Virus record (IMG/VR): IMGVR_UViG_3300025018_000484
Span: 1-26,442 of that record
DNA length: 26,442 bases
Direction: 5' to 3' (one strand)
DNA from: a virus
Lineage: Duplodnaviria > Caudoviricetes
This document shows, one piece after another, positions 1 to 26,442 of the stretch. The notes beneath the pieces were generated by a model. It worked only from the letters and a program-made list of their open reading frames with translations. It was not told the DNA's origin and searched no databases. How positions within the stretch are numbered: position 1 is the stretch's first letter; every line of letters begins with the position of its first letter. Both the position numbers and the translations under genes were made by a program.

Positions 1-35
1 TTATCGTCGCCCCATGTTGTAATTAGAGCTCAATC

Positions 36-245
36 ATGGATGACGAACCCGAAAAACACATTGACCTCAACCCGTCTGAATACAGGCGCTTGGATGTCCC
101 CAGGCGCGAACCCATCTTCGGCCCCGGAATTTGGGTGCTGCTAGGCAACGAAGATTTATGGGCAGCGCTTATCGTGGCGTGTATCTACTATTGGCTCCAA
201 TCAAAGGGGTATATGGATGTATTCCGCGAATGGCTGCTCGGTTAG
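36..245 (+). CDS. small membrane protein, opposite orientation to the virion operon (moron-like)
   Basis: 69-aa ORF with hydrophobic segments (IFGPGIWVLLG, LWAALIVACIYYWL). It converges on the end of the 692-aa gene without overlap. Confidence 0.6.
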   Translation: MDDEPEKHIDLNPSEYRRLDVPRREPIFGPGIWVLLGNEDLWAALIVACIYYWLQSKGYMDVFREWLLG

Positions 246-256
246 CAGCCCGGCTG

Positions 257-2335
257 TCACTGAGCCCCAGCCGGGCCGGTTTGCGTTCCTTGCAACTGCA
301 TGAACCGCGTCGTCAAATCCCGAACGGCGTCCATATATTTCGAGTTCTTCGCCGCACGGCTCGCAACAGACGCGATTTTCGCCGGGTCATCAGAAAGCAA
401 CAAATCCGCGATGTTGCGAAGCATCCGCTCGTCGATTTTGCGGCCTGCATACTTCCCAACGCCGCCCGCTGCTGCCGCACCGATCCCGACAAGGGAAGCA
501 TTCTGCCAATCGCCAGTTACTGCGCCATAGCCTGTCCCGCTAACTAGCCCAAGCTCAACAAGTTGTCTTGTTGTCGTAGTGCCACCCAACGCGCCCCGCA
601 GCGAATCCATCCCGGTTTCAATACGAACGAAGGCTTCGATTTCTTTGGCCTTCTGAGCCCCAAACGCCAAGGTCATCTTCTCCCGCGCCTCTGGCGAACC
701 GAAGACGCTCTTGACGACATTCACGCGGTCGCGGGTGCTGTTGATCTTGTCGATAAGCTCCGAAGCGTAGCCGACTTGGAAAGCTTTCTTTTCAGCCGGG
801 TTTAGCTTTTCAAGAGCCTTCGCCATTTCTGGCGTATTCCTTGATGCCTTCGCATACTTTTGACCAGCGTCAATCGCGTCTTCCGCCCCGAAGGCCGCAG
901 CAGCTCCTGCCCGCGCTTCCTTGTATGTCGGGTTAGCTTCATCAAGCACGTTGATGATTTCACGCCGCAGATTTTTGTATGCATTGCCGACTTCGCCAGC
1001 ACCGGATCGGTAATTCTGGTCTGCCGATGTGCGAAGGCCGCGCTGTATGTAATCCCACTCTCGCAGAGACGGCGCACGGCGGAATGTCACAGTGTCCGCA
1101 GTCTCGTCAATGTTGGCAATAAGCTGCTCGCCAAACTCCCGGCCTTCAGACTTTGCAACTTTCATTGCATTGCGAACGGCAGACGCTGGTACACGCTGCT
1201 GAAGCGCGTCAAGCTCAATTGGATGAGTGCCGCCAAAATTCTGATTGTACGCCTGCGTGTATTTCATCGAGTTAGATGCCCTTGCACCTTCCTTGACGCT
1301 TTCACGCAATGCCAGGTCGTCAACATTCCCGCCAACAATACGACCGATCACGGCTTTTGCGCGTTCAGACTGGGTATTGAACCTGTCTTCAGCAAGATCG
1401 GTGAACCTGGCCCTTGTTTCAGGCGACACGTTAGACGACGCGCGGGCAAGGGCGCGGGTGGTTTCGCCCCCGCGATCAACCAGCCTGACATCCTGTCCGT
1501 TCACGCGGGCAATAGCGTCATCGGCAGCGGATACGGCTTCTCTGCCCTTATCGGCTGCGATTGCTGCCGCGACACGACGCTCCGCATCAGTTTTTGGGCT
1601 GAACACGCTACGCGCTGCGTTAGATGCCGTGTCCCATCCCTTGCGGACGCCAGCCCCGATCACGGGGATTGCACCACCAGCCACGCCACCTACAGCCGCG
1701 CCATATCCAGCACCCTCACCCTTTTCGCCGTAATCAGCAGTACCCGCGCCGGTAACGCCGCCATATGCGGCACCTTCCGCCGCGCCAGCCGCCGCACGTG
1801 TCATAAGGCCGCTATTTGCGGCCCTTGCTGCGAGAGAACCGCCACCCTTGGCGATAGCGCCACCAGTAACAATAGCGCCTGCCAGATCGCCAGCGGTTGA
1901 CGCAATAGGCGAACGCTCACGACGGCGATCTTCAAGCTCATTCTGCATCAGGCTTTCACGCTTATATGCTTCGCCGTAGCCAACGCCATCCTTGATCATG
2001 CGGACAGGCGCACCTACCGTTGCGCTATATGCCTCGTCGCTCCATCCGAAAAGCGGATCAATTACAGCGTCCTGAGCTGGAGAATTGCCCGTAGCCCGCT
2101 CGACGCGGCTGGCGTCCATATTGGCGCGGACAAGATCATCCTGGTTCTCTCCACCAGCAGAAGATTGGGTCAGCCGTGAAAGCTCCGCCAAACGTGCAGA
2201 TTGAGCGGAAGCTTCAGACACATCACCATCGACAACGGGAGCGGATTGCCACCAGTCACCGTTTTCTGCAGGCGCTGGCGCTGGGGCACCCGACGCCAAT
2301 GGGGCAGATTGCCACCAGTTCTCTGTATCAGCCAT
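257..2335 (-). CDS. putative internal virion / DNA ejection protein (large)
   Basis: 692 aa, Ala/Gly-rich with GxxxG-like tracts (AAAGAAEGAAYGGVTGAG). It has a duplicated N-terminal WWQSAP motif and is the last gene of the tail block, where podoviruses place ejection proteins. Confidence 0.65.
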   Translation of the reverse strand: MADTENWWQSAPLASGAPAPAPAENGDWWQSAPVVDGDVSEASAQSARLAELSRLTQSSAGGENQDDLVRANMDASRVERATGNSPAQDAVIDPLFGWSDEAYSATVGAPVRMIKDGVGYGEAYKRESLMQNELEDRRRERSPIASTAGDLAGAIVTGGAIAKGGGSLAARAANSGLMTRAAAGAAEGAAYGGVTGAGTADYGEKGEGAGYGAAVGGVAGGAIPVIGAGVRKGWDTASNAARSVFSPKTDAERRVAAAIAADKGREAVSAADDAIARVNGQDVRLVDRGGETTRALARASSNVSPETRARFTDLAEDRFNTQSERAKAVIGRIVGGNVDDLALRESVKEGARASNSMKYTQAYNQNFGGTHPIELDALQQRVPASAVRNAMKVAKSEGREFGEQLIANIDETADTVTFRRAPSLREWDYIQRGLRTSADQNYRSGAGEVGNAYKNLRREIINVLDEANPTYKEARAGAAAAFGAEDAIDAGQKYAKASRNTPEMAKALEKLNPAEKKAFQVGYASELIDKINSTRDRVNVVKSVFGSPEAREKMTLAFGAQKAKEIEAFVRIETGMDSLRGALGGTTTTRQLVELGLVSGTGYGAVTGDWQNASLVGIGAAAAGGVGKYAGRKIDERMLRNIADLLLSDDPAKIASVASRAAKNSKYMDAVRDLTTRFMQLQGTQTGPAGAQ

Positions 2336-3792
2336 TACGGTTTTACCCTCATAGAGCCGTCAGGAGCGATAAACTTTGTGCCGGATGGCAATGCATCGAA
2401 CTCATCTTTACTCGCCGGTTGTGGTGCTTGCGTAGCACCCTGCTGTTCCGGGGATGGCTGTTCTTCAACTGGCGTCTGATCCGGTCCCGCATCAGGGCCG
2501 TTAACGATTTGGTCATAGATCCGACGAACGCGCTTGAGGTTGTATTTCAACTGTTCCTCGTCTTGCGACTGGCTAAGGTTACCAAGCGCCGCCTGCAGAA
2601 GGTCCATTTCAGATTTGTTGATCGCGCCGAGTGCGCCACCTGTCGGAGAGCTGTCCCGCATGGCTTGCAGCTTATCAAAGCCGCTGTTTGCCCTAACCGT
2701 CTGGATCAACTGACCGACATTGAATGATTGCGTTCCTGGGACATTAGAAAGAAGGCCACCGACAGGCCCGGATGTAGGCAGAAGCCCCTGATCAAGCCCT
2801 TCAAGTGCGCGGTCAATGTCCTCAAGAACCACGTTTCCACTTCTTGCGGCGGATTCCTTGCCGACCCTTTTAGTCTCCACAAGTCGCTCCGCCTCAATCT
2901 GCGCGGGGCTTCCTGGAATTGCTGCGGCCCTTGGGAGCCCTGTCTCTGGATCGACTACAGGCTTGCCCGTCTCCGGGTCCAAAACATACCCGAAATCGGT
3001 GCTCAGTTTTCCGAGACCCGGCGCGCCGTCCCCAACATTAACAGTTGTCGCGCCAGCTTTTTTGTTGCCAACGATCCAGTCTTGGATCGTGCCTTCATAA
3101 CCCTGCGCGACCGCCGCATCATACTCGCGCATGTCATCGGTCGGCTGGGATGGCTTCCCATAGTTCCCGACCGGCTCGACATCGCCAGTATCAGGATAAA
3201 CCCATGCGACGGTCCCGTCAGGAAAGGTTTCAAGCTTTCGATTAACGCCCTTTGCCTTGTCCGTCCGGTATGTCTCATAAGCCTCTTGCGGCGTCATAAA
3301 CCCATTGCGGGCTGCATCGGCCAATTCCGGCGACATGCGGTCCAGATATTCAATCTGCTTTGCCTGTTCGGCAGCGGCTTTGGCTTGGTCGGCTGCTTCT
3401 TTCGCGAGCCTGTATTCCTCTTGCGCGATTGTACGCTCACGGTCATCCTTGATGGCCTTCGCGCCCATAAAGCCTTGAGCGAATGCAGACATTGCATTCC
3501 CAGGTTCTTTGTACCCTTGGCGAGTAGCGTTCACCAATTCGGCAGGGCTAAGTTCATAGATACGGCGCACTGATGGCGGTACGGGCTCGGATGGCGCGGC
3601 GGGCGCGGTAGGTGCGGCAGGCGCAGGTTTCGGTACAGACGCACCCCCAGGCGCTACAGGCGCAGACGGGGCCATTGGAACCCCGCCGATCTGATCGGGC
3701 CGGGGCTGCGGCATAGGGCCGTTCTGTGGCAACATCTGATACGTCGCAACAGGCACAATCACCGGCTGGTCGTTTTGAACTCGGTTTCTCAT
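2335..3792 (-). CDS. putative DNA ejection/transfer protein (P22 gp20-like position)
   Basis: 485 aa with a Pro-rich N-terminus. Motifs GFDKLQAMRDSSPTGGALGAI and C-terminal FDALPSGTKFIAPDG are of the kind seen in podovirus injection proteins. Stop/start overlaps with both neighbours. Confidence 0.6.
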   Translation of the reverse strand: MRNRVQNDQPVIVPVATYQMLPQNGPMPQPRPDQIGGVPMAPSAPVAPGGASVPKPAPAAPTAPAAPSEPVPPSVRRIYELSPAELVNATRQGYKEPGNAMSAFAQGFMGAKAIKDDRERTIAQEEYRLAKEAADQAKAAAEQAKQIEYLDRMSPELADAARNGFMTPQEAYETYRTDKAKGVNRKLETFPDGTVAWVYPDTGDVEPVGNYGKPSQPTDDMREYDAAVAQGYEGTIQDWIVGNKKAGATTVNVGDGAPGLGKLSTDFGYVLDPETGKPVVDPETGLPRAAAIPGSPAQIEAERLVETKRVGKESAARSGNVVLEDIDRALEGLDQGLLPTSGPVGGLLSNVPGTQSFNVGQLIQTVRANSGFDKLQAMRDSSPTGGALGAINKSEMDLLQAALGNLSQSQDEEQLKYNLKRVRRIYDQIVNGPDAGPDQTPVEEQPSPEQQGATQAPQPASKDEFDALPSGTKFIAPDGSMRVKP

Positions 3793-4943
3793 TAGTACAG
3801 CCCCGCCACTTTAACAGCATTGCTTGCTTGACTACCGCCCAGCGCCGACTGCAAAAATGCGCCGAGGTCGCCAAAGGACTGGTTATTCGGCGTTGAAGAC
3901 GAGCCGCTGGAAGACGATCCGACCTGCCCCGGAATGCCGTTAAGCACGTTGACAAGCGACGTGAGCTGGTTTTGATCCCAGTTCTCACGCGCCCAGAAGT
4001 CGGTGTAATCGGCGTTGAGCTGGTTTTGCGTCCAGTTGCGGTCATATTGGTCGAAGCCTTGCAGATTGCCGAGCCAGTCGGTTGTCGCCTGATAGTCGGT
4101 AAGGCCCATATTGTTGCCCATGTTGGCAAAATTGGCGTTGTTCGACATCCACTGATTTTGCAGGCCCGCGTTCTGGAATGCCGTACTGGCCTGACGGTTC
4201 AAATCATTGTTGAGCCAGCCCATAGAGCTTTCATAGCCCTGCGCATGGACCTGAGACGACAGGTCACCAATGGCTTCCATAAGGCTTTGATTGAGGTTGT
4301 CGCTCTCGATACCATGCCGGGAATCTCCATAGGCCCCGGCTGCGAATGCAGATGTGCCGAGCCGGTTGCGCGACCGCTGGCCTTCCTCGTCAATCCGGCG
4401 GATGGAATTGTCCAGAACTTCCGACAGGTACGGGTTGAGATAGTCCTTATAGGTCTTCGCGCCACCACCGCCGCCACCAGTCGGCGTTTTCGGCAAATCC
4501 TGCTTGAGCATATCCATGTTGAAGCCGTCATCGTCTAGCAGCGACTTCCAGAGATAGTTCGCGTTATCAGGATTGAAGAACGTATCAATCCGCGTCCCCT
4601 GATTAGGCCCGCCGCTCAGGTTGCTCATGATGCGGAATTCATCGGTGTCGTAGGACGAATTACCGATCGCCCGCGTGAACTGATCAAGGCCACCGGTAGC
4701 GTTCGCCGTCCAGTTGGCATCATCCAGCCACCACGAATCCCCGGTACTTGTGTCATACGGTCGGCTGAAAAGATCGGTGTACACATTGGAAAGCGCGGCG
4801 GTACGGTCTGACCCTTGCGCCGACCCGAGGATCTGCTTTTCGAGGTCAGCCCCGGAATAGCCGGAACTATTCCACCATGCGGCTTCATCGGCCCCCGGTG
4901 TGCGCCCAAACGCTTGCTGGTATAGTTCTTCAACGGTCGCCAT
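3792..4943 (-). CDS. putative internal virion / ejection protein
   Basis: 383 aa, Gln/Asn/Gly-rich. The YLNPYLSEV...AGAYGDSRHGI segment is typical of podovirus pilot/ejection proteins. N-terminal VEELYQQAFGR.../VYTDLFSR... repeats. Confidence 0.6.
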   Translation of the reverse strand: MATVEELYQQAFGRTPGADEAAWWNSSGYSGADLEKQILGSAQGSDRTAALSNVYTDLFSRPYDTSTGDSWWLDDANWTANATGGLDQFTRAIGNSSYDTDEFRIMSNLSGGPNQGTRIDTFFNPDNANYLWKSLLDDDGFNMDMLKQDLPKTPTGGGGGGAKTYKDYLNPYLSEVLDNSIRRIDEEGQRSRNRLGTSAFAAGAYGDSRHGIESDNLNQSLMEAIGDLSSQVHAQGYESSMGWLNNDLNRQASTAFQNAGLQNQWMSNNANFANMGNNMGLTDYQATTDWLGNLQGFDQYDRNWTQNQLNADYTDFWARENWDQNQLTSLVNVLNGIPGQVGSSSSGSSSTPNNQSFGDLGAFLQSALGGSQASNAVKVAGLY

Positions 4944-4968
4944 TATCGCGAATCCTTATTTCAGCCGA

Positions 4969-5571
4969 TTACATCAAAGGCCATGCTTGGCCTCGTGGCC
5001 CCATTTCACCGGCCTGATAGTGTACCCGCCCCTGCGGCTGACCCTGCCCCTGGCTTTGCGGCGTGGGCTGCTGAGCCTGCTGGTATTGCTGTCCCCCTGC
5101 ATTCGCGCCAGCCTGCCACTGAGGGCGGTAGGGCGTGTTTGTCGGAAGCATGGACTGGACATCAACATCGTTGTATCCGCCAGAAAGCTGCACACCATTG
5201 CCGCCATAGTCGCCAAGCATGGTCGGAACCGAAACCTGATTTGGGGACATATTCATCATCTGGTTGATGCGATCCTGATACGGGTTGATACCCCGCGCCC
5301 TGTCCATCATCTGACCATTGTTGATTGCCGCAATAAACGGGTTCATCTGGTCGCGGCTTTCGGTCGGCTGCGCCACGCGATCACCTTCAAATTCGGGGAA
5401 TGAACGCCCGAATATGCCGGGGATGCGGTCAAAAATCCTCTTGATTTCCGCGTCCAGTTCCGGGCTGACCTGCGGCGTGGTCGAGCTTTCTTGCGTGGTC
5501 GTGCTTTTACCGCCACCCGTAAGGCCCCCGATAAGGGACGCGCCCGCGCCAATAATGCTGCCTAGATCCAT
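4969..5571 (-). CDS. putative small ejection protein (P22 gp7-like position)
   Basis: N-terminus MDLGSIIGAGASLIGGLTGGGKSTTTQ (hydrophobic Gly-rich, then Ser/Thr tract). RBS GAGGTG upstream. Confidence 0.6.
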   Translation of the reverse strand: MDLGSIIGAGASLIGGLTGGGKSTTTQESSTTPQVSPELDAEIKRIFDRIPGIFGRSFPEFEGDRVAQPTESRDQMNPFIAAINNGQMMDRARGINPYQDRINQMMNMSPNQVSVPTMLGDYGGNGVQLSGGYNDVDVQSMLPTNTPYRPQWQAGANAGGQQYQQAQQPTPQSQGQGQPQGRVHYQAGEMGPRGQAWPLM

Positions 5572-5580
5572 TTCATCACC

Positions 5581-5829
5581 TCATTGAGTTCTGTTTGCGC
5601 CGCGTTTCTTGACGTCCGTGACCAGCGTGGCGATAAGATTGGCGATATCGGAAGTCGTCGCCGTCGAAGGCGTCAATTCCCGCGTTTCGGTGTAGGCCCC
5701 GGTTATGGTGTAGGCGTCGAAAACCGCTTCGATGTCCTCATATGAAGCCAGCTCAACCTTGCGGATGGCGTTGACAAGCCATTGCGTTTCCTGCCCCTGG
5801 ATAGGCTTGCCGAAGACCATCTTTCTCAT
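5581..5829 (-). CDS. hypothetical virion-associated protein
   Basis: 82 aa. ATGA overlap with the upstream 759-aa gene. Confidence 0.65.
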   Translation of the reverse strand: MRKMVFGKPIQGQETQWLVNAIRKVELASYEDIEAVFDAYTITGAYTETRELTPSTATTSDIANLIATLVTDVKKRGANRTQ

Positions 5830-8105
5830 CGTCTTGATCCGCTGGTCTGGATAAGGATTGTCGGAACATCGATAGCGAAATCACCGTCGATCACGGTCTG
5901 GGAGAACTTGCCATTGTGCCGCCTGCCCTCTACTCGCAAATCCTCAAGTTCGGATGTCTCGGCCAATGTGACCGTTTCCGTGTCAATCGAGGACGTCTGG
6001 TTCCGGTCATATGTGGTGATCGTGTAGGTTACGTCACCGGCTTGGCGGATGAAGTTCGGGTCGATCCCGAATACCTCGTGACGGACGCCACCGCGCGCAA
6101 TGTCTACCGTCGCATATTCGATATAGGCTTCCATCGCCTCGCCGTCCGCGTTCAAGCCGACCTCATGCTTGTAAAGCTGGCCGCTTGTCGCCGCCTGGAC
6201 CGGGTTTTGTGCGCCGCTATCAAAGACTGCGCCGGTCGTGCGGGTTTCTGACCCATTGACCCAGGAGAAGTCGTCAAGGCTGATAATCACGTACTTGGAG
6301 GGCTCGCCAGACTGGACGGGTACGAAATAGGCGTGAACCGAATTGGTCACCGGATTATAGATCAGCCAGCTTTTGGAAAACTGTAATTGGTCAGCCTGAT
6401 CGAATACCCAGCTTTCCAGATCGTCGGAGCGGGGAACGTCAGAAACCGACCCATTCCACAGATGGAACTTTGTCCGCGACATCCAGAACGGACCAATCGG
6501 CGTCCTGCAAAATGCCATAGGGCCGCACAACCCGGCATTTGATGCTGAGAGACGCGTGTCATAGACAAAGTTCGATCCGGTGTATTGATGCTCGTAACAG
6601 GCCGTATCCGTCCAGATCAGGTTCATGCCGTTTGAGATAGAACAGCCAGCGATCAGTGCCGATCCTTCCGAAACCCGCCGCCCCGAGTTGGCAGTGTTCG
6701 TGCTTGTCGGCGTCCAGTTATTCACGCTGTCAACCGAAGCCCATGCGAACAGAAGCGGGTCTCCATCAACTCCGAGCGCGTGAAGATGGCGTTCTTCCGT
6801 CTGGAAAGCATATCGCAGGCTCCCAGGCGCATTGGGGATAAGCTCAGCCCTGCCGCCTTCCGACGAATCCCAATAATAGATCGATCCGCCAAGCGGGCTG
6901 AAAATCGCATCCTCGCCGATGTTATCAACCGCTACGCTGCGAGGATCGTAATAAATCGGGTCGAGGACAAGCGTTGTGGAGCCAAAAGCACCGAAACCGA
7001 ATGAGCCCATTCCAAAGCCGCGCTGCTCAATCACGCGGTCGGCAGGACCAGGGGAAATCTCGAACTCAATAAGGACCGTCCCGCCGCCCGATGTCGAAGA
7101 CGTTGCTGACGCGGAATGCGTGATCTTGAAGCTGTCAGCGTCAACAACTTCCGTAATGCGATAGAACCCGTCCAGGGTGACGCCGCCAACCGCAGATGCA
7201 CCAGAAATCCAGACGCCATCATTGTAGGCCGCACCATGCGCGGTATAATCAACCGTTACGGTTGTGCTGCTGATTGTCGTGGTGAAAGGGTCAGTCTGGT
7301 AAAATAGATAATCGACCTTGCCGCCGCCGCCTGAAACGGTCGATGTGGCCTTGTCGATGAAATACCGGGTGACAGTCCCGCCGCCTGTTGCAGCCGTGGC
7401 GGTCCCGCCGAGCGTGATCGTGTAGCTGGCGTCATCCACAACGGTGATTGCATATTCGCCGTCTGGCGTCTGGCCACCAACTGCGGTCGCACCGGAGAAA
7501 TACGCCATATCGCCCGTAGCAGCCCCGTGAGCGGCGTCCGTGACCGTGCAGGTGGTTGTGCCGTCCGTGGTGAAAGGGTCTGTCAGCGTGTCCTTGTCGT
7601 CGTTTCTGATCAGCTTGATGTTGTCCACGTCCGTGACGCTTTCAACTTCATACTCACGCGAAAGTGTTACGCCGCCGATCTTCGACCCGCCGTCCCATGA
7701 ATTGCCATAGAACCGGATCACGTCGCCCACGCTCATCCCGTGCGCAGTGTATTCAAGCGAGATGATGCCAGACCCGCTTGTGGTCGAAAACGCATCCTCA
7801 AATGTCGTGTTGAACCGGAGCGGCGTGATGTCGATGGGCTCTATGCCATCCGTCGAGCCGTAAATCTTGAGATGCGTTCCAAGGCCATAGAGCGGACGGC
7901 CCTTGACGGTATTCCATGCCCGCATTCCCCTTGCGCGGCCCTCAAACAGCGTCGTGTTATAGGCTTCATACCCTGCCCGCTTGGAGGCCCTGCCGTCCTT
8001 GAACACCACATTCTGCGCATCAATCCACCGGCCTTTTGCGCCCTCCCGTGACAGCGACTTGTTGACGCCTGCCGGGATTGTGAGTTGTATGGATTGTTCG
8101 GCCAT
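5826..8105 (-). CDS. tail nozzle / packaged-DNA stabilisation protein (P22 gp10-like) with three inserted beta-rich repeats
   Basis: 759 aa. N-terminal GRWIDAQNVVFKDG, beta-propeller-like body and position after the adaptor/fibre genes. Three repeats of the form PFTT..T.TV...AHG...GD. Confidence 0.65.
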   Translation of the reverse strand: MAEQSIQLTIPAGVNKSLSREGAKGRWIDAQNVVFKDGRASKRAGYEAYNTTLFEGRARGMRAWNTVKGRPLYGLGTHLKIYGSTDGIEPIDITPLRFNTTFEDAFSTTSGSGIISLEYTAHGMSVGDVIRFYGNSWDGGSKIGGVTLSREYEVESVTDVDNIKLIRNDDKDTLTDPFTTDGTTTCTVTDAAHGAATGDMAYFSGATAVGGQTPDGEYAITVVDDASYTITLGGTATAATGGGTVTRYFIDKATSTVSGGGGKVDYLFYQTDPFTTTISSTTVTVDYTAHGAAYNDGVWISGASAVGGVTLDGFYRITEVVDADSFKITHSASATSSTSGGGTVLIEFEISPGPADRVIEQRGFGMGSFGFGAFGSTTLVLDPIYYDPRSVAVDNIGEDAIFSPLGGSIYYWDSSEGGRAELIPNAPGSLRYAFQTEERHLHALGVDGDPLLFAWASVDSVNNWTPTSTNTANSGRRVSEGSALIAGCSISNGMNLIWTDTACYEHQYTGSNFVYDTRLSASNAGLCGPMAFCRTPIGPFWMSRTKFHLWNGSVSDVPRSDDLESWVFDQADQLQFSKSWLIYNPVTNSVHAYFVPVQSGEPSKYVIISLDDFSWVNGSETRTTGAVFDSGAQNPVQAATSGQLYKHEVGLNADGEAMEAYIEYATVDIARGGVRHEVFGIDPNFIRQAGDVTYTITTYDRNQTSSIDTETVTLAETSELEDLRVEGRRHNGKFSQTVIDGDFAIDVPTILIQTSGSRR

Positions 8106-8123
8106 AAATTGCAGCCCTATGGT

Positions 8124-8471
8124 TTAGCGGTAGCGCCAGAGAGCGACAGCAAGGAACATCGCCAGCCGCTTCAGGCTAGACACGCCATCGGCTTTCAACG
8201 CCTCGTGAAACACCGCCGCGCTTTCGACACGCGACCAGCCGTCAATCAGCATGTGATCGTGCAAGGCTGCTGCTTTGAGGAATCGCCGATCTTTCGGGTT
8301 GAACGCCCATTGGAAGAGGCCGGGAATGGACACATCGAAGCGGAACCCGGCAGGGACCACATAGGTCAGTCCGGAGCCCTTCCGCCCGATGTCCCACCGG
8401 ATGGGTGCATCGGTCAGATAGTCGCCGCCGCCGATGTCGACCACCGGCAGGGCGTCTGTGTAGGCGCTCAT
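8124..8471 (-). CDS. DUF1353-family phage protein
   Basis: VPAGFRFDVSIP...KAAALHDHM...F.EALKADGV matches my recollection of the DUF1353 pattern. Coupled to the upstream gene by ATGA. Confidence 0.75.
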   Translation of the reverse strand: MSAYTDALPVVDIGGGDYLTDAPIRWDIGRKGSGLTYVVPAGFRFDVSIPGLFQWAFNPKDRRFLKAAALHDHMLIDGWSRVESAAVFHEALKADGVSSLKRLAMFLAVALWRYR

Positions 8472-8944
8472 GGCCAGCCATCATTTACGTCGACGGCATC
8501 AAGCGCGGCCTCGTCTGCCGCCGCCTCGATCGCGTTCTTCAGCACCCACGACGCCGCATAGACCGACGCACCCCACGCCGCCATCGAGAGCAGAACATTG
8601 AGCCCATCCGCATATGAAAGCGTGATGTCGGTGTTGTCCTCTGCGCGAAAGTTCGCGCCTTCGAAAGCCCCAGCGCCGCCCATGACAGCGGCGGAGTAAG
8701 CCGCCTGCGAAGTCAGCCAGTTGATCCGGTCATCAGCATCACGTGTTTGCAGCACCTTGACGCCGTGCGGTGCGCCGAAGTCGTGACTGTAGCCGCCCGA
8801 CAGAGTAGTGCTGACAATGGTGTTGACAGCGGCTTTTTTGGTGGCTTTTAGACTGGCCAGAGTTGGGGCCGGTATCTGCGCTTCTTCACGGGTCCGCTCA
8901 ACCATTTCGCCTGTGTCAGTCAGTATTGTGACCATTTCACTCAT
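8468..8944 (-). CDS. tail fibre assembly/chaperone-like protein (DUF4376-like)
   Basis: 158 aa directly after the fibre. LASLKATKKAAVN...LKNAIEAAADEAALDAVDVNDGWP C-terminus. Confidence 0.65.
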   Translation of the reverse strand: MSEMVTILTDTGEMVERTREEAQIPAPTLASLKATKKAAVNTIVSTTLSGGYSHDFGAPHGVKVLQTRDADDRINWLTSQAAYSAAVMGGAGAFEGANFRAEDNTDITLSYADGLNVLLSMAAWGASVYAASWVLKNAIEAAADEAALDAVDVNDGWP

Positions 8945-10791
8945 GACAACTTAATCCCGATAAGCTTAGCTGTGCCGGCGTTGATGGTCCCTGAGGATGG
9001 CTCCAGCCTAAGGCCGTTGATGGTGGTTGAACAGAATGCGCCTCCAATCACCGTGGCATCCGCGCCAACCGCCTTCCGGCGGGCATTTACGTCGACATAA
9101 CTTATCCCGGCGACACCTACACGGGAAAACCTAGCAACGCCGGTGCTTGGTGTCCCTGCGTCAAATTCTAGTCCTGCAGTGAAAGCGTTTGCAAATGTGC
9201 CGCTTGTGTAGCCTCCCACCTGCCATCCGCTAAAATACGCCCCCCACACGTTATCCGAAGCACGTCTTTGTTTGAGCAAAAGATTGGTGGCAGAGCTAGG
9301 CCCGAGCCCCGCCCACTCCAACAGATAATGCTCGTATGTCCCGTCGATGCCGGTCGTAAAATCAATCGCCGAAACCGGCGACGATACAGTCACGGAGCTG
9401 ATCAGAACCGGCCCACTCTTCCCAAAAGTCCGAAACGACGAGCCATTGCAATGCACCATCAGCACCGCGCCAGCCTTCAAGGTCAGCGTGGTCGCGCCGT
9501 CAATCGTCTCGGAATTGTTCGGATCAATGGTAATGACACCACTGCCGATATTACGAACATAGCAATACCAGCCATCACCAAGCGTTGCGGCGGCAGTCAG
9601 GGCGAGCGTCCATGTGCTGCTACATGTGATTTCCAAACCGAAATCAGCCGCGACAGCCGTGTAGGCCGATGACTGGATGTTCGACCGCATCAATCGCGCT
9701 TCGCGGACCCGCAACGGCGACATGAACTTGGTGTTGTTCGTGCCAGCGCGGGCCTCTGCCTGAGGCGCGACAGTAGGTACATCACTGGTCATTGCCAGTG
9801 TGCCATCCTTGTCAGGAACGGTGATTGTGCGCGTGGTTTCAGTTGTTAAACCCGCCGTGGCAAAAGCCACCTGTTTCGTGGCGTCTGCATCATCATTCAA
9901 CCGGAATACGTCTGTTCCAAATTCAGGCAGCGCCCAGCTTGCATTCGTGCCGTCAGTCGTGACAAACTTTCCGCCATTGCCAGCCTGCCCCGGCAGCGCC
10001 GAGCTGAATGCTGTTGCCGATATGTAATTCTTGATGGAAAGCGATGTCGCCAGTGTGGTTGCTGATGCGCTTGCAAACGTATCGTCGTTTTGCAAGGTGA
10101 TAGCCGTTGGAACCGCCACGCCGCCCGACACATTGCCGAGAACTGTGTAATTGGCCTGTGTCGCCATTTTTGCCAGCGTCACCGCATTGTCTGCGAGCTT
10201 CGCCGTAGTGACATTCGCATCGAGGATTTTGGCGGTCGTGACGTTCGCATCGGCGATCTTTGCCGCGGTCACATTGCTGTCGGCAATCTTTGCGGTCGTG
10301 ACATTGCTATCCGCGATTTTCGCGGTCGTCACATTCGCATCAAGGATTTTCGCCGTGGTCACCGCATCGCTTGCGATCTGGGCTGCAACAATCGTTCCCG
10401 ATGCCGTTGCCAGATCGAGCTTGAAGCAATCCGTACCGTTTGAATAAACGAACCCGGAATAGCCCTGCGTGATCGTGACGGATGCTCCGGCCCCGCCGGT
10501 CACTTGGTACGTGACTGTAAAGGCCCCGGAGGTCGCATTGCGGACGTACCAAATGCGCCCGATAGAGGCGATGACACCAACAGTCAGATTGCCTGTCAGC
10601 GTCCCGGTAAAGACGTGAGCCGCCTTGTTGCTCTGTGCCTGGGTCAGCGTGACCGTGCCGGAGGTGGTAGATATCGTCTCGACATCACCAGCCGCCGAAT
10701 TGAGCGCGTTAAAGTCAGCAATGACCTTATCGCCCCATGTGTCATAATCGCCGCCGACTGTGTAGTCACTTAGCGCCAGATTGTCAGCCAT
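8941..10791 (-). CDS. tail fibre protein
   Basis: 616 aa, Thr/Ala/Gly-rich. Contains 10-aa VTTAKIADxN repeats, ALPGQAGNGGKFVTTDG and AEARAGTNNTKFMSPLR fibre motifs, and a C-terminal receptor-binding-like beta domain. Confidence 0.8.
   Translation of the reverse strand: MADNLALSDYTVGGDYDTWGDKVIADFNALNSAAGDVETISTTSGTVTLTQAQSNKAAHVFTGTLTGNLTVGVIASIGRIWYVRNATSGAFTVTYQVTGGAGASVTITQGYSGFVYSNGTDCFKLDLATASGTIVAAQIASDAVTTAKILDANVTTAKIADSNVTTAKIADSNVTAAKIADANVTTAKILDANVTTAKLADNAVTLAKMATQANYTVLGNVSGGVAVPTAITLQNDDTFASASATTLATSLSIKNYISATAFSSALPGQAGNGGKFVTTDGTNASWALPEFGTDVFRLNDDADATKQVAFATAGLTTETTRTITVPDKDGTLAMTSDVPTVAPQAEARAGTNNTKFMSPLRVREARLMRSNIQSSAYTAVAADFGLEITCSSTWTLALTAAATLGDGWYCYVRNIGSGVITIDPNNSETIDGATTLTLKAGAVLMVHCNGSSFRTFGKSGPVLISSVTVSSPVSAIDFTTGIDGTYEHYLLEWAGLGPSSATNLLLKQRRASDNVWGAYFSGWQVGGYTSGTFANAFTAGLEFDAGTPSTGVARFSRVGVAGISYVDVNARRKAVGADATVIGGAFCSTTINGLRLEPSSGTINAGTAKLIGIKLS
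10162..10372 (-). repeat. degenerate 30-bp tandem repeat (~7 units) encoding VTTAKI(A/L)DxN in the fibre shaft
   Basis: Protein reads DAVTTAKILDANVTTAKIADSNVTTAKIADSNVTAAKIADANVTTAKILDANVTTAKLADNAVTLAK. The DNA units are visible, e.g. gcggtcgtgacattgc. Boundaries approximate. Confidence 0.85.
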
Positions 10792-10795
10792 ATGA

Positions 10796-11425
10796 CTACC
10801 CCACCCATCTCATGAATTGGCCGCGATGGTCATCAATCTCGGCCTGCGTGTTGATGCTCGCGACGAAAGCAGCCATCCGCTGCATGGCTATCGTGTAGGC
10901 TTCCGTATTGCGCATCTGGTCATAGCCAGCCGCCAGACATGCGGCCCGCATCAGGTGCGGATAGCGTGTGGTCAGGAAGTTCGTGGGATTGGCCTCGGAA
11001 AGCAGCTCCGGGCTTTGATAAAACAGCACCCGCGCCGTGATCGCCGCATCGGCTTTCGTGTCGAACTGGAACAGCTCGCCAAACACCGAATAATAGCATG
11101 GCTTTCCCGTCGAGATCACGCCCGACGAATAGTCCCGCAGGTTTTCAAGTTCCGACCATTCCTTATGCTCAAGATCGGCATTGTTCGTCACGTCGCGCAT
11201 GGAAAGCGAGGACAGATACCGATCAGGCAATGCCGCCGTCTCCGATCCCGATGTGATCGACACTGTTGCTGCCGCCTGCATTTCCCGAACCCGCAAGGTC
11301 TGGGAGATCAAGGCCTGCGCATCTTCAAGCGCCGCCTCGACATCCAGATGGCGATAGTTGATCCATTTGCGGATCGCGCCATCTTCGGTCTTTTCAGCCG
11401 TCAGGGTCGCGTAGGTCATCGCCAT
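10796..11425 (-). CDS. head-tail adaptor protein (podovirus type)
   Basis: 209 aa. MTYATL...ALPDRYL...GKPCYYSVFG...NPTNFLTTRYPHLMRAACL is typical of podovirus adaptor proteins, and the position fits. Confidence 0.7.
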   Translation of the reverse strand: MAMTYATLTAEKTEDGAIRKWINYRHLDVEAALEDAQALISQTLRVREMQAAATVSITSGSETAALPDRYLSSLSMRDVTNNADLEHKEWSELENLRDYSSGVISTGKPCYYSVFGELFQFDTKADAAITARVLFYQSPELLSEANPTNFLTTRYPHLMRAACLAAGYDQMRNTEAYTIAMQRMAAFVASINTQAEIDDHRGQFMRWVG

Positions 11426-11426
11426 A

Positions 11427-11870
11427 TCAGCCAGCCTTCACTTCGGATTCTTGCACCAGACCGGCGTCAATGGCCTTGCCGATCAGATCATCCGACCCGC
11501 TGGCGATCTTGCCAAGAACGGCCTTGCCGTAGCCGCGAACCTTCATCCAGTTGGTTTCTGCGCCGTCTTCACCGCGAAGCCATTTCAGAAGCTCCGCCTT
11601 CGGATCAACTTCGGGCTTGGCGTCTTCCTCAATGATCTCGGTCTTTTTGTCGCCGTTCGCATCAATCGTGACGACTTCCGACCTGACCTTTTCAGGCTTC
11701 GGGGCCTTGATCTCAATTGTCAGGATTTCACCCGTATCGATGTCAACAGGCTGGCCTGCGCCGTTGAAGTGATAGCCGATGCCGTCTTCCGCGACCTGGA
11801 ACCACACCGCCCCGTTAAGAGGCGGCGTGACAGTTCCAGACGGTTTGTATTTGTCAAACCGGAGTTGCAT
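11427..11870 (-). CDS. hypothetical phage protein
   Basis: 147 aa, AAGGA RBS, tightly packed in the operon. Confidence 0.7.
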   Translation of the reverse strand: MQLRFDKYKPSGTVTPPLNGAVWFQVAEDGIGYHFNGAGQPVDIDTGEILTIEIKAPKPEKVRSEVVTIDANGDKKTEIIEEDAKPEVDPKAELLKWLRGEDGAETNWMKVRGYGKAVLGKIASGSDDLIGKAIDAGLVQESEVKAG

Positions 11871-11873
11871 CGG

Positions 11874-12068
11874 TCAGTCCTTCTTGCCGAGGGTGTCGGA
11901 AAGATTGGACATGCCGCCGCCCATTTTCATTTTGGCGGCGACTTCCTTACGGGCACCGCCCGAGTAGTCGGAGTGATCCATGCCGACAGGGGTGACAAGC
12001 GTCTGGCCATCGCCAATCGACTTCTTGACCGTGCCGGACATATTCGAGTTGGAGCGTTTCGGATCCAT
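11874..12068 (-). CDS. small hypothetical protein (MDPKRSNSN...)
   Basis: The ATG at 12068 has AAAGGA upstream, so it is preferred over the track start at 12152. 64 aa. Confidence 0.6.
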   Translation of the reverse strand: MDPKRSNSNMSGTVKKSIGDGQTLVTPVGMDHSDYSGGARKEVAAKMKMGGGMSNLSDTLGKKD

Positions 12069-12069
12069 T

Positions 12070-12210
12070 TCATTCGTCCTTTTCAAACATGCGTGAGTGA
12101 GAACATTCGCCAGCTTCCCGGCGAACATCGCGTCGGTAGTTGTCAGAGGCACGGGAGATCACGCGATAGCCATCCTTCTGGATATCGCCAGTCTCGTTGC
12201 CTTTGTTCAT
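12070..12210 (-). CDS. possible 46-aa hypothetical protein (MNKGNETGDIQKDG...)
   Basis: Fills the gap between neighbours. The stop lies 1 nt before the next ATG. The RBS is weak and inside a hairpin. Confidence 0.35.
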   Translation of the reverse strand: MNKGNETGDIQKDGYRVISRASDNYRRDVRREAGECSHSRMFEKDE

Positions 12211-12217
12211 GGGAGTA

Positions 12218-12242
12218 GCCCCCGCCCGGTTAGGACGGAGGC
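12218..12242 (-). terminator. GC-rich hairpin after the capsid/decoration genes (attenuator or mRNA-stabilising stem)
   Basis: GCCUCCGUCC-UAACC-GGGCGGGGGC forms 10 bp with G-U pairs. No good U tract follows. Confidence 0.4.
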
Positions 12243-12265
12243 CGTAGAGTGTGACCTTCATAAGG

Positions 12266-12652
12266 TCAGTACCAGGACACGACGATGGTGACGTTCGCGA
12301 TACCGGCAGGAATGCCGCCAGTAGGAGCGATGAAGGCCACCTCAACCTGCTCATCTTCCGGGAGATCCGGGTTAATGATCGCGTCAACGTCATCCGCCGA
12401 GGCGACAAACGTGTTAGTCGCAGCAGTCTCGCCAAGGTTTGCTTCCGCGTAAGCGTCAGCGTCCGAGCCAGTACCAATGCGAATGTATGCCGGCGTGGTG
12501 TCGGTGGTGAAGGTCTCGGTGGAATACGCGATGATATCCTCGATATAACCGCGCTTTCCCTTCGGACCCTTGATCGAGACAGCACCAGCCCCCGCACCGA
12601 AATCGTGCGAGGTGAAGGTGTGCGAGACAGTCAGTGGTGTTGCATAAGCCAT
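12266..12652 (-). CDS. putative capsid-associated (decoration/cement-like) protein
   Basis: 128-aa beta-rich protein immediately after the capsid gene, with a strong AAGGAGA RBS. Confidence 0.6.
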   Translation of the reverse strand: MAYATPLTVSHTFTSHDFGAGAGAVSIKGPKGKRGYIEDIIAYSTETFTTDTTPAYIRIGTGSDADAYAEANLGETAATNTFVASADDVDAIINPDLPEDEQVEVAFIAPTGGIPAGIANVTIVVSWY

Positions 12653-12663
12653 GATGGTTCTCC

Positions 12664-12783
12664 TTATGCCGCGCTGTCGAACATCACGATGCGGGAGTTA
12701 GCCGCGTCGGGATGAGTGATGCCGAAACCGCACAGCGCATACCATGCAGCCCCGCGATCACGTCCGTAGTCTTCAGGGAGTTT
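12664..12783 (-). CDS. major capsid protein, exon 2 (KLPEDYGRDRGAAWYALCGFGITHPDAANSRIVMFDSAA*)
   Basis: Hand translation. 39 codons plus TAA, with no start codon of its own, beginning right after the intron terminal G at 12784. It joins exon 1 in frame (PEEIRA|KLPEDYGR) and supplies the DYGR...AWY C-terminal motif expected of N4-gp56-like capsids. Confidence 0.92.
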   Translation of the reverse strand, partial: KLPEDYGRDRGAAWYALCGFGITHPDAANSRIVMFDSAA

Positions 12784-13713
12784 CAAAAGTTCAGATAACG
12801 GCGCTACCCGTTACCCCGCTTTGCGAGCAATTGCTTTGTCCTCTCACTGTAGAGGACTTGCCGGATCTGGCTGTCTGTCAGGCCGTAGCGTTCCATAAGT
12901 TCTTTCATGGGAACGCCTGAATTACGAAGCTCGATGGCTTCGAACACAAGGGCTTCAGGATACTTGGTCCCGCCATGGACGCCGCTTAACGGCCCACCAG
13001 CAGTGCCTCGCTTTTTCCCCTTAAGGATTGTCGAGACGTGACCTTCGGAGATCTTGAACAGTGCCGCTATGGCCCGTCCAGTCATCCCCGCGTCCTTCAT
13101 AGACCTTATGGCCTTGACTTCCTTGTCTGTCAGTTTTGACATTCCATTCGCTTCCCCAAGGCATTGTCTGCCTCTGGCAACCATATCCGCGATATTGTCG
13201 GCTTGGCTACCAAGGAGCAAATGCTCCGGGTTCAAACAAGATGGATTGTCGCAACGATGACGAACAACCATTCCTGTTGGGATCGGACCTTTGTGGATCA
13301 GGTAAGACGCCCTGTGGGCGTAGATGGGGGTATCACCCCATATTTCATGAACTCTGATCTGTCCGTAACCGTGGCTCTTGCCAAGGTTCCATTCCCAACA
13401 ACCGTTAGCGGAAACTTCCCAGTTCTCGCTTAAGGCTCGCATCACTGCCCGCCGTTTCCGACGGGATCGGACTATATCATCACCCCACATTTCTGTGGGG
13501 GCCGGGCGCTTCGGGTCCGCTTGGACCCTATAGGGTAATCCCCTAGTCTCTGAACGTTCCGCTTTCGCGGCTTCGCTGCTGATTGGCATAGACATATCTC
13601 CAAGAAGCTAAACTCCCTGAATATAACATGCCCTTAGCTTTCCAGCAATTCACCCAGTTTTACACATGCGTTACCGCATGAGGTGCCAAACTTCCTTAAT
13701 GGAGAGTTGCTCT
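12784..13713 (-). ncRNA. group I self-splicing intron (IA2-like), 930 nt, in the major capsid gene
   Basis: Core motifs: P GAAUUGCUGGAAA (13639-13651), Q AAUCAGCAG (13576-13584), R UUCAGAGACUA (13544-13554), S GAUAUAGUCC (13469-13478). P1 pairs exon GUGCU with IGS GGCAC, U.G at the splice site; P10 is AGUUU/AAACU. P2 CAUGCG-GUAA-CGCAUG, P3 CUGGGUG/CGCCCGG, P7.1, P7.2, P8 CCCCAC/GUGGGG and P9 with GAAA loop are all present. Ends in G. Confidence 0.95.
12804..13589 (-). CDS. intron-encoded HNH homing endonuclease with C-terminal HTH-like DNA-binding modules
   Basis: CWEW...GYGQI...AHRASY...VRHRCDNPSCLNPEHLLLGSQADNIADM is an HNH motif, followed by GEANGMSKLTDKEVKAIR...IAALFKISEGHVSTIL and a second HTH-like segment. 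Start placed at ATG 13589 (GGAG at 13598-13601, 8-nt spacing). ATG 13595 or GTG/ATG near 13443-13446 are alternatives. Confidence 0.9.
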   Translation of the reverse strand: MPISSEAAKAERSETRGLPYRVQADPKRPAPTEMWGDDIVRSRRKRRAVMRALSENWEVSANGCWEWNLGKSHGYGQIRVHEIWGDTPIYAHRASYLIHKGPIPTGMVVRHRCDNPSCLNPEHLLLGSQADNIADMVARGRQCLGEANGMSKLTDKEVKAIRSMKDAGMTGRAIAALFKISEGHVSTILKGKKRGTAGGPLSGVHGGTKYPEALVFEAIELRNSGVPMKELMERYGLTDSQIRQVLYSERTKQLLAKRGNG

Positions 13714-14592
13714 AGCACGGATTTCTTCGGGAACGACCGATGCCTCAGTGACAGGATCGTCACCAAAGAACATGGCCCACGATGCCTTGCCGTTGTCCCA
13801 TGCGTCTGCCGTGTCGGTGTACGCGTCAAACGTGGTGGAATCGGCAGCGCCGCCCTTCGGGATCATGCTCTGCTCTACGAAAGTGGTGTCTTCGTAGCGT
13901 CCGACTTCGCCGAACTTGATGTAGCCCAGGCCGGTGTCCGTGTACTGGTGAACAGATTCCAGGCTGTTCTTGATGCCGCGCATGTTGGTGACATCGGTGA
14001 CACAGAAGTAACCGTCATTGTCGCGGTGAGGCGGAATGCTGGCTTCCTTCATGTAGTCCACGATGGCCTTCACATGGCCGGTGCCGAGAGCAACGTCATT
14101 GGTTGCCGCAGCAGTGCTGTTCGTGGTCACAGTAACAGCCGTGGTGGACGTACCCGAGGTGGGAACGGCACGAACGACAGTCTGCTTGAACTGCAAGAAG
14201 GTTTCGACATCGAACTGGGTTGCTGCCATGTACGACAGGCCAGACTGAATAATGCCTTCCCAGTCTTCCTTGGAGAGAAGCTGAGCCTTCTGGGTGTGCT
14301 CGATGGCACCGCCCATTTCCACAACGGTCAACGACCGCTGGAGCTTGGTCAGCGTCTCGGAGGGGACGCGGGTGTTCTCCTGCAAGCGGTAGTTCTTGCG
14401 CGGGGGCTTGGAGTACACATTCCAGTAGAATGTATCACCAGCACGAGGCTGAGCCCCACCGCTGCCGCCACCATCCGCAAGAGTTGCGAACTGACGGAAT
14501 TTTGCCTTCGGGCGAAGGCTTTCACGGAGCATATTCGAAACCTGATTGGAGTGAATATATCCGTCCTGCTGGTCCCATGTAATTTGCGACAT
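13714..14592 (-). CDS. major capsid protein, exon 1 (N4-gp56-like family); spliced product 332 aa
   Basis: Follows the scaffold gene. Motifs GDTFYWNVYS, L.E...VP and GEVGRYEDTTFVEQ. 293 codons ending GCT at the 5' splice site. The unspliced frame stops 5 codons later in the P1 loop (13696). Confidence 0.9.
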
Positions 14593-14627
14593 GGTTTTAA
14601 CCTTTCACAGTTGGAAAGGTCGAGCCG

Positions 14628-15947
14628 CTACCTGTTGCCGACTGGTCGCCCACGCCGCTTGTTGCGTTCCTCGGCACGAACACGGGCTGCGCGTTCTTCC
14701 GGGGTTTCAACTTTTCGAGGCGTGTCCGATTGCTGGCGAGGCATATTTGCCCGACCGGGTTGATTGCGAATTTCGTCTTTTCGACCAGACCGATCGACAG
14801 ACGGGGTTCGCGCTTCACCATTCACATCCGGGCTGCTGTGTTCTCCGGTGGGTATCGGCTGGGTGGTGCCTGAAAACCTTGAAGCGACGTTTGTTGCGAC
14901 CGCGCGAATGACTTCGCTTGGACGCGGCAGTTTGTACCCCTTGAAGGTCATGTCCTTATAGAGGTGCATGAGTTCCGGGCCGCGAGCCTGCGCAAGGTAA
15001 TCGGGTGTGATCCCGCTTTGCGCAAATGCTGCCTGGACTTGCGGGCCTGCGTCATCAATCGCCTTGGCAATCAATGTGCGATAACCCGCATCGTAGTAAG
15101 CAGGCATGGATTCCCTGACAAAGGGATCGGCCATTGCCTGCGGTGCCTGTTCGCCAATGATCCGCTGGGCTTCGCTCAAGCCAGTCTGCACATCATTTAC
15201 GAAAACCTGTTCCCGCCGTTGCGTCTCGCGGGCTTCAATCTGTTGTGTCGTGGCAATCTCGGCCTGGGCGTCAAACATTTCTGCCTGAGCCTGTGCGAGC
15301 TTGTCCCGAGCGCCTTCCTTGCCGTATTCGAAATCTTCGAGCGCCTGATTGTATGCCTCACGGGCAAGATCAAGACGGGATTTCTCGGCCTCCGGTTCCG
15401 GCCCCGGCGCTGTCTGCAAAGCCTGCTGTTGTGGCTGCTGCTTTGGCGCGCTGTTGACCTGTTCCTTGAGTTCGGCCAGTTCCCTCGCGTATTCACGACG
15501 GGCCATGACCATCTGAGCGTGGCGGTTCTTTTCCTTTTCAGGCATTGCCGCCAGATCGTCGTCGTCAAAGTCTTCCCGCAACAGTTCATTGCGGTCCTTG
15601 ACCGTCATCCGGTACGGCTGTTTGCGGACCTTGAGATCCACATAGTCATCGTCTTTCGGTGCCGGTGCAGGATCTTCCTCTTTCTGAGGGCGAGCAATGG
15701 CCGCGTCAGCCTGTTCCTGCTCCTGCTTGCGCCGTTCATTGGCGCGCTCTACGATTTCTCGCTCTTTGGCTTGTCTGGGGTCTTCTTTGACCTTCGGTGC
15801 ATCATCCACATCGGTATCAGTGGCAGGTGAGCCATCATCCACGTCCGGGGTGAAGTTCTGATCTGCTGCATCGGGACCCGGAGCGCGGCGTTGTTCGGCT
15901 TTCGGATCAATATCTGCCTCGGTGTCGGCAGGATTTACATAAGACAT
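14628..15947 (-). CDS. putative capsid scaffolding protein
   Basis: 439 aa, acidic, helical/coiled-coil with a basic C-terminal tip. Lies between portal and capsid. Confidence 0.7.
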   Translation of the reverse strand: MSYVNPADTEADIDPKAEQRRAPGPDAADQNFTPDVDDGSPATDTDVDDAPKVKEDPRQAKEREIVERANERRKQEQEQADAAIARPQKEEDPAPAPKDDDYVDLKVRKQPYRMTVKDRNELLREDFDDDDLAAMPEKEKNRHAQMVMARREYARELAELKEQVNSAPKQQPQQQALQTAPGPEPEAEKSRLDLAREAYNQALEDFEYGKEGARDKLAQAQAEMFDAQAEIATTQQIEARETQRREQVFVNDVQTGLSEAQRIIGEQAPQAMADPFVRESMPAYYDAGYRTLIAKAIDDAGPQVQAAFAQSGITPDYLAQARGPELMHLYKDMTFKGYKLPRPSEVIRAVATNVASRFSGTTQPIPTGEHSSPDVNGEARTPSVDRSGRKDEIRNQPGRANMPRQQSDTPRKVETPEERAARVRAEERNKRRGRPVGNR

Positions 15948-15950
15948 GAT

Positions 15951-16322
15951 TTACCTTTCAAGGTTGGCGACGAATTCGTAATCTTCGTCAGTGAGTTCGG
16001 GCTGATCGCCCTCTTGATTGACTTCCGCAACTTCCGACGAAACCCGGTATTGTGAGAGGATCGTCATCAGGTGTGTGTATCGTCTGACCTCGCCTTGCAG
16101 CCTCGCTACCAGTGCGGTGTCGGATGGATCGCAACAAACAAGGTCTGTCATTGCCGCATGGGCCGTGCCACGCAGTTCAAGAAGCATCCGGGTGAATGGG
16201 CCTCTTGACCGCAGATCGCCGCGTATGGCCTCCCAGGCGGCTGCTACGTCATATTCAGGCGAATAGGTTTCGTCCCTCGCCGCGATGTCCGCCAGCGAGC
16301 CGTCAAAATCATCATCGATCAT
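15951..16322 (-). CDS. hypothetical head-module protein
   Basis: 123 aa, tightly packed between portal and scaffold. Confidence 0.7.
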   Translation of the reverse strand: MIDDDFDGSLADIAARDETYSPEYDVAAAWEAIRGDLRSRGPFTRMLLELRGTAHAAMTDLVCCDPSDTALVARLQGEVRRYTHLMTILSQYRVSSEVAEVNQEGDQPELTDEDYEFVANLER

Positions 16323-16325
16323 GCG

Positions 16326-18587
16326 TTAGAAAAACCTCGGGAGAATTGGAGCTTCCATGCGCTTCATGCGGATGTCGTGCATCTGGTCTGATTGCTGTTC
16401 GCGGCGGGCTTCCTCGAACTCCTTGACTGCCAGAGCCGCCTCAAGCTGGCGATCCTTTTCGTCGTCGGCCAGATCCATCTGCTTCATGGCAATCTTTGCC
16501 TGATGGCCCTTTTTGAGGTCCGCGTTTTCTTGCTCAAGCTGCTGGACCTTTTTCTGGACTTCGCCCATCAGCTTCTTGACCTGATCGACCGGAACCGAAT
16601 TGTCATCAGCTTCCTTGACCTTGATGAAGCGATCCGCACCGTTCTTGTAGCCAACCAGCGCGAAAATCTCGTTTAGATTTTCCTCAAACTCGACTTCCAG
16701 ACGGTTGTCCTTCATACCCATAGCGATCAGCGGCCCGGCGACATCCCATGCCGTCTTGAACCGCATCAGCTTTGCGACAGGATCAGCCGTGCCAACGCCC
16801 ACATTGACCATAACTGACACTTGAGCCTCAAGAAGCTCGTCGGTGACTTCACTGATCCCAAATTTCTCGAACACCTTGGCGCGCTTGCCGCATACAGCCA
16901 GAAGCGTTGCGTCATCCTCGTAATACTGCTCAAGAGCGACCAGTTGCGAGATAACCGGCTCCACCCATGTTTCGATGAAGATCGACAGTTTCAATTCAGA
17001 CAGAGCATTGGCGTTTTGCGAAATCATCGCCATGCCGCCGACCGTCTCGCCCAACTGGCGATTTGACTGCACAGAGCCTTGTGAGAACACACCCGCCAGC
17101 TCGTCAAAGTCGTTACCCAGCACGTTCAAGTCGCGGATGCTGTCTGGTCCAGGCCCCGGAGCGCGGTCATAGCGCACGTCGTTGTCGTCGCGGATCAGGA
17201 TCAGGTGTGAGGCGTCCTGCCGCTGCACCGCCTTCAAATCGATGTTCTTGCCAGCTTTGACAAGAGCGGTCGGGAAAATGCCCTTGCGCATTGCGTCCAT
17301 GCGAAGGTTTGTCGTTTCGTTGATCTCGTTCTGCGCCGACTGCCACGAATAGACATCACTCTCGGGATACAGCACAAAAGGGTCAATCAGGTCAGTGCCG
17401 ATCACATAGGGGCGCTGGCCCCGGAATGCCGGATAGACTTCTTCAACTGGCGTCGGGTCAGACAGGATCGCCTTATCGGCCAGCGTCCAGCAATGATAAT
17501 CCTTGCCGCCTTCGCGCCAGAAGTTCTCCCAGACATCAAGAACCTGCCCCGACCACTGGCTTTGATCGCCGATGGTTGACGCCTTCTTACTGGTCTTCGA
17601 AGTGGTTGCCGCATCGCCCTCACGGGCAGTGTGCAGACCCTGAAGATCGTCTTCGGAGAAGACCGCCGTTCCCATGATTTCATCAGACACGTCACGCCAC
17701 TTGACCGGCGAACCGCCGTCATCATCATCCATCATGGTCAGAAGGTCATCGGCGAACATCGGGTGCTGCACGATCAGGTCAGGACTGGACTGGATAGGAT
17801 CGATCCAATCAGCGCCAGGATTGATCAGGACCATTTCAAGCGGGATCAGCTCGATAACCGGCTTGTCTTCAACCACATCGATAATCTCGACGGTTTCCGT
17901 TACCGTTTCCATAAAAGGCTGACCAGTCAGGAAGTCGATAACCGCTGTGCCGTCCGCAGTCATGGCTGGGCGATCTTCCGTCTGTTCCTCATATCGTGAA
18001 ACAGTGCGATAGCGCCAATACTGCTTGGAACAGCACATGCCCATCACCGAAGCCTGTTGACGAGCGGCAAGCGTGGTGCGCATGAGCGGCAAGCCGTGCT
18101 TGTGCGTCTTGTTCCCGGCCCGGTAATTCAGGATTTCCTTCTGCATCGCAGCATTAGCGCGCTGCACCGGATCGGATTCATCGTTGGCATTTGTCGAGAT
18201 GACATCAGCCGTCGAGAACAGGGCCGACTGGCAGGCAAGCAGCGTCTTGAGTACCGATACCCGGCTCTTGGGCTTGAAATAGCTTGCGCGGCCCTTGTAC
18301 AGGTCTTTGTGATAGCGCGACCGGGGATGGTGGCGCGACCGGAATGCAGCTTCCGATTCTTCCCAACGCTTGACGGCTGCGATCTGCTGATAATTACGTG
18401 CGCGGCGCTTGGCCTCGCCCAGGTATTTCAGAACCTCAGCATCGGAGAATTCGGGGCTTTCGCCTTCCATGCCGTAATCGTCCGCGTCATCCGGTTCCTC
18501 GCCAATTCCAGGCATGGATGAACCGCCGCCGATCTTATCGGGATCGAGCTTGGGCTCTAGCGGATCGCGGTTTTCGTTTATCGACAT
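16326..18587 (-). CDS. portal protein (podovirus type)
   Basis: 753 aa downstream of terL, with a C-terminal coiled-coil barrel. Motifs AQNEINETTNLRMD and ETVGGMAMISQNAN...FIETWVEPV. Confidence 0.85.
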   Translation of the reverse strand: MSINENRDPLEPKLDPDKIGGGSSMPGIGEEPDDADDYGMEGESPEFSDAEVLKYLGEAKRRARNYQQIAAVKRWEESEAAFRSRHHPRSRYHKDLYKGRASYFKPKSRVSVLKTLLACQSALFSTADVISTNANDESDPVQRANAAMQKEILNYRAGNKTHKHGLPLMRTTLAARQQASVMGMCCSKQYWRYRTVSRYEEQTEDRPAMTADGTAVIDFLTGQPFMETVTETVEIIDVVEDKPVIELIPLEMVLINPGADWIDPIQSSPDLIVQHPMFADDLLTMMDDDDGGSPVKWRDVSDEIMGTAVFSEDDLQGLHTAREGDAATTSKTSKKASTIGDQSQWSGQVLDVWENFWREGGKDYHCWTLADKAILSDPTPVEEVYPAFRGQRPYVIGTDLIDPFVLYPESDVYSWQSAQNEINETTNLRMDAMRKGIFPTALVKAGKNIDLKAVQRQDASHLILIRDDNDVRYDRAPGPGPDSIRDLNVLGNDFDELAGVFSQGSVQSNRQLGETVGGMAMISQNANALSELKLSIFIETWVEPVISQLVALEQYYEDDATLLAVCGKRAKVFEKFGISEVTDELLEAQVSVMVNVGVGTADPVAKLMRFKTAWDVAGPLIAMGMKDNRLEVEFEENLNEIFALVGYKNGADRFIKVKEADDNSVPVDQVKKLMGEVQKKVQQLEQENADLKKGHQAKIAMKQMDLADDEKDRQLEAALAVKEFEEARREQQSDQMHDIRMKRMEAPILPRFF

Positions 18588-18919
18588 GCAAATGCCTCTT
18601 TGGCCGTGGCCTTGGCGTCTTCATACTGCTGGTAGTCTTCAAGCGCCTTGCGTGGCAGGTTGGCCCGCTCAAGCATTTCACCAGCAACACGGATCAGCGC
18701 CTTTTCCATGTCAGGTTCTCCGGGGTGGATGAACATGCAGGCTTGGTTCTCAGCCATCAGGGAATGGTCAACCCTGATCCATTTCTGGTCTGTGTTGAAT
18801 TCCACCATGAACAGGTGCGACGGGTATGCTTTCCACAGGACGTTGCGCGCCCACTGCTCGATATGTTTTTTCAATTCGCGCTCTTTGGCGATGTGGGCGG
18901 GGAGGATCAGGCCGGTCAT
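18578..18919 (-). CDS. hypothetical protein
   Basis: 113 aa, abuts the upstream small ORF and overlaps the portal start. Confidence 0.7.
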   Translation of the reverse strand: MTGLILPAHIAKERELKKHIEQWARNVLWKAYPSHLFMVEFNTDQKWIRVDHSLMAENQACMFIHPGEPDMEKALIRVAGEMLERANLPRKALEDYQQYEDAKATAKEAFACR

Positions 18920-19078
18920 CTATTCATCCGCCTGATAAACATTATCCCGGTGGTCCTCGAACTTGCGCCCCGTGAACTTGTACGCCGGGAGATAATTGCG
19001 ATCACGCAGCCATTCAGGGTCAACGCGACGGCAGATTTCCTCAAGCGTTTCTTCTTTCGTGCGGACAGTTGCGGTCAT
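18920..19078 (-). CDS. 52-aa hypothetical protein (MTATVRTKEETLEEICRRVDPEW...), not in ORF track
   Basis: Hand translation. ATGA overlap with the terL stop, and its TAG abuts the next ATG. Confidence 0.6.
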   Translation of the reverse strand: MTATVRTKEETLEEICRRVDPEWLRDRNYLPAYKFTGRKFEDHRDNVYQADE

Positions 19079-20769
19079 GACCAGATATCCATTTCGTTCA
19101 ATGCCGCCGCCTCGTTCATTTCCTTGTTCGATACAGACTGAATCGTCAGGTCATAGACCCGGCTTGCCGCATCGCTGAAATCGTCATGGCTGGCGTTTGG
19201 GAAGTCTTTCAGCTCGTTGATCAACGTCTGAGTGATGTCGTAAAGCTGTCCGTTTTCATCCCGGCGCTTGATGGCCTGCGCTACCCGCCACGCTTCCCCA
19301 CCGTCCGTAACCCGCCGCATGGCGCTCGTGGGGCCTCGTGAGCGCGTGTAGCTGATGCCGTGGTCCTCTGCCGACCAGTAGCACTCTCCGCCTTCCTCTT
19401 GCCGCCATATGACCGCAGGAAGAAAGAACCGTGAGCCTTTGAAATCCGGTTCGAGGCGTTGAATGCGATCCTCTTTCGCGTGACCGCCCGAGCGAGGCCA
19501 GTTGATTTCCTCAATCGGGAAATGTGCGCCTTCAATCTCCTGCCGTTCCCGGATATAGGCGAGGTCCGATTGCATCCCGTATTTCTCGTAGCCGACAGCG
19601 ACATATGCGACACCCGGAGCCCGTTGCCACCGCTGGTGAAGTGTCTTGAGCGCCGTCCAGCGTTCCGAAAGGCTCATCCGGTGGCAATAACCATCCAGAA
19701 GGTACTTGTTGCCGCCTGCGTCGATCCCGATCACCGCCATGGCCGTCCGGTCCGATGTCTTGCTTGCGCCTTCGGATGGGTCAACCAGAATAGCGATTGT
19801 CAGCGTCCGGGGCCTTACCTCGTAGCTGTTGAACGCCGACATCGGGAACGCCGGGTTCATGCTCAGTCGTGGGTCTTGCATGTACTGGCTGGCGAATGTC
19901 TTTCCGTCCCGCCTCAGTACGTCGATCTGTGAAAGGCTGTGTTTGGCTTCCCAGAGTGGGCCGGGTTCCAAATTATGCCCGATTTCAATCCCGTGCGTGT
20001 ATTCGGTCGGATAGGTGTAATCCTCGTCAATCAGCACCGGCAGATTGAGATGGTGCCAGTGATCGCCAGACCCGCCCCGCAACAGGTATCCGGCCAAATC
20101 GTTGTTGTGGACCCGCTGCATGATGACAATCATGGGGGTGTTTTCGTCGGCGCGGCGTGAGCGGATCGTGCTTGTGAACCGCTCGTTAATGAATTCCCGC
20201 TTTGTCTCGGAACTCGCATCATCGGGCTTGAGAGCATCGTCAACGATCAGAGCGCCGGTAAAGCCCTCTTCCATCAAGCCCGCGCCAAAGCCGGTCACCT
20301 GGCCCCCCGCCGATGTGGCGCGAAACTCCCCGCCCTTGTCCGTTTCCCATAGGGCCTTGCCCGAGCTATCCGACCGCAGCGCCATCGGCCACAGCGCTTG
20401 ATATTCCGGCGATGCGATAACGTCCTTCGTGTCCGCCGAGTTCTTCATCACCAGGTCTTGCGCGTAAGACAGGTGGATGAACTTCGAGCGCGGGTTGATC
20501 GCCATTCCACGGGCAACCAGCATCACAACCGCAAAGATCGTCTTTGTGTAGCGAGGCGGCACCGAGATTATCAGATGCTTGATCTCGCCTGAGATTACCT
20601 TGTCTAGCGCCGACCCCATCAGGGCGTGGTGTCGGCCAACCAGCATCGGGGCGTTTGTTACCGCCCGATAGAAAAACTTCGAGAACTCCAGATGGTCGCG
20701 GAGAAGAACCTCACGAACCACAGCGCATTCAGCGGGGGTGAAGTCCTTCAGCAGGCCGGGGTTGATCAC
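19075..20769 (-). CDS. terL: terminase large subunit
   Basis: Walker A-like LIISVPPRYTKT, Walker B LIVDD, motif III IMQR. RNase H-like nuclease LVDP...SDRTA...HDDFSDA. Confidence 0.93.
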   Translation of the reverse strand: MINPGLLKDFTPAECAVVREVLLRDHLEFSKFFYRAVTNAPMLVGRHHALMGSALDKVISGEIKHLIISVPPRYTKTIFAVVMLVARGMAINPRSKFIHLSYAQDLVMKNSADTKDVIASPEYQALWPMALRSDSSGKALWETDKGGEFRATSAGGQVTGFGAGLMEEGFTGALIVDDALKPDDASSETKREFINERFTSTIRSRRADENTPMIVIMQRVHNNDLAGYLLRGGSGDHWHHLNLPVLIDEDYTYPTEYTHGIEIGHNLEPGPLWEAKHSLSQIDVLRRDGKTFASQYMQDPRLSMNPAFPMSAFNSYEVRPRTLTIAILVDPSEGASKTSDRTAMAVIGIDAGGNKYLLDGYCHRMSLSERWTALKTLHQRWQRAPGVAYVAVGYEKYGMQSDLAYIRERQEIEGAHFPIEEINWPRSGGHAKEDRIQRLEPDFKGSRFFLPAVIWRQEEGGECYWSAEDHGISYTRSRGPTSAMRRVTDGGEAWRVAQAIKRRDENGQLYDITQTLINELKDFPNASHDDFSDAASRVYDLTIQSVSNKEMNEAAALNEMDIWS

Positions 20770-21267
20770 TCAAAGCCCCTTTAGCTTTGCAATCGCGCTT
20801 TCGATGTCTTTCGGGTCAACCGTGTGCGTCGTGCGGGTTTCGATGGGCCCACCGTTCGGGCCGGTCTGTTCTTGGACGATCTTGTCACCGTAGACCTTGG
20901 GACGTAGCTTTCCGGCGATCCACTTGCGCGCGTCAATGCGGAGCTGCGAGCGGCGAACGTGGTCACCGTTCATCTGCCAGCCGATGTTTTCCCCGTCGCC
21001 GTTCCTGCGCTCCATCCAGTCGTTTGAAGCGTCGTCTGCAATGTCGATCATTTCATCGAAGATCGTGTCGGCCTGTATTTCCCTTGCCCGCGCATATTGG
21101 TCGCTAAACTCAGGCTTTGCGGCCAACCACCTAAATACGGTCGCCTTGTTTGGCATGTCCTCATTGATGCAAATCGTTCTGAGGCTTTCCCCGTCTGCGA
21201 TGCGCTCGCATATCGTGTCGGCAAGTTCTTGCGTGAACGAACTTGGTCGCCCTGGTGTCAGCGCCAT
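20770..21267 (-). CDS. terS: terminase small subunit (Sf6-like)
   Basis: GRPSSFTQELADTICERIADGESLRTIC...FSDQYARARE...RIDARKWIAGKLRPKVYGDK. Abuts terL. Confidence 0.9.
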   Translation of the reverse strand: MALTPGRPSSFTQELADTICERIADGESLRTICINEDMPNKATVFRWLAAKPEFSDQYARAREIQADTIFDEMIDIADDASNDWMERRNGDGENIGWQMNGDHVRRSQLRIDARKWIAGKLRPKVYGDKIVQEQTGPNGGPIETRTTHTVDPKDIESAIAKLKGL

Positions 21268-21294
21268 GTGTTGCGCCTTCCTTGGTTATTCCGG

Positions 21295-21486
21295 CTATCC
21301 GTATTGCTCTAGCTGGTATGCGTGGTGCCTGAGAATGGAAGCAACGCCTTCCGGGTCGTTCACATCGAGCATTGCTGAAATGACGGCCTCTAGCATGAGC
21401 ATGTTGCGGTGGTGCAGATGGACTGCGACGGCATGATCTGCCTGTTCTGTGAGTGCCTGGATGGCGGGGTCTAGTTTATCGTTCAT
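21295..21486 (-). CDS. hypothetical protein
   Basis: 63 aa. ATGA-coupled to the upstream small ORF. Confidence 0.55.
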   Translation of the reverse strand: MNDKLDPAIQALTEQADHAVAVHLHHRNMLMLEAVISAMLDVNDPEGVASILRHHAYQLEQYG

Positions 21487-21620
21487 CGCTTGATTGATCT
21501 TGCCTTGACGCGAAAGCGGGGCTTTTGAAACCAGACGAACCCGACAGGCCAGACAAACTCGACGTCATCCACCTCGCAGGTGTCACGCATCGGGCGCTCG
21601 TACCAGTCAGGTTCCGTCAT
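21483..21620 (-). CDS. 45-aa hypothetical protein (MTEPDWYERPMRDTCEVDD...), not in ORF track
   Basis: Hand translation. ATGA overlaps at both ends. Confidence 0.5.
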   Translation of the reverse strand: MTEPDWYERPMRDTCEVDDVEFVWPVGFVWFQKPRFRVKARSIKR

Positions 21621-21754
21621 GCCCTCTTGCACTCACTGGCGGAGAACCACTGATCATTGACGCGGATCATATGCTGGCCTGTCTTGGTGCTGTTGCGCTG
21701 GACAGTGCCGGTTGTTCCGTCAGGCGTGGTGATCTGTGTGCCGAGCTTGAGCAT
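21617..21754 (-). CDS. 45-aa hypothetical protein (MLKLGTQITTPDGTTGTV...), not in ORF track
   Basis: Hand translation. GGAG RBS upstream and ATGA overlap downstream. Confidence 0.55.
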   Translation of the reverse strand: MLKLGTQITTPDGTTGTVQRNSTKTGQHMIRVNDQWFSASECKRA

Positions 21755-21787
21755 GGTGTCTCCGGTGATGTGTGAAGTTGCGAGGGA

Positions 21788-22000
21788 TTATTCGTCCCAT
21801 ACGCTGCATATAACCGTCGCGATGTTGAGCCTGGGCATGACGCCCTCGACGGAGTTGCATGTCGGGCATGGAGCCCCGGCCCCGCAATCACAGGCGTCGT
21901 CTCGCTTGCTGCCACCATCGCGCCATGGGCGGTCGTTGTGGTTTTCGCAGACGAACCCGATGCTATCGCAGACAGAGCACTCGACTATGGTGTTGCCCAT
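21788..22000 (-). CDS. small Cys-rich, probably zinc-binding protein
   Basis: 70 aa with CSVC, CENH, CDC and CPTC. AAGGGG RBS. Confidence 0.6.
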   Translation of the reverse strand: MGNTIVECSVCDSIGFVCENHNDRPWRDGGSKRDDACDCGAGAPCPTCNSVEGVMPRLNIATVICSVWDE

Positions 22001-22091
22001 TGGGTGCCCCTTAATGTGGCGAGGTTGCCCGCCATCACCTGCTATTGAGCTACTAGGCTTCTGAGGGTGCCCAGGGGGCGGGCAATGGGTA

Positions 22092-22231
22092 CAGGACGGG
22101 CCAGGCTTGATACTGGCTTTGGCATACTAGCCACCCGGTTGCCGTCGCGCCCGGTGGTGTTAGCTCTCTGTCAGCTTATGGTCGCGGTTTCCCTAACCAT
22201 ATCTCGCGCTTCCTTCAGCGCCGCCGTCCTG
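22092..22231 (-). ncRNA. tRNA-like structured RNA with an expanded, anticodon-less central domain
   Basis: Acceptor-like stem CAGGACGG/CCGUCCUG, D-like arm GCGC-UGAAGGAA-GCGC and T-like arm GCCAG-UAUCAAGC-CUGGC directly before the 3' acceptor strand. About 87 nt lie between the D and T arms. Confidence 0.6.
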
Positions 22232-22567
22232 ATCTGTATTGCCCTGTAGGGGCGGATGAATGAAGCAAGGCATTCGCGCCTTGAGCCTGCCGACACGCGA
22301 CAGGTGGGTGATGATTACCGGCCCAGAGGCGCGTCGTTGAGAGGCGGGGCCGGAGACTTGACACCGATGGTGCGCAGTGCTGCGTCCGGTGCCAAGGTTG
22401 ATCGTTGCCGTTTCCGGCGAATTGGTTGCCCGTGTATTCGGCCCCATCGGGCAGGGCTTGAAAATGCAGTAGCACCGCGCGGCAAACCGAACGGCGTTTG
22501 CAGGTGGTGAAATCCTGCCAGTCAGGCGGGGGAAAGCGGCCCACGTCGCCAAATCACCTATAAGCAC

Positions 22568-22596
22568 AATTTAGGCCACATCTTCGATATCGTCAA
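22568..22596 (-). promoter_or_regulatory. putative sigma70 late promoter (pR'-like)
   Basis: TTGACG (22596-22591), 17-nt spacer, TAAATT (22573-22568). Overlaps the 3' end of the NusG-like gene and points into the leader and virion operon. Confidence 0.65.
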
Positions 22597-23197
22597 CTGA
22601 CAGTTCGATTTTTCCCAGCTTGTCAATAATTGCCCTTATGGTCTGCCTGCCCGTGACCGACAGGACCGTGAAGTCCAAGCCCCCTAGCCGCTTGTGGTAA
22701 ACATGATGACGCGAGCCTTCGATATATTTCCGGCCAAGGCGCTTCTTAGGTGGATCGACACGGTGGGCGCGGGCGCGTTCGTACTCCACATAGCACTCCC
22801 ATTCGACCATGCGCAGGCGATGGATATCCAAGGCCGGGATGCGCACGTTCTCATGACCGCAGCGCAGGATATCAATCACGCCGTCTGCAAATTGGAGTGC
22901 CTGCCAATCTCTGACATTGCGCACGAACACATATCCTGGAAGGATCGGCTCTCGTTCTGTGACCCAGACACCACGCTTGCGACGGTGAGGAAACTCCTTG
23001 CTGGCCATGGGAAGGAAATACTCAAGATCGAGCGCGTCCAGAGCCACCTCGATATTCGTCCGATGATCAATATCGGGCAGCAGAAATTGATACGATCCGC
23101 CCTTGGGGCCATGGAATATCATGCGCTGGTTGGCTACGCGCGTGGCATGACCGGAGATCCGCGCTGCGTACCAATATGGATTTGTCCACTCTGTCAT
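22571..23197 (-). CDS. NusG/RfaH-family transcription antiterminator (phage late regulator)
   Basis: NGN-domain hallmarks WYAA...YFLPM...EPILPGYVFV...DGVIDIL...IP, with a degenerate KOW-like C-terminus. Occupies the lambda Q-equivalent position. Confidence 0.85.
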   Translation of the reverse strand: MTEWTNPYWYAARISGHATRVANQRMIFHGPKGGSYQFLLPDIDHRTNIEVALDALDLEYFLPMASKEFPHRRKRGVWVTEREPILPGYVFVRNVRDWQALQFADGVIDILRCGHENVRIPALDIHRLRMVEWECYVEYERARAHRVDPPKKRLGRKYIEGSRHHVYHKRLGGLDFTVLSVTGRQTIRAIIDKLGKIELSVDDIEDVA

Positions 23198-23245
23198 GTG
23201 CGTTTTGCCCCGCGTTGGTTCATGTGCGCTTGCGCTTGAGTGCTT

Positions 23246-23689
23246 TCATGAATCCATCCCCGCAAGTTCCTTGATATATTGGTTGAGCCGACGCCTGGAA
23301 TAGAACACGTCGCGCTCTTCGGCCTGCTGTTTGGCGTACCTGCTCATTCTGGAATATTTGCCGCTTTCAGACATGGACCGAAGCCCGCTGGTCTCGATCT
23401 CAAAGCCTACCCGTCGCGCATCGCTGTCTATCCGACGTTCTTCAAGCTCTTCTTCAGTGAGTTGGCCTGTCAGGCGGCGTCTGAGTTTTGCAACCTGTTC
23501 GAGCAGATATGATTTGTGGCTACTGCTCACCATCGCCTCTGTTTCCGGTGAGGATGGCGGGTACGTGATACCATTCGCGGCCATGCCGCCCGACATAGAC
23601 TTTGACGCCGCCGTAACCGCCTGCTTTGCCGCTCTGGGACCAGCCACGACAGCTCCACCCATGATTCCGAGAAAGCCGCGTCTTTTCAT
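23246..23689 (-). CDS. hypothetical protein with a twin-arginine-like N-terminus
   Basis: MKRRGFLGIMGGAVVAGPRAAKQA. ATG 23689 overlaps the upstream stop (ATGA). Confidence 0.65.
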   Translation of the reverse strand: MKRRGFLGIMGGAVVAGPRAAKQAVTAASKSMSGGMAANGITYPPSSPETEAMVSSSHKSYLLEQVAKLRRRLTGQLTEEELEERRIDSDARRVGFEIETSGLRSMSESGKYSRMSRYAKQQAEERDVFYSRRRLNQYIKELAGMDS

Positions 23690-24255
23690 TCCGTCACCCA
23701 TCCTTTCAGGTCTGCAACGCTTGGGTCATTTGATGCAATAAGGGCGTCGATCCGGGCGATGGCATTTAAAGCCGTGGAATGGTCACGCCCGCCGAAATGC
23801 CTGCCGATCTGGGGGTATGAAAGCATGGTCAGCTTTTTCACAACCCAAATCATCTTGTGACGCAAAAGGACCAATGCCCGCGTCCGTCGCTCACTGCGAA
23901 TGTCAATCTTGCTCACGCCATAATGATCGCACATTTTCGTAATAATATCATCAGCATAAACGCGATTCCCCCCGGAATCGTTGTAGGCTCCGAGCTTGTA
24001 CTCCAGATCCGAAACCTGCTTCCCGAGCCGCGCGCATTCCGACTTGTACCAGGCATAGACATGGGCATCGTGCTGGATAGGGCCTTTGGGGAGAACAGGT
24101 TGCACAAGCTTGAACACAACGGCAGGCTTCTGCGGCTCGGGTGTCGGCGCGGGATCGGAAAGAACCTTGCGCGGTGGGGAGCCGTAAAGCTTCGCCTTGA
24201 TAGCTGCCGCCCGATGCGGAGTAGTCGTCGGGGAAACATCAATCAGGCCCATCAC
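23686..24255 (-). CDS. phage protein with a DnaA C-terminal (domain IV) helix-turn-helix
   Basis: IITKMCDHYGVSKIDIRSERRTRALVLLRH...LSYPQIGRHFGGRDHSTALNAIARI is the DnaA domain IV signature. No AAA+ domain. Confidence 0.85.
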   Translation of the reverse strand: MMGLIDVSPTTTPHRAAAIKAKLYGSPPRKVLSDPAPTPEPQKPAVVFKLVQPVLPKGPIQHDAHVYAWYKSECARLGKQVSDLEYKLGAYNDSGGNRVYADDIITKMCDHYGVSKIDIRSERRTRALVLLRHKMIWVVKKLTMLSYPQIGRHFGGRDHSTALNAIARIDALIASNDPSVADLKGWVTE

Positions 24256-24359
24256 CCTGCCCTCCCCGTAAGCTTGGCGACATGGGCAGCGCGTTCTGCC
24301 TCGCTGGGACGGGACGGGGCCATATGGACTACGTTATCGGGTCTTGTGGACTGGATCAT
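24252..24359 (-). CDS. 35-aa hypothetical protein (MIQSTRPDNVVHM...), not in ORF track
   Basis: Hand translation. GGAGG RBS and start/stop overlaps at both ends. Confidence 0.45.
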   Translation of the reverse strand: MIQSTRPDNVVHMAPSRPSEAERAAHVAKLTGRAG

Positions 24360-24502
24360 CGGGTGGCCTCCTGCGGCTTCTTGTGCGAAGCGACGATTTT
24401 CTTGACCTGCTCAAAATGGGCGGATCGTTCTTCCTTGGTCAGGCTCCACAACCAGTTCTCGTAGGTTTGGGCCTTGGGCTTCATCTTCACCGCGGATTTC
24501 AT
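24356..24502 (-). CDS. 48-aa hypothetical protein (MKSAVKMKPKAQTYENW...), not in ORF track
   Basis: Hand translation. ATGA overlaps at both ends. Confidence 0.5.
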   Translation of the reverse strand: MKSAVKMKPKAQTYENWLWSLTKEERSAHFEQVKKIVASHKKPQEATR

Positions 24503-24828
24503 GCCTTGCCCCCTTCGATTGCGACGAACTTGCCACTCATGCCGATCTCGCGAAGGTTCTTGGCGGCGAGGAGTTGCCGGATCTCATTCCTTCGCCGGAT
24601 CTCCGCGCAAAGCTCGGCTGTGGAAGGAACAAAGGATCGGTTCTCATGCCCCTGCCCGCCCTGCATGATGCGCCTGATTGCGTCGGCAACGTCGCCAAGA
24701 TCGAATTCCTCGACCGTGAAAACGTAAGCTTCCATCTGTGCATCAACGTCCGCGACCGGCGACTGAGGGAAGGAGTTGAACATCATCGCCAAGAGTTTGG
24801 CCGTCTGAATTTTGTCCTGCTTGTTCAT
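24499..24828 (-). CDS. putative replication accessory protein (helicase loader/inhibitor-like position)
   Basis: Likely start MNKQDKIQ at 24828. The FVPSTAELC motif resembles the F.P..AE motif of proteins that follow phage initiators. Overlaps the initiator 3' end. Confidence 0.55.
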   Translation of the reverse strand: MNKQDKIQTAKLLAMMFNSFPQSPVADVDAQMEAYVFTVEEFDLGDVADAIRRIMQGGQGHENRSFVPSTAELCAEIRRRNEIRQLLAAKNLREIGMSGKFVAIEGGKA

Positions 24829-25336
24829 GTCTCTGTTCCAATCTTTCGATGTACCCTTGGGCTGCATCCACTGCCGTTCGAACCTTCACAAACCCGGTTT
24901 TTTTTCGCGCCTCGGGCGCTTTAAAACCGTTAGGTTTTATTGGTTCTGGTTCTGGTTCTGGATAGCATTGCGTTCGCATTGCGTTCGCATCACCCTTTTT
25001 TGTTTGTTTCCAACGGCTTGCGGCGGAGTCCCTTGCTTTGGCCGTTTTTTCGGTCGTTTTCGCGCGCTCTTTTTGGAGCCGCTTTTGCACCCATATTTTC
25101 TTGCGCTTGTTGAGGGTCCAGAAGCCCATGACGATAGGTTTCATCTCTGCCCATTGCGGGCCGGTGACGCCTGAAAAGCGGGCAAGCATCTGGTCGTCAT
25201 CTGGGAGATCGCAATTCGGTCTGCGCCATGCCTGGATAAGCAAAAGCAAATACGCACCATGCTCGACCGTGGTCAGGTGCGTCGTGTCACCAAGGTAGGC
25301 GTCCGTCCAGAAAGGCATGTAGGGAAATTCAGCCAA
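24743..25336 (-). CDS. DUF1376 (YdaU-like) phage replication initiator
   Basis: PYMPFWTDAYLGDTTHLTTVEHGAYLLLLIQAW...LPDDDQMLAR...QKRLQKE. TTG start. Internal repeats and a PEPEPEP linker. Confidence 0.85.
   Translation of the reverse strand: MAEFPYMPFWTDAYLGDTTHLTTVEHGAYLLLLIQAWRRPNCDLPDDDQMLARFSGVTGPQWAEMKPIVMGFWTLNKRKKIWVQKRLQKERAKTTEKTAKARDSAASRWKQTKKGDANAMRTQCYPEPEPEPIKPNGFKAPEARKKTGFVKVRTAVDAAQGYIERLEQRHEQAGQNSDGQTLGDDVQLLPSVAGRGR
24922..24990. repeat. candidate replication origin inside the initiator gene
   Basis: GCATTGCGTTC x2 plus GCAT (24965-24990), TGGTTC x3 (24941-24958), and the AT-rich inverted repeat TAAAACC-GTTA-GGTTTTA (24922-24939). Confidence 0.5.
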
Positions 25337-25517
25337 GTACCGTCACCCCGCAAAATCGGGTTTGCTCTTGACGGCAGATGTGATAAAAACTAGGGCCTAT
25401 TTCAGCCATGCGCGCCTCCTGCTTAGGTGCGTTTCGGTTAGGGCTGATGAGGTGTTTCCAGCACCAAATCAGCCCGTTCTCTATAGCACATTTTGCCAAT
25501 GGATTCAAAGCGTTCAT
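25329..25517 (-). CDS. possible hypothetical protein (MNALNPLAKC...)
   Basis: ATG 25517 overlaps the upstream stop, and the stop overlaps the initiator start. No recognisable motif. Confidence 0.35.
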   Translation of the reverse strand: MNALNPLAKCAIENGLIWCWKHLISPNRNAPKQEARMAEIGPSFYHICRQEQTRFCGVTVLG

Positions 25518-25717
25518 CCGCTTTTCCTCGCAAGCATTTCTTCGTAGGATTTGCAAAAGTACGTGAGGAACGCCAGATCCCGGCGCTTCTGCTCAACCTC
25601 GAATTCAGGACGTGCCCGCTTGCCGGTGGAGAACTCGTCAAGCCACTTCTGCTTGCCGTGCAACTGGCCTAGGAGCCATTCGTAGCTCTCCTGGGGAGTG
25701 GGGCGGAAGTCGTTCAT
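25514..25717 (-). CDS. hypothetical protein
   Basis: 67 aa, ATGA-coupled to rusA. Confidence 0.6.
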   Translation of the reverse strand: MNDFRPTPQESYEWLLGQLHGKQKWLDEFSTGKRARPEFEVEQKRRDLAFLTYFCKSYEEMLARKSG

Positions 25718-26076
25718 GCGGCTGACAGCTCGATATGAACGCCGGCCACATCATCGGCCCATTCGGCATAGACGCTTTCGGCCAGGCTATCGTCCGAAAC
25801 AGTTCCAGCCTTCACCAGCGCGTCACTGAGGGGCTTGATGAGATTATCGATGTCTCTGGCCCGCTTGCTTCTCCAGTGGCGTTGTGCGCGAACCTTGAGC
25901 CGATATGGACCGGACAATGTGCCCTTGCGCTGCGCTGCTATTTCCCACACTGCTGCCGCGCGCCATTTGGAATAGGCGTCTGTCTTGGCGCTCATGACGC
26001 GACCATCCTTGATGAAGGATTTGCGCAACCCGTTGGCCGATGGCGGCAGGTCAGTCAGTGTGATCGTGATGCTCAT
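25714..26076 (-). CDS. rusA: RusA-family Holliday junction resolvase
   Basis: LPPSAN...RDIDNLIKPLSDAL...DDS catalytic signature. ATG 26076 with GAGGA RBS. Confidence 0.9.
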   Translation of the reverse strand: MSITITLTDLPPSANGLRKSFIKDGRVMSAKTDAYSKWRAAAVWEIAAQRKGTLSGPYRLKVRAQRHWRSKRARDIDNLIKPLSDALVKAGTVSDDSLAESVYAEWADDVAGVHIELSAA

Positions 26077-26175
26077 GCTATTCCTCGTTCCGGTTTTCAT
26101 CCGTGAGGGTTTCCGGTTCCCGCGTGTCCCACAAAGCGCATGAGAGGTTTCGAGGCCCGCGCCTTGTGTCGAATG

Positions 26176-26412
26176 TCATGGGTTGCTCTTGAGGGTGGCC
26201 AGCGCCTTATCTCGGCACTCAAGCCAGCGGGCGTCATCCTCTGGGTTCACGCCCTCAAATGGATATTCGCCGTTGTAACCTTCGCCGCTATCGAGGAAGC
26301 CGATCAGGTATGCTTGGTTGATTGTCGCATCCCTTTCCGCCTCCGCCTTCACTAGGCGGGCTACAAGGTCGGAGACGTAGGAGGCGATGACCTCAATTCC
26401 CTTACCGTTCAT
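26176..26412 (-). CDS. hypothetical protein
   Basis: 78 aa on the operon strand, with GGA upstream of the ATG. Confidence 0.55.
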   Translation of the reverse strand: MNGKGIEVIASYVSDLVARLVKAEAERDATINQAYLIGFLDSGEGYNGEYPFEGVNPEDDARWLECRDKALATLKSNP

Positions 26413-26442
26413 TTCGTCCGATAAGGCCGCCGCGAGTGCTTT

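What the first reader, a model, noticed from the sequence alone, without database searches (positions are those of the whole stretch)
13585..13633. Intron hairpin hiding the endonuclease RBS is a perfect antisense copy of the ligated exon junction: candidate natural toehold switch or guide
Seen: the spliced capsid mRNA would read ...GAAGAAAUCCGU-GCU|AAACUCCCUGAA-GAC. The intron RNA at 13621-13607 reads UUCAGGGAGUUUAGC, the exact 15-nt reverse complement of GCU|AAACUCCCUGAA. The following UUCUU can also pair with upstream exon AAGAA across a 6-nt bulge. This is separate from the normal IGS, which is present at 13683-13692. The element forms the 5' arm and loop of a G-U-rich hairpin UUCAGGGAG-UUUAG-CUUCUUGGA in the P5 region. 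Its 3' arm holds the GGAG Shine-Dalgarno, 8 nt before AUG 13589 of the HNH ORF. The unpaired loop UUUAG is complementary to CU|AAA, exactly the splice point, which exists only after splicing or in an intron-less allele. Known: RBS-sequestering hairpins control T4 intron endonucleases, but I know of none opened by the exon junction. Inference: ligated-exon RNA (own spliced mRNA, or mRNA of a co-infecting intron-less phage) invades via the loop, replaces wobble pairs with Watson-Crick pairs and switches on endonuclease translation. Alternatives are a guide helping the HNH/intron RNP find the homing site, a reverse-splicing aid, or an inverted DNA copy of the target acting as an operator for autorepression.
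Basis: partly seen in the sequence, partly recalled or inferred. Interest (0 to 1): 0.93.

Follow-up and report, generated by a model that had tools for sequence, protein, structure and literature searches.

The report
Intron nuclease promoter copies its target
A self-splicing intron in a phage capsid gene holds an exact backwards copy of its own insertion site on top of a predicted promoter for its DNA-cutting enzyme; because related introns hold such copies in either direction, the copy is likely a DNA site where the enzyme represses its own gene rather than an RNA switch.

Summary
Observation confirmed: 13621-13607 is an exact 15-nt inverted copy of the spliced junction (0 of 3000 shuffles reach 13 nt). 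It sits in a P5 hairpin that hides the Shine-Dalgarno of AUG 13589. The RNA-toehold reading works in silico for this intron only: 10 of 10 homologues with known junctions show chance-level RNA complementarity. The homologues share another design. P5 holds a predicted sigma70 promoter (7 of 12 use the ribozyme's P4 strand as -35, 17 nt from an extended -10) and an RBS hairpin that the promoter's transcript truncates. The HNH-HTH frame runs through the ribozyme's 3' core (50 protein clusters). Target-like DNA overlaps the promoter in either orientation: strongly in sense in L454, in antisense here and in L182/L185, at chance level in several others. This fits the T4 I-TevI layout (internal promoter, RBS hairpin, operator resembling the homing site), so autorepression at DNA level is most likely (0.55). 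A captured, non-repressing fossil follows (0.25); a lineage-specific toehold is possible (0.12). Binding and transcription are untested. No earlier scan note described this.

The parts
13714..14592 (-). Major capsid gene, 5' exon (293 codons)
   Evidence: PHROG 1357 major head protein, E 8.5e-9; spliced frame continuous; relatives L001-L008
12784..13713 (-). Group I intron, 930 nt, between Ala and Lys codons (RA|K site)
   Evidence: Rfam RF00028 at 13723-13448; near-identical ORF-less intron at the same site in L001
13683..13695 (-). Internal guide sequence (P10 strand 13695-13688, P1 strand 13687-13683)
   Evidence: Sequence; duplex with ligated junction -18.7 kcal/mol
13643..13648 (-). Predicted -35 (TTGCTG), which is also the 5' strand of ribozyme helix P4
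   Evidence: 17-nt spacing to an extended -10 in 7 of 12 members; reads TTGAC[TG] in L451, L452, L454. Only 3 of 6 consensus bases here, so the consensus scan did not list it
13620..13628 (-). Predicted extended -10 (TG-t-TATATT); predicted start about 13614-13612
   Evidence: 6 of 2000 insert shuffles score as well; untested
13607..13621 (-). Exact 15-nt inverted copy of the ligated junction (-3..+12); overlaps the -10 end, discriminator and predicted start; also the 5' arm and loop of the RBS hairpin; candidate operator
   Evidence: matches the window's own allele with 0 mismatches and the other 24 alleles with 3-9
13598..13606 (-). 3' arm of the hairpin: UUCUU (resembles exon 1 across a 6-nt gap) and Shine-Dalgarno GGAG (13601-13598)
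   Evidence: Fold; gapped alignment
13591..13633 (-). P5 extension as a whole (32 nt longer than in ORF-less relatives): promoter plus RBS cassette
   Evidence: Absent in the ORF-less same-site intron L001 and in L207, which has the same short P5 and no open core frame; short form also in a contig of run X4; an extension is present in 12 of 12 ORF-bearing members
12804..13589 (-). HNH endonuclease with two C-terminal HTH domains, 261 aa; about the first 48 codons are ribozyme core (P4' to P9); the stop lies in the intron's 3' structure
   Evidence: Pfam HNH_3 E 3.8e-12 and HTH hits; 50 clusters share the core-coded N-terminus; model pLDDT 82.9 with residues 1-35 poorly ordered; best fold match I-HmuI, E 9.4e-3
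12664..12783 (-). Major capsid gene, 3' exon (39 codons and stop)
   Evidence: matches the C-termini of L002-L008

Best explanation
The 15-nt copy is likely a DNA operator: the intron's HNH-HTH nuclease would bind this copy of its likely target, which overlaps a predicted promoter inside P5, and so would shut off its own transcription. Shown: the copy, its position over the -10 and start region, the hairpin-forming sequence, and the frame through the core. Inferred steps: (1) In the capsid precursor RNA, P5 folds and hides the RBS, keeping ribosomes out of the ribozyme so that it can splice. (2) A promoter that uses the P4 strand as -35 makes a short RNA that lacks the hairpin's 5' arm and the 5' half of the ribozyme; this would be the nuclease mRNA, read from AUG 13589 through the leftover core. 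(3) The protein nicks intron-less alleles near the junction and binds the copy. (4) The copy lacks exon-1 bases -4..-9, which may spare it from cutting.
For: Orientation is free. L454 carries a sense copy of its own junction over its -10 (score 36; 0 of 2000 shuffles; 0 of 165 control windows; -22..+16), L455 a weaker sense copy (45 of 2000), and the window an antisense one. L182 and L185 carry decayed antisense copies that best match other phages' alleles (0 and 3 of 400). The best of 25 alleles is the intron's own for the window, L454 and L455. Four members (36, 33, 33, 30) exceed all 24 control P5 regions (max 29). A site profile scores 4.9 or more in 8 of 12 members against 1 of 24 controls. 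With promoter-fixed bases left out, 6 of 11 members still resemble the site at 156 of 5000 or better (L454 0, L185 1, L452 49, L182 84, L456 138, L451 156; L243 borderline at 264). The promoter geometry recurs in 7 of 12. Cutting at the predicted start lowers the RBS opening cost in 12 of 12 (window 16.3 to 6.3). The protein has two HTH domains. The same three-part layout is described for T4 I-TevI, where repression was shown (PMC2988022).
Against: No binding, start site or nick site was measured. Against their own junction, 8 of 10 homologues are not significant (L231, L383, L451, L452, L453, L456; L182 97 and L185 752 of 2000). L231, L243, L383, L451 and L453 are at chance against the allele library too. 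Part of the resemblance can come from the -10 consensus and anti-SD CC looking like Gly-Lys-Ile-Pro codons. Members share ancestry, so counts are not independent. The scoring scheme and the register of the profile tests were chosen after seeing the sequences. The window's -35 has only 3 of 6 consensus bases and was not listed by the consensus scan. An exact match at synonymous positions is more than a tolerant nuclease should need. Any truncation weakens a hairpin, so the 12 of 12 is weak on its own.
Confidence: 0.55

Rival explanations
1. Captured-DNA fossil. Junction DNA was copied into P5 during nick repair and was kept only because it supplied a -10, a Shine-Dalgarno-like tract or a hairpin arm. 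The nuclease does not usefully repress there, and the window's exact match only marks a recent copy.
For: Copies are decayed or undetectable in most members. In six members the -10 itself reads as the junction codons, so capture could create the promoter at once. The window's two arms align as one inverted copy of -19..+12 with a 6-nt gap. Intron sequence resembling the target is also known as an invasion relic (I-TevII; PMC3984707).
Against: Resemblance persists across a deep protein tree in both orientations and at two insertion sites, always on the promoter. It follows the intron's own allele in three cases. The nuclease domain entered near P9, about 150 nt from the copy, so this is not the flanking relic of the invasion model.
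Confidence: 0.25
2. Toehold switch. Ligated-exon RNA invades the hairpin loop and frees the RBS on the excised intron, coupling nuclease translation to completed splicing or to an intron-less co-infecting phage. If real, it is an add-on of this lineage.
For: In silico, ligated junction RNA binds at -5 to -8.5 kcal/mol against -0.6 to -1.0 for exon 2 or precursor, and RBS opening falls from 16.4 to 3.6-7.3. The junction is accessible in spliced mRNA (2.2 kcal/mol). At most 1 of 60 shuffled targets do as well. The three arm mismatches are all G-U wobbles. L231 keeps a 6-nt junction complement in its loop and binds its junction at -9 kcal/mol for two of three target lengths.
Against: 10 of 10 homologues show chance-level duplexes with their own junction (82-300 of 500 shuffles). 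Their RBS cost falls by at most 5.1 against 9.2-11.7 here, and by at most 1.4 in L231. Sense copies cannot pair. The IGS binds the same bases far better (-18.7). The model omits tertiary contacts that favour the native fold. The promoter-derived RNA would keep only about 7 of the 15 nt. The three junction-specific bases lie in a motif also found in L243, which sits at another site.
Confidence: 0.12
3. Cis refolding. The loop pairs with the intron's own J4/5-P5 strand and frees the RBS, and the junction match is incidental.
For: The insert has a 7-nt complement to that strand in the window and L231, and 6 nt in L243.
Against: The complement is 5 nt or less in the other 9 of 12. It does not explain the 12 exon-2 bases. 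The native P4-P5 fold is the predicted minimum.
Confidence: 0.05
4. RNA guide for homing or an aid to reverse splicing: the intron RNA uses the copy to find the target.
For: The copy is antisense and spans the insertion point.
Against: It is not conserved as a complement and is paired inside a hairpin. The protein looks like a self-sufficient HNH-HTH nuclease with free-standing relatives beside intron-less capsid genes.
Confidence: 0.03

Closest known systems
[quoted passage not shown]
   Same: RBS about 8 nt from the AUG hidden in a hairpin; an internal promoter whose transcript lacks the hairpin arm; a homing-site-like sequence (15 of 20 nt in I-TevI; 17 of 20 here) overlapping that promoter.
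   Different: HNH plus two HTH rather than GIY-YIG; a sigma70-type rather than T4 late promoter; the -35 is a ribozyme helix strand; the cassette is in P5 while the nuclease domain lies beyond P9; the copy occurs in either orientation across the family; repression is untested here.
'Core creep' of intron ORFs (PMC3073962)
   Same: The ORF overlaps ribozyme sequence at both ends; the paper notes that alternative starts can bring core sequence into 5' ends.
   Different: About 48 codons from P4' to P9 are dual-use and fixed in 50 protein clusters, with a dedicated promoter and RBS in P5. I-TevI overlaps by 20 nt. Residues from about 37 on, coded by P7'/P9, are confidently folded in the model.
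I-HmuI-type HNH homing endonucleases (PDB 1u3e)
   Same: Pfam HNH_3 domain followed by HTH DNA-binding domains; top fold match.
   Different: The match is weak (E 9.4e-3, 18% identity) and the sequence search did not find it. I found no report of autorepression by an HNH intron nuclease's listing.
Endonuclease-invasion relic (sunY / I-TevII; passage in PMC3984707)
   Same: Intron sequence resembles the exon-junction target.
   Different: There the similar sequence flanks the ORF; here it lies on the promoter, away from the P9 entry point, and can be inverted.

Membership tests
Group I intron | Catalytic core covariance-model match | tested here: met
   RF00028, 84.2 bits against gathering score 50
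Group I intron | U-G at the 5' site in P1, terminal G, removal restores the host frame | tested here: met
Group I intron | Self-splicing | not testable with these tools
   No RNA run was laid; both read-laying runs used DNA-type or untyped contig runs
HNH homing endonuclease | Intact HNH motif plus DNA-binding domain | tested here: met
   HNH_3 E 3.8e-12 and HTH hits; H92, D114, N115, H123, N132 invariant in 50 proteins
HNH homing endonuclease | Cuts intron-less allele and promotes homing | not testable with these tools
   Needs an assay
I-TevI-type autorepressed cassette | RBS sequestered in the long transcript | tested here: met
   Prediction only: P5 fold -27.5 kcal/mol, z -3.6; RBS paired in family folds
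I-TevI-type autorepressed cassette | Internal promoter whose transcript lacks the hairpin arm | tested here: inconclusive
   Geometry recurs in 7 of 12 and scores above shuffles, but is not listed by the consensus scan and no start site is mapped
I-TevI-type autorepressed cassette | Target-like sequence overlapping the promoter | tested here: met
   Window and L454 0 of 2000; L182, L185, L455 weaker; five members at chance
I-TevI-type autorepressed cassette | Protein binds the operator and represses | not testable with these tools
   Needs EMSA and reporter
Toehold / trans-activated riboregulator | Trigger binding is favourable and frees the RBS | tested here: met
   In silico, window only
Toehold / trans-activated riboregulator | Complementarity to the trigger maintained in homologues | tested here: not met
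   10 of 10 at chance; sense copy in L454

The most novel reading that the evidence does not exclude
In this lineage the operator copy has become a natural toehold switch: the freshly spliced capsid mRNA pairs with the excised intron's P5 hairpin and turns on translation of the nuclease through the ribozyme core, so the intron senses its own splicing product, or an intron-less competitor's mRNA.
Probability: 0.12. Interest if true: 0.9.

Novelty: new variant of a known kind. Interest (0 to 1): 0.6.

Why it matters
Autorepression through a homing-site-like operator has been shown for one enzyme, I-TevI, in the reviews read. If it holds here, an unrelated HNH family reached the same design separately, and the homologues suggest how: junction DNA placed in P5 at the right distance from the P4 strand yields promoter, operator and RBS hairpin together. 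The family also shows a ribozyme core that serves at once as catalyst, promoter element and protein code in 50 clusters. It offers matched natural variants (sense, antisense, decayed, ORF-less) for direct tests of operator against RNA switch.

Tried and rejected
Assembly artefact: run X1 holds all 206 sampled words but may be the source, so it is not independent support. L216 is the window's own record and was left out of all counts. Laying 8 runs gave no homologous insert sequence: X2's close relative breaks across 13532-13625. No family member was found in cultured phages or plasmids, nor a capsid-site member in the genome scan (whose pattern would miss L231-type P4 flanks). The 3'-end pattern scan gave L001 and two chance hits. 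L450 was a chance hit and was dropped. L449 duplicates L383, L201 duplicates L231, and L065/L169/L289 duplicate L001. Ungapped DNA comparison found nothing convincing in homologues (best 6 of 200); the L454 copy appeared only with gaps. A profile at the D|Y site was not significant in any of 12 (best 55 of 1000). My first idea that the AUG was newly gained was wrong. A clean 'one orientation per clade' story was rejected: sense resemblance at the -10 occurs in both clades. A start after P9 was rejected as the family rule, though Val49 (29 of 50) could be GTG in some members. The PDB sequence search gave only a designed HTH repeat. DNA for most of the 50 proteins could not be obtained, so their P5 regions are unseen. 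Earlier scan notes were unrelated.

Full report
Observation. The window is part of a phage genome (terminase and head genes). A group I intron (RF00028, 84 bits) occupies 13713-12784 on the minus strand; removing it joins the capsid frame at RA|K, as in intron-less relatives. Bases 13621-13607 are the exact reverse complement of junction positions -3..+12. In 3000 shuffles of the intron the longest junction-spanning match was 12 nt. The segment forms the 5' arm and loop of a P5 extension whose 3' arm holds GGAG 8 nt before AUG 13589 (fold -27.5 kcal/mol, z -3.6; predicted loop 3 nt). The copy matches the window's own allele exactly and the 24 other alleles with 3-9 mismatches, so it is recent or actively kept.

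The insert goes with the ORF. A near-identical intron at the same site, L001, has no nuclease ORF and a short P5; L207 has the same short P5 and no open core frame. Scans of viral and metagenome collections gave 11 further introns with DNA whose ORF starts at the P5-base AUG: L182, L185, L231, L243, L383, L451-L456. They lie at three sites within about 45 nt of the same capsid gene (R[AG]|K, D|Y, WY|). All 12, counting the window, have a P5 extension. A protein search gave 76 clusters at E 1e-40 or better; 50 of them carry the core-coded N-terminus and were aligned. Met at the P5 position is present in 48 of 50, and the window's Met50 in 1 of 50. L231 and L452 have no other start codon before the nuclease motif. 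Among 160 other introns of this type, 72 have the same ATG but only 2 have it open past P7 (two family rows removed). The model is confident from about residue 37 and poor before it. The best fold match is I-HmuI, weakly. The core-reading proteins form one clade against four free-standing or L9-encoded relatives (95/96; 28 rows, 12 of them chosen from the 50 proteins).

A promoter under the element. The window has TTGCTG (the P4 5' strand, 13648-13643), 17 nt, then TG-t-TATATT (13628-13620). Six of 2000 insert shuffles score as well on my own scoring scheme. The stock scan did not list it because the -35 has 3 of 6 consensus bases. The same geometry occurs in 7 of 12 members, and in L451, L452 and L454 the P4 strand reads TTGAC[TG]. 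L243 has its own TTGACC-17-TAAATT. Of the 10 members scored, L453, L455, L456 and the frameshifted L383 are weaker (66, 193, 89, 1818 of 2000). A transcript from the predicted start lacks the hairpin's 5' arm, and the RBS opening cost falls in 12 of 12 (window 16.3 to 6.3). It also lacks P1, P2 and the 5' strands of P3 and P4, so it could not fold a ribozyme. This would remove the conflict between splicing and translation without any trans switch (inference).

Test of the RNA switch. For the window the idea works on paper: ligated-exon RNA binds the P4-P5 domain at -5 to -8.5 kcal/mol, exon 2 or precursor at -0.6 to -1.0, and the RBS cost drops to 3.6-7.3. But the IGS binds the same bases at -18.7, and tertiary structure is not modelled. 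In the 10 homologues with a known junction (L243 lacks exon 2), duplexes of insert and own junction are at chance (82-300 of 500 shuffles). Their RBS cost falls by at most 5.1, against 9.2-11.7 here. For the switch: L231 keeps a 6-nt complement in its loop and binds its junction at -9 for two of three target lengths, and L451 at -9.8 for one of three. In those cases the RBS cost falls by only 0.8-2.4.

Test at DNA level. Gapped alignment of each insert to its own junction gives the window 33 (antisense) and L454 36 (sense, -22..+16, covering its -10 and start), each 0 of 2000 shuffles and 0 of 165 upstream windows. L455 scores 24 (sense, 45 of 2000) and six others are at chance; L182 and L185 give 97 and 752 of 2000. 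Against 25 alleles, L182 and L185 show antisense copies of other phages' alleles (0 and 3 of 400), L455 and L452 are borderline (19, 23), L456 gives 55, and five are at chance. The own allele ranks first for the window, L454 and L455. Four members exceed all 24 control P5 regions. A leave-one-out profile of the R[AG]|K site scores 4.9 or more in 8 of 12 against 1 of 24 controls; in six the splice point falls on the first T of the -10. With promoter-fixed bases excluded, six of 11 remain at 156 of 5000 or better and the window, L231, L453 and L455 do not. These tests were designed after inspection and the members are related, so the weaker values are suggestive only. The firm points are two highly significant copies of opposite orientation, each on its promoter and each following its own exons. 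Double-stranded DNA recognition accounts for both; RNA pairing accounts for one.

Mechanism and rivals. Most likely (0.55): the precursor hides the RBS, the internal promoter makes a dedicated nuclease mRNA, and the nuclease binds the target copy and limits its own transcription. Shown are the sequences and their arrangement; promoter use, binding and repression are inferred. Second (0.25): captured DNA kept only as promoter, RBS or hairpin material. Third (0.12): a toehold added in this lineage, which could coexist with the operator. Cis refolding (0.05) and RNA guiding (0.03) have little support.

Comparison with the literature. PMC2988022 (passages; section 12) describes for T4 I-TevI an operator of 15 of 20 nt identity overlapping the late promoter, shown repression, and the hairpin-truncating promoter; it calls the I-TevII and I-TevIII operators untested. 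PMC3073962 (passages) defines core creep. PMC3984707 (passages) gives the invasion-relic and collaborative-homing models. PMC11878797 and PMC1995217 (passages) added nothing specific. The primary I-TevI and I-TevII papers were not read, and no supplements were read. Eight searches (listings only for papers not named above) showed no report of this family, of a P4-strand -35, of an HNH intron operator, or of a junction-triggered RBS switch; the library lacks most subscription papers. Sigma70 consensus, the anti-SD motif and the P-element names are from recall.

Verdict. A real feature and a new variant of a known kind. It looks built like the I-TevI cassette but cannot be filed as an autorepressor until binding is shown. 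The family-level design (ribozyme strand as -35, target-like DNA at the -10, frame through the core) is the better supported novelty. Interest 0.6; the toehold case would rate 0.9 at probability 0.12.

Noticed in passing
L453:1835-1891 (minus strand): A 57-nt core-less mini-intron at the same RA|K site: guide-like pairing to both exons, one hairpin and a terminal G, with no P3-P8 core. Removing it restores the capsid frame, and a full intron lies 45 nt downstream. It may be spliced by the neighbour's core.
   Followed up: partly
L001, L182, L185, L231, L243, L290, L294, L383, L417, L451-L456: This capsid gene is a hot spot for group I introns, with many sites in its last 60 codons and often two or three introns per gene.
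   Followed up: partly
L314, L371, L426 (just after the capsid stop): Free-standing HNH-HTH relatives directly follow intron-less capsid genes, the layout expected for collaborative homing. The L426 promoter region reads like the capsid's I-A-W-Y codons (seen by eye).
   Followed up: no
L453 P5 extension: The best -10 lies 7 nt before the AUG with no Shine-Dalgarno, suggesting a leaderless nuclease mRNA.
   Followed up: no
L190:1627-1675 of the reverse strand: An unrelated intron of the same type carries a whole ORF (GIY-YIG-like by eye) inside P5, behind TTGACA-17-TAGATT, so P5 is a recurring home for promoters.
   Followed up: no
L383:1501-1900: The family nuclease gene is frameshifted here, and this member has the weakest promoter and no detectable target copy.
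   Followed up: partly
L231:159-791: A second intron with another HNH ORF lies further upstream in the same capsid gene.
   Followed up: no
window 12729-13742, run X4: One contig replaces this stretch with 872 other letters, suggesting a different intron or ORF in the same region of a relative.
   Followed up: no
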